From assembly GCA_965603825.1 (NCBI GenBank), contig CBFDEM010000020.1, positions 310,001 through 374,000 on the forward strand: a DNA stretch of 64,000 nucleotides. The letters are read 5' to 3'. Under the pieces are notes generated by a model that was not told the DNA's origin, made no database searches, and worked only from the letters and a program-made list of their open reading frames with translations. Origin of the DNA: Blepharisma stoltei ATCC 30299. Taxonomy: Eukaryota; Protista; Ciliophora. Below, piece by piece: positions 1 to 64,000 of this stretch (its first letter is position 1; every line of letters begins with the position of its first letter). The translations under genes were made by a program, and so were the position numbers.

Positions 1-1515
1 AATGAAAAAGCAACTCACAGCTCTCCAATTTAAAAAAATCTTTTGATCAATCTAATTCAAATTTTCAAAGTGTAACCAATAATTTAGGAATTTTATTACA
101 CAGAACTGTCCTTAGGAACACCACTACAAGAATTTACTTTTCTAATTAATATAAACACAGAATGGACTTGGGTTGAAGATTTTGAATCTAAAAATTACCT
201 CGGTAAGCATCAATTCAACTCAAAGCTATCCTCAAGTTTTTCAAATTCAACTGATAGGAAAGTTCTGAAAAGTCTCGAGGGAGAAATCAGTGGGTATAAA
301 TGCACTGAAAATTTAGCAATAAACAATTTTCTTATTCAGAATCAATCATTTATTTTAGTTGACTATCATTCTGGCATAAAAGGGATCTCAAAAGACGGAG
401 TTTTTGGGTTAGGGGTTGATTCATCAAGCGAAGAGGGCTCTTATATACATGCATTACAAAAGCAAGGGAAAATTTCACGGAAGCAGTTTTCCTTATATAT
501 TGCATCCTCAGAATGAAATTTGCCAAGCTCAAATCTGATAATTGATGGAGATAATCTTTTTAAATACTCATCAGAAAGTGCTTTTACATATATTAGCCTC
601 ACAAATTCAAGCAGATTTTGAGAAGTTCCGTGCGATTCTGTGACATTTGGAGGTGCAGTTTATTTAGAAGCTAATAGAACAATTTTTGAAACAGTATCTA
701 GCATGATTGCTGGACCAGAGACTGCTATTTCTGATATTTTAAAAACTTTATCAACAGAATATGGATGTGAAACAGACAGCTTCGAAAATTATAAATGCGG
801 CTGTGAAGATAAATATCCCGATATGACTTTTTATTTTGAAGGTCATGGTTTTACTATTAAATACACCGACTATTTGAAGGAAATTGATGGAGTTTGCTAC
901 CCGATATTCAAGCATAGCAGTGATGCTCAATATTGGAGTTTAGGAACGAATTTTATGAAGAGATTTTATATCAGCTTTGATCTGGATAAAAAGCAGGTTG
1001 GATTGGCAAAAGCTAGACTTCTTAAAGCTTCTGCTAAAGTAAATGCTCCTCCTATCTCTAAAAGTTCTGCAAGTGATCAGCAAGAAGCAAACATCACTGC
1101 AGCTAATACGAACCAAGTATCTGCTGCTGCAAACTCTACAACAAATTCTGGATCTTCGAACTCAAGTGACTTATCAGCAGGTGAGATAGCTTTAATAGTT
1201 GTTTTGCCTTCAGGAGTTCTTATCATTCTATTCTTTATTATCAAGTTTTTATTGTGGAGAAGGAGTCTGAGGGATCAAGAAGAGGAAGCTAAAATTGAGA
1301 AGCCTGCTATTAATAAAAGTGAGGAGCCTGCTAGCATAAAAGAAGAAAAAGAGGTCTTTGCTTCAGAATCTAATGAATTTGAGACTTCTCATCTTAGTTT
1401 TGATATTGGGAAAGAATTCTCAAAAGAAAGTGAGATCTATGAAAAAGAAAATATCCATAGATTTGCCATAATTAAGACTGATCATGACCAAGAGGAAAGC
1501 TCTGACAATGAGTAA
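1..1515 (+). CDS. Pepsin-family (A1) aspartic protease-like protein with C-terminal TM helix, 5'-partial, probably catalytically dead; exons <1..71 and 88..1515
   Basis: With TGA=Trp and intron 72-87 removed: YYTELSLGTPLQEFTFLININTEWTWV, DGVFGLG, FWEV, YWSLGTNFMKRFYISFDLDKKQVGLA. These match the pepsin motifs YY.I.IGTP.Q.F.V.FDTGS.LWV and WILGD.FL..YY..FD....VGFA. Hydrophobic IALIVVLPSGVLIILFFIIKFLLW near the C-terminus; stop TAA 1513-1515. Confidence 0.85.
72..87 (+). other. 16-nt spliceosomal intron GTAACCAATAATTTAG
   Basis: GT...AG with A at -6. Removal joins an open frame-3 segment to the frame-1 YYTELSLGTP motif; retaining it leaves TAA at 73-75 in frame 1. Confidence 0.75.
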
Positions 1516-1894
1516 ATTAATAATTTATGACAAAAGCTATATATAACTTCTCGAGTATAATGCTTTTATTTTAATCTAATTGGGTCATCTTATTAAAATA
1601 AATTATTGCTAAAATATTCTTAAAATTTCAATAGATTATGAATAGAAATTGATGCCTTTAATATTTTTTACCTTATAATTATATAAAAGCATAAGAAGAT
1701 GTGGACTAATTAAACTCACAAGACAGTCAATCTCCTAATTTTCATTGAAAGATAAGTTAAATATGAAATACTCTCTGATTATTAACCAAGTAATGTTATG
1801 GCTACAATATGCCTGATTTTAGTGTCAAATCTGGCAACATAATCAACCCAAATCAACTTGTGATTTTAGATTTTATAGAATATGAAAATAAATT

Positions 1895-3142
1895 ATGGAA
1901 TCGATTTCATCAAGCAGTAAAACAAGGGCAATGCTGAATTCTCAAACACAAGCTGGCTTTGAGCAAAATACAATCAGAATAGGGCCTCCCGGATCTCTCA
2001 GAGAAGCATATAATTATTCCTTTGAAATGAACGCTGTCACATCTGAAAATGAAAGTGGCAGTAGTAAGAAAATCTCCCATCATTTATCTTCATATTACGC
2101 ATCAGATCAATCAAAGCATGACTCATCTGACACTAAGCTTAAAGCCGAAGAATCTAAAAGTATTGAGAATTTAGAATCCAATAACCCCATCTCAACCGAT
2201 ACCAAGCAAGATATGCGACGTCAAGAGGACATAGCCCAAATAAAAATCAAAGGTGTTAATAAACTCGAAACATCTCATGATATAGATGGTGAAGAAAGCT
2301 CTAGAGACGAAAAAAAAGAGAATGCTAAAGAGATTTCTGAGGAGTCTAAAAATGTGCTCTTTAAAGTTAACCCCTGTGATATAAGAGCACTATTTACGTT
2401 TACAAAAAAGAAAAAGAAGGAGAAGAACAATTGCCTCATATACTACGACATTCTTATTAATAAATATCCAAACTTTGGAAGTTTATACGTTATTATGGCA
2501 AGGGCTTTCTATTTGTTTAAACTAAATGACGAAGCATACAACTCTTGCAACAAAATTATTGAAAAAGAGGCTTTTTTCCAAATGCTTTATCAATTGGCTT
2601 ATTTTAACCCGCCGTCTAATGTGAAACTCAGTTTTGGGTGAAGAAATTACTCAATAAGCAAGTGGCGCTTTTGTAATGGCTGCGAGTATCAATTTAACTA
2701 TCATAGAGATACTCAATACTTATGCATGTATTGCTGCGGTTGATTTTGTAAAGATTGTCACAAAAAAGAGGCTCCAGACCAAGATATATGCCATCACCAT
2801 TTTACCTATATAATCAAGCTTTCACATAATGACCTTCTTCTAGATAATCTCAGAATTGGAATTTGGAGAGATTTCGATAAGCAAATCATCTGTGCAAGTC
2901 AAAGATTAACCTATAATCTGCCGTTTGAGCCCGAAAATGCATGTGTAGCTTGTCAGGGAAAAAAATCACCTGTTTGGTACCAGTGCTCGTATTGCCCTAA
3001 AGTGAGCTTTTGCATACGATGCCAGCAAAATTATGATTCTTTCGATAATTCTACACACTTAGCAGCACTCAAACATAAGCATGAAGATTCGCACGTCATG
3101 ATAAAAATAGTGATTCCTAGTTCAAGCATAAATCAATTATAA
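1895..3142 (+). CDS. Protein with low-complexity N-terminus, TPR-like helix and two ZZ-type zinc-finger-like domains
   Basis: Reading through TGA 2639 and 2740 gives CNGC..YLCMYCCGWFCKDCH and CVAC..WYQCSYCPKVSFCIRC..H..H; stop TAA 3140-3142. Confidence 0.75.
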
Positions 3143-4025
3143 ATTTAAAATGCAAATTTTAGATACTCTTAAGAGAATTATCTGAAATGAGAGGAAGAAA
3201 CTTAATTTTGTTGTAATAGGGAAATTAATTTCTTTCAATTTAAATTGGGAAAGAAATTTAGCAGTTTGAATGAGTTTTCTATAATTTAATATTAAAGATT
3301 TAGATTGCTAAGGTGTTTATTAGGAGAAAAACTAACTAAATACTTACTAATCTCTCGAATTTAAAGAAGCATCTTTCAACTAATTTATACAGCATTCAAA
3401 CTTTTATTGTTTATATAATTAAGGTTTTGACAGCTTTAATAATTTTGTAATTGTTTTTACAAGGGATGGGAAAATCTTCAAATTTAATAGATTTGCCAAA
3501 AAGAATTTTTTGAATAATTGCTAATAGCGGTAAATATGGAATTTGAATAATGGGCATTTTCTTAATTTGAAATTGCCAAAAAGCTTTAACCTAACCTTAT
3601 TCTCAAATCAAATGATAAATTTGTATGGAACCAAATCGAGGTTATGGAGACAAAGTAGCTATATAAGGCATTATTGAATGATAAAGCTCGGTTTTGGTTA
3701 ACTAAATATAATAAGAGAATTAAAAAAATGAAAATAGTATACAGCAATAACACTTCACTACAAAGGCTATTAAGAAAAAAGAATTTCATGATAAGGCATT
3801 GATAAATTTTGCACTTAGAAATCAGATTTTCAATATTATGATTATAAGTAGGGTTCCGACTAAGTTGAATCCAAAAATATAATTTAGCATAATTATTAGC
3901 TATTTCTGAAAAAGTAGGTTAATTTCTTTTCATATATCGCATATCATTTTAGACTTAAAAGATTATTTGCGTGCTTTTGCATGTCCATTAATAAAAAAAA
4001 TTTGTAGAAATGATATAATAATTTC

Positions 4026-5300
4026 ATGGTTGATATTTTAGATAGCTATTATAGTTCTTTCGAAGCTGAGGATTACCATTTGGGGAACTCGTCCACTCTA
4101 AAAAAGGTAACCTTTAAGAAATGGTCTAAAGGCTCCCAATACCCTCGCACAGGGGTTATGAAAATATTCTTAAGATGTCGAGAAGAATTCCAAAAGGAAG
4201 CCCATTACCTGATGCGTGCTTCAAAGTGCCATCATGGTATTGTGCAGTTCTATCATGAGATGGTAGTGAATGGGCAGTATCACATTTTTATGGAGTATTG
4301 CGAAAAAGATAGTCTAGGAGATATCATTTCAAATAAGTGCCAAAATAAAGTCCTATTAAGCATAACTCAGCAATTAAAATATTTTGTAACCATCACAGAA
4401 GCACTCGCTGCATTGCACGAAGCTGGAATCGCCCATAGAGATATCAAGCCAAATAATATTTTCCTCAACGAAAGCAACGAAATAAAAATCGGCGATTTTG
4501 GAGAGTCAAAGGAAATCCGTTTTGGCGAGCAAAATACTGTCTTAGGCACTTGCACATATATGTCTCCTTTTTTAGCTAAATGCTTTGAAAAAAAAATATT
4601 CAAAAGCAAATTAATTGACCCTTTTAAAGAAGATGTATGATCTGCTGGAAAAACTTTATATGAATTCGCTATTATGAGCGTATATACTAGCTTGCCTAAG
4701 TCTGAGGACAAGTTAAAAAATAGGGTTAGGAGTGATATGACAGGATATGGATTTCCTGATGAAGTAATAGAAATCGTTTTAGATATGCTGATATATGATC
4801 ATAAAATTAGACCCAGTATGGCTGAAATCTGCGAACGGCTTAAATCAGCTTATTTTAGTGAAATGGCAGCTCAGAATTTAGAGCATCAGCCCTTAGATGA
4901 TGCATATGCAACAGATAATCAAGATTTTAAAGAAGAGGGGGTGGATTTGAATGATTGAAAACTAACAAAAAATGGTCAAGATTTAAATGATTTCTCACTT
5001 AGTTCTTTTTGTGTGAAAAGCGAAAACCCTGCTCCCAAATTATTAGAAAAGCAAGATGTGAAGATAGATAGTACTGAACAAAATCAACTCAATGAATATA
5101 GTAATTTAAAATTATGTCTGAAAAATGACTCATTTATGCATGGCTGTGGAAAAGAAATAGATAGAGACACATTTATCTCTTTTATTAAAGAAGTTCTTCT
5201 AATAGAAACAGATTATTCAAATGTTGCTTGCAGCTTTTGCGGAAATGCTCTTCCTAAAGAAATTTTTAGCAGCAAAGCTTGAGATATTGAGGAGATATAA
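4026..5300 (+). CDS. Ser/Thr protein kinase with C-terminal degenerate Cys/His (RING-like) segment
   Basis: HRDIKPNN, DFG, GTCTYMSP, EDV-W(TGA 4638)-SAG. Three ORF fragments share one frame; stop TAA 5298-5300. Confidence 0.88.
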
Positions 5301-5617
5301 CTACTGAAAAGCTCTAGAAATTATAAATAAATAATTAGACTGCGTAAATTACTTTAAAAATATATATAAATTTTTTAAATTTGGAAATTTTGAAATGAAA
5401 TTTTAATAATTATGAAAACTTTTGTTTAAGGATGAAAGCTGTTTAATTTAATAAAATTAAATTTTTTTTATTTAAAAGCTCTGGTTTTAGGAAGAAAGTT
5501 AGCTCATCACCCATATAATCATGTTAAAAACGAAAAAGGCTTTCCAATATCTTCTGCAGGCCTTAAAAGAATTTTCATTAGCTTTCGGCTAATTCATAAA
5601 TTATTTTATTAGATTAC

Positions 5618-5685
5618 CAAATTATTAATTTAAAATTTATCAAATTATTAATTTAAAAATTTATTTACCAAATATTAATTTAAAA
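5618..5685. repeat. Three imperfect direct repeats of CAAAT(T)ATTAATTTAAAA
   Basis: Copies at 5618-5635, 5641-5658 and 5669-5685; the last contains the stop codon of the minus-strand gene. Confidence 0.6.
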
Positions 5686-6408
5686 CTTGGCTCTTCCTCT
5701 CCTCCTCTTTTTACAACCTCGATTTGCTTTTTTAATTGGGAGTTTTTCATTAGGTTCTTTACCATTCACATTATCCTCCTGGGTATTTTTTCCTACATCA
5801 TCTGTGACCTTTTTATTAAGAAGGCCTTTTCATTGTTCAATCCTTTGCTCAATTTTTGATATATCTTTTATTTCAATATCTGGATGCTTAGCAAACGGAT
5901 TTCCTTCAACACATTCAACCTCATCTGAGCTTTCTTCTTGGCCTTCGCTTTGCTCACTTAGTCTTTCAACACGATCTTTGATAAGATTCTTTGCTTCTTC
6001 GAGGCTTAAAATAAGAGCTTGTTCTTCATCAGATGGGGAAAGCTTCGGTATTTCTTCAATGGAGTTGATCTTAGAGATGAAAGTCAAGTAGTAGTCAATT
6101 TCTTTGTTTATAGACTTAATTTCATAATTCAGGCTTCTCAAAATTTCGCTTATAATGACATTTGCATTTAAAATACATTTGGACTTGGAGTTTATGAGAT
6201 CTTCAACTGCGCTTTTCAAGTGTCTCGTTAACTCTATCTTATTCTCCTTTAAAGGTTTGGAGAAAAGAGGCTCTGTTAAATGACCTTTTCCCTGTTTCAA
6301 ACTTATATGGTCAAGAATATGAGTTTTGCAGACAATTACACCTGATCCTTGACAGCGGCAGAGGATACTAGGTTTTTCTTCACAAAAGGGATAGAAACAT
6401 TGCAGCAT
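5680..6408 (-). CDS. B-box-like Cys/His N-terminus plus coiled-coil protein, basic C-terminus
   Basis: MLQCFYPFC..CRC..VCKTHILDH. Reading through TGA 5830-5832 ends ...KKRRRGRAKF at TAA 5680-5682. Confidence 0.7.
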
Positions 6409-6812
6409 GATTTGAAATTATCTTGATTCTTCCAAACGAGCTATTTATTTTAGTGAGTTTTAAATTAATTAAAGATTAATAAGTCACTATTGAGGCAGCA
6501 TTGAATTGTAATTTAATGTTGAATTAGTTTTTAAATTTGGAAATAAATTCTTTTCTGATATATAAACCTTATTTCTCAAATATTATGTTAGCTGGATTAT
6601 AAAATATGATAAAAATTTATAACACTAACTTTTGCATTAGTCTTCAATACATCTAAAGCTCCGAGCTTATTAAGTCTAAGAATATGTGTATATTACTGTG
6701 TAAACAGAATAATCTAGTATTTCAGATTCATTATATCAAAATTTTCACTATAAATTAGGCTACTAATGGTTACACTTGCCGATTTTGCTTAGTTTTATTG
6801 CAATATTAAGAA

Positions 6813-7349
6813 TTATTTAAACTCATAAAGCTCTCTAGAAGTAAACTCAAGAGCAAAGCTTTTCCTTATAATTGACTTGAAAGGCCGAGTCAGCGTGTAG
6901 TAAATCAGCCAAAAGATTTTGCAATATTCTCCCCATAGTATTAAGAAATGCCATCAAAGACGCATATGAACTTTCCCTAACACAAAACTGTTGGCATTGA
7001 TTTTAGGAACATTAAAAATTTGTCTTTTTAGATGCTCAACCTCTTGCTTTTTTCTGCTAATAGAAATTCAAACCATCATGCAATAAATCACAACTCCTGC
7101 AATTTTTAGGGTTTCTTTGCTAAATAAAAGGTTGCTTAAGAACTTCAAAACACCTAGAAAACGGTGGGACTTTTTGTACTCGCATTTACAAATTTCACAC
7201 TTCTTAATGCTGTTCTGATGATTTAAATCCCAAAGCTGAAGGCATTTCTGATGCACATACCTTTGTGTTCCTTTGCAATTACATGGTGATATCATTTTGC
7301 AAGGCAACTCACTTTCTAAGCATATTCTGCAGGTTTCCATTTCCAGCAT
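6813..7349 (-). CDS. RING-CH (RINGv/MARCH-type) E3 ligase-like protein with hydrophobic segments
   Basis: CRIC..MISPCNCKGTQRYVHQKCLQLW..CEIC; reads through two TGA to TAA 6813-6815. Confidence 0.85.
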
Positions 7350-7651
7350 TGAATTTATTAATATTCTTTAAATTGAGATTTTATTAAAATGAGCCGATCT
7401 TGCTTTCTTGAATCAAATGTATAAAATTGAAGAAGCTGCACTTTATTCCTCCTATAATGTGTACAATTGGGTATTAATAATATTAATGAAATTAGAAAAT
7501 ATCGACTCACAAGATTTTAAATTGAATAAGCCCAACTTTTTCAGAATAACTTATTCTTTTTTGATTTGATTTTGATTAGATTTCAGAGAATAGCAATTCG
7601 TACCGACAAGCAATATTAGCATTATTTAGCCTAAAATGAGCAATAAATTAT

Positions 7652-9091
7652 ATGGCTCTGTCAGAAATCAAAGAAGCTTTCCTATCATATCTCAACCGAG
7701 AAGGAGGTAAATTAGAACTGCTTAAAGCAAATCTTATTAAAAGTATATCAGAAATAAACTCAATGAAAAGGATTTTGGCAGACTACTTAAGAATTATAGA
7801 TGATGACATAGCTGAAAAAGTTTCTCAAATTGAAAGAGTTGAATCATCATCAGAAGAAGCTGAACTAAGTTCATTTTTGGGTTTTGACATCTCAGCGTTT
7901 TCATCACTAGAAACTTACGAAGTCTTTAAGCCAAAAAATGATTTTAACTATTCAGTGTTGGAAAATATAATCAGGGATGTCCTAAAGCTTTCAAATAAAC
8001 TCAGCTTAATTGGAGTATCTTCAGGTAATTCCCCAATTGAAATTATCAATGATTTTGAAAAAGAGCAACAAAAACCTCAAAAGAAAATAAGGGAAATTTC
8101 TAAAAATGATAATGCAATGGAGGCTCTAACCTCGAGGCCAAAAAGGTTTCTGAGCAATAAGAGGCAAACAATTAAAAGCCAATTATCGAAAACAAGGAAA
8201 ATTATCCAATGCAAAGAGATGATTCCAGAAAAAGGAGAACTTATGCAAGAGAATCAAATTGAGCCTAAAGAAATCTATGGGCAATTACACTTAAGCTCAG
8301 ATAGCTCTAGAAAATGCCTTTATTTAACAGATAAAGGTACAAACAATTTAACAAAGTTGATAATTTACGATACAGAAACAAGACAGCAAGAAATAAAACT
8401 TATTGAAACTCCCGAGCCACTTAATATGTTTACCTGCATAGTAGAGCTCCCTGATTCAAAAATATTTTGCTTTGGAAGCAACCCAGGATCAGGAGTATGC
8501 TATATCATTGACAAATTGCAAAATATTCAATTAATGCCACCTGGAACGCCAAGCAGAAATTCAGGAGCTGTCTATTTCGATAACAGTGTGTATATATTCG
8601 GGGGTGCATATCACCAAACAAATTTAAATTTAGCAGAAAAATTTGACCTGATCGAGCAAAGGTGAATCAAGCTACAACAGCTTCCAACAGCAACTTACAA
8701 TTGTTCTTGTGCAGAAATGAAAAATAACTTTTACATTTCTGGATTTCACCATTCTATAATTTACAGATTTGATCCTATTCGAAACACTTATACTGAATTG
8801 TCTCTGAAAGTCAAAAGCTTTACACAGAAACTTTTATTTTCCGAAAACTCCAAAAAGGTATATGTAGTTGAAGCTGGTGGCAGTATTTACTCAAATGAAA
8901 TTGAAAATGAAGACAGCTGGCATTTGCTTTCAAACTCAATACTCTGCTATTATGATCAAGTTTTCCTTGCTTATGGAGATCGGTCTGTAAATATTGGCTT
9001 GAATTATTGAAAAGACTGTTATAATTGTCATTATTTCAAATTCTGTTTCGATAGTAAAACGCTTTCGTTGGGGCAAGAGTATAAAGCTTAA
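7652..9091 (+). CDS. Coiled-coil plus Kelch-repeat protein
   Basis: VYIFGG..AEKFDLIEQR-W(TGA 8663)-IKLQQLP Kelch repeat; stop TAA 9089-9091. Confidence 0.85.
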
Positions 9092-9126
9092 CTGTATAAA
9101 TAAAAAAATAATCTTGATATATAAAA

Positions 9127-11706
9127 ATGACTGAGAAATCAGAACTTAATAGAATTCATGAGCAATACCTGCTTGAAAAATTGTTAAAGAATCACGAAAG
9201 CATTCAATGCATTCAAAACATAATGAAGAGACCAAATAAGGATCCAAGCTTTAGCTATGATGAATTAAACAAGCATGGAAATAAAAATTATCTAATTTTG
9301 TATTATAAGAAGAAACAAATTGAACCAGTTTCATATATGTCAGAAGCAGAACTTTATAGAGATTACCAAGTCTCCATGAGTAAAAGAATTGCGATGGAAA
9401 TTCCAAATCTAACAAATTCAATCATATTAAAAGAAAGCATTTTCAATAAAGTTAAGCTTATGCACGATAAAAATCTCCTTTACTGCCTTAAAGAGACTCT
9501 ATCTAACAATGCAAAGGCTATATTATCAGAAATTATTCTATTTTCAAGAGATTCTACTGAATTTGATATTTCAGCTAGCAATGCAATCACAATTTTGAAT
9601 TATACAAGCCATTTTATTAAAATGAAGGATTTTCATGGAATAAGAATCCCAGAAGCTGATTTATCTCAATGCAGCTTAGCCAATGTAAATTTTGAAAATA
9701 GTTTCTTGAAAGGTGCAAATTTATCTAATACTTTCTTTTACTGTTCAAATTTACAAAATTGCAATCTAGAGGATACTTATTTTGAGCAAAAAAGGCCAAT
9801 GCTTTTGAAAAATTCTCTTTATAAGTCTGAAATCACTATTTCTAGTTCTGGGAAATATATTGCTTATATTGAAAGCTCAAAAAGCAGAAGAAAGCTTGGC
9901 ATTGCCATAAGGAATATAATAACTCAAGAGATAATCACAGAAATTAACATAGATAGTGCTTATAAGCATGCATTTGAATTTTCAGCAGATGAAAAGTACC
10001 TTGCTATAGGATCTGATATCGATTTAAAGCTAATAGACTTAAATAACGGACAAATATCAATGTCTACTATGAAGGACTCTGAGAAGCTTGATTTTTTAAA
10101 ATTCTCATTTAACAGCAATCATATAGCCTTAGCCTCCTCAAAAATTATTTATTTATGATCTGTAAATTCAAAGTTAATATTAGTAAACATCATTAGAGAA
10201 GCATCGCTGATTAAAAATCTTCTATATTCAAAATTGTCAAATTTTATGATACTAATAGCAGAGGCAAGCATTAAGTTTTACGATTTATTTGGATATAGAT
10301 GTATGAGAGCAATATCTGGAAATTTTGAGAATATTACTTCAATTAATCTTTCTCCTTGCGAAAAGTACTTTATTCTTTTTGTTAAAGCGGAATTGAAGAT
10401 TATAAATATCGAAAACTTTGAAATAAAATTTAACAAAAAGTTTGATGCACCATTATTTGTCAGTATTTCTCCTTATGGGCAGTTTCTCTCGCTTAGCAAC
10501 TGTAGCAAATCTAAAATTTTCAACCTTGAGTCACAAATATTTTTAAATGAATTTAAATGCCATGAAAAGAAAGCAAAAAGAGTTATATTTTCGCCCAGAG
10601 GCGGGTTTTATTTAATGGCGAATGATGATTATTGCTTAAAATTCTTTAATTATGATGATAATATTGAATCCCATAAATTTTATGAAAAGAAAATTTATAG
10701 TATTTCTTTTTCAAGTCATCAAAAAAAGCATTATCTTGCTATCTCAAGATCAGATTCCTGTATAATATGAGACTTAGATAGTTACAGCCCAGTCTCTAAC
10801 ACTCCAGATTTTTACTTTTCTTCACAAGTTCTATTCATGCTCAGTGGGAAATTCTTGAAACTCTGGAATCCAACTACTCAAAATAAAACAAATTATCGAT
10901 TTAATGATGAAATAAATAAGATTGGAATTTCTCCCAGTGGAAAATATGCAGCGATTGCATATGGAGGGCAAACTGTTGAAATCAAAGATCTTGAATTAGA
11001 TATGACTTTAATTACATGAAACTCAAGGTTCGATGATATTTGTATTTCATCTTCTCCATGTGGGCAATATTTCGCTATTGCAGTTTATAATAAAAATGCA
11101 AATGGTTTTCATCCTTTACCAAAAAAAATTGTGATATGGGAAATCAGAACTAAGAAGAAAGAGTTTGAGCTTCCCATCAAAGATTTTGACATTAGAGCAC
11201 TGGCTTGTTCTCCTTATGGTCAGTACCTTACCTTTGGATATGAAGGAAAGCTGAACTTTTGAGATATCAAAAAGGGTAAAGAATTATTTTGCCTCTTTGG
11301 GCATAAAGCAAAAATTTCTTCAGCAGCATTTTCATTTTCAGGAGCTTTTCTTGCCTCTGGTAGCGAAGATAGAAGCATAATTTTATGGGCGATTGAAGAA
11401 AATAGCCAAGTTACAAAAATTGCACAAGTATTGGCACATTCTTCTTCGATTTTATCAATTACCTTTAGTTTATGCAATAAATATTTTATTTCATTGGGAC
11501 TTTATGGCGAAATATTTGTATGAAAAATAAAAAGAAATTTAAGTGGAAAAGATATAACTTTAAACTGGTCGAACAAAAATTTTCAAGGAGCAAGTGTTTT
11601 CAGTACAAACTTCAATAATTGTAAGCTGAGTCCAGAGAATAAAAATTTTATAGACTTTGCAAATAAATGAAATAGTCAACTTGAAATCGATGGATCATAT
11701 ATATAA
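9127..11706 (+). CDS. Pentapeptide-repeat plus WD40 protein
   Basis: SNAITIL..GIRIPEADLS..ANVNFENSFLKGANLSN pentapeptides; GHKAKISSAAFS..LASGSEDRSIILW WD40; six TGA, mostly at WD Trp positions; stop TAA 11704-11706. Confidence 0.85.
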
Positions 11707-12884
11707 AATTGAAATATTTAACTATCTAATCTGAAGCCTAAATTAATTTTACCTAATGTGATTTATTTTTAATAATATTTTTAAAACATATAATTATATT
11801 ATCTATTGCCTAAATTTCTGATCATGCATATGCATGTCATTTTGAATTTGGTATGTAAAAATCGAATATGCGTTTCAAAACGCAGATTTTAGTGCGGCAA
11901 ATTCTTAATTTGAAATTTCATATGAAAATGGCGCGTATAACGCCCATAAGAAATTTTGCCAACGGATTATATCTAATAAGCGATATGGGATTAGCAATCT
12001 CGCAAATTTAAGACAAAGTCTTTGGACATCAACCCTATTTTTCTTGCATTCTAAAACTAGGATATTAAACTCAATCTCATCTGTTAGATTTTGTCGATAT
12101 TAATTCAAATTCTGATAAAATTGTCTGAGCCTGATTTAAATAAGTCTATTCTGAAAATAATAAAATTTGTAATGTTCTCATTTTTTCAAATATCGCAAAC
12201 TGCACTCTTTTTTCTATTCTGCTTAAGCTACTTAGACCTCCAGAAAATCATTTGTTTGCAGTTACCCTAGAAAGAATTTATCTATTTATAATAATTGTTT
12301 CAGTAAACTTGTTTTTCTTAACACATTGGGTTTCAAGCATGACTATAACAGAGATCTCAATTTTTGTCATTGCTGCATGAGCTGCACATATCCACGCAGA
12401 TGCAATTAGATTCCCTTTTAAAATATATTTGGACAATTCTCCTCTATTATGGTGCAATTCACCACTATGTAATAAGAAAATATCACTGTTTTAGTGTGTC
12501 TGCCCATATAACTAGTTGCCAGGTGAAATCCCTATTTTTGGAGAGAAGCCAGATACCTTAAACACTTAATTTAAATTATAACTTGATATTTATTCAAATT
12601 GATAGCTCCTACATTTGTATTAAAGAAGATGTCTGCCATTCTATTTTTTAAAGCAACCAAAAATGAATGAAGTTAATAAATTATGAAGTCCTTCATATAA
12701 ACATTTTATTCATCTTTTGAAGCTTAATAATACTACTCGAGCCTATCCCTCCTTTATATCAATAATTTATTATTATACTTACTCTAGCTTTTAAATAAAC
12801 TTAAAATGTTCATACACTAGTATTTTCTTTAAAATTTATATAAGAAAAAAATCTAATTTTGTTTCATATTTGCTCAAAAAATAA

Positions 12885-14309
12885 ATGAAGTCAATATTCA
12901 CCTATGCAGAGCAGCCTCAAGGCTTACTTTTTTGAAAAGAGCTGGAAGAACCCGAGACTCCAATCTCTTCAAGAATTATTCATAGTGGTCCGTTAACCGA
13001 ATTAACCCCTCTTCATAAATTTAAAAAACGATACTTTGCAATAACAAAAGACTCACTTTTAAAAGCCAAAACTGAATCGTCTGAATATACAAAAGTATCT
13101 AAGATCGAATGAAAAACAATTGAGCCATTTATTGAAGAAAATGAAGAAGAAAGGTACTACGGCTTTCAAATTATTCAAGGGATAGTTCAAAGACATTTTT
13201 ATGTAAAATCTTCAAAAGAGTTAGATGTTTGACTCTCTTACTTGTCCAGAGTTGGAATTATGACAGATATTAGAAATGATTTCAATTTTAAGAAGTCAAT
13301 AGGGACTTCGCATTCTTCTAATTTATACCTTGCAACTGACCTTGAAAATAACAGAGATTATGCAATTAAATGCATCCCAAAACGCCAAATAAGAAAAGAG
13401 TCTGTGCTTAGCTCAATAATAAATGAAATCACTATTCTCAGGACTCTAAATCACCCATTTATTACTAAGCTCCATAAAGTTTATGAAAGTAGCAACTATA
13501 TACATTTAGTTCTAGACCACGCTCCAGGAGGTAACTTAGCCCAACGAATTCAAAACAAGGGTCCATTACCAGAAGTTAAGGCAGCTAGATTAATCAAAAA
13601 TCTGCTAGAGGTGCTTGAGTACCTTGACTCAATGAATGTTGTGCATCGAGATATTCAATTGGAAAATATTTTTCTAATATCTGAGAAAAGTGATAGCGAT
13701 TTTATTTTGGGTGATTGCGAGTTCGCATTTTTTAGTAATGCGGAAACAAATCAATCTTTTGTCACTCCAGGCTACGCAGCTCCAGAAATGGTCCAACGAA
13801 TGGCATATGGATCTAAGGTTGATGTGTTTAGTGTAGGAATCATTTTGTACTTTGTCCTTTCAGGAATAACTAAATGGACAGAAAAAATTCGAAATGAAAT
13901 GGTTCAGCAAGTCGGATATATCAGCACTATCTTTTGCGGCTCACAATGGAAAAATATTTCGAGCGATGCCAAAAAGATGGTTTTGAAACTAATTCGATAT
14001 AAACCAAGTCAAAGGCCAAGTCCAACAGAAGCACTTACAAGCAAGTGGTTTACTAAATGCGAGAAAAAGAGCTTAACTGAGAGACGTAAAAAAACAATTA
14101 TCGTTCACACAAAAGTTCAATCATATCGGGAGTACAAAGAAACAAAAGAAACCAATATTGAAACCAACAATGAAGACGATTTTGTCAAAAGAGGACTTTC
14201 TAGCAAAATTAAAGATGTGCTTAAAGTCTTCGTTGAAAGAAATATGGAACAGCTTAATCATTCAAAAAGCTACAACTCTAATATATCTGTATCAGAGGCA
14301 GTGAAATAA
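12885..14309 (+). CDS. PH-like domain plus CAMK-group kinase (degenerate motifs)
   Basis: ATG 12885 is in frame via three TGA. FKKRYF..ELDV-W-LSYL PH signature; AIK, HRDIQLEN, GDCEF, TPGYAAPE. Confidence 0.82.
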
Positions 14310-15109
14310 TTAATCAGCATTCATTTTTTAGATGCACTAATATAGATATAACTCTGGGCAAGTTATAATTAATAAAATTAAACGAATGCTTAAGAAGAAT
14401 GTCAATTTAATAAGTAAGTTGCAGTTACATTATAATTTTACAATTTAAAATTAATTTTTCGGCTGAGATGAATAATTTTATTAATTAATATTAGTTGGAA
14501 TTTTGAGGATATACATATTTTTTATCTAAAACGAACTGATAAGCAATCAAATCAGTATAGCTTGGATCTAATTATGATTATTTAATTTATTAGTTTTCTC
14601 AATTTTTTTAATCCAGATATTGAAGTGCATATTGTTATATTTTATAAATATATACCTTGCTCTTGCTATAAGTGACATTGTATTTACTTTTGAATCTTCA
14701 GACCTTTTCCTATAATTTAATTCTTTAAATTAATTGCTTAAACTAGCCTAATATTCATATTTTTCTTTAAATTTTGTTGCGATCTTATATATATATATGC
14801 TCTCCATTTCTAAAAATTATGTGCAATTTAAATGACAATAATAATTCGCATTTATCGATATGTCTCATTTGAGAAACATTTTTGATAAGCTTTTAAGTCA
14901 AATCAAAATTGTAAAACTTAAGATGAAGACTGAAATTTTCCATATTTGAGTTAACTTGCTAATTAGGAGCTGATGCTTCTAACAGCTCTCTCCCATTATA
15001 TCTCATCACAACTGTATGCAAAGTACATAAAAATGCTAAATGTCTATTGATTTTAATAAATCAGTTTGAGAAGCAAACGCTGATAATCTCTGCCTACATT
15101 CTGATAAAA

Positions 15110-15985
15110 ATGGTGGCTCATATTTTTAAGTCATTATCTCGTAAATTTTCAGATAAAAGCCCAGGGCTTCTTTCAGATTTTCGCTTTGTGCTTCATGGTT
15201 TAGCAGCAGGCAATAAAGCATATTTATTTCAAGAAGAATCTCAAATTGATAGATCCACAATGACTGAGCTTCATATACATCGATTTCTGCCAGAGAGTGG
15301 AAAGGGCCAATTTGTGCAATCATACTGAATAGATATGAAAGAATGTGGACCAATGGTACTTGATGCATTGATCAAAATTAAAAATGAAATCGACCCAACT
15401 TTGACATTTCGACGGTCCTGCAGAGAAGGAATATGTGGGTCATGCTCAATGCATATAAATGGGATCAATACGCTGGCTTGCATTTGCCCGATGGAGCCGA
15501 AAGTCAGAGTGACAGTAGGTCCATTAATTCGATATCCTATCATAAAAGATCTAGTCGTTGATATGACCCATTTTTACAATCAATATAAGTCTATAGACCC
15601 TTGGCTTAAGAGGAAGAATGCTAAAGAGCCGGGATCAAAAGAATATTATCAAAGCCCAAATGATAGAAGAAAATTGGATGGACTATATGAGTGCATTCTT
15701 TGTGCTTGCTGCAGCACTTTATGTCCTTCATATTGGTGGAACCAGCAAATGTATTTAGGTCCTGCAGTTTTACTGCAAGCTTACAGATGGGTAATTGATT
15801 CTAGAGATGAAGCAATTGAAGAAAGACTAGAAAACTTATCCGGGGACTTTAAATTAGCCAAGTGCTATCAGATAGGAACATGCACAGTGACTTGCCCAAA
15901 GAAATTGGATCCAAAAATGGCAATTTACAATTTAAGAGCTATTTATAATGAGTATGAGGACTCGAAAAAGAATTGGGATATTTAA
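15110..15985 (+). CDS. SDHB: Succinate dehydrogenase iron-sulfur subunit (mitochondrial)
   Basis: [54 protein letters not shown] 15110 gives a presequence-like N-terminus, in frame via TGA 15326. Confidence 0.95.
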
Positions 15986-16271
15986 AATTTTTTAATATTG
16001 CATTTTTATCAAAATTGTTTGCTCCCCTTTCTGTGATCTGATCTTTTCTTTTAAATCTTAATTAAGAAAAAGCATATTTTTAGTTGTCATATAATCTTTC
16101 TGCTGTAAAGATTTTTATAACATGAGTTGATAGAAAATTTTCAAAGATTTGTGAAATTCCAATTGTTGGATTAATTTCAACTTCCATTTATTATTTTATG
16201 CATTTTAAACCTATTCGAAGTTTAGATTTAATAATCCCGTCTTTGAATTAATACAATTATTATAATTTATT

Positions 16272-17543
16272 TTAATATTCATCTTCTTCACCCACGCTGT
16301 CCTCGTTAGGTCCATTTGAAGAAGTTTCTCTGAGTGGCACTCTTATTTTCAGTGAATATTCTAATTTTGCTCTATCGTACTCTTCTCTTTTTTGAGGAAA
16401 ATGATACAATAAAATTTCTTCATATATAAGATCTTTCAATTCTCTTATGTTCAAGACTCTTTTTTCAAACTCAAAATCAAAACCAGAAACTGCACTTCGA
16501 GTTGGCTCATCATCTGGACAATGCAAAGTTGACAAATACGGATGCTCTAACGCTTCATCAATTGTAATTCTTTTATCAGGATTAAAAACAAGAAATTTTC
16601 TCACTAAGTCAATTGCGTCAGGGTTGCACTCAGAAAAAATTGTTTCGAAGGCTTTTTTATTCCTTTTAGGCATTCTAGATACTTTATCCCTTGCTCTTAA
16701 ATGAGGAATAGAAGCAATATCTTCATCAGAAGGAGTTCCAATCATGTCAAAAATTAAATCCAATTGGTTATTTGAATCATTTCCAGGCAAAAGTGGTTTT
16801 CTTAATAATAACTCTGCAAAAATGCAGCCAATTGACCACATATCAATAGCAGCTGTGTATTTTCTATAAGTTAATAGCACCTCAGGAGCCCTATATCATC
16901 TAGTTGCAACATAATCTGTCATCTGTGACCCTCTTATTTTTAAATCGTCTATAAAAGGTCTTGCTAGACCAAAATCGCAGACTTTTAAATCGCAATTTGA
17001 GTTTACCAATAGATTTCTCGGCTTTAAATCTCGGTGCAGAATGTGTGCACTATGAATGTATTTGATACCTCTTAAAATTTGATATAAAAAGAACTGGCAG
17101 TGCTCATCAGATAAAATCTGAGGAGATTTTATTATTGAGCTTAAATCAGTTTCCATCAATTCACTTACGACATAAATTTCATCAAATTCATCTCTGCACA
17201 GGGGCAATTGGATTGTTTTGATTCGAATTACGTTTTCATGTTCTAATAAGCGTAGAATTATTAGTTCACGTAATGTTCTCTTCGTAAAGGTAGAATGCTC
17301 AAAAGCTTTTTCAATTTTTTTTATTGCAACAAGTTCCCCTGATACTGTATCTCTTGCTGATACTACTACTCCATAAGCTCCACTGCCAACTGTGTCGCGA
17401 ACTTCATATCTGCTATCCAATAAAAAGTTAGAGCCAAGTATTTTTATAGGCTTTCTATTTATAGCTGAAGGGCCACCAGATTGAGAAACTGAGAATTGAT
17501 TCCTTGATGTTTTGGGAGTCGATAATTTTCTGACTTTTTCCAT
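16272..17543 (-). CDS. MAP kinase (TDY activation motif)
   Basis: GSGAYG, HRDLKPRN, DFG, MTDYVATR-W(TGA 16896)-YRAPEVLL, DMWSIGCI. Confidence 0.95.
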
Positions 17544-17787
17544 TTATCTTCAAACTCCATTTTAAATTGCGAGAAATGAATTCAATTATATAGATGAACA
17601 AATTATAAGTTAGCACAGCTAATTCTTATATTATCAACAATTTTCTTCTAATTATATATAATTGAAAATTTAAAATCTGTTTGAATACCATTAGCAAATA
17701 TTATTTAAAAATTTTTTAATTTTCTTTTATTCTAAAAAGTAGGTATTTTTCTTTATGGCGAGAAATATTTAAATCAATAACAGTAAA

Positions 17788-17973
17788 TTATTTAATTTCA
17801 TGAGTGCTTGGAAGATACCACCACTCTTTATCCCTGAAATCAGCCCATATTCTTGCACCAGAAATGGATGAGTCATTCAAAAGTGGTTTTATGTCTTGGG
17901 TTTCGCGAGAAACTTCGATTGAATTGTTTGAGACTGATTCTTTTGCTTGCTTGAAAATGTTTTTGCTGTCCAT
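17788..17973 (-). CDS. Hypothetical small protein (61 aa)
   Basis: ATG after an A-rich leader, TAA stop, higher GC than its flanks; no recognisable domain. Confidence 0.45.
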   Translation of the reverse strand: MDSKNIFKQAKESVSNNSIEVSRETQDIKPLLNDSSISGARIWADFRDKEWWYLPSTHEIK

Positions 17974-18245
17974 TTTATTAATTATAATACTTCTATATTA
18001 TTTATATAATTGAAGTATAATAAAAATGGGAGAAGCTCCATAATTTATTCGTTATTTGCCTATGTTTTACAATTATCAATTATAATTATTTGAAAAATAA
18101 AATTTACCATAATCCCAAAAATCAAGAATTGAAATTATTTTTTTATATTTATTTAAATGCATTGCAAAATATATATAGTTAATCTATAATAGTAATGGCT
18201 AAGTTGATTGTTAAATTTTATATTTCAGGGATTATTATCAAATTA

Positions 18246-20234
18246 TTATACTGACTCTTGAAAGTGCTGAATTAATTTCTCTCTAGATTTTTCAAATTCT
18301 TGCAAAGCACGAGCTGTGCCTCTCATGTCTCGTCAAATTTTCTTTTGTAGGGCCTCATTTCTCCCTGATGGCGCTGGCGATGGAGTCATAACGACTTTTA
18401 CTGGGCTTCCTTTGAGGTATCGCAACTTATCAATTTCTTGACCTAATTCTGCTATCCTGTCAACAAGTCAATTATTATCATTGATACTTTTTAATAAATA
18501 ATAGATCAAGAACTCAACATATAATGCTATCTCTGTGTAATTTTCCAAGCCTTCATCTAGCAAAACTTGGATCCTTTCTTGTTCATTTCAATCTCTCTGT
18601 GTATGGATATGCTTCTCGTAAATTTGGCCTGTTTTTTCTTTTATGAACTGAAGCATTTTTTCTGCTTCTAAATGCGCTTCTTGGAGCTGATCTCTATTAA
18701 ATTGGATTTTTTGATATTCGGGTAGTGCTTCTTCATGCTCGTGAATTTTTTCTTCCAACTTTAGCCTAATTTCTTTTTCAGTCTTTAAAGCCTTATCTAA
18801 AGATTTTATTTCTTTTTGATAATTATATTGTGCTTCTTCAAACTGCGTGTGCAGAATAGAGAGCTCTTGCTTAGCTGTGCGCAATTCTTGATCGTGACTT
18901 GCTCTCATTGTGGATGTTTCTGATTTTGTGCTGTTGCTTAATTCAACGATTTCTCTTTCGTATGATGCTTTGATCTGATCTGCTTCGTTTTTTCATTGAA
19001 CTTTCATGTTTTCAATTCTTTTTTCCCAGTGATCTAGTTCTTCTTCAAGCTTATGAATCTTTTCTTTACTACTAAGAAGCTGCTTTTCAAGCTTCACTAT
19101 TTTGGCTTGAAGTTCTTCTTTTTCTCCAGCTATTTCCTTGACTTGCTCATTGATTCTTTTATTTTCTTCCTTTTGCTTTTTCAAGTCGTCTTTCAAAAAT
19201 TGGTATGCTTCACTAGAACCCTCTTCAATTTTGATTTTTTCATCAGTGAGCCTCTTTAACTGGTTTTCATAACTTCCTTTCTCCATTTCAAGTCTTTCAA
19301 TTTGGATTAAATTGGTTTTTTTGATGCTCTCTATTTCCATTTCATGACGAGCTTTCATTTCTTCAAATTCTTTCTTAAGCTTGAACTCTAAAGATGCTTT
19401 ATCTGTGGACAAGAGTTCCTGAGTGTTTTTTATTTTTTCTTCCCAACCTTGCTGCTCTTTCTGAACTTTTTCGTTAAGGCTTTGGTTTTCTTTGTGGCAG
19501 AACTCTAATTCTTTTTGTAGTGAGTCCATAACTTCTTCTTTCCCTACAAAAGCATTTTCAATTTGGTCAAGAAAACTTAGAATTTGTGATTCCCTTTGCT
19601 GAAAATCATATCGAAATTCTTCAATTCTATCTGTTTCTTTTTTTTCTAAATCTTTGAACTTTGCTAGAGAAATCGCATTTTGGGCTTCAAGCTCTGGCAG
19701 ATTCCAATTAACTTCTGGTGGCTCTTCATGAGGAATTTCATCAGGAATTTGAGCAACAAAGGTATTTTGATTTAATTGGATTCCCAATATACTCCCTATC
19801 CGTGTTATAATATGCGAAAGACTGGATACAGATAAATTGGTCAAATTTTGATAGCTTTTATTTATATAATGGCTTGCCTCCAACCTTGCCAATAACTCTC
19901 AACGAATAACGTTTGCATTTTCTTCAAGTTCCTTCCATTTCAGTTCTCGAATTTTTTCTAATTCTTGAGTTGGCTCAGCTGATTGAATGCCTATATCACG
20001 TCTTGTGGACTTTTGCTTTGCATAGGCTTCTCTCTGCATTTTTCATAGCTTGCCTTTATCACTAGCGAGATTTATCTTGGAAAAGACCTTCTCTTTCATT
20101 GTTTCGTATTTTTTGACAAGCTCAGATGGAAGGGGAAAAGCAAATAAGAGCTCTTCGGTAACGTTTAGAAGTGAATGCATTGCCTTTACGTCATTTGGAG
20201 TGAAAGATTCCAGAGATATATCATATGAGCTCAT
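18246..20234 (-). CDS. Long coiled-coil protein (662 aa)
   Basis: Three ORF fragments in one frame joined by six TGA; E/K/Q-rich heptads; stop TAA 18246-18248. Confidence 0.8.
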
Positions 20235-20634
20235 CCTATAAATATGAATAACTGACTATTAAATTAAAATTATGATTTTGCTATTAAATCAAGATATTAA
20301 ATAATGCTAACATAGATATTTACTAAAATCGAATAAAATTTGTTAATTCTTAAAAGAAAAAATTGAGTTTTCCTCTCATACTATAGTTTCAAAAATTAAA
20401 ATAAAGATCAAATTAAATGCTTTATATATGCAAATTTGAAAAATATGATTTTTAATGAAAGAATACAATATTAGGATGGTATAAGTACATTTAAAAGATG
20501 GCTAAGCTGGTTAACGAGATTTGAATTTTTTTGAAAACTTGTCTAAAATTAAAAGTGGATTGTTGATATTTCAAAAATCATTTTCATAGCTAAATTAAGT
20601 CAAACTTTTGAAAAATAATGAATTATCATTTAGA

Positions 20635-20952
20635 TTAGCCTCCAAAGCCGTATAAGGTTCTTCCTTGTCTCTTAAGTGCGTAAACTACATCCAATGCAGT
20701 GACAGTCTTTCTTCTTGCGTGTTCTGTGTAAGTAACGGCGTCTCTTACAACACTTTCCAAAAATACTTTAAGTACGTTTCTTGTTTCATCATAAACAAGT
20801 CCAGAGAGTCTCTTAACTCCTCCTCTTCTTGCCAATCTTCTAATGGCAGGCTTAGTAATGCCTTGAATGTTTTCTCTTATAACTCTTCTGTGTCTTTTCT
20901 TTGCTCCAACTTTTCCAAGTCCTTTTCCTCCTTTTCCGCCTTTTCCTCCCAT
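20635..20952 (-). CDS. H4: Histone H4
   Basis: [48 protein letters not shown]...TLYGFGG. True ATG is 20952, not 21036. Confidence 0.98.
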
Positions 20953-21147
20953 ATTATAACAACAGCATCTTTGGAAGCGCTTAAATAGTGCTAAATCTAT
21001 CCAAACTTTAATGGATCTTCTCCCGTATTGGCGCATTTTTTAGATTCACTATTTTGCAAATCAGCCAATCAAAATCGAGATTACCTCAAAGATGGATTTT
21101 TCTTTAGTATAAAATTGCGAGAAATAAAGCAATTTTAATAATATTTA
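20953..21147. promoter_or_regulatory. Bidirectional H4/H3 promoter with oppositely oriented CCAAT and TATA-like boxes
   Basis: ATTGG 21027-21031 and AGCCAATCA (CCAAT 21065-21069); TATAAAA 21108-21114 before H3; TATTTAAG on the minus strand at 20980-20987 before H4. Confidence 0.55.
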
Positions 21148-21564
21148 ATGGCAAGAACAAAACAAACAGCAAGAAAAACCACCTCAGCAGGAAAAACCCC
21201 AAAGAAGCACTTGGCAACTAAAGCGGCTAAGAAAGTTTCAGCCACCACCACCTCAGGTGTAAAGAAGCCACACAGATTTAGACCAGGAACTGTGGCTTTG
21301 AGAGAAATTAGAAAGTACCAGAAGAGCACTGAGCTTCTCGTGAGAAAACTTCCATTCCAAAGATTAGTCAGAGAAATTGCCCAAGAATACAAGACCGATT
21401 TGAGATTCCAAAGTTCTGCAGTCCTCGCTTTACAAGAAGCCGCAGAAGCCTATTTGGTTGGACTTTTCGAAGATACTAACCTTTGCGCAATCCACGGAAA
21501 GAGAGTAACAATCATGCCAAGAGATATGCAGTTAGCAAGAAGAATTAGAGGAGAAAGATCTTAA
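21148..21564 (+). CDS. H3: Histone H3 (divergent N-tail)
   Basis: [42 protein letters not shown]. Confidence 0.98.
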
Positions 21565-21771
21565 TGCGATCACTTAATTACATTTTATTTCAATTTTGGC
21601 TTAAATTATTTTTTCTGTTTCTATGTTATACTTCATTTCCGCTTTAATAAAGCAAAAAACTAATATCAATAATTCGAAATCTTATGTATTAAATCTTTCT
21701 AAATAGAGAACTAATTATTAATTATAATATATATTAATATGCTCAAAATTATTAAGTTATAATTAATACAA

Positions 21772-23079
21772 TTATGATTTTTCATCAATCTTTTTCAATA
21801 AAAGAGGAAACACTCTTGTTCTTCCTGGCTGATGCTTGACAGATGTAGGATTTTGAGTATTAAATGCATTAAAAGTGATCCCCACATCAACAATGCTCAA
21901 GTTTTCCTCTCCGCAGATATCAGATACAATCCAAGGTTGTTCTTGCAATAATTTGGCAGGGTCCTTGGTATTGCTAAGTATCTGACATATTCTTTCAAAG
22001 TTTTGATCTCCAAGCCTCCTCCTTAGGAAATCGCTCATAAGGGTAGTTCTAACTGGAGAACCTGGGCTTTGTTTAAGTAAACTTTGAGAAAAACTAAAAG
22101 TTCTTTGCGATGCATGAGAAGTAGAGCAAGATGCTGGATGGTCAAGGCTCGATTTTCGGGCTGCCATATGAGTTGCTGTGCTTAGTTCTATTTGTTTGGC
22201 AGAACTAGGCTCTATATTTACATTCCTTTGCTCAGTTGGAATATTAATTGACATTTCTTTTTGATATGATTTCCTCCCTTTTTTGCTAAAAGTCTGAGCT
22301 CTGTCTTCTCTCACTTTGAGCTCAACTTCTTCCAAAATTTGATTTATAGAAGGTCTCTCATTTTTATCCTTTCTTAGCAGCTGAAATATTAAGTTTCTTA
22401 AATTTTCTGAAAAACTGTCAGGTATTTGCTCAGGGTCATTTTTTATTATTGAATTGGCTAGCACAGCAATATTTTCTGCTTCAAAAGGGTGATTTAGAGT
22501 GCATAGCTCATAAAGAACGCACCCTAAGCTTCACACATCAGCCTTGGCATCATATCCCTCTCCTTTGCAAATTTCAGGCGCTAAATAATAGGCTGTGCCT
22601 ACGCCTGAGTAAGCCATTTCATCACTAAACTGCAGAACTTTTGAAAATCCAAAATCGCCAAGCTGAAGACCACCATCTTTTGTTAAAAAAATATTTTTGG
22701 TCTTTAAATCTCTGTGGATGATCTTCAGAGAGTGGATATAACTAAGTGCCATAGAAAGCTGGTAAAACCATTTTCAAATTTGGGCCTCTGTGAAATAGAA
22801 TTTATTTTCTCTAGCAATTCGAATTCTCGCAGATAAATCACCTCCTTCTGCATAATCCATAACAATATATAAATAATTGTTTTCAACAAAGCTCTCATGA
22901 TACTGGATAATATGCTGATGGTGCAATTTCTCTAAAACCCGAACTTCCTCTCAGTTAGGCTGGTCCTCATCACAAGGGATTCTTTTAATGGCAGCTAATC
23001 CGCTGTCTTCTCTTTCCACTAGCCAGACTTCCCCATATCTTCCTCTGCCTAAGGTTTTCAATTTACGATAGTTTTCCAT
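21772..23079 (-). CDS. NIMA-related (NEK) kinase
   Basis: MENYRKLKTLGRGRYG, IVMDYAEGGDL, HRDLKTKNIFL, DFG, GTAYYLAPE, ADV-W(TGA)-SLGC; three TGA read as Trp. Confidence 0.92.
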
Positions 23080-23086
23080 ATAAATA

Positions 23087-24610
23087 ATGGAAGCCCTTGA
23101 CCATATGAATCTAGCAAGTGACAAAAACTTTACTAAGCTCCTGATGCCTGGTGAAAACTTGCTAATGACGCTTAAAGTTATTAAATTCAATAAGCGCAAT
23201 AAAGCTCAGGAAAGAACTGTTGCGATTACGTCAACTGGTGTCTTGAACTTGAAGAATAAAAAAATTCAAAGGAGGATTGAGCTTACAAGTATAGGAGGAA
23301 TAACGCGCAGCCGAAACGGTGAAGAATTTATTTTGCACTGTCCAAATGAGTACGATTATCGATTTTCTTCGCCTCTCAAAGACCAAGCTGTGCAGACAAT
23401 CACCAGAGCTTTTCGAGAATTATCAGGAAGAGGACTTCTCATATGGGAAACCAACGAGCTGAACTTGAAAGATCTGGCAACAACAAAAAGTGACAAGAAA
23501 AAAGGAGTAACCAGGATGCCAGCCTCTGAGACTGCAGTTAATTATCAGTCTATCAGTGGGAACGGCGAAGAAAGCAAAGAAAATAGAGACAGAAGAAGCA
23601 GGACAATCTTCAGAGCCAGCAATAACAGTGGAGAAGTCTCCATGAACGATTTCACCATTTTGAAAGTTATTGGAAGAGGCAGCTTTGGGAAAGTCATGCT
23701 TGTCCAAAAGAAAGACACAAAGGAAGTTTACGCAATGAAAAGCCTAAGAAAAGACGCACTGCTGGAAAGGGAACAAGTCGAGCACACCCGCACTGAGAAG
23801 CTCATCATGCAGCATACCAACCATCCTTTCATTGTCAAACTGGAGTACGCATTCACCTCTCCAGACAAAATCTACTTCGTAATGGAGTACATGAGAGGTG
23901 GAGAACTTTTCTTCCATTTAAAAGAAGCAAAAAAACTAGCAGAAGATAGAGCCAGATTCTATGCTGCAGAAATCGCCCTTGCCTTAGGACATCTGCACCA
24001 GCAAAACATAGTTTATCGAGACTTGAAGCCAGAGAACATCTTGATGGACGATCTAGGCAATGTGCACCTCACAGACTTTGGTATGGCAAAGATGCTTGGG
24101 GAAGGTGGAACCACACAAAGCTTTGTAGGGACTCCAGAGTATTTGGCACCAGAAATCATCGCTTGCTCTGGGCATGGGGTTACAGCTGATTGGTGAAGCT
24201 ATGGTATTTTGCTTTACGAAATGCTTGTTGGCATCCCTCCGTTTTACAATCAGAACATTCAGCTGATGTACGAATTGATCCAGCACGGCGACCTCAGGTT
24301 CCCTCAGCGAAACCCTCTCTCCCCTGCAGCCCAAGATATTATCACCAAGCTCTTAGAAAGAGAGCCTAGAAGAAGACTTGGAGCAAACGGCGTGGATGAA
24401 ATAAAGTCACATCAATTTTTCGAAGGAACTGATTGGAATTTACTTGAACAAAAAAGGCTCCCTACTCCTTTCACGCCTAAGATAACAAACCAACTAAGCA
24501 CTGAGAACTTTGACGAAGAGTTCACCAGCGAAGAACCAGTAAACTCGGTGGTCCCTGAGCATAGACTGAAACTTGTGATGCAAAATCAGGACCAATTTAG
24601 AGACTTTTAA
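23087..24610 (+). CDS. AGC kinase (Akt/SGK/S6K-like) with N-terminal myosin-I TH1/PH-like domain
   Basis: GRGSFGKV, YRDLKPEN, DFG, GTPEYLAPE, DW-W(TGA 24194)-SYG, NFDEEF tail, ends FRDF. Confidence 0.93.
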
Positions 24611-24663
24611 ATAAAAACTATTGCAAATTTCTGGTAAATAATAAGATATGAGCACCCCAAATA

Positions 24664-26427
24664 ATGGTCATTTTCAGAAATATGAGCATTCTCACGAAAA
24701 CCTCCCTCTCCCTTTGCGCAATTTGTGCCAGCACGATCGCCCTTTTTGAGTATTCCCATGATTACATTACGAATTTGCTCGTTCGCTCTACAAGAACATC
24801 TCTGAGGGAGCCAGAGCTTCGTGATGATGTATATATACTAATGAGAAGGCTATTGACAAGACTTCTAAATGACTCAACTACAAGAGAAAAAGCTTCTGAG
24901 TTCTTCAAGGCGGCCTTGCACTCTGAGAAGCTTGAAAATTCAACTCTGGATGTGACATTAAAGAATATGCAGACAATTGAGTACCAATCTGAAGCTTTAA
25001 ATCTGATGGTAGCCATCTCCGATCATGTATTACGTGATGAAACTTTGAAGATGAAGACCAAAAACCTGTCCTCGACTTATAAGGAAGCAGCAGCATATAT
25101 GCAAAATGTGAAAAAAATAAAAATTGGTAGAAAAAGCCAGGATATATTGAAAGCTGATTTTGAGATGCCTAAAGTCAACTTCAACGAGATGGTTAAAGAA
25201 TATTACCAGGATTATTATGCAGAGCAATTGAAAGAGCTGATCAGAAAGCAAATGAGTCAACATATTTTTAATATCCCAAAGCATGACATTCCAAGACCCA
25301 AAGAAGCAAAAACTGTTCCGATGCTTGGTGCTGTTACTGGTTTCCAAGCAATCACTAATCAACTTGGTGTAGCGTTATCATTACCGATTGAACCTGCTTT
25401 AGAAGCAATTAAATATGATAAGTATGAAATTCTAAGAATTAAGCAGGAGGAAACAAAGAATCTAGAAATTGGGCAAACTTTTGATAAGACTAAAGAAATC
25501 CAATTTGATTTGCAGCCTGAAATTTCTATCCCTCAAAAAACTGAGCAACTGAAATTTGAAGAAAGCATTCCAGCAATTCCGTTTTCAGCTGAAAAAGTAA
25601 TTCCTATTGATCAAGATACAAAGAAATTCGAAGAACAATTTGTTGCTGAAGAAGAAGTAAAAAATCATGACTTTGAAGTGGAAAAGCTTAAAAATGACGA
25701 AGTAAATATAGATGATTTTCTCGAAAAAACAAAGAATCTGATAAAAAGTGCATCATCTTTAGTCTTTGAAGCAGAAGCTCGCCCAGAAACTGAAGTGCTC
25801 AGTAAAGAAGTTTCGATTCCTTTTATAAAGAAAGAGTCCTTGAAAATAAAGAATTTGAAAATTGAAGGTCTGATTCAGAAGTTGAAGCTTGAGTCTTTAG
25901 ACTGGGGCAATGCCAAGGTTGATGAATCTTTTCATGTTGAGCTTCAGAGTCCAGAAAATGCTCAGGATCAAGAGTCATTTGTAAGAGAGCCTTTAAACAT
26001 TGATTCCTTAAAACTTGAGAGTGTACAGATCGAAGAGCCATTTCACGTTGATTTATTAGGCCCTGAAAGAAATGAGAGCCAAGAAATATCTGCTAAAAAT
26101 TCAATGGATCTCGAATCATTAAACTTAGAAAAAGCAAATATAGACGAATCATTCCATATAGATTTAATGAGTCCTGAAAGTATTGGGGAAAAAGAAGTAT
26201 CAGCTGCCCCTTTATCAGCTGATGCAAATAATTTAGCTTTTGAAAGCTTGGAAAGTGCTCTCGAATTTCACAAGAAAGAAATTCTTCAGAATTCAGAAGG
26301 CCACATTCTAGAAGCTATGAAAGAACTCACTGATGAGATTGAGAGTTTTGGATCCCCTATGAAATTTGAAAGCATTGAAAAAGATTTACTATTGGAACGC
26401 ATTGAAAGTCAACACATAAAATACTAA
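24664..26427 (+). CDS. Hypothetical protein with N-terminal hydrophobic segment and three 37-aa acidic repeats
   Basis: 587-codon ORF with no TGA; repeats ESL.....IDESFHV(D/E)L.SPE. Confidence 0.75.
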   Translation: MVIFRNMSILTKTSLSLCAICASTIALFEYSHDYITNLLVRSTRTSLREPELRDDVYILMRRLLTRLLNDSTTREKASEFFKAALHSEKLENSTLDVTLKNMQTIEYQSEALNLMVAISDHVLRDETLKMKTKNLSSTYKEAAAYMQNVKKIKIGRKSQDILKADFEMPKVNFNEMVKEYYQDYYAEQLKELIRKQMSQHIFNIPKHDIPRPKEAKTVPMLGAVTGFQAITNQLGVALSLPIEPALEAIKYDKYEILRIKQEETKNLEIGQTFDKTKEIQFDLQPEISIPQKTEQLKFEESIPAIPFSAEKVIPIDQDTKKFEEQFVAEEEVKNHDFEVEKLKNDEVNIDDFLEKTKNLIKSASSLVFEAEARPETEVLSKEVSIPFIKKESLKIKNLKIEGLIQKLKLESLDWGNAKVDESFHVELQSPENAQDQESFVREPLNIDSLKLESVQIEEPFHVDLLGPERNESQEISAKNSMDLESLNLEKANIDESFHIDLMSPESIGEKEVSAAPLSADANNLAFESLESALEFHKKEILQNSEGHILEAMKELTDEIESFGSPMKFESIEKDLLLERIESQHIKY

Positions 26428-26630
26428 AATAATCTGAATTATTAAAATATTAAATTATAAACAAATTTAATTTAAAAATACTTCATTTATTTATGTAGAT
26501 AAAAATTTAAATCTAAGTAACTATCACTCAATTGATGCAATTTTTTAAATTGCAAAATTTTAATTTTTTTAACTTGAGTATTATAATACTTTTAAATAGA
26601 TTTTTACGTCAATGCTTAAAAAACTTAAAA

Positions 26631-29060
26631 TTAAGATAAGTGTTGAGATTTGGCTGGGAGCCTCCTCAATGATCTTTTGATTTTTTTTAATTCTTCATGC
26701 GTTGGTATTTTTTCCCCTGATTCTATCATATTTATCTCTTCTGCAGAAATTTCGGTAATTTTGGCTAATTCTTCAATAGAAACTCCTTTTTCTTCTCTTT
26801 GGGCTTTAAGTGTAGCAATATTGTGTGTTAAGCTGTTGCCATTTTCCGAAACCATATCCGATGGAGAAGACATTGTTTCCAAGGCTCTTCCATTAAGTGG
26901 AGAGCTGTCTGCTAAAGGTTTTTCACGCATCGGAACTTCAGTTTCGCTTTGATTTGCTCTTCTTCTTCTCTCAAGTCTTTCTCTTCTCTCAGTGTCGCGC
27001 TTCTTCGGAGTCCTTGCAATAGTTTTGTCTAATGCCAGACTGTTCTTGCAGCACTCTTCCTGAGTCCAATAGATCATGGCTCCGATGAATCTCAGAAACA
27101 ATATTCCGACTCCAACAAAAGCTATAGCGTAAACGAACCACCTCCTACTTGTATGCCCCCCATCTTGGGAAGTTTTATCAAGAAGATTTAAATAGTAAGC
27201 AAAGGCTGAATTGCATAGGGCCCACACCATTGCCCATTTGGTTCGAAATTCTTCAAATTCTTCAACTCTTTTTTTTTCTTCTTCAGTCATTTGGTCTGGT
27301 CTGTTTCCCCAGCTGCAATCATGGATATTGCAGATTGCATATGTCAAGAACACGTTAACATATGTTGGAGTCATCAGAATAAATTGAACAGCTCCTTTGG
27401 AAACTGTGAGGGCTGCACGGTTAATCAACGATACAAACGCAAATATCGCGATTGTGGCAATCATGAATGGAAGAATTCAGTTGAAGTCAGACAAACCTTT
27501 GAAGATGTACAAGAACATCAATACTGTCGTGAATATCATAAAGACGCCATAAGCGTAAGATACTATTTTGTAAACTTCTTCAACTCTAGCAGGCTTAACT
27601 CCAAGAGATAAAAATATAACAACAATAATGACAGTTATATAGAGAACGACAAGCCAACTTCCTACTCATGCTGTATCTCCAGAAAAAAGACCTCTCATTG
27701 CAATAGCAAATGCTAAAAAGAATGTCCCAACCATAAACCATGTGAAAGCCACACTGACAGAATAATAGAACATTTGAAAAGTGAACCAGAACTTCCTGCA
27801 GCAGCTGTGATTTGAGTAATAAATTACGTCTGCTCTCCTAAGAGAGTCAATAAGAGCAAACCAAGAACCGTTAATCCACCTTCTTCTCTGCGACATTAGC
27901 ACTGATAACTTTTCGGGAACATCAGTTTCAGCTACTGATTTTTTAACGTATCTTAGCAAATAATTGCAATCCTTTTTGCTGACTAAAGCAAGGCACAGCA
28001 CTCTGTCTTCAGCTAAGTAAATGTTTGACTGAAAAGCATTCATTAAGTAGGGATGACAAATCGATTTGAAATAATCTTCCCATAAAGGCTCACCTTGCAA
28101 GGCTTCTCACCTGTAGGCACTGAAAGCTCCAGGCAACACCGTGATATATCCGATAATACTTTCCAGAGCTTTATCGAACATATGGCTGATTTTGTATTCG
28201 ACCAGCTGAGCCATCTGCACCATATTCCAGAAATTAGGATCCATAACTGTAATTTCTCCACAGCATCCAGCAATTCTCTCATCAGTCCTCATAGCTTCAT
28301 ATAGATAGAATAACGACTTCGGTAATGGTTTGGTTCCTATATCAAGAAGCATCACATACTTCGGCTGAAACATCTCACAAAACCCTCCGAAAAACCAAAG
28401 ATGAGTGTTTAGTTTTCTCTTATTTTTTTGTTTTATGCACAAAATAGTTTGTAGCCCCAGCTGGCAGTCACCAAAGTAGTGAGTTTTCATAAAGCAATGA
28501 GCGAACTCATCATCGTCAGTTTCTCCCGGGATTTTACATTTTTGCAGATCATCGCCTTCAGGCTTGAAAAAATCTTTCACTGCATTCTCATCAAAAAACT
28601 GGCTGAAAAATGGCTTTTGTTTGTTGTAAGTTTGCAAAAATGGTCTCATACCGTCAACTATAATTACCGTACAAATTTTCTCAGGCGCGATGCCAGCTAA
28701 TCTGAAATCGTCGAGATTGTCTGCGATACCGTGCATCGTGTCTGTGAAATTTTTTACGTCTTCATTGTACATAGCTACAACAATCAGGAATTCCACTTTT
28801 GTATTTTCTTCGTCATAAAGGAGGTTTTTAAAAATACTTTCACGAAATCTAGTGTCTGGGGCGATGGGTGCTAGTCCAATTGTTTCTTTAAGGTTTACAT
28901 ATTCTTTACCTTCGTGATGGTTTGTCGTCATAATTTTTAGGAGTTTAAGCGGCTGATAGACGATTGGTGAAGGTTTATCTGTCGGTTGGACGACCTCTGG
29001 CTCTTTGCTTGCTTCAATTTTTTGTAGCTGAGGTTTGCTTGCATTCTCTAATTTACTCAT
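26631..29060 (-). CDS. Chitin synthase (GT2) paralog A with C-terminal HTH
   Basis: AMYNE, KQKNKRKLNTHLWFF, LLDIGT, GCCGEI, VLPGAFSAYR-W(TGA), LAEDRVLC, AETDVP, QRRRW, HDCSWG; 809 aa. Confidence 0.95.
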
Positions 29061-29443
29061 TTTATTTATCTATAATTTTTGGAAAAGTGTGTGAAAAATG
29101 GATCTTGATATAGGCTATCAGTGGAAAATTCAAATTAATTCCAAAAAAACAATGAAGATACAAATTATATTAAAAATCAACCATTTATTAGTCGATTTAA
29201 TGGCAGAACAATTTATTAGCCCAATATTATTAAAAACTACTTTTGTCGTTATCTTAATTAAGGAAGGCTTAAAGTGTTTTATAAATTTGTGATAATATAT
29301 ATGCGAGCAGCGAAAAAAATAAGCTAGGAGGAAAGTTAACAATCTTAATTTTATAATCCATAATTTACTTACATTTTTGTAAAAATTATAGAAAATATAG
29401 ATGTATAAAAAATATATTACTTCCATTTTAGTTTTCGATATCT

Positions 29444-31783
29444 ATGTCAAAAATAATCCAATCCAGAAGCCACAAAGAAATAATAAGCTCTGCAAGCTTG
29501 AAGGCAGAAATTATCTACCAACCTTTGAAGCTGCAGAAAAAAATGATCGAAAATTTTGATGAAAAGCAATCCAAGAGGCTTGAGTGCGTGAATGGATTAG
29601 TGTGAATTGATCCAGACACAAATTTTCGTGAAAGTTTTTGTAAAGACCTAATTTACAATACACAAATTGAATTTCTCATCGTCGTTGCAATGTATAATGA
29701 ATCAAAAGAGCATCTTACCCATACGCTAAACGGTATTTCAGAAAACCTTGAAGAGTTCAAGTGCGCTGGAATCCCTCCTGAAAGAGTTTGTACAATCATC
29801 ATCGTTGATGGGATGGAGCCATTTCTAAAAACTTTCTATAAGCCTGAAGAAAAGTTCTATTTTGAGCAGTTTTTTGATGAAAAGAAAATTAAGGACTTCT
29901 TCAAAGTCGAAAATCTGCTGGACTGCAAAATTCCTGAAGAAACTGAAGACGATGAGTTTGCGCACTGTTTTATGAAAACCCATTATAATTATAAGTACAA
30001 ATATGGGATGCAAACAATCTTTTGTGTGAAGCAAAAAAACAGGAGAAAACTAAATACGCATTTATGATTCTTTGGAGGATTTTGTGAGATGTTTCAGCCA
30101 AAATATGTGATGCTTCTCGATGTTGGTACAAAACCTTTGCCTAAATCATTATTTTACCTATATGAAGCCATGGAAGAAGACGGGAGAATTGCAGGATGCT
30201 GCGGAGAAATCACTCCGATGGAGCCTAATGTTTGAAGTTTGCTTCAAATGGCTCAAATGGTCGAGTATAAAATAAGTCATATTTTTGATAAGGCACTAGA
30301 AAGTGTAATAGGATATATCACTGTCTTGCCAGGAGCTTTCAGCGCTTACCGATGGAAAGCTTTGCAAGGTGATCCCTTATGGGAATTTTACTTCAAGTCT
30401 TTTTGCCATCCTGAAAAGATGGATGCTTTTCACTCGAACATTTACCTTGCCGAAGACAGAGTTCTTTGCCTAGCCCTTGTAAGTAAAAAAAACAATGACT
30501 ATTTGTTGAGATATGTAAAAAAATCAGTTGCAGAAACTGATGTTCCTGATAAACTTTCAGTCTTAATGGCTCAAAGACGTAGATGAATAAATGGATCATG
30601 GTTTGCATTGATCGATACACTTAGGCGAGCAAGCTCCCTCTATCATTCCAATCATAGTCGGTTCAGAAAATGTCTTTTCTTTATCCAAATGGTTTATTAT
30701 GCAGTAAACGTGGCTTGCAGCTGATTTAGTGTAGGCGCTTTCTTTTTAGCGTTCAATATATCTATGAGAAACTACTTTGATGGTAATTCAGCTCCTCAGT
30801 GGATAGGCAACTTGTTCGTGTCAGTCTATGTAACAGCAATCATTCTGATTATTTTTCTATCACTTGGTGTTAAGCCCCGAAAAGCAGAAGATGTATATAA
30901 AGTGATTTCCTACTGCTATGGCTTGTTTATGGTCTTTACCATTGCAATGATGATTATTTTCCTGTATCATTCTATTCAGAATTTCAATTGGTTCCTTCCA
31001 CTCATAGTGGCTTCCTTTTTTATCTTTGGAATCACTATGATTCTTAATTGCGCAGCCCTGAAAGTTGTCAAAGGGGTGGTGCATTTTATATTACTGAGTC
31101 CAACCTATATAAATGTCTTTCTAATTTATGCTATTTGCAACTTTCATGACTGCACTTGGGGAAATAGACCTGACCAAATGACTGTAGAAGAAAAAAATAA
31201 GCTCGAAGAGTTCGAAGCCTTTCGCACACGGTGGGCTTCTGTCTGAGCCTTATGTAATTTAGCATTTGTATATTATTTGAATATTGCTGATAAAGAATCA
31301 TCCGAAAACCGTGATATGAAGTGGTTTATTTACTCAATTGGCTTCATCGGATTTGGAATCTTGGCGTTCAGATTTATTGGAGCAATGCTTTATTTAATGC
31401 AAGAGCATTTCTGCACTCGCATTATGAAGCCAAAGAGTGAAAGTGATTGGCATATTAATGAGGAAAAAGAAGAAATTGTACTGAATCATAAAGAAGCCTC
31501 TATCGTACCCTCTATTAATTATGAGAAAAAGAGATCCAGCTTAATTTCGGAAGAAAACCATTCAGAAAGGCATATGAATAGCATAGAAACGAAAGAAAAT
31601 CAAGAAATTCAGCCTGTGTACAAGTTCAAAACGATGAAAGTAGGCGCGAAAGACAATTCCCCTATTAATGGCGAGGAATATTTGAACGATATCACAACGG
31701 ATAGAGATGAAAGCGGAATTCAAAAAATAAGACGAAGAAAAACGCTTTTTGGCTTACTCGCGAAGAAAAAGTCTGATTTATAA
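29444..31783 (+). CDS. Chitin synthase (GT2) paralog B
   Basis: Same motif set; QRRR-W encoded by TGA 30584; ATG 29444 in frame; stop TAA 31781-31783. Confidence 0.95.
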
Positions 31784-31830
31784 TGAATATATGCATTAAC
31801 TTATTTTTTGGATTAACCTTGAAATTAAAA

Positions 31831-34182
31831 TTACGACTTCCTGGTTTGCAATAAATAACCTAAAAAGGTTTTTTTACGCTGTTTAGAGCTCTGGGCAATA
31901 TCTGATTCTTTAACCTCAATATTGTCTTTGGAAACATCTATGGTGTCCGACAAATTATTATTTTTCTTTTCATGGTCAGCGACAGATATAGAGCTGTCTT
32001 TACCTGCGATATCAGATAATGGATATTTTTCTAAGTCGTGACTGTTTTCTGCACTCTTATTCAAAATATTCGTTTCAATTTCCATATCAGACCTTCTCCG
32101 ATCCTCACTCCTTTTGCTAATTCGTTCGAGTCTATTAGTTTCCCTTCTTGAAATTGCAGGTACTACACTAGGTAGGGTCTTCAGTCTTTTCTTGCAACAG
32201 AACTCTTGAATCAAATAAATTGTTGCTCCCAGAAATCTTAGCAGCATAATGATATATCCGATATATCCAACTGCATAGATAAACCATCTAGATGATGAGC
32301 CATCTGATGAAGTTTTATCTATAATATTCAAGTAATATGCAAATGCTGCATTGCATAATACCCAAATGACAGCCCATTTCGTGCGGAATTCTTCAAATTC
32401 TTCAAGCTTTTTCGTTTCTTCAGCAGTCATTTGGTCTGGCCTGCTTCCCCAGGTACAGTCGTGGATGTTGCAAATTGCATAAACAAGCAGCATATTTACA
32501 TAGGTAGGAATCATTAAAACGAAATGAACGATTCCTTTCAGAATTGTTAAAAGCGCACAGTTGAGCATAAAAATAACAATAAACATACTCACACCGCTGA
32601 GAAGTACTGGAAGGACTCAATCAAAATCTTGGAGTTTAATGAAAATGTAAATTCCGACCATTGCTACTGTATAAACCATGAATAAGCTATAGCAATATGA
32701 AATAACTTTGAAAGAATGTTCAGCTTTTCCAGGTTTTACTCCAAGAGACATAGTAAAAACTATGATTATAATAGTGACATAAGCAACAATAAGTCAGTCT
32801 CCAAGCCAAATAAAATTTGGATAATTATTAAAAAAATGCCTTACTGCGATTGCAAAGGATAAAAAAAATGTTCCAACCATAAACCACGAAAAAATGACAA
32901 TTCCTAAATAGTAAATCATTTGAAATGAAAAGAGCAGTTTTCTGCAGCAGCTGTGTTTTGATTCATAAATAGTGTTTGCTCTCCTAATAGAATCTATCAA
33001 TGCAAACCAAGAACCGTTGATTCATCTACGCCTTTGCACCATTAATGAAGAAAGCCCATCAGGGACATCTGTTTCCGCAACCGAATTTTTTACATATCGT
33101 AGAAGATAGTTACAGTCCTTTTTACTTACAAGTGCAAGACAAAGGACTCGGTCTTCAGCAAGATAAATATTTGAATGGAAAGGATCCATATCTTCGGGGT
33201 GGAAAAGAGATTTAAAATAATGTTCCCAAAGAGGATCTCCTTGCAAAGCTTCCCATCTGTAAGCACTAAAAGCTCCAGGCAATACTGTGATATAACCTAT
33301 AACACTTTCAAAAGCCTTATCAAAGATGTGAATTAGCTTATATTCTACTAATTGGGCCATCTCCACTAAATTTCAAAAATCAGGCTCCATTACTGTAATT
33401 TCTCCACAGCAGCCAGCAATTCTCGGATCAGTTTCCATTGCTTCATATAAATAAAGCAGTGATTTCCTCAGAGGTTTAGTCCCTACATCAAGCAAAACCA
33501 CATACTTGGGTTGGAACATCTCGCAAAACCCTCCAAAGAACCACAGATGAGTATTTAACTTTCTTTTATTTTCTTGCTTTACGCAAAAAATCAATTGCAG
33601 ATTATGCGGGCTATCTCCAAATGGTTCGCTTTTCATAAAGCAGTGAGCAAATTCATCATCTTCAGCTTGATTAGGTATTTTGCAGTCTAATAAATTTTCA
33701 ACCTTAAAAAAATGTTTAATTTCTTCTTCATTGAAAAATTCCTGGAAAAAGCTTTTTTGTTTACTATAAGTTTCTAAAAAGGCTTTCATTCCATCTACTA
33801 TAACAACGACACAAATTTTTTCTGGAGGAATTCCAACTTGCCGAAAATAATCTAGATTTTCAGAAATCCCATTAATAGTGTCTTTGAAGCTTTTAAGGTT
33901 TTCATTGTACATTGATACAGCGATTAAAACTTCTACTTTAGTTTTTTCGCAATATATTAGGTTTTTAAAAAAACTATCATGAAAATTTGTGTCTGGAGAA
34001 ACTCATTTCAGCCCAGAAACTTCACTGATTGCTTTATTATTTATAGTACTCATTGTTTTGAATAGAAGCATGGGCTGGTATATTAGCTCTGACGAATCAT
34101 TAGATGCTCGGTTAGAGTTTCTTTCTTTTGTCGAGGATCATCTTCTAAAGCTCGCTTGGGTTGCTTCGTTATACATAGACAT
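31831..34182 (-). CDS. Chitin synthase (GT2) paralog C
   Basis: Same motif set; QRRR-W encoded by TGA 33022-33024; ATG 34182 in frame via TGA. Confidence 0.95.
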
Positions 34183-34899
34183 TTCTTCTGCAATTTATGA
34201 GAAATTATGCATTTTATCATTCCTATATGTTTATGGGCGATTTCTGAAGATAGGAAAGAATTTATAAAATTTTTGGGAGTTAAATTTTAAAACAATGTTT
34301 ACTTTAAAAAATTGTTAATTTAAATCCTACCATAAGCTGATTTAATTAAAATCTAATAATTAGCACTACTTTTGAATTTTCTAGAATCTAAAAACAAAAA
34401 ACTACTTTTTGTGATTATTTGTGCATTTTTAAATTGTTTGAATACAGATTAATAAGTTAAAATATGCGTTTTTCTATAGTATGCTTTTCCCTATTCTTTG
34501 CCTTTTTAGTAGTATAATACGTCTGCAGATAATCTAACTTAATTTTTTATTTATTAATTATATACTTTAATTGAATTGCTAACCTTTTATATCTTAGATT
34601 ATTGGGATATGGCTTTCTTCGATTATGAAAATAGAGTATTCATAATTCATTTAAGTATTGTGATATATTTCTTTGAGCCTTAAGCAAAATTTATCAGTTC
34701 TTAAAAGTAATAAGAAGCTAAGAAAAATTAATAAATACCATATCATTCCTTAGCTTTCTTATTCTGGAATTCATCATATAAAGTATAGCAATTATCTCTT
34801 AAATATTGAATTCATAGCTTATGCATGCTTTAATTTTAGAAAAATATATCAATTTTGAATTTCATCTTATTTCAAATATCGTTAATTTTTAAAAATCAA

Positions 34900-37056
34900 A
34901 TGGCAAAAGTTCCTATCCAAGTCTACATCCGCTTTCGTCCTCTTTCTCCTCGAGAATTCGACCTCGGTGAAAGCATAGTTTGAAATCTAAACAAAAACAC
35001 TGTTTCCATAGAATCTGATGAAATAAGTATTTTAACTCAAGAGCGGAGGCTTTCTCCCAACTATAATCCTACCTTTCATTTTGATCACTGTTTTTCATGG
35101 GAGGACAACAACTCAGTGGTCTATAATAAAGTAGCTCGAGAAGTTGTTTTATCAGCTTTAGACGGCTATAATGCAACAATTTTCGCATATGGGCAAACAG
35201 GATCTGGAAAAACTTTCACTATGCTTGGAGAACAAGAAGAAATTCAAGAGTCATTAGTACTGACTCAAAGAATTGCTAATATTTCTGATGATGATTGCTT
35301 GAGAATAAAAAACTCACAAAAAAATTCACCAACAAAGCAGCCAACCAAGCTTGATACCACAAAAAGATTTGAACAAAAGAACAAAGGTATTATAGTAGCT
35401 GCCTTAGAAGATATTTTTTCTGCTACTCAAGATTGCTGCGACAGCAGATTTTTCTTTACTTGCTCTTATATGGAAATTTACAATGAGCATGTATATGATT
35501 TATTAAAAAACCCAGAAGAATTCACCAATGAAATTCTTAATGTCATTGAAGGCCCTGACAAAGAGTTTTTCGTAAGAGGCCTTGGCGAGCAAGTCGTGAA
35601 CTCTATTGACGAAGTCCTTGAAAAGTTAGCAAAAGGAGAAGAAAATCGGCATTATGCAGCCACCAACTTAAATCACCATTCTTCAAGATCACACACAATT
35701 TTTAGACTTAATGTAAGAAGCTTGAAAATGATTCCAAAGCAAAAAGTGCAAGACGAAGACGAGAGCTTTGAAAATCTCGCAATTGAAAGTGTATTAAATT
35801 TTGTAGACCTTGCAGGTAGTGAAAGAGTCAATAGTGTGCAAGCTGTTGCTGAAACTGAGAGAGGAAGAGGTGGCCAATTTTCGGTGATTTCTACAAAATC
35901 AGATATCGATAAAGTATTGGCAGAAGGGAAAAATATTAATACAAGCCTTTTCTATCTTTGCCAAGTCATTAACAAGCTTTCAGAGAAAAAACTGGGAATC
36001 ATCAAAAATGACTCCCACATACCATTCCGAAATTCCAATTTAACTAAAATATTGAGAAGCTCTTTAGGAGGAAACGCAAGAACTTGCATTATATGTACAG
36101 CTACTGCAGCAAGATCCCAGTTTGAACAGACCCTAAGCACTTTGAGGTTTGGAAACAGTGCTAGAAGTATAACAAATAAAGTTAGAGCAAACATTAGGAC
36201 AGAAACCAATACGCAATTGCTACTGACATATGAACAAGATATAGCCAACTTAAAACGAGAAGTCGAACTTGCATACCAAAAAGACAAGCTGTTTAGCCAT
36301 GAAATTTCGAACGTGAAGCAACAACTGGAACAAAAAGTCAATCATCTCTGTAAGAAAGTCTATGCTAAATATCAGCCAAATATAGAATGATATACAATTG
36401 AAAAGACTATTAAGTCATGGGCTCCTGGAATTGGAGAAGTTTTCTTATCAAAGCATTTGTATAAAGAAAATATTTTGCATTGGGATAATTATGAATTTAG
36501 TGAGGAAGGGTATGAGTGTGTCAAGAACTTGAAAGAAGCTTCTGCCACTAAAAAGCAGCTCTTAAGAAAATTAGGGGACTTAAAAAACTCATCAAGCTGC
36601 CTGGGATTAGCAAACCTTTCACTCCAAAAAGAGCTAGAAAAGTACAAAACTCTTGTTGAAGGAGAACTGACCGAAAAGAAATCATTGCAAACTGAATTAA
36701 CTGAAATCAAAAAGGAAATCGTAGAGCTGCACGATTCAATTGATATGTATGAAATTGGGAAAGGCCTGGAAGAGCTCAGTGATGAGAAGCTAGCTGAATT
36801 CGAGCGCAGCATCTTGCTTAGGATTGATAACGTGAAACAAGAAAGAGCACTGAGAGGATACACAGCATTAATAAAAAAGATCCAAGCAAAAGTTATAGGC
36901 CAAGTCGATGATGAAACTTTTAGGCAATTATTTGGAAGCACAGACCTTGACTGGGGAATTAAATCAATTGAAGCAGCAAACCCGTCAAGGAGCAATCTCG
37001 ATACGTCGATAAGCACTGTAAATACAGAGTCTCCACTTCCACTATCACTTTCTTAA
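34900..37056 (+). CDS. Kinesin motor protein, kinesin-7/CENP-E-like
   Basis: VYIRFRP, AYGQTGSGKT, NHHSSRSH, DLAGSE, HIPFRNSNLTKILRSSLGGNART; coiled-coil tail; two TGA. Confidence 0.93.
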
Positions 37057-37297
37057 GTTATAATTTTTCAAATAAATTTTAGCAATAAATAATCATCTAT
37101 AAGCAACATTGAGGAGTGTGCAATTATCTAATGAATCTAATTTATTGATATGGGGCTCAATATATACAAAACCAGTTTTAAAACTCAAGAGTTGTTTTAA
37201 TTATAGCAGCAACAAAAGAATGGCGAAATAATTAGAACATGGACATTTTCCAGTATCTGAGAGTAATAAAACTTATCTGAGCTGTAAATAATTATTT

Positions 37298-37525
37298 ATG
37301 GGAGCTATCTGTACCAAACAGTCTTCAATCAAGGTGCGCAATTGCATGATAGAACGAAGCCGGAGAACTAAAACGGCTGTATTAGGAGAATTAAGCACCG
37401 AAAATGGCTCATGCAAGCTTGACATTTCATCAAGTGCTCTTTATCAAAACCGAATAAAAAAGCTAAAAAAAGATGGGAATAATTTCTCAGTTCTTCAGAT
37501 TAGAACTCCAAGTGCAGATTCATAA
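37298..37525 (+). CDS. Small protein with predicted N-myristoylation/palmitoylation (MGAIC)
   Basis: 75-codon ORF; MGxxC N-terminus typical of dually acylated proteins. Confidence 0.55.
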   Translation: MGAICTKQSSIKVRNCMIERSRRTKTAVLGELSTENGSCKLDISSSALYQNRIKKLKKDGNNFSVLQIRTPSADS

Positions 37526-37629
37526 AATATAACTTAAATTGATGTATTTTTATATATTTCACTAGAATTTACTGCTATATTTTCACTCATTAATAAAAAC
37601 AAATACTTAGTGCTTATAAAAAATATAAA

Positions 37630-39414
37630 ATGGAAAATCATGAGCAGGAAATTCAATATTGAAAAGATCGCTATTTTAGCATTTTAAATCAAAACCAAGA
37701 ACTCAGAGACCAGAACAAAGAACTATTTGAAAATTTGGCTAAGGCTAATCAACTGATTAATGATTATCGATTCAAAATAGATGAATACGAGCAAGAATTA
37801 TCAATAAAAGAAAATGTTCGATCTCCATCTACTATGACTCCTTCAGATGGCATTGAAGACCTCGCAAAAACACTCTGTGCTTCAAATAACTCAATCCAAG
37901 TCTCCATAAACAGAGCCCTAACTTTCAGGCGTCAAGTTGCTAAGGAATATGGTCCTGGTAGCCGATCAAAATCACTGCCTTCTAATTTCCAAGAAGAAAT
38001 CCACTCTCCTGCTGGGCCAGCCAAGATGTATGAAGAGTTTTATATTTTAGGTGTCAAGCCAGAAAAAGCCAGCTACGTCGGTAATCTTGATCCTGAAATT
38101 CTTTTCCAGTTCCCCCAGCGAAACATCTTGCCTTCAAGTCCCCAAACCAGAGTGATTGGCAACTTTTGCTTTCCAAATGGAAGTAAAGCAAAGTTCATCA
38201 AGTTCAACGAATCTGTAAGCAGGATAAATGAAGTCATTTATACGCAGTACGACAGAAATAACCATTTGAGCTTTGTATTTACCTTGAAATCTGAAGGGAA
38301 TGAGAAAAAGTTCGATTTTAATGAGATGGCGAACAGTGATAAGGAGGTTTTGTATTGCTGCTGTGTAGTTGTTGATGATTTGTTATCTGATGACGAAGTG
38401 GAGGATGAGCAGATTTTAGCTCCCAAATGCTATTGCATTGTTTCTTATTGTCCTTGCTTTGAGCTCCACTTTGGAGTGCTCTATAGCTTGCTGTCAATTA
38501 AAAAGATTCAGAGACAGAGCGATATTTCTCTAGCTGAACTCACACATATAAGCAGCCAGTCTATAGAGGAAATTCTGCAAAATGAACAGATTATGAATGA
38601 TGAGCAGCTTGGGCTACTTGAAGAGTACTACTCTGCATATACTTTCAACCCAGGGGAGCAGATTTTCATCAATTTACAGTCAGTTGATGGAATTGAGTAT
38701 GATATCCCTCAAGATTTATCTAGGCTTGATGCTCTATGATTTTGCCCCTTGCTATTTTCGCTACTGGAGTTCAATGACTTTTTCTTCCTTCTATGTGCAA
38801 TTATGCTGGAAAAGTCTGTTATTTTTGTGAGCTCAAACTATGATATTGCAAGCAGCTGTGTCTTAGGGTTTCATGCAATGCTTAGACCATTTTCTTGGCC
38901 TCACTTGATTACACCAATTTTGCCAGATTCACTAAGAGATGTATTGGAAGCTCCAGTACCATTTCTTATAGGACTTCCATCTCCTCCTCCAGCAACTCAT
39001 AAGAAATATTCTCATATTATTTGGGTCATGCTTGACGAGCCCAAAATATCTAAAAGAGTACTAAAATCCAGCTCGGTCGCAAAATCAGTCAAAGAGCCTT
39101 ATGCAAATGACATTAAAAAGTACCTTTTTGTCATCTATAAAACCTTCCAAGGGCATCCTTGCTTTTCTCCATCAGCAGAGCAGCAAGAATGTGCACTGAG
39201 GATTATCCAAGAAATTAAACGATTTTGGAGAAATATTATTGACATGCTGCCACCTAAACCACCAAGAATTGCTGAAGGCACATTTTTAGATATTGAAGAT
39301 ATAGGAAATATTATGCTGAAAAAAGCTAACAAGCCTGATTTGGAATTTTTAGAAAATTTGATTATGTCCCAGTTATTTATAAATACTGTGGAAGAGTGCT
39401 ATGGACTGAGGTAG
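37630..39414 (+). CDS. DENN-domain protein (Rab GEF family)
   Basis: PEILFQFP..NFCFPNG, FVFTL, PKCYCIVS, LEKSVIFVS, LRPFSWPHLITPILP..LEAPVPFLIG; ATG 37630; stop TAG. Confidence 0.9.
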
Positions 39415-39498
39415 TTGTAAAACCTACACACTGGATAACCTATCTTAAATATTTACACTAATTTAAAAATAGATTTAATTAGTTAGTTTACTATGTTA

Positions 39499-40125
39499 TT
39501 ATTTATTTCCACAACACTTTTTCTTCTTCTTTACAGTAGTTGGCTTAAGCCCAATTGTGTGTTGGACAGGCTTGGGATCATCATCCTGCTTTTCAAGCCA
39601 TTTCTCATACAAAATTGTGCAAAATTTTGTGAATACTTCTTGGACATTTTGTCCACTTTTTGCTGAGGTTTCTAAGAAACCACTCAATTCATGCTTTTCA
39701 GCGAATTCTTTGCCATCCTCAGCACTTACTTCTCTAGGTTGCTCTCCGTTCTCAACTAAATCAACTTGATTGGCGACTAGAAAAATATCAGCATCCTGAG
39801 AAGAATTTTGCCTGATCTCATTGAGCCAATATTCGCAACTTTCAAAGGTATGCCTCGCAGTCGTATCATATACCAATAAAACTCCGTCAGCTCTTCTATA
39901 AAAGCTTCTCGTCACACTTCTGAAGCTTTCCTGGCCAGCGGTGTCCCAGATTTGTATTTTAATCGGTTGCCCTTTAATTTCAATTGACTTCGTTCCAAAT
40001 TCTACTCCAATGGTGACAGTGTGTGTTTCCTTGAACATGTTTTCGCTAAACCTCAGCAGTAAGCAGGATTTCCCTACTCCAGTGTCTCCAACAATAATGA
40101 CCCTAAAAAGCAGTTCTTGATCCAT
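39499..40125 (-). CDS. Rab GTPase (Rab2-like)
   Basis: GDTGVGKS, TIGVEFG, WDTAGQESFRS, ETSAK, polybasic CC C-terminus; the NKxD motif reads NQVD. Confidence 0.93.
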   Translation of the reverse strand: MDQELLFRVIIVGDTGVGKSCLLLRFSENMFKETHTVTIGVEFGTKSIEIKGQPIKIQIWDTAGQESFRSVTRSFYRRADGVLLVYDTTARHTFESCEYWLNEIRQNSSQDADIFLVANQVDLVENGEQPREVSAEDGKEFAEKHELSGFLETSAKSGQNVQEVFTKFCTILYEKWLEKQDDDPKPVQHTIGLKPTTVKKKKKCCGNK

Positions 40126-40154
40126 AGTTTAAATTTTCTTAATAATCTTGCTTA

Positions 40155-40931
40155 ATGGAAAGAATTCATCTTGACAACTCAGCAGCACGTGCAGTTCAAG
40201 CTTACATTGAATATGAAAATATTGTTGGTGGTGCAGACGGTGGAAAACTTTTGTCCCCAGAAGAATACGAAGAGTTCAAAAAACAAGTCGCGGCGCAAAG
40301 GGCAAATAGATTATTTGTATACTGAAGCAACTCTTCTGGGCTTGAGTGCAAAACTATAGGTCCTCACTCTAAATGCTTCTGCAATCATAGATATAAAGAC
40401 CATTTCACAGATGACGTAAGCACAAAGAAGGTCCCGTGTAGGGTACCAAAGTGTAAATGCAAGCAATTTGACTATGTCCCTGTATATGGTTCGAATGATC
40501 TAAAGTGCTTGTGCAAGCATTCTTATACGACTCATAACCCAGCAAATAGAAGGTGTGAAAAGCCAGGCTGCAAGTGCAGCCAGTTCTCAAGTACGCACAG
40601 CTGTACATGCAGTAGGCATTATAATGATCATGAAACCAAATTTTATAGCAAGCAAGAGCGGCAAGCGATGGGAAAGCCGACGGATAACCTGGGTGGAGGA
40701 GGAGAGCTTTATGCAGCTATGGGAGGGTTGACTGATTTTTCTGATCTAGTTGATGGGATTGAAAGAGAAGCGGTAGAGCCTGTAGAGTATGCAGGAAAAA
40801 GATATGAACTAACTGGGGCAAGCAGAAGAGCTGTAGAGGCGCCAAAGCCACAAAAGGGTGAAAGGCAGGTAAGGAGAGAAGGATTCACACCTTTGGAGCT
40901 TTATAATATGCCCCATAGACTTGGGAAATAA
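40155..40931 (+). CDS. FAM221A: FAM221A-like Cys-rich protein
   Basis: MERIHLD..AVQAYIEYENIVGGADGGKLLSPEEYEEFKK..NRLFVY-W(TGA)..CKTIGPHSKCFCNHRYKDH resembles the FAM221A N-terminus as recalled. Confidence 0.82.
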
Positions 40932-41277
40932 TAGAAAATGGATATTATATAAAGAAGAGTGCTTTTGAGAGCTACTTATCAATAATCCTAGCTTAAGATG
41001 CTGATAGAAGATTTAGATACGGGGTAAAGGATATTTATATTTTTTTCGAAGATATCAAACCTGAAAAGTGCTTTATATGGCTGCTTACTATTAAATAAAT
41101 TAAAAAAATCATTTTTATTCTTAAAAAGCATTAGCTATTTACCAGATTTAGATTTAACGATCAGTTATCAATTTAAATTAGCAAAATATGTAACTCTTTG
41201 CCTCATCCAGGTCATGAAGGCCTTCCTTTTATTTCTTTCTATGTCAGAATCGAGAACCCATATTTTCCGTAATAAAA

Positions 41278-42561
41278 ATGATCATCGATGAAATTCAAAA
41301 GGCCTGTAGGCTAGATGACCTTGAGGTGCTAAGAGACGCACTGGGCCAATGCCCCAAATCAGTCGACGAGCCAGACTCAAAGCTCGGTTGGGCTCCTCTT
41401 TACCGCACAGTGATGAGTGGGCACTTCAATTCATCTGAATTTCTCTTGCAAAATGGTGCCAACCCCAATGTTCAAAATCGCCTCGGAGAAACTCCACTTC
41501 ATCAAGCTGCTGACGGCAACTTACTCCGAATTGCAGATCTTCTGCTAACTTACCACGCGGATCCAAATATTCAGCAAAATGACGGCGACACCCCTCTTCA
41601 TCTTGCAGCCCAAAAAGGCCATTCAAAAATGCTCAAGCTTTTGCTTGATCACGATGCAGATCCAAACATCCAAAATTTTGTGTTTGGAAAAACTGCGTTG
41701 CATTATGCAATAGAAAAACGATTTTTGAATTGTGTGCAGTTATTAATTGAATGAGATGCAAACCCCTTAATTAAGGACCGTGGAGGCAGAAACGCTTTTG
41801 AAAGTGCGGATAATGATGATATCAAGAACTACCTATCAAGAAAATGTGAGCAAGATACTGAAGTAAAGTTATTTGAAAGCTATGAGGATAGTTCAGAAAT
41901 AAATGAGCCTGAATGTGAAAGAACTACAACAAAAATCAAGAAAAAAGCACAAAGTATTGGGTTTTCGTCATTTATTGATGAAAAAGAAGCCATGAAGAAT
42001 TCGCTATATCAGTGACTCGCTTCCAAAAAGTTGGATACGTGCTTTGGCGTGTTATATCAAAATGGCTTTGATGATTTGGAATGTATATTTGAACAAATGA
42101 GGTCAGAAATGCCGCTGAATAATGAAGTTTTGACTATCATTGGGATTCATAAGCCAGGCTACCGATATCGGCTTTTGGCATGACTTGAAGAGGACTGCAA
42201 AAAGCCGCTTTCGAACCTGAACAATAAAAACTCCTTAGCATGGTGCACCAATCCCATTTCATCCCCAGGTCTCCAACTGAGTCCTACAATTGAAGAGTGG
42301 CTTGCTTCAATTAGTTTAAAGCCTCTGTACAAGAAGTTTTGCAACTCAGGCTTCGATGATTACGACCAAATAATTTTCCTTATGAAATCTAATTACCCAA
42401 TCACAGAAGCAATTCTGGAGAAAGAAGTGGGAATTGACAAAATCGGCTACCGACAACGAATTTTGACGAAGCTGAGAGAAGAAGCTTTGATTTGTAAAAA
42501 GAGAACAACCACTGAAAAAGAGTTTAATGGAACTGCATGCCAGTCTTGTGTAATTATCTAA
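41278..42561 (+). CDS. Ankyrin repeats plus two SAM domains plus CaaX (CVII)
   Basis: GETPLH/GDTPLH/GKTALH; SAM motifs LYQ-W-L..NGFDD..IGIHKPGYR and EEWL..SGFDD..VGIDKIGYRQRIL; stop TAA 42559-42561. Confidence 0.88.
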
Positions 42562-43865
42562 TTATCATTCTTCAAAAACCATTTCTCTCTAATTCCTGCA
42601 TAAAACTGTTCTTTTCCTTCCTCATTTTCAACGCTAACTGGAGCTTCTAGCTTTTCCATTGTAATTAGCCTCCTTGATATTTTTTTGGACAAAATATTTT
42701 CAGAGTTTCCTACAAGCTTCAATAAAGGATGAGTGGGAACTGCATCCTTAGAGTAAGAATTTCTTATCGTTGGAAGCAAATATACAAGCCTTCCACCAAC
42801 TCGTAGCAGCCTAGCGGCTAAGTTCAATAAATCTTCAAACACTCTTGCCCCATGATAGCTATCTCTTGGTAAAATTGTCCCCACTGCATCTTTTTTTATC
42901 TTTTTTGAGCTAGCCCGGACTCCATATGGAGGATCACAAATAATAGCATCGAAAATCTCCCCAGACTTCCAGCAACTTCTGGAGGTATCACAGCAAATGA
43001 TTTCTGGCTTTTGGAAGCCATAATTGACGAAATTTGTGAAAATGTCGGCTTCAGTGTTTTTTGTCGATCTCCCCACTCCTAAGCCTTTTAAAACCCTTAC
43101 ATCAATATCACCACCAAAGCAAGTAGCACCAAAATGTGAAGCTGCAATTAAAATCCCACCTGTCCCAACAAAAGGGTCAAGAACTAAAGAATTTTCCAAA
43201 ACTTTCCCTTGGTTTGCCATAAGCAGTGCCAGCTCCATATCGGTTGTGGTCGGGCCTAAATACTCTCGGTCAGATAAGCTGTATTTTGCATAGAATCTTG
43301 TCCTCGTGTCCTTCGATCTTGCTATTTCGAGTCCAAAGTAGCATTTGCTTTTGCTTATGCTGACAATGAATTTTCGCTCAGGAGATCTCAGGTCGACTGT
43401 TCCTTTAAATGGTATGACACCAAACGATTTAACGATGGATTCTTTCTCTTCTTGGGAAACACTGCTTTGATATGTATCAAATCTGAATGCAAATGGACTT
43501 TCTGCTAATATAAATTGAGCAGCTTCAGGATCATTATTAAATCTCTGAAGTGTATTTTCTACTAAACTGCTTATTGAGTCAGCTTCGGCAAGCGGGAAAG
43601 TGAATCTCTCAATGCAAACTCCTCTCTTCGCTATATGCTCTGCAGCACTCACATTTGGAAGATTTACGTAGATGAAGGGTTTCTCAGTGATTTGAGGTAA
43701 AAAATGCTCACAATAGTCGTATTCTGTATAAGTTTTTGGAAGATTGTAAGTGGAAAAAAGAGTCTCTGGACATATTCCGTGGATTGAAGAAAGTGAGATG
43801 AGTTCGCTGACACAAAAATCAATGAATTTTTGCTTAGCATAAATACTGCATAAGTAAGACTTCAT
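42558..43865 (-). CDS. TRMT11: tRNA (guanine-10-N2)-methyltransferase
   Basis: YLGPTTTDMELALLMAN, DPFVGTGG, GGDID, DAIICDPPYGVR, GGRLVY, RRLITMEK. Confidence 0.9.
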   Translation of the reverse strand: MKSYLCSIYAKQKFIDFCVSELISLSSIHGICPETLFSTYNLPKTYTEYDYCEHFLPQITEKPFIYVNLPNVSAAEHIAKRGVCIERFTFPLAEADSISSLVENTLQRFNNDPEAAQFILAESPFAFRFDTYQSSVSQEEKESIVKSFGVIPFKGTVDLRSPERKFIVSISKSKCYFGLEIARSKDTRTRFYAKYSLSDREYLGPTTTDMELALLMANQGKVLENSLVLDPFVGTGGILIAASHFGATCFGGDIDVRVLKGLGVGRSTKNTEADIFTNFVNYGFQKPEIICCDTSRSCWKSGEIFDAIICDPPYGVRASSKKIKKDAVGTILPRDSYHGARVFEDLLNLAARLLRVGGRLVYLLPTIRNSYSKDAVPTHPLLKLVGNSENILSKKISRRLITMEKLEAPVSVENEEGKEQFYAGIREKWFLKNDN

Positions 43866-43929
43866 TGTGATTATTTAAAAATTATCTCATAGAAGCAAAC
43901 TTTTGAATTTAAATAATTTATTAACTAAA

Positions 43930-46900
43930 TTAGTATTTTTCTAAACTTGCTTTAAGTTGGCTAAGTGAAAGTGCAGAACTTCTTCTTTCTGGGCTTTCTT
44001 TTGCTCTTTTACTAAGCTCTCCAGTTTCTTTTTCTAGTGCTTTGGCTTGCTTTACACTCTCCAAAGTCGATTGATATGTTTTTACAAGTTTTCCTCTTAA
44101 TTCATGCAATTGCTGAGTATCAAAGCTATCAGATTGATCTTGGAGTTCTTTTTTAAGCTCCTCCTTATCTCTCTCAAGCTTCTCAATTATATCATTTTTC
44201 AATTGTAATTCTCCTTTGATTTTCTTCATTTCCCCTCTCAGGCCTTCTATTTCACTCAATTTTTCACTTCTGAATTTCTGATATTTTTGCTTATCTTCAG
44301 CTATGCTGCATTGCAATTCTACAGCATTGGCTTCAATACTATTGAATAATTCTATTGATTTCTCTTCTAATATGACAATGGAGTTCTGGAGTTTCTTAAT
44401 GATACCTTTCAAATTTAGTGAATTTCTCGCTTCTTTTTCTAATTCCCTTTCAGATCGATTTAGGTTGGATTCATAGTTTTTGGCTAGGTTTTCAATTTCA
44501 AGAGCATGGCTATTTTGTAGCTCAGCAACTTGGCTTTGGAGCCGCTCCATTTGGCGTTCTGACTGGATTTTGATGTCATCAACCATTTCTTTGTACCTGG
44601 ACATTTCTCTATTGTATTTATCTTGAATTGCATTTTGCTTGTCTTGCAGATCTTGTTCCATCGAAGTTCTCAATCTATATTGTACATCAATGCTTTCTTG
44701 GCGAGAGTTTTCAATGCTCTCATATGTTCTTCTCAACTCTTCTTCTAGCTTTTGCTTGTCCTCTTCTAAGGCTTTTCTTTGATTCTGGAAATCATCAACT
44801 TTTTGTACGAAAATTCCCATTTCAGCGTTTTTGCTTGATATTTCATCTTTCAGGGCAGCAATTGAGGCTTTCAGATGGTCAATATTTGTTTCATAAATCA
44901 AACTTTTGGCTGTAAAAGTCTCATTTAGCTCATCTTCCACTAAAATGGCTTTTCTTTCTAGGTTCTTGATAATTTCATCTTTTTCGCTCAGTAGGCTTTC
45001 ATTCATTCTTCTTGATCTGCTTTGATTCTCTTCAATTGTACCAATAGCGTCAGAAACCTGCTGATGAAGGCTTTTCTTGAAATTATGCAAATCTTGAAAA
45101 GAATTTTTGGATAAATTTTGGAGTTCGTTTCTGAATCGTTCTAAAGTTCCTTTAAGTGCTGCGTTGGCAGTTTCATATAGTTTTCGCTTTTCTTCTTTGA
45201 CTTTATCCAGTTCTTTCTTTAGTTTTATGCTTTGATTTTGCTTTTCGCTGCTGGACGACTCAAAAAAGTTGACTGACTTCTTGAGTTCTGCAGTTTCTCG
45301 TTCATACTTGTTTATGAGTTGCCGCAGTTCTTGGACTACAATTTGATTATTTTCTAGCTCAGACTCTAAAAATTTGCATTGATGCTCTTGCTGAATTAAA
45401 GATTTTTTGGTTTCCATGTGTTCAGCTGCTAATTTTTCGAGCTTTTGGTATTCTTCTTGCTTAATCCTTTGAGTTGATACAAAGAATTCTTGGGATTCGC
45501 GTGAATAGCTTTCAAAAGCTTCTTGTTTCTCTTTTTCAAGCCTTTCTTTTTCTTCAAGAATTCGGCTTAATTCAAGATTGATTCTTTTATTATTTGCTTG
45601 CTCTCTCGCTATGGCTGATTCATAAGCTGAAATCTGTTCTTGAAAACTGCCGTTTTGGGAATTAAATTTATTGGAAAACTCTCTTTCAGTTTCCCTAACT
45701 GAGCTTTCTAGGTCTTTGTTTCTTTTTCTTTCATTTTCTATTTCTTTTTCGATATTTTGTCTTCTGAAAGACTCTTCTTCATAAGCAGCTTTTAATTTTG
45801 AGGCATTTTGGGTGGCCTCGTCAAGACTTTTTAATAAGTTCTTCTTTTGGTTTTCTAAGTCGTTCAAATCGCTTTTCATTGAATTCAGTCGGTTGGCTAG
45901 CGTTTCAGTTCTTTCTTTTGCAAAATCCAGCTCCGAGTCTAAATGTCTTTTTTCAGACATAATTTCTGCTTTTTCTAAGTCTAATGTATTTATTTTCGTC
46001 ATTAGCTTTTCTACTTCGTTTTGGTGTTCCTCTTTAAGATCTCGTAGCTTTTTAGCAAAATCTTGTCCTTGCTGCTCTTCTAGCTCTCTGATTTCCTGAA
46101 CATGCTTCATTTTGAGTCTTGAAATTTCTTCAGAAACCATTGCTTCATGCTTTGATATTTTTATATAATCTTTTTCCATCTGTGCCATCTTTTCATCAAC
46201 AGATCGTTTAAGCTCTAAATCTTGGTTTCTTTTCCTTGTCATGTGGGCAGCTGTATCATTTTTGAATTCCGCCACAGCTTCTTCATGCAGTTGTTCATAT
46301 TCCCTTTGCAAATTTAAAATTTCTCCTCTATGCCTTGCTTGCATTTCAGCAGCTTGATTTAGGTGCTCTTTTTCGATTTCTCTACACCTTCTTTCCCAAT
46401 GTTCTTTCAATTTTTGCATGTCAGCTTGTACTAAATTAAGTGCTTTGTCTGTTTCAAATTTCCTTGCGTCTAACTCATTTCTAGCTTTATTTAATTCATG
46501 GTCAAGAGTTCTTATGACTTCTCTTTGATCAATTATTTTTTTCTTCATTCGTGAAGATTTGGTTTTGTATTTTTGATGAAATTCGCGTATTATGTCAGAG
46601 TTTCTTTTCTGCTCAACATCAATGGCTTCTTTTATTTGTTCCCCGATACTGCTGTATTTTGCATCTTGGTCTTGCTTTTCTTTTTGAATTATTTCTAATT
46701 TATTTAGCAGTTTTCCGTTTTCTTGCTCTAAGGATTCAGCCTTTTCTTTTAACTGCTCACATAGCTCTTTTAGCTCTCCTATATTTTGTGTAGCTTTTCC
46801 TTTGGCGATATCCTTATGCTGCAACTCTTCTTTCAGCTGGTTAAGCTCAGCCAGAATGCTTTCTTTATTGCTTTTCTCAACTTCCAAATCATGCTTCATA

Positions 46901-47502
46901 ACTTCATACTCAGTCGATTTCTGCCATACATTTCTATCAGCGGCCTCCAAATTCTCCTTTAGCCTATCAATTTCATTAGACTGCTGCCTAATGACCCCTT
47001 GGCTTTCTTCAGCTTTTTTCCTCGATTTTTCTTCCTCCTTTGCTAGCTGCTCCAAATGATTCCTTAAATTTGAAATTTCTTCTTCAGCAATTTCAGCCCT
47101 ATGCTTTTCCTCATTAAAATTATCCTGAAGCACCTGCAAGTTATTTTTCCCCACGCTGGTCTCCCTTTCGAGGCGTTTGATTTCTCCATGGGTATATGCA
47201 ACTTCTTGCATGAGTCTTTCTATAGTTTCTTCTCGTTCCATAGCCAAGTTGTCTTCGCATATTTCTTTCATTCTATGCGAAATGAAGACATTTGAAGTGG
47301 GGTCTTCTTTCATGACAGCGATCACATCGTCCTTTCTAATTTCATCAAAAATTAAGCGGACTTTATCTGTGATAGCCTCGAGCCTTTCTTCGTATTTATC
47401 CTTGGCGATTTTTAAGCGGACTTCGAGGTCCCTTTCCGTTTGGATTTTCCCAGTGTAGCTCAGCTCTGAACCGTAAGTGTTTCGCTTTTCGTCTGAGTAC
47501 AT
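43930..47502 (-). CDS. Large coiled-coil protein (1190 aa)
   Basis: Uninterrupted ORF, E/K/Q/R-rich heptads. Confidence 0.85.
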   Translation of the reverse strand: MYSDEKRNTYGSELSYTGKIQTERDLEVRLKIAKDKYEERLEAITDKVRLIFDEIRKDDVIAVMKEDPTSNVFISHRMKEICEDNLAMEREETIERLMQEVAYTHGEIKRLERETSVGKNNLQVLQDNFNEEKHRAEIAEEEISNLRNHLEQLAKEEEKSRKKAEESQGVIRQQSNEIDRLKENLEAADRNVWQKSTEYEVMKHDLEVEKSNKESILAELNQLKEELQHKDIAKGKATQNIGELKELCEQLKEKAESLEQENGKLLNKLEIIQKEKQDQDAKYSSIGEQIKEAIDVEQKRNSDIIREFHQKYKTKSSRMKKKIIDQREVIRTLDHELNKARNELDARKFETDKALNLVQADMQKLKEHWERRCREIEKEHLNQAAEMQARHRGEILNLQREYEQLHEEAVAEFKNDTAAHMTRKRNQDLELKRSVDEKMAQMEKDYIKISKHEAMVSEEISRLKMKHVQEIRELEEQQGQDFAKKLRDLKEEHQNEVEKLMTKINTLDLEKAEIMSEKRHLDSELDFAKERTETLANRLNSMKSDLNDLENQKKNLLKSLDEATQNASKLKAAYEEESFRRQNIEKEIENERKRNKDLESSVRETEREFSNKFNSQNGSFQEQISAYESAIAREQANNKRINLELSRILEEKERLEKEKQEAFESYSRESQEFFVSTQRIKQEEYQKLEKLAAEHMETKKSLIQQEHQCKFLESELENNQIVVQELRQLINKYERETAELKKSVNFFESSSSEKQNQSIKLKKELDKVKEEKRKLYETANAALKGTLERFRNELQNLSKNSFQDLHNFKKSLHQQVSDAIGTIEENQSRSRRMNESLLSEKDEIIKNLERKAILVEDELNETFTAKSLIYETNIDHLKASIAALKDEISSKNAEMGIFVQKVDDFQNQRKALEEDKQKLEEELRRTYESIENSRQESIDVQYRLRTSMEQDLQDKQNAIQDKYNREMSRYKEMVDDIKIQSERQMERLQSQVAELQNSHALEIENLAKNYESNLNRSERELEKEARNSLNLKGIIKKLQNSIVILEEKSIELFNSIEANAVELQCSIAEDKQKYQKFRSEKLSEIEGLRGEMKKIKGELQLKNDIIEKLERDKEELKKELQDQSDSFDTQQLHELRGKLVKTYQSTLESVKQAKALEKETGELSKRAKESPERRSSALSLSQLKASLEKY

Positions 47503-47554
47503 AATTTAAATGTATTATTTAATTAGCGCTCTGATATGAAATTAAATGATAATT

Positions 47555-48163
47555 TTAGAGAGAAGGACTTGGGACGTTGGTTTGTCTTTCTATTTTACAA
47601 CTGTGTTTCAAATTATCTGTATCCTCATCGTAAGCCTCAATCAGTGGAAAATCATATAGCGCGTGTGAGTATTTGTAAAGCAATCGACAGTCTTTTATGC
47701 AGATAAATAGGAATAAATCAATCGCAATAAGCGCAGTGATGCCAATGAAAATAAGGAGAAGCAAAAGCCAATACATTGCTTCGGAACTCCCACAATCGTA
47801 GTAAAGGTTTGTTGTACAAAACGTGGATTCGTCACTAATCACTAATAAATCTGCCAAATATGCAATATAAAAAAGGATACCTATCAAATTGTAGCCGAAA
47901 AACCCTACTAGAAGAAAGAAATAAATTTTTGTGTAAATTCGCTTCAATTTATTCGCACAGAATAATCCAAGGGCACATGTTAAATATCCTACAACTAAAT
48001 ATCCTACTATTGTGTACGCTACACTATCCACGATAAATACATTTAATACATAAATTGCTGTGATAACTACTGCAATAAAAAGTATCAAAATTGATTCTGC
48101 TTTGACTTTTTTAACATAAGTTGCTAATAATCGAAATTCCATAGCGTTTGATTCACTATTCAT
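47555..48163 (-). CDS. Four-TM membrane protein (tetraspanin-like topology); start at 48163 or 48178
   Basis: Four hydrophobic segments, with a Cys pair in the loop between TM3 and TM4. Confidence 0.75.
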   Translation of the reverse strand: MNSESNAMEFRLLATYVKKVKAESILILFIAVVITAIYVLNVFIVDSVAYTIVGYLVVGYLTCALGLFCANKLKRIYTKIYFFLLVGFFGYNLIGILFYIAYLADLLVISDESTFCTTNLYYDCGSSEAMYWLLLLLIFIGITALIAIDLFLFICIKDCRLLYKYSHALYDFPLIEAYDEDTDNLKHSCKIERQTNVPSPSL

Positions 48164-48177
48164 ATTTATGATTAACA

Positions 48178-49653
48178 TTATTTAGTTCTTACCTTTGCGA
48201 GTTTTCTTAATGTTTCATTAAATTTCTGAACATTCAACAGCTCTCGCTTTAGCGATTCATTTATCGATCTCAGTTTGAAAATAAATGGCTTTCTACTGTC
48301 TATTGCAAGGGACTGACATTTGGCTACATTCAAATTTGTATTAAAGGATCCACATTGAGAAATGAGATCAGATTTAAGCTTCCTTCGTTGCTGTTGAGAC
48401 TGATCTAGGGCTTTAGTGACGCTGCTATAGAACGTTTCTGTATTCATTTTATTTGAAGTCAGAGGTGTCGAGTATGATAGGTCCATAAGTTTGGCTGGAA
48501 TTATCATGCTTTTCTCAGGGATGACTTCAAAGTAGGACTTTTCTTTGGTGCAGATGAGGATATACTCTGGGTAGATTGTGCTGAAATCTGTGATCAGGAA
48601 TTCTTGAGTGTTTTGGTCGTACCCAGCCTCTTGTTTGTTCTTCGGCAAGATTACTCTGCAAAGTACTAAGATTAGCATACAGTTCTTATCTGAGGTTAAT
48701 TTTTTTCTGTCTTTTTCAAGGGTGCTGCTAGTTGACATATAAATTTGTTCCGGCAGACCTTCTCCAGACTTTATATAAGTTTCAGATTTAATTTTATTTG
48801 CTATAGACTCTGGAATTCGTAAGTATTTTTCTCTTATATCGACGATTCCCCTTTCATTAACATATTCATTTGTCTTAGCACCCAATAAAACTAAGCTCGG
48901 CAGGGTTTTTTTTCTAACACTCAAAAACATTCCTTTTAATACAGAATTTTGGCTTTCTTTAAGCTTCTGTTCAAATGGTTTCAAATTTATTTGATTTTCA
49001 ATTTTAAAAGCATGACACAGCTTTAAAGATGAAAAATTTGTTCCTTGAAAGATTGAACTTTTTATATTATCTTGTAATGCTTTTTCACACCTTGATAGCT
49101 GTGGGTTATATTCATCAAGCTTTATTAATTTTACAGCTCCCCAAGTCTCAAACTGCAGCACAGCTGAGTACTCCTGGAGTTTTCTTGAAATTTCTTCAAT
49201 ATCTTTTTTCAGTCCAACAGCTTGCTTGATGTGCTCGTATTTCACCTGTGACAATCTTTTATGTTCTTCTAATATAGCATAATATTTCAAAGTGGAAATC
49301 AAAATTTCATTTTCAATTGAATCCAAATTTCTTCGAAATTCTTCTTCATATAATCTTTCAAAAATATCCCCCAAATTCCCTACCACCTCAATTCTATCTT
49401 CAAAGCTTTGCCCTATTATCTTTAGCTTCCCAGCCAAATAGCTCTTTACAAGTGGCAGCCTCGAGTAAAGATACTTCATCAGCGAGATATCTTCCTGCAA
49501 TCCTGCTTTCACCGTATCTTCTTTCCACTGATCCATCAAATGTTTCAGCACAGAGTCCGGCCTAAACAGTCTGCTGAGCTCTCCTTGTTCTTTTTTATTG
49601 AAAAAGAGCGGAATAATCAGCTTTTCAGGGTTAGTTACACCTAAAAGTGCCAT
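48178..49653 (-). CDS. Coiled-coil protein with PARP/ADP-ribosyltransferase-like domain
   Basis: [34 protein letters not shown] resemble PARP catalytic-fold strands. Confidence 0.65.
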
Positions 49654-49671
49654 TTGAAATTGTGGATAAAA

Positions 49672-50133
49672 ATGTCAAAGGCTAAAGGTCGCAAGGCAGA
49701 GAAGGTCGAAGAACCAGAGCAGGCAATGCTAGGACCAAATTTGACTGGCGAAAAGATCTTTGCGGTTTGTCATTTATTAGCCACTTTTAATGACACTTTT
49801 ATTCACGTCACTGATCTATCAGGCAGAGAAACTCTTGCCAGAGTGACTGGAGGGATGATGGTTAAAGCTGACAGAGAAGAGAGCTCACCATACGCTGCAA
49901 TGCTTGCAGCTGTTGAGGTTTGCAACAGACTCAAGAAGCTTGGGATCAACTCTTTACATATCAAGATCAGAGCAAGAGGAGGCACTGAAAGCAAAACTCC
50001 AGGACCTGGCGCTCAAGCTGCGTTGAGAGCGTTGGCTAGAAATGGAATGCTAATTGGCAGAATTGAAGATGTGACACCAATCCCTACAGATAGCACTAGG
50101 AGAGCTGGAGGCAGAAGAGGTAGAAGGCTTTAA
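49672..50133 (+). CDS. RPS14: 40S ribosomal protein S14 (uS11)
   Basis: [64 protein letters not shown]; ATG 49672. Confidence 0.97.
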
Positions 50134-50171
50134 GCTTATAAATTTTACCTTAGAATTCTGATATAATTAAA

Positions 50172-50525
50172 ATGAAGGAAAATTTAACAGGAGGGATATA
50201 TCCCAATTTTTATGATATTTACGCACCCAGTGCTCCACCACTGTATTTGCTAGAGGAAGATGAAAAAAGCCATAAAAGATCTGCTTTGTTTGAGAAAAAA
50301 GAAAATTTTTGGTGTTATAAATGCAGAAAGCAAGCAAGGAGGAGCAATCGCAAGAGAAGAAGAAACATTTTTTATGAGGTAAAGATGAATATAAGTTTAG
50401 TTTATCAAAAATCACTTATAAAAATAAAAAGAATTTTGTGGAGGAATCGACTATACCCTGAGGATCCTGATTTTTGGGCACAAGGGATTGAAAATATCTT
50501 TTATGATTCATCATTTGTTTGCTAA
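50172..50525 (+). CDS. Hypothetical basic protein (117 aa)
   Basis: ATG after AAAA, TAA stop; PSAPP, CxxC and an Arg-rich patch. Confidence 0.55.
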   Translation: MKENLTGGIYPNFYDIYAPSAPPLYLLEEDEKSHKRSALFEKKENFWCYKCRKQARRSNRKRRRNIFYEVKMNISLVYQKSLIKIKRILWRNRLYPEDPDFWAQGIENIFYDSSFVC

Positions 50526-50935
50526 AATTATTTGACTTATGAGTAAAACTGGACTCAAGCCGCTCTTTTCATACTAATTAAATATAGCCATTACGATTTT
50601 CAAAATATGGGGCTAGATATTGTTGAGGGAAAGCTAATTTCGATTTATCCAGCATAATCTCTATCAAAGTTGCTTGTGTATTGTAATTTGTTGGTTATTC
50701 CATCAATTCTTCTAAATATTATTCGCTTTAGGCTCCCATATTCTTTAAAATGTTTATAGCCTAAAAATCTTTGCTAATTGAATTATTTCTTAAATAAGTT
50801 TTCTTTACCCTTTTATTTCTACTTTGCCTGGCTTAGTACAGCTACAACTAAAAATAAAATCTTAAGCACTTTTGATATTATTTCATAAATTATTCCAGAT
50901 AAAGCTTCTGCATGAAAATTTAATCTTATCCCAAT

Positions 50936-52888
50936 ATGGAGAGAATAAACCTAGTTGAACTTTACTCACCTATGCTACTAATTCCTTTTTGGTTTATTAG
51001 TTATACAATATTTAGATGCCGTCGCCATTTCAGCGACGGAACAGACCGAACTCATCACTTTTCCAGAAATCTCACAACAAAATATATTTGCACCTTTTTT
51101 ATGATGATTTTCTGCTTTATCCACGTATTTGATATTCTTCCTTCCAGCTATTCTACATCAGAAAAAACAGTCAGGATGTTTTTCTTCAGTTCTCTTGGAT
51201 TTGCCTGGTTTTTAAGCTTTTATTTGGTGATTTTTGAAACTCGCAGAAGACTTCGCATGAAGTGAAGTGGTCATCGAAGTTTTTGGCCGATTAACATGGT
51301 GATTCATCTGATTTTCGCAATTTTACAGATTCTGGAGACTGTTACGGACTTTAATAATCATGAAATAATCCCAATAGAGAAAATTGTAACTTTTCTGTTG
51401 GCATTCGGGATTTGCTGCATTCTTGCTGTGTATGCAGTGTTCAGGCCAAATGAGTTTACATTAATAAATAATGACCCGCTGCTGTATTCGAGAAATATGA
51501 ATCAGAATAGAAGAACAACAGTGGGAAGACGCAAAACTGTTCCTGAGCAAGAAGCAGAAAAAAAGCTGTTTACAACTTCTATTAAGGAGTGCAAAATTAA
51601 GACTGAGAATAATAAGCAAGTTGTTTATTTCCATATTATAGTAACAAGCGGAGGAAGAACTCACACTGTCAGGAGGACTTATGCAGAATTTGATTCTCTG
51701 CATAAGACTCTAAGGCTGAAATTCCCAGTTGATGAGTTCCCATACTTGGATTTTCCTTCTTTTCCTAGATTTCACCAAAACTCATATAATTTGGACTATA
51801 GAATGAAGGCTTTAAATGATTACTTACAAGAACTTTGCTTTCCTGAGTTCATGGCTGCTGTTTTTCTTGATTTTTTGGAAATTAATGGGCATGAGAGGAC
51901 AGAGTGCTTGGAATATCATAACAAAGTCGTTAACGAGGAAAGGCATTTAAGTATTGGCTCTAATGATGAATCTGGGAGTCGGCATGGCTCAGTTGTAGCT
52001 AATTATTATCAACCAAAATTTGTATATGCAGATGAAGCTGACACTGTCCAAGTCCCTAACTATCATTTGCATTCTTTTATCAATGTAAAAATACTCAAGT
52101 GAATTGAAGAAAGAGACCACATTGAATACGCAGTTCAATGGAAAATCCCAAGGCTTACTCAAGAAGGGACTATTCAAAAGCGCTTTAACGAGTTCTATGA
52201 GTTTCATAGAAAACTAAAAAAATCATTAGCTCCTGCAGGACTTCCTAAGTTTCCATCAAAGAATTACTTACAGAACTTCAGGTCTCAGGATTCTCATGCT
52301 TTAGAAATCAGGAAAAGGAAATTAGAAAACTATTTAGGCCATGTCTTAAATGACACTGCTTTCTTATGCCAGGACGTGCTAGATTTCATCAATTGTACTG
52401 TTGATTTAGAGTCTATATGAAAAAGCAGACTGCAAGGAATTTCATATATTCTCCATTCTCCAATAACATGGGAAGGTGAAGTAGACAAGGAGTCTCATTT
52501 TTTACTATATTCATTAAATTTTTCAAAGCTTTATAAAGGACGCCAGCTGTGTGAATGAAATATTAAGCGGCGGTACAAAGACTTCAATCGATTGAATCGG
52601 TTTTTAACTAAAAGACTAGAAAGTCCAACTCTAGGAAACTATATAAGATTTCAACAAAAATTAAACATTACAAAGCCAAGGAAAAATTCAATAGAAATCC
52701 AAGTTCTGCCATCCTTGCCTGGAAAAAGCATTTCGCCATTATCATCTCCAGGAGAGATTGAAGCCAGAAGAAAAGGGCTTGAAAAATACATGGAAGAGCT
52801 AATTGCAATGCCAATATCAGCAGAATCCTTTGCCTTTAGGGAATTCATTGATGATCCTGAAATTAAACAAAATTTATATGAGTATTAA
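50936..52888 (+). CDS. About five N-terminal TM helices plus three PX domains
   Basis: Four TGA join the fragments in one frame. PX signatures RRTYAEFDSLH..FP..R..L..YL, KRFNEFYEFH..LPKFPSK..RKRKLENYL, and RRYKDFNRLN..LPSLPGK..RRKGLEKYM. Confidence 0.85.
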
Positions 52889-52905
52889 TAAATAAGTAAC
52901 TTATA

Positions 52906-53490
52906 ATGGGATGTGGGAATAATAAGCAAAGAGCACAAGATATTGGAATTCCTATTCAGCCTACAGTGATGTTTGTTGACATTGAAAAAGCGGATGCAAA
53001 TGCTTTCTTTGATGATGTCATGTTTCTACCTCCTAGCAATAGCCCACCCATTAATAATCCTCAAGAAGAAATCGATGTTTCAAGATACACTGAGCATATT
53101 TCAATGAAAAAAGAAGATTTAGAAAATTCAGAAGAATATCTGCATAGGCATGATATAGGAAAAGTAGACGAAGACGAAGAAGCAAGAGTCGTTAAAGTTG
53201 CTAGAAAACTAGAAGATTCAATAGATGCAAAAATCTCAAAATATCCCCGCAAGCTTGCTCCCATCCCAAACGCTCCTGTTCCAACAACATATACACAATT
53301 TCCTCTAAAGCAGCAGAAACCCAAAGAGCAAGCTCCTAAGAAAAAAATAGTTTTTGACATAAAAGGAGACCCTGGGTTCAATTTTGATTTTCTCGACCAA
53401 ATCCAGCAAGAGAAAAAGCCAAGTCCTAAAAATCATATTGACAGCTTGATAAAGGATCTAGAATCTTCCAGTCGATCCTATGCATTATAA
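52906..53490 (+). CDS. Hypothetical protein with MGCG acylation motif
   Basis: 194-codon ORF, Pro-rich, MGC N-terminus. Confidence 0.7.
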   Translation: MGCGNNKQRAQDIGIPIQPTVMFVDIEKADANAFFDDVMFLPPSNSPPINNPQEEIDVSRYTEHISMKKEDLENSEEYLHRHDIGKVDEDEEARVVKVARKLEDSIDAKISKYPRKLAPIPNAPVPTTYTQFPLKQQKPKEQAPKKKIVFDIKGDPGFNFDFLDQIQQEKKPSPKNHIDSLIKDLESSSRSYAL

Positions 53491-53504
53491 TTAAATTTTC
53501 ATAT

Positions 53505-54197
53505 TTAAATAAACGTTTTTTTAAACCATTTCATAAAATTCTCACATTGGTCTGATTCTGTTGCATCCGGGTCCCTGTTTTTGATCTGATCTAGCACTTT
53601 TTGGTGAAATGAGTTGTATTGGACAAATTTTATTGGCGATTCCGCTGGGTTTTCTGACAGACTGCTGGCTGACTCACTGACAGTCACATATACTTCTTTT
53701 TGGAATTGTTCTTCATCTTGGGTGAATAATTCATGAGCTCTTTGGTTGAGAGCATATCGTGAATCACTCCACAGGTTGTGTGTATAGAAAATCTTCTTTA
53801 AATAATCCAGGACTAAAAATATAAAATCTTTCCTTGGCCTCCACACAGGAAATCGTGGAGAAAGGTTGACTTGTCCAGTCTCGTAATTTATGAGTGGGTG
53901 AAAAACATGAGGTGAAAAGTAAGCCTGAGGTCCTGAATTAGGATAGTCTTGAGGAAGTTCAATTCTGAATTTTAATATCGCGCCTCTATAGTGGCCTTTC
54001 TTTATGAATAAAATTCCGAACCAGGTATGGACGTCTTGGATTTTAGGAAGAACATAAACTCCTTGAGGAGCGTAAGACTGTAAACTTCTGTATTCAAGAA
54101 GAAGCTGGTACTCTCGCATTTGTTCAAGATTGTTTGAATTGGCTTGGTTGACGATTTCTCGGAAAATGCGTTCTCGGACTGGAAGTGACTCACTCAT
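53505..54197 (-). CDS. AKTIP/FTS-like inactive ubiquitin-conjugating (UEV) protein
   Basis: LLLEY..GVYVLP..WFGILFIKKGHYRGAILKF..YP..VFHPLIN.ETGQVNL; catalytic Cys absent; ATG 54197. Confidence 0.85.
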   Translation of the reverse strand: MSESLPVRERIFREIVNQANSNNLEQMREYQLLLEYRSLQSYAPQGVYVLPKIQDVHTWFGILFIKKGHYRGAILKFRIELPQDYPNSGPQAYFSPHVFHPLINYETGQVNLSPRFPVWRPRKDFIFLVLDYLKKIFYTHNLWSDSRYALNQRAHELFTQDEEQFQKEVYVTVSESASSLSENPAESPIKFVQYNSFHQKVLDQIKNRDPDATESDQCENFMKWFKKTFI

Positions 54198-54442
54198 ATT
54201 AAAAATATTAATCAAAGTTACAATTGATATAGTTTAAATTGTGAAATACAATGAAATAATAAGGAATTACAGAATATAAAATTCCGTTAATTCAGGCATA
54301 ATTTATATGATTAACACAAATCATCATTAATTTTTAATTTATTAGAAAGAGACTATAAAACAAAAATTCTTTTCAATTAAAATTGAAATAAAGCATAGAG
54401 AATCTGTTTCTCTGAAGAAAATGCAAAAGTCAAAACAAAAAT

Positions 54443-54448
54443 AAAAAA
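54443..54448 (-). terminator. RNA polymerase III oligo-T terminator
   Basis: TTTTTT directly after the tRNA discriminator base. Confidence 0.8.
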
Positions 54449-54521
54449 CGCCCACCGGGGGGCTCGAACCCCCGACCACCAGCTTAAAAGGCTGGCGCTC
54501 TACCGACTGAGCTAGACGGGC
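54449..54521 (-). tRNA. tRNA-Lys (anticodon UUU)
   Basis: GCCCGTCTAGCTCAGTCGGTAGAGCGCCAGCCTTTTAAGCTGGTGGTCGGGGGTTCGAGCCCCCCGGTGGGCG, 73 nt cloverleaf, no encoded CCA. Confidence 0.97.
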
Positions 54522-54602
54522 TTGAGTATCCTATCTTTCTTTAGTTTATATACCAAACTCAATTTTAAATTAATGAAATCTTACTTTAATTCTTAAGATC
54601 GC

Positions 54603-57600
54603 TTATTGATCCCCACCTAAAGACTCCCGGATAAATTTCTTGAGTACTTCTTCTTGTTCCCTGATTTTCCCTTCATTGAAATCCTTCAAATATTCAACAG
54701 ATTGCTGAATATAAGCTTTAAGATCTTCTTCTTGTTTGTTTATTCTCTCAGAATTTTTGCTTTCAATGGTATCTAAAGAGTTTTTAATATATTCCTTGAT
54801 TGATTTTTCTTGCTTATTAGAACTCTCAACGCTATACTTCTCCATATTTTTCAGTGAGCTTTGAATGAATATCCTGAGTTCTTCATTTTTGTCATGTGCT
54901 CCTCTTTCGCTTTCATTTTTGGTATTTTCAAATGATTCCCTTATGAAAGCTTTGAGCTCTTCTTCTTGCTGCTTGACTCTTTGGTCAAATTGAACTTGGC
55001 TGTCTTCCAATAATTTGTTTATAACTTGCTTAACTTCTTCTCCATGGATTCTGATTGATTCATCATTGTGAGTTTCACTATTACGAATCATTAGCTCAAG
55101 ACTTTCGGTCTTATCTTTGAAACTCTTTGCTAAAGTTACAAGTTCACTGCTCAATTCTGATAACTGATTTGAAACTTTTTCTTGTCTGCCAAAAATATCA
55201 CTATTTGACTCTTTTATCAATTTTTGTATAGAAACATCCAAATCACTTATTGAGCTGTTAAGACGGTCGTTAATCTGATTATTTGCTTCAATTTTTTCTG
55301 CATGATTATTAAGTTCCAAATGAATTCCATTTATTTTTTCAGTCGTCGATTTGTCTATAGACTTCATTTCTTCTGTCATCTTTGCCAGAATTTCGATTAA
55401 TTTAGAATTAGAGGATTCAATCTTGCTATCAATTAATTTTCCTATGCTTTCAAGCAATTGTTTATTTTCATCAAGTTTTTGCGAGTTTTTGTTTACATCA
55501 GAATGAACTTGATTGATTTTTTCATTCATGGCATGGTCTAGTGATCTCATATCTTCATTATTTTTTGCCAAAATATCTGATAAATGTGACTGGGATTTAT
55601 CAATCTTTTCTGATAATAAATTTTTCATATTTTCAGTTATAATATTTCCTTCTTCAATTCTTTGGGTATTTTTATTTACTTCTTTATGCACTTCATTTAC
55701 TCTCTCTGCTATATCTTTAGCCAAATTTTTCATATCTTCATTAAGTTTAGCTAAAATTTCTTTTATTTCTGCATTAGAATCGTCAATTTTCTGGTTAAGT
55801 TCTTCATGGATTTTATTGAGGTTTTGATTCAAATAGTTTAGATTATCTTTTAACTCCCCATTCATCTTTTGTAAATAATTTCCCAAATCTTCATGGACAC
55901 TTGTGATGAGTTCATTGCTCTCTGCGTACATTTTATCTAATTTTTCATGCAAAATTTTGTGGAAATGCCGAATATTCAAATACAAATCATGAGTTTCCTT
56001 AGTGATTTTATCAGTCAGTTCAGTGTGCTCCACGTCAATATCATTATTTACTTTGTATATTTTGTTATGCATTTCTTTTTCTAGTAATTCGAATTTTTCA
56101 TTCATTTCATCATTCATTCTATTGATTCTTTGATTGATGTGATCCCTCATAATTATGATTTTTCCGGTCATGCCATCACTCATCATTGTCTGATTCATTG
56201 ACATAGATGAGCTTACCTTACTAATCCCTTCCTCAATTTGTGCAATAGTTGCTACATTTTTTTCAATGCTTGATTCAAGGATTTCTTGAACTTCACTTAT
56301 AGCAGATTTAATTTCTCTCGTCTTTCCACCCCATTCGTCTTCTTCTACCGCTTCTTCAACTCTACATCTCTGAAGATAGCTTTTTTCATTATAATTTCTC
56401 CTCCAAAATAATAAATTTTCTCCAGAAATTATCAACTCACATAATTCTTTTTGGTCAGCTATAACAATCCCTTCTTGGACTCTATCAAAGGTATCGCCAA
56501 TTATAGAGATAAGTAAATTCAGCATGATTAAGGGGTTTAAAATAGAAGCAATCAAGAAAATTATCCATTCCACAGTCTCGTAACTATCATAGCTGAAATC
56601 AGCCAAATCAAGCAAATATGATTTTATGAGCATCATGGAAAAAGGATCGCTACTTTTAGCTCCGACTGAAATAAAAATTAGTGTAAAAGAAAGGGTGGAA
56701 TAAAAGAGCAGACTCATAAAAGAAATCATATCAGTTATGACTTCTTTTAGAAGCTTTATCATATAGCGAGTTTTTTCAAACAGTCGGAAGTAGCCGATTC
56801 CTTGAATCCAAGCTACAAATGTGAGAAAAACTAAAAGATGGGGAGTGAGATCGCGGTATTTATCGTAATCGATGCAGTATAAGTAGAATAAGAAGATTAT
56901 GCAGCGGAAAATGCCTATATAATTGGATGGTTTCAGCCATCCTTGAGTCCCTTCCACAGCTATCTTATAAAACTCATAAAAAAGCTCCACAACGTTAATG
57001 ACCACTAAAGGAATAATGAGTGTATTTTCATTCAAAAAATATAGGGAGTAAATAGCAAATAATCCTAAAAACCCTAAATAGACTAGCGCTTCACAAAGCA
57101 TAACCCATCTGATTATTTTTCATTTTTCTTCAAGGATAAACTGTATGAATTTTGTCCTTAAAATTTCAGAGTTAGGCGAATTTACGATGCTTTTCAAGAA
57201 TTTAATGCTTTCACTGGACCCTAAAACCATAGGGATTTTGACTGCAGTATGTTCAAATGCTAGCGATTGCTGTTCATATTGGAAATATTCAGGCCCTAAG
57301 AAATCCCCAACGGATGGAATCATAATTTTTGACTGGAAATTTATGGGCAAAGGAGCATTACTTGTGCAGTATCTCGGAATGTCAGAATTTTTGACTTTTG
57401 TGAGCAAGTCGTAATAGAGATTATCAAGAGTGTTATATCCTCTTTCATTCAAAGTAATTAATTGATCTTCTATTGGGGCAACTATAAATGGATTTTCTTT
57501 TACAAGAAAGCCAATATTATTCAGAATTACGTTGACACATTCAGTGTAATTTCTGCTTACTGATAAACTCAGAGGATTTAACTTTTTTGCAGAATTAAAA

Positions 57601-59924
57601 AATGCTCCGTTTGCTGAAAGGCCATCAGATAAATGTTGTGGCATATTAAAATACGAGTAAAGATGAATAGTGTTCATCATCATAGGCATAATCACCATTT
57701 TGTCCATATCAGCTTCGAACTTGGGTGGATCTTCATTTAAAATTCGTTTCACATAGTAATAATACCTCAGTATATTATCTACTGGTCCATAGATAGAAAA
57801 TGACTGGTTTGTCAATGGATTTTGCTGAACACTGATTTCATCGGCTTCAACAATAAATAAATACTTTTCATCAGCATTGCAAGTTATCATTTTGCAGTCT
57901 TTTTTGAACTTAAATGTAGTGAGCAGCGTGTAATTTGAGTAGTTCCATATAGAAACTGTGTTATCAAGAGAGGTTGCCATGAGATGTTCCCCATTATTTG
58001 TAAAATATAAGCTGGAAATCCTATTAGTATGATGCTGAATGGTTTTAATGCAGTTGTTTTTTGCTAAATTTCATACTCTAATTGTTTTATCATATGATCC
58101 AGATGCCATATGGGTATTATCCTTAGAAATTTTCATATCTGAAATAGATGCATGATGCCCAGAAAGTTTAAACTGTGTATCTACTACTTCTATTGTCCCT
58201 TTTGCCGCTATCTCCCCTTTAGTTTCATTAATTGTAGGTGGGCTAAAAATATTCCTAACATCATATTTGATTATTTCTCCACTTTCATCTCCTGAAAATA
58301 AATATATCAAATCTCTTGTCATTGCCAAGCAACTCAGATCTACGTCATGCCCAGAAAAGCTTCCCTTTAATGCAAGCTTAAGTGTAGTATCAAAAGAATA
58401 CACTTTAACCGCTTTACTAGCTTCTTCTCCAATAACTATATGGCTGCCATCAGGTGAAATCATGATTAATGATACTAAGATTTCCTCTGTCAACTCGAAA
58501 AATGATGTTGTTTTTGTAGTTATATCATAAATGCCTAAGCGGCTATCTAAGGTCCAGCCAATAATACTTTTTTCATCAGGTGTCATTGCTGCTGTATAAG
58601 CTGTAAAGTTCATATCAATAGTTTCTACTTTCTCTTCTGTTATATAATTCCACACAGTCACCTTATTGTCACTGGTAAAGCAAAAAATTTGTTGTCTTGT
58701 GCTGGAAATTAAAATGTTTGTTATATCGGTTTCGTGGCCTGATAGCATAGATCTTTTATTTGTTTTAGGAATTGGCCATACCATTAATCTCCAGTCTTTT
58801 CCAATTGAATAAATGTTATTTTCATCTGCTATAAGCCCATTGATTTCTCCTTTATGCTCAGATAGTGAAATTTCATAATTGTTGCTTTCAATAAGCCAGA
58901 TTTTAATGGTACTATCATGGCTTGAGCTCACCAGCCACTCATCATTATTTAGAAAAGCAATACCAGTCACTGGCTGCTCATGCCCACTAAGAACATGCAG
59001 GAGATTCCAGGAGTCCATTTCCCATATCTTTATGATTGCATCTTTCCCGCCAGCTGCGATTTTTGTATTTAATAAAGAAAATTTTACTGAGCTGACTTCT
59101 CCTAAAGGTCCAAGCGCCGCTTTGACCTCTTTTTCTCCTGTGTGGTACATTCTAACTACTCTATCATTTCCCCCAGTTGCGAGATAAATTCCATCATCAG
59201 TGATGTCCATAACAGTAATTTCTCTATCGTGCCGATAAAGAAGAGATTTCTCATTGGGATCTTCCAAGTTCCATACCCTTACAGTTGCGTCTTTTCCACC
59301 AGAGTACAGTCATTTTTCATCAGGGGATAAAACCATCATTGTCACATCTTTATTGTGGCCTGAAAATTGAGAAATCTCATTTAGGTTTTGATAATTTAAA
59401 ACTCTTATTAAGCCATCCCCTGAGCAGGTATAGAGAACTGATAAGTCACTTTTTGGGATTACTGAATAAATAGGGGATTTCAGCATTTTTGGAGCTTTTG
59501 TGGTCACCAGTTTTGTTGCATTATCATAAATAGCTATACCGCCTTCTAAACTGTTTATCAAAAACTGAGTGGAGCCTTGAATCCTCCTAATTCCTGTCCC
59601 TCTAAAGTCTAAAATTTTTTCAATAGGATGAAAAATTCCAAGATTTGTATCAATACTTTTAATTTCGTCTTTACTTGAAGCTATTGGAACTTGCTTGAAA
59701 AGTAAACTTGTAAGAAATTGAGATGGAGCTGTCATTTCAATTTCTTTATTGGCTGGATCATTAGCTGAAGGAGGTTGAATTAGCCCTAGCAATGGATTAG
59801 GAGCGGGGTTATTTTGAGATGGCATAGAAGGCTTTGGAAAACCTATTTTTGGCTCATTAGTGTCTTTAGAATCAGAACTTCCGAAGCCCTTGAGTAATGG
59901 AATTTTCAATTGGCTCCCACTCAT
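54603..59924 (-). CDS. WD40 repeats plus TRP-like 6TM cation channel plus long coiled-coil tail (1773 aa)
   Basis: Four fragments in one frame joined by three TGA; GH...W WD40 repeats; FIQFILEEK-W-K, YFRLFEKTRYMIKLLKEVITDM, NPLIMLNLLISIIGDTFDRV. Confidence 0.88.
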
Positions 59925-60497
59925 ATTTTATAATATATAAAATGAACCATAATTTATTAGGAGTGGGTAATTTATAAATAGCTGAAATTAAAATTTGGAA
60001 GTTAATTCTGATAAATTAAATTGAAAACTAGTTTGAGTTTTGATCTAAATAAATAGGGTACAGACTAAGTCGTTTCTATAAATTTAACTTTAATAGGGGA
60101 TTATTTAATACTGCTTTAAGTATTATTCGAAAATTCAAGACTTATATATTTGATTTCTTTCTTTCAACTTTTTCATTGCCTAATTTTCTTTAATAATCAA
60201 TTTCCTAAAATTTAAGATGATAATCCGTATAATTAAAATCTAATGGTTAGCTCAGATTAATTTCTATTAAAACATTGCTTTTATTACAATAAAACTTGAT
60301 TTGAAATAAAGATCATGAAAATTAATGCACTTTATTTCTGTAGTAATTTCTATTCTTTGTTTATTTTTGCCTGCTAAATGTAATTCTCTCCATGCATATC
60401 TCTTTGTATAGAATCCCTATTCTTCTCATTTTGATTCTGAAAGAAATAGAAATAATTATAAACTTGATTATAAACTTTATACGTCACGGAAACACCA

Positions 60498-60839
60498 ATG
60501 GGTAAAGAGTTCCAAGAATACTTAAACTGCTCTCAAATTTACGCATGTGAAGTCTGCAAAGCCCATTTGACTTCTCAAAGCCAGTTGATTTCTAAAACTT
60601 TTTCAGGGAGATTCGGCAGAGCTTTTTTATTCAAAACAGTAATCAACAGCAAGCTTGGAAATCCTGAAGAAAAAATTTTATTATCAGGGCTTTATATAGT
60701 TCGGGACTTATTCTGCAAATCGTGCGACCTTCTAATCGGCTGAAAGTACGACAAAGCTTACGAAGAGAGTCAAAAATATAAGGAAGGGAAATTTATATTG
60801 GAAAGAAATCAAATCATTAAACTCGAATGGGACACATAA
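60498..60839 (+). CDS. Yippee-like (YPEL) zinc-binding protein
   Basis: [34 protein letters not shown](TGA)[20 protein letters not shown]; stop TAA 60837-60839. Confidence 0.93.
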
Positions 60840-60889
60840 GAGCATGTATTAATTTATTATTTAATTTTTATATAATTTAGGGGGTTATA

Positions 60890-62161
60890 ATGAATACCTC
60901 GGTAAAAGTCAATGACCAAGAATTTATTTCAATTCCTCCTAATGAGCTTACAACCCAGCTTTTTCCGAATGAAAGAGAGGTTTTTCAATGTGAAGGCTGC
61001 TCAAGAATTATACCAAAGGCGCGTTTGAGTGTTCATAAATGTATGCAGGTGAAAAGAAAAATTGATAACGTCGAGTTTACACAGATCTCGATAGATAAGC
61101 ATAAATGTGAACTGTGTTGGAAAGAAATTCCTTTCATTTTTATAAGAATTCATGCATATAGTCATTACCATAATGATGAGAATATTGGTAATGAAGGTGA
61201 AGAAGTTGACGAGAGATATAAAGACATGATTTCTAATATTTTGAAAAAGAGGTCACAAGATGAATTAGAGAAAAAAGCACAAAAAGGGAACGGAAATATT
61301 AAAAATGAAGATGGAAAGGAAAACGAAAAGAAAAATGCAACGATAGAGATAAAAGAAAGCTCGAAGGCTACAGAAAATGAGAAGGAAAAAGAAAAGATCA
61401 AAGAAGTTAAAACAGACGCGAAGAAAAAGGATGAAAATAACGAAAATTCTAATACCATAGCCAAAATAATTGCTAAAAAAAGTTGCTCTAAGAAATGGAT
61501 GGCTTCAAGCCTTGAAAACGACAATGAGAATATAGTATTGAACAAATCTAAAAAAGAACAAATTGACAGCAGCAAAGTAAGTAACTCATCAAATAAGAAT
61601 CAACAATCACAAATAGGTAATAAAAAAGAAATAGGCAATATAGAAACAATTTCGCTCATAGATGACATCAAAACAAAGAAAACTTCAGGAAAAACAGAAA
61701 TTATATCCTCTAGAAAAATTAAGGAAGAAAAAGATATTAGAAAAAATCCTGCAGGCGGAGAAAATAATGCGCCCTTATCTAAAGCGTTGATGTCAAATCT
61801 AAACAATGAAAAAGTTAATAAAACGAATAGTGCAAATACTTCACCCTTAGTAGCAGAAAGGGCTGCAACCATATATAGAGAAGGTACTAACGAAAAAAAA
61901 ATAAAAAATCCAATACCGAATAAAGAATTTATTGGAAGCATGATAAAATCACTATCTAAAAGTGAACTAAAAGAAATTTATGATGACTGTTTTCAGGGAT
62001 TTGGAGATAAAAAAGACTCTGCTATGGAAACGATCAGAAAAGTAAGAATAACAGAATCGAAACTAAATCGCTTAGTTTATGTCCAAAACAGGTTTTTTGC
62101 AGCTAAAGTTCATCACGGATTTAGAAAAATGCATAAAAATTTGATGGATTTTTATGTGTAA
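60890..62161 (+). CDS. Hypothetical protein with two small zinc-finger-like motifs and a K/E/N-rich linker
   Basis: CEGC..HKC and CELC..H...H; 423-codon ORF, possibly extended to 62395 (see findings). Confidence 0.7.
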   Translation: MNTSVKVNDQEFISIPPNELTTQLFPNEREVFQCEGCSRIIPKARLSVHKCMQVKRKIDNVEFTQISIDKHKCELCWKEIPFIFIRIHAYSHYHNDENIGNEGEEVDERYKDMISNILKKRSQDELEKKAQKGNGNIKNEDGKENEKKNATIEIKESSKATENEKEKEKIKEVKTDAKKKDENNENSNTIAKIIAKKSCSKKWMASSLENDNENIVLNKSKKEQIDSSKVSNSSNKNQQSQIGNKKEIGNIETISLIDDIKTKKTSGKTEIISSRKIKEEKDIRKNPAGGENNAPLSKALMSNLNNEKVNKTNSANTSPLVAERAATIYREGTNEKKIKNPIPNKEFIGSMIKSLSKSELKEIYDDCFQGFGDKKDSAMETIRKVRITESKLNRLVYVQNRFFAAKVHHGFRKMHKNLMDFYV

Positions 62162-62448
62162 ATGAATTTTAATAAAATTTAGTTAATTTAACTCTTTCTT
62201 TCTAGATGTTTAAGTGAAGAAGCAATGCATCATGCTCTAAAATACAGATCACCACAAGCTTTTGATAGATCAAATTTTGAGTATGAATTTTGCAATAGGC
62301 TTAATAAAGTTAGAACAATAAGAATTCATATAACTACTGATAGAAAAATACTTAAACAATATTTAGAGCACAGATCCACTTTTTATATTAATTAAACTAC
62401 CAAAATTAAAAAAATATAATTGATTTTTAAAACAAATATTTGCTACAG

Positions 62449-64000
62449 CTATATCAATTCATCTCTTTCTCTGTTTCTTGCTGTAGTTAACCTATCAGAA
62501 GAATGACTAATCATTCTTACAAGCTCATTGCTTTTTGTATCAGTTTTGTGAAATCCATTTAAAGTGCTTCTCCTAGTTCTCGATTTTCCAACCCAAATTG
62601 CTAGATTCTTTCTAAGCTGATCCATAACGAGTTGATTCAGCGTTTCAGAGTTCAGATATCCACATCATGCTTCAAATAATGGTATGCAAATATTTTTCAA
62701 AAACCCTGCTTGGCTTTTTGCTATATCAGTAGTTTCTCTGTCACAGTACATTGAAACGGGCTGGTTTCTTGCCTTCTCTATGTCTCCTTGATTGAAAAAC
62801 TCTTCACATACAAGTGCTGTCCATTTTTCATGTAAATCAGTTACTTTTGCACTATGGCCAATATCTGAGCATTTAAGTGCCATGGCAAGAATTAATATTT
62901 TGTCTTCTTGCTTTTCTATATTTAAATCTGATAAATGAAGAGCCCTTGTTCTTCATCTTCCTAAGATTTCGAAATGCTTTGACATGTCGGTGTCTAAAAT
63001 CATTTCTACTATAAGTTTTCTGGCTTTTATTCAATCATCATTGCATAGCCCTTCAAAAATATTGCATCCAGGTCTCTGCATAATTAAGTATGTTTTGGAA
63101 CAATGCATATTTTCTAATACAGAACTGTCATTATACTGCAACGCTAATTCGTCTCTATTATTGACCAAAAATCGATTTGTCAATGCTTGATGACCTACAT
63201 CGTGCCCTAATGCAGCAATAATTGAAGACAAGATATCTAAGCTTCCCAGAGAAGGATAAAGGCTGCCATATTCACAAAAAAAAAGAAGTGTATGCAATAC
63301 ATCAGCAGCGTGACATGCATTATGATAGGGATTATGATTATAATTCTAAATAAAAATTACATTTTCAATGCATTTGAAATAGGCGTCACTAACATCTTCA
63401 CTGATGTTGAATTTCGTCTGCATATTCCATTTTTTTAACAAATATTTGGCGACTATAAAAATACTGTGTCCGGTAGAGGTATATACAAATCATATATCGA
63501 AGTTATAGTTTCTGCCCACTGTAGATAGAACACCTTCTAGCTCTGATTCTCCATAATTGCTGAATGGGAAATTTGTTTTAGGCTGGTCTTTATCACTATC
63601 TGTCATTGTAATTGGACGAGTTATTGATTTGGCATGAGTAGTTTCTTGAGGCTCCATGAAGTTTTCAATCATAAATGTTTTGTCGTCATCATCAATAAAG
63701 TGATCTTTCTCTATTTTAATTTCTTTCAGATATTTCCCGTGCGCAATTCTTCTCTTAACTTTTTCTATTTCAGTGCAAGTCCCTTTTAGCCTTGTTTTTA
63801 AGTCATTATAAATTATAACTTTACAGGCGTTTTTTATTTCTTTTTTTATACTATCGCAAGACTCTACAAGAACCTCAATTTCTGAGTTTATCGTTGCTTT
63901 AGATTGAAATTCTTGTGGAGGAAGTTCATATAATTCGTGCTCTTTATCAGCTCTTCAGAAGATTTGTCGAGTTCTGTAGTCAATTTGATGAGATTCTATC
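62449..64000 (-). CDS. Class I cyclic nucleotide phosphodiesterase, 5'-partial; exons >64000..63361 and 63345..62449
   Basis: NPYHNACHAADVLH, HDVGH..TNRFL, YNDSSVLENMH, TDMSKHF, KCSDIGH, EEFFNQGD, SQAGF; five TGA; stop TAG 62449-62451. Confidence 0.93.
63346..63360 (-). other. 15-nt spliceosomal intron GTAATTTTTATTTAG
   Basis: In-frame GT-AG segment whose last codon is TAG. Removal yields CIENNYNHNPYHN with normal PDE spacing. Confidence 0.9.

Follow-up and report, generated by a model that had tools for sequence, protein, structure and literature searches.

Chitin synthases (CHS) are known to carry accessory domains, including myosin motor, cytochrome b5, DEK_C, SAM, and MIT domains, which set the site and timing of chitin deposition. 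A 64-kb window of the Blepharisma stoltei genome (64,000 nucleotides of contig CBFDEM010000020.1) encodes the CHS paralogs A, B, and C, and paralog A ends in what a sequence-only reading took to be a helix-turn-helix (HTH) domain of the XRE/Cro-C1 type. The locus raises the question of whether a membrane-bound glycan synthase and a domain with the fold of DNA-binding repressors are truly parts of one protein, how widely such a protein occurs, and what the domain does there.

Gene structure and transcription

Paralog A is a complete, intronless coding sequence on the minus strand (26631..29060), which specifies 809 amino acids and a TAA stop when TGA is read as tryptophan, and its translation is a 100% match to the deposited protein P0269. 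The reading of UGA as tryptophan in B. stoltei has been reported (PMC9942806). The gene contains three in-frame TGA codons, all on the minus strand: Trp318 within AYR-W-EALQ (28107..28109), Trp465 (27666-27668), and Trp528 (27477-27479). Paralog B has tryptophan at the equivalent sites, all three codons align with tryptophan in paralogs or homologs, and W318 is nearly invariant among 42 homologs. Introns between the three open reading frame (ORF) pieces obtained with translation table 11 were rejected, as the apparent stops are these in-frame TGA codons. Heterotrich CHS genes are described as all single-exon, and most of them as RNA-supported (PMC10946202).

The tail peptide quoted in the sequence-only reading is the minus-strand translation of 26631-26810, with the TAA at 26633-26631. 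One stop-free ORF piece (26634-27476, minus strand) holds the catalytic SWGNR motif, two transmembrane (TM) helices, a basic stretch, and the HTH together. Because SWGNR and the HTH share this piece, the fusion needs no assumption about splicing or frame, and the in-frame fusion proposed earlier is borne out by both the ORF and the deposited protein.

The fusion is also transcribed, as seen from transcript-like contigs, whose RNA label is a guess, and from an ortholog transcript. The contigs, from runs X1-X4, are confined to 26613-29021, and neither flanking intergenic stretch has any, which serves as an internal control for the RNA nature of these runs. One of them (26616-27630) spans the HTH, the linker, the TM helices, and SWGNR without joints, and the contigs stop at 26613-26616, 15-18 nt past the stop codon. 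In addition, the MMETSP transcript P0113 encodes an ortholog tail that is 93 % identical.

Catalytic body and cytosolic tail

The body of paralog A comprises a Chitin_synth_1 domain (aa 97-257; 28290..28772, minus strand; Pfam PF01644, 89 bits) and a Chitin_synth_2 region (aa 234-528; 27477..28361, minus strand; PF03142, 101 bits), and both scores exceed the cut-off. According to motifs and hydropathy, the latter region includes AEDR (aa 350), QRRRW (aa 391-395; 27876-27890, minus strand), and TM helices 1-4. The cytosolic catalytic-site motif SWGNR (aa 583-587; 27300..27314, minus strand) is followed by two more TM helices, and all three catalytic motifs are intact. The full-length AF2 model has a pLDDT of 85, and its Foldseek matches to ScChs1, PsChs1, and CaChs2 reach E values of 6e-38 to 1e-34 at 26-29 % identity; BcsA is also among the structural matches. 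By motifs and predicted structure, paralog A is a full-length, motif-intact chitin synthase of the division-1 type, for which enzyme activity is predicted.

The last TM helix (aa 640-666; 27063..27143, minus strand) has a hydropathy peak of 2.3 and corresponds to an AF2 helix at 637-670. It is followed by a juxtamembrane CCK motif and a basic helix (aa 670-705; 26946..27053, minus strand) with the sequence KKRDTERRERLERRRR and a net charge of +6, modelled as a helix at 687-705 with a pLDDT of ~60. The basic stretch had been called NLS-like, a label that does not hold as specific evidence, since paralog C carries a similar stretch and has no HTH; for the same reason it resembles the usual positive-inside segment beside a membrane helix. 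Next comes a disordered Ser/Pro-rich linker of ~35 residues (aa 707-740; 26841..26942, minus strand; pLDDT ~30 in the full-length model). RRxS motifs, for example RRASAS and RRKSRKS, are conserved in the linkers of the Stentor clade. Since two TM helices separate the HTH from the cytosolic SWGNR motif and the post-TM segment is strongly basic, we infer that the HTH lies on the cytosolic side, on this disordered tether.

The C-terminal helix-turn-helix domain

The four-helix XRE/Cro-C1-type HTH occupies aa 741-800 (26661..26840, minus strand), as identified by Pfam, AF2, Foldseek, a PDB sequence search, and the Atlas, and only the nine residues LPAKSQHLS and the TAA stop follow it (26631..26660, minus strand). 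In the full-length protein, the Pfam HTH_3 (PF01381) match covers aa 751-794 (26679-26810, minus strand) with 35.6 bits. When the last 69-70 aa were searched separately, the check that the sequence-only reading had suggested, HTH_3 scored 41.4 bits (cut-off 23; E 1.4e-10), and HTH_19, HTH_31, and HTH_25 likewise exceeded their cut-offs. The HTH_25 score is 27.1 for the isolated tail against a cut-off of 24.6, and 22.3, below the cut-off, in the full protein. AF2 places the helices at 741-758, 762-769, 773-780, and 788-800, with the fifth helix absent or short, and the pLDDT of the domain is 82 when modelled alone and 95-97 within the full-length model. The top 50 Foldseek matches in the PDB are all XRE-family structures (TM 0.62-0.75) and consist only of controller proteins, XRE repressors, and Mbf1, including C.BclI, ClgR, Mbf1, SinR, and P22 c2. 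By its profile matches and its predicted structure, the C-terminus of paralog A carries a genuine XRE/Cro-C1-fold HTH.

Within this fold, assignments to MBF1, RodZ/HTH_25, and phage/TA repressors score comparably weakly whether by Pfam and NCBIfam models, by the PDB sequence search, by hhalign, or by the Atlas, which leaves the cell's own MBF1 and a bacterial transfer as candidate sources of the domain. HTH_3 is matched by 21 of the 24 family tails at E <= 0.01, several of them under the cut-off, HTH_25 by 22/24, and aMBF1 is the NCBIfam model that most tails match (16/24). RodZ-type entries (2wus_R, 3fym, and 4gqm) are among the nearest PDB sequences, and the Mbf1 and EDF1 ribosome complexes are among the fold or sequence matches. 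With hhalign, the HTH aligns to the N-terminus of E. coli RodZ at E 1.7e-5 and weakly to B. stoltei MBF1 (E 1.5e-4, probability 52 %). RodZ is matched no more closely than generic XRE repressors, aMBF1, or HipB, and paralog A does not have the RodZ architecture, as its HTH is C-terminal and sits on a multi-TM enzyme. Pfam gave no MBF1_N match in P0269, so paralog A is not an MBF1. When only the HTH region of P0269 was used in a word-based search, a method of limited reach, the 44 candidates included none that was significant.

In the 434 and P22 repressors, a glutamine at the start of helix 2 contacts the phosphate backbone. This glutamine is present in MBF1, E. coli RodZ, and typical XRE repressors, whereas the position is I, L, or V in 24/24 members of the CHS-tail family. 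The HTH core of paralog A is acidic (pI 5.4), and its helix 3, SAEEINMIE, has a net charge of -3. Helix 3 varies across the family. Outside the lineages of winA (paralog A), P0005, and P0034, most members are strongly basic (pI 9-11.6, net +2 to +8) with an R/K-rich helix 3, for example RKYRLKIIE or xxxRLRxIE. R16 and E41 are invariant in the family alignment, and I40 and G43 nearly so. Paralog A lacks the DNA-contact signature of a helix-2 glutamine and a polar or basic helix 3, and its membership of the fold stands nevertheless because this signature is typical of binders and does not define the fold. The earlier proposal of nucleic-acid binding and a coupling to gene regulation had only the name of the fold behind it and is weakened by the acidic core, the negative helix 3, and the missing glutamine.

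Distribution and conservation

The family profile A1 has exactly five matches in the B. stoltei genome, all of them CHS tails and none elsewhere, and the HTH is carried by 5 of the ~15 CHS-like loci, whose HTH-bearing members diverge down to ~46 % core identity. Paralogs B and C of the window lack it, just as the sequence-only reading stated, and together with L008 they have other tails in its place. Two MBF1 genes (L001 and L002), which profile A1 does not detect, hold the only other XRE-type HTHs in this genome. Among the 120 best CHS homologs, 23 have the HTH, always at the extreme C-terminus. Stentor coeruleus has at least four HTH-bearing CHS (SteCoe_24170, SteCoe_10593, SteCoe_6072, and SteCoe_34212), and many environmental heterotrich-like CHS are likewise HTH-tailed. 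Further cytosolic tails and extensions of heterotrich-like CHS include a U-box placed like the HTH at the C-terminus (P0058, aa 755-819), the IQ-like tail of L008/P0004, and a CDC48_N domain at the N-terminus of P0099.

In a CHS tree from an alignment stripped of its HTH columns, the HTH-bearing rows require 4 changes versus 20.3 with shuffled labels, and the tree contains a 16-row all-HTH clade with 100 % support. In divergent pairs, the domain is also better conserved than its linker: between winA and its closest paralog, P0005, the HTH is 43 % identical and the linker 13 %, and the values for another divergent pair are 68 % and 27 %. In the paralog P0079, QRRRW, EDR, and SWG are gone and the HTH is kept. 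When a 24-tail profile was compared with 1.84 billion representatives, the best 150 matches were mostly proteins with 3-12 tandem XRE repeats, and, apart from a few short fragments (P0195, P0219, P0250, and P0253), the only family members among those 150 were P0001 and P0079; no nearest relative outside the CHS stood out. Database architecture views show the fusion in few proteins because many members fall under the Pfam cut-offs.

The fusion is not unique to paralog A; it defines an old heterotrich CHS subfamily that has had the HTH at its extreme C-terminus since before the Blepharisma-Stentor split, and it is almost certainly real and conserved. The sequence-only reading had considered that the domain might not match or fold as an HTH, might lie beyond the transcript, or might be unconstrained in relatives; instead, match and fold are present, transcript-like contigs cross the domain, and it is conserved in Stentor and other heterotrichs. 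No description of a CHS with an XRE HTH was found in the searchable literature, which agrees with the earlier view of the architecture as undescribed.

Relation to known systems

Fungal class V/VII CHS with a DEK_C domain (PF08766) resemble paralog A in that a small helical domain of DNA or chromatin type stands at the extreme cytosolic C-terminus. The role of DEK_C in these enzymes is given as 'unclear' or 'of unknown function' in reviews (PMC12653383, PMC5122149). The fold families differ, being DEK_C in the fungi and XRE/Cro-C1 in paralog A. Moreover, the fungal enzymes belong to division 2 and have a myosin motor and cytochrome b5, whereas paralog A is division-1-like and structurally nearest to ScChs1, PsChs1, and CaChs2. 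The fungal and heterotrich tails occur in separate lineages and are independent acquisitions.

The cytoplasmic XRE-type HTH of the bacterial cytoskeleton protein RodZ binds MreB (PDB 2WUS) and not DNA, and thereby couples wall synthesis to the cytoskeleton. RodZ resembles paralog A as a membrane-anchored wall-synthesis protein in which an XRE-fold HTH (HTH_25) adjoins a basic juxtamembrane segment. In contrast, its HTH is N-terminal and it has one TM helix, a periplasmic domain, and no enzyme domain, whereas the HTH of paralog A is C-terminal and follows a multi-TM synthase. As an analogy only, the RodZ parallel would concern the way of working and not family membership. To our knowledge, MBF1/EDF1, which has a similar fold, is the only widespread eukaryotic protein with an XRE-type HTH, a domain otherwise almost absent from eukaryotes. 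However, MBF1 is soluble, has an N-domain of its own, and measures ~146 aa, and its relation to the CHS-tail HTH is weak. The bacterial cellulose synthase BcsA is likewise a membrane-bound, processive GT2 enzyme that makes a polysaccharide and bears a cytosolic regulatory domain behind its final TM helix, but this C-terminal PilZ domain is a beta-barrel c-di-GMP receptor, unrelated to the HTH in sequence and in fold. SREBP, ATF6, and the plant NTLs also hold a DNA-binding-type domain on a membrane protein by a flexible cytosolic linker. They are specialized regulators that proteolysis releases at known cleavage sites and whose domains are of the bHLH, bZIP, or NAC type, whereas paralog A has an enzyme as carrier and an XRE HTH.

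Possible roles of the domain

The HTH is tentatively read as a protein-interaction or regulatory module and not as a classical operator-binding domain, with a probability of about 45 %, and this reading is favored over a cleavable DNA-binding factor. The module would recruit a cytosolic partner such as a cytoskeletal, trafficking, or activator protein, or, alternatively, it may pair with the HTH of a neighboring synthase. Such recruitment or pairing could set the place and timing of synthase activity, and phosphorylation of the linker possibly governs the module. This reading is favored because the core and helix 3 of paralog A are acidic, because no member has the phosphate-contact glutamine, because helix 3 is variable across the family, because other heterotrich-like CHS bear protein-interaction modules (U-box, IQ-like, CDC48_N), and because RodZ-type matches are among the nearest sequences. 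Against it, the basic pI of most members suits binding of nucleic acids or anionic lipids at least equally. The RodZ parallel is further weakened by a similarity no better than to generic XRE proteins and by the absence, as far as we know, of MreB from eukaryotes, including ciliates.

The very basic cores and R/K-rich helix 3 of most members would also suit a membrane-tethered nucleic-acid factor, in which cleavage of the linker frees a DNA-binding HTH to the macronucleus and ties transcription to the making of chitin or the cyst wall, along the lines of SREBP, ATF6, or the plant NTLs. DNA-binding repressors share the fold, the long disordered linker is cleavable in principle, a basic helix follows the membrane, and the retention of the HTH in the eroded P0079 suggests a catalysis-independent role. 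This explanation is nevertheless unlikely, since the winA domain is acidic with EE in helix 3, a hydrophobic residue replaces the glutamine throughout, no dimerization domain exists beyond ~60 aa, the basic stretch shared with paralog C leaves no dedicated NLS, and a genome whose only other XRE-type genes are two MBF1 genes has no tradition of XRE transcription factors. A bolder version, in which a heterotrich CHS anchors an XRE regulator and a developmental or wall-stress signal cuts off the HTH, at least in the basic versions (P0002, P0284, P0079, and the Stentor clade), so that it moves to the macronucleus or to RNA and adjusts gene expression, is a long shot. If it were true, it would be the first case in eukaryotes of a membrane-tethered transcription factor of the XRE family and would link wall synthesis directly to the genome, with P0079 as a derivative that serves purely as sensor or regulator.

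The same basic cores could instead let the HTH act in cis, docking on the cytosolic face of its own synthase or on anionic lipids and gating activity until linker phosphorylation releases it. BcsA, one of the structural matches, is a processive GT2 synthase with its PilZ domain at the equivalent place, directly behind the final TM helix, the pLDDT of the HTH rises in the full-length model, and the Stentor-clade linkers have their RRxS motifs. This is rather improbable, as the rise in pLDDT may only reflect a different alignment, anionic lipid would be no ligand for the acidic winA domain, and P0079 has no catalytic motifs and hence nothing to gate. Derivation from the cell's own MBF1, with binding to ribosomes or RNA near the membrane, could draw on the fact that, CHS tails apart, the XRE-type HTHs of the genome are those of MBF1, on the prevalence of aMBF1 matches, and on the Mbf1/EDF1 ribosome complexes among the matches. 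It is very unlikely given the weak hhalign score, the failure of profile A1 to find MBF1, the missing MBF1 N-terminal domain, and the loss of the SQ of MBF1 helix 2. A functionless relic or annotation artefact is hardly tenable and already largely refuted: the domain is small, many members are under Pfam cut-offs, and paralogs B, C, and L008 replaced it, but it is retained in five deep paralogs and in Stentor, is more conserved than the adjacent linker, keeps a constant position and its invariant or nearly invariant residues, and is transcribed.

Significance

An XRE HTH conserved across a heterotrich CHS subfamily is an unexplained and apparently undescribed architecture. Blepharisma and Stentor are tractable through RNAi by feeding, giant cells, and regeneration and encystment phenotypes, and the role of the HTH is therefore a directly testable question. 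Together, the heterotrich HTH tail and the fungal DEK_C tail represent two independent helical modules of 'DNA-binding type' on chitin synthases, which may share a logic.

Gene structure and the HTH fold

The chitin synthase (CHS) gene of paralog A, which encodes P0269, lies on the minus strand at 29060..26631 and ends with a TAA stop codon at 26633-26631. Translation table 11 splits it into three ORF pieces (28107-29060, 27666-28100, and 26631-27464), but the apparent stop codons that separate these pieces are TGA triplets in the reading frame, with tryptophan at the equivalent sites of paralog B (AYR-W-KALQG and NFN-W-FLPL). In B. stoltei, UGA encodes tryptophan, introns are tiny, and UTRs are short (PMC9942806), and an independent study describes all heterotrich CHS genes as single-exon (PMC10946202). 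With TGA as Trp, 29060..26634 is a single uninterrupted ORF of 809 codons, whose translation is identical, letter by letter, to the deposited P0269. The C-terminal peptide quoted in the sequence-only reading is the exact minus-strand translation of 26631-26810.

By its motifs, Pfam domains, and predicted fold, the carrier of the HTH is an intact enzyme. P0269 contains Chitin_synth_1 (aa 97-257) and Chitin_synth_2 (aa 234-528), the catalytic motifs AEDR, QRRRW, and SWGNR are present, and the predicted structure resembles those of ScChs1, PsChs1, and CaChs2 (E about 1e-37). The last 69-70 residues match HTH_3 at E 1.4e-10 (41.4 bits, cut-off 23), and HTH_19, HTH_31, and HTH_25 likewise exceed their cut-offs on the isolated tail; on the full protein, the HTH_3 match covers aa 751-794. 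AlphaFold2 with a 24-sequence alignment predicts a bundle of four helices with a mean pLDDT of 82, and the full-length model places helices at 741-758, 762-769, 773-780, and 788-800 with pLDDT 95-97. In Foldseek, all of the top 50 PDB matches belong to the XRE family (TM 0.62-0.75), including C.BclI, ClgR, yeast Mbf1, SinR, P22 c2, DdrO, and HipB, with weak E-values as expected at about 60 residues. A PDB-sequence profile search and the ESM Atlas are consistent with the XRE fold. The proposed XRE-type HTH at the CHS C-terminus is thus confirmed.

Expression

In four runs from one study, whose RNA nature is a guess, 73-79% of the sampled words of the P0269 gene were present. Contigs from these runs cover 26613-29021, with none in 26418-26612 or 29022-29300, and they end 15-18 nt beyond the stop codon. 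Because the contigs are bounded by the gene ends, they are transcript-like; genomic contigs would run on. A single contig (26616-27630) takes in the 3′ end, the HTH, the linker, and the TM helices and reaches past SWGNR, a second spans 26708-28228, and no joints or indels were found in contigs on this gene. The MMETSP transcriptome ORF P0113, from the 90% cluster of P0269, is 93% identical across the last 282 residues including the HTH. A convergent neighbour gene (24664..26427, plus strand) is separated from the CHS gene by about 200 bp, and its transcript-like contigs stop at 26413-26417, about 10 nt short of its TAA. The contig ends near 26413-26616 reflect either extremely short 3′ UTRs or trimmed ends.

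Family and evolution

When all six frames of the genome (41.46 Mb, 64 contigs) were searched with HTH_3, only five sites matched: three were CHS tails and the other two MBF1 genes. Reading TGA as Trp across the full set of 15 CHS-like loci uncovered a fourth HTH tail (P0005), and a fifth (P0079) came from a homolog search. The profile built from 24 tails matches exactly five places in the genome, every one a CHS tail, and does not match MBF1 there. Among the 120 best CHS homologs from 5.8 billion proteins, 23 carry the HTH, always in the last 80 or so residues. Stentor coeruleus members include SteCoe_24170, SteCoe_10593, and SteCoe_6072, found by homolog search, and SteCoe_34212, found by cluster look-up. 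The divergent member P0027 sits on a contig that is compact and eukaryotic in layout, where a CDC50 gene is interrupted by gaps of 12-36 nt, a sequence signature of heterotrich tiny introns. Many members do not exceed Pfam cut-offs, and P0009 matches no Pfam profile at all, so precomputed annotation shows the HTH in few only. Many proteins of 3-12 tandem XRE-type HTH repeats were among the representatives (P0121-P0268; e.g., P0121 with 6 repeats in 485 aa and P0128 with 12 in 2059 aa) and outscored true family members.

A CHS tree was built from 114 sequences with the HTH columns removed, leaving out fragments <600 aa, paralog C, and the full-length L011 locus. In it, the Stentor genes fall in an all-HTH clade of 16 rows (100% support). 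A B. stoltei clade (also 100%) combines P0269, P0005, P0002, and P0079, which bear the HTH, with paralog B (P0003), P0004, and P0022, which lack it, and P0027 and P0034 make up a third HTH group. The HTH label requires 4 changes, 3 of them forced by starred branches, versus 20.3 with shuffled labels. The tails also share an invariant helix-1 Arg, IE-x-G ending helix 3, a hydrophobic residue replacing the usual XRE Gln, and their extreme C-terminal position. The tree, read without a root and hence without a direction of gain or loss, and these shared quirks would together fit a single early acquisition, after which some Blepharisma paralogs replaced the tail. Paralogs B (29690-31783, plus strand) and C (31831-34100, minus strand) share a short basic-hydrophobic C-terminal motif (RRRKTLFGLLAKKK and QRKKTFLGYLLQTRK, respectively), and this motif looks like a conserved signal of another kind that took the place of the HTH.

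Topology and possible function

Downstream of SWGNR, P0269 has two TM helices, a Cys-Cys-Lys (CCK) motif with a basic helix (net +6), a linker of about 35 residues (pLDDT about 30), and the HTH. The positive-inside rule and the even TM count after the cytosolic SWGNR motif would place the HTH on the cytosolic side on a flexible tether. The CCK motif (27045-27053) follows the last TM helix in most paralogs, HTH-bearing or not, and may be an acylation site.

The HTH is most readily read as a tethered protein-interaction or oligomerisation module (probability about 0.45). The interaction modules that sister CHS have in cytosolic extensions favour a tail of interaction or regulatory type. The environmental heterotrich-like CHS P0058 has a U-box (aa 755-819) at the C-terminal position equal to that of the HTH, and P0099, another such CHS, has an N-terminal CDC48_N-like domain (aa 28-97, below cut-off). 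The P0004 tail is about 445 aa long and includes an IQ-like segment (ALMIQSWFRSWK...). Its deposited model (687 aa) begins mid catalytic domain and is probably truncated at the N-terminus; the six-frame ORF with TGA as Trp (C4:546641-549976) has at least 990 aa. Otherwise variable Stentor-clade linkers (P0006, P0012, P0017, P0011, P0026, P0018, and P0019) contain conserved RRxS motifs (RRASAS, RRKSRKS), which are sites of the basophilic-kinase type.

A tethered or cleavable nucleic-acid-binding factor, as originally envisaged, is unlikely. Gln at the helix-2 start contacts DNA phosphate in the 434 and P22 repressors and is present in MBF1, E. coli RodZ, and typical XRE repressors, whereas this residue is I, L, or V in all 24 members. 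The HTH core of P0269 is acidic (pI 5.4; helix 3 SAEEINMIE, net -3), as in P0113, P0005, and P0034, and helix 3 differs freely from clade to clade; classical operator binding is therefore disfavoured, at least in P0269. The 'NLS-like' basic stretch is not HTH-specific, since the HTH-less paralog C also has it. On the other side, most remaining members are very basic (pI 9-11.6), which leaves room in them for nucleic-acid or lipid binding. An in-cis gate or lipid binder is rated slightly below the nucleic-acid factor, and an MBF1-like RNA or ribosome binder is improbable. In divergent pairs, identity is 43 vs 13%, 68 vs 27%, 88 vs 33%, and 55 vs 21% for HTH vs linker, and the catalytic core is better conserved than the HTH. 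P0079 (C36:783184-783984) has lost QRRRW, EDR, and SWGxR with its HTH well conserved, and P0002 (C56:824411-827707) keeps the HTH and has SWEKD in place of SWGNR; both may be pseudo-enzymes retained for the function of the tail. An HTH without function is the least probable reading.

Relation to known systems

The membrane-proximal XRE HTH of RodZ binds MreB, not DNA, and RodZ is the best working analogy for the interaction module, as an analogy and not as membership. RodZ-type entries and HTH_25 are among the nearest matches, no stronger than aMBF1, HipB, SinR, and phage repressors. The nearest precedent is the C-terminal DEK_C domain of fungal class V/VII CHS, whose role is called unclear or unknown by reviews (PMC12653383, PMC5122149). 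The fusion had been put forward as possibly undescribed, and in the full-text literature searched on chitin synthase with XRE-type HTH and on Stentor and Blepharisma no description was found. The words 'HTH' and 'helix' are absent from the text of a 2024 survey of 86 ciliate CHS that includes both species (PMC10946202), and chitin is unmentioned in the B. stoltei genome paper (PMC9942806). Public databases already list HTH-bearing CHS proteins, and automatic annotation marks the HTH in some of them. CHS with accessory cytosolic domains are already known, and what appears to be new here is the HTH as an accessory domain.
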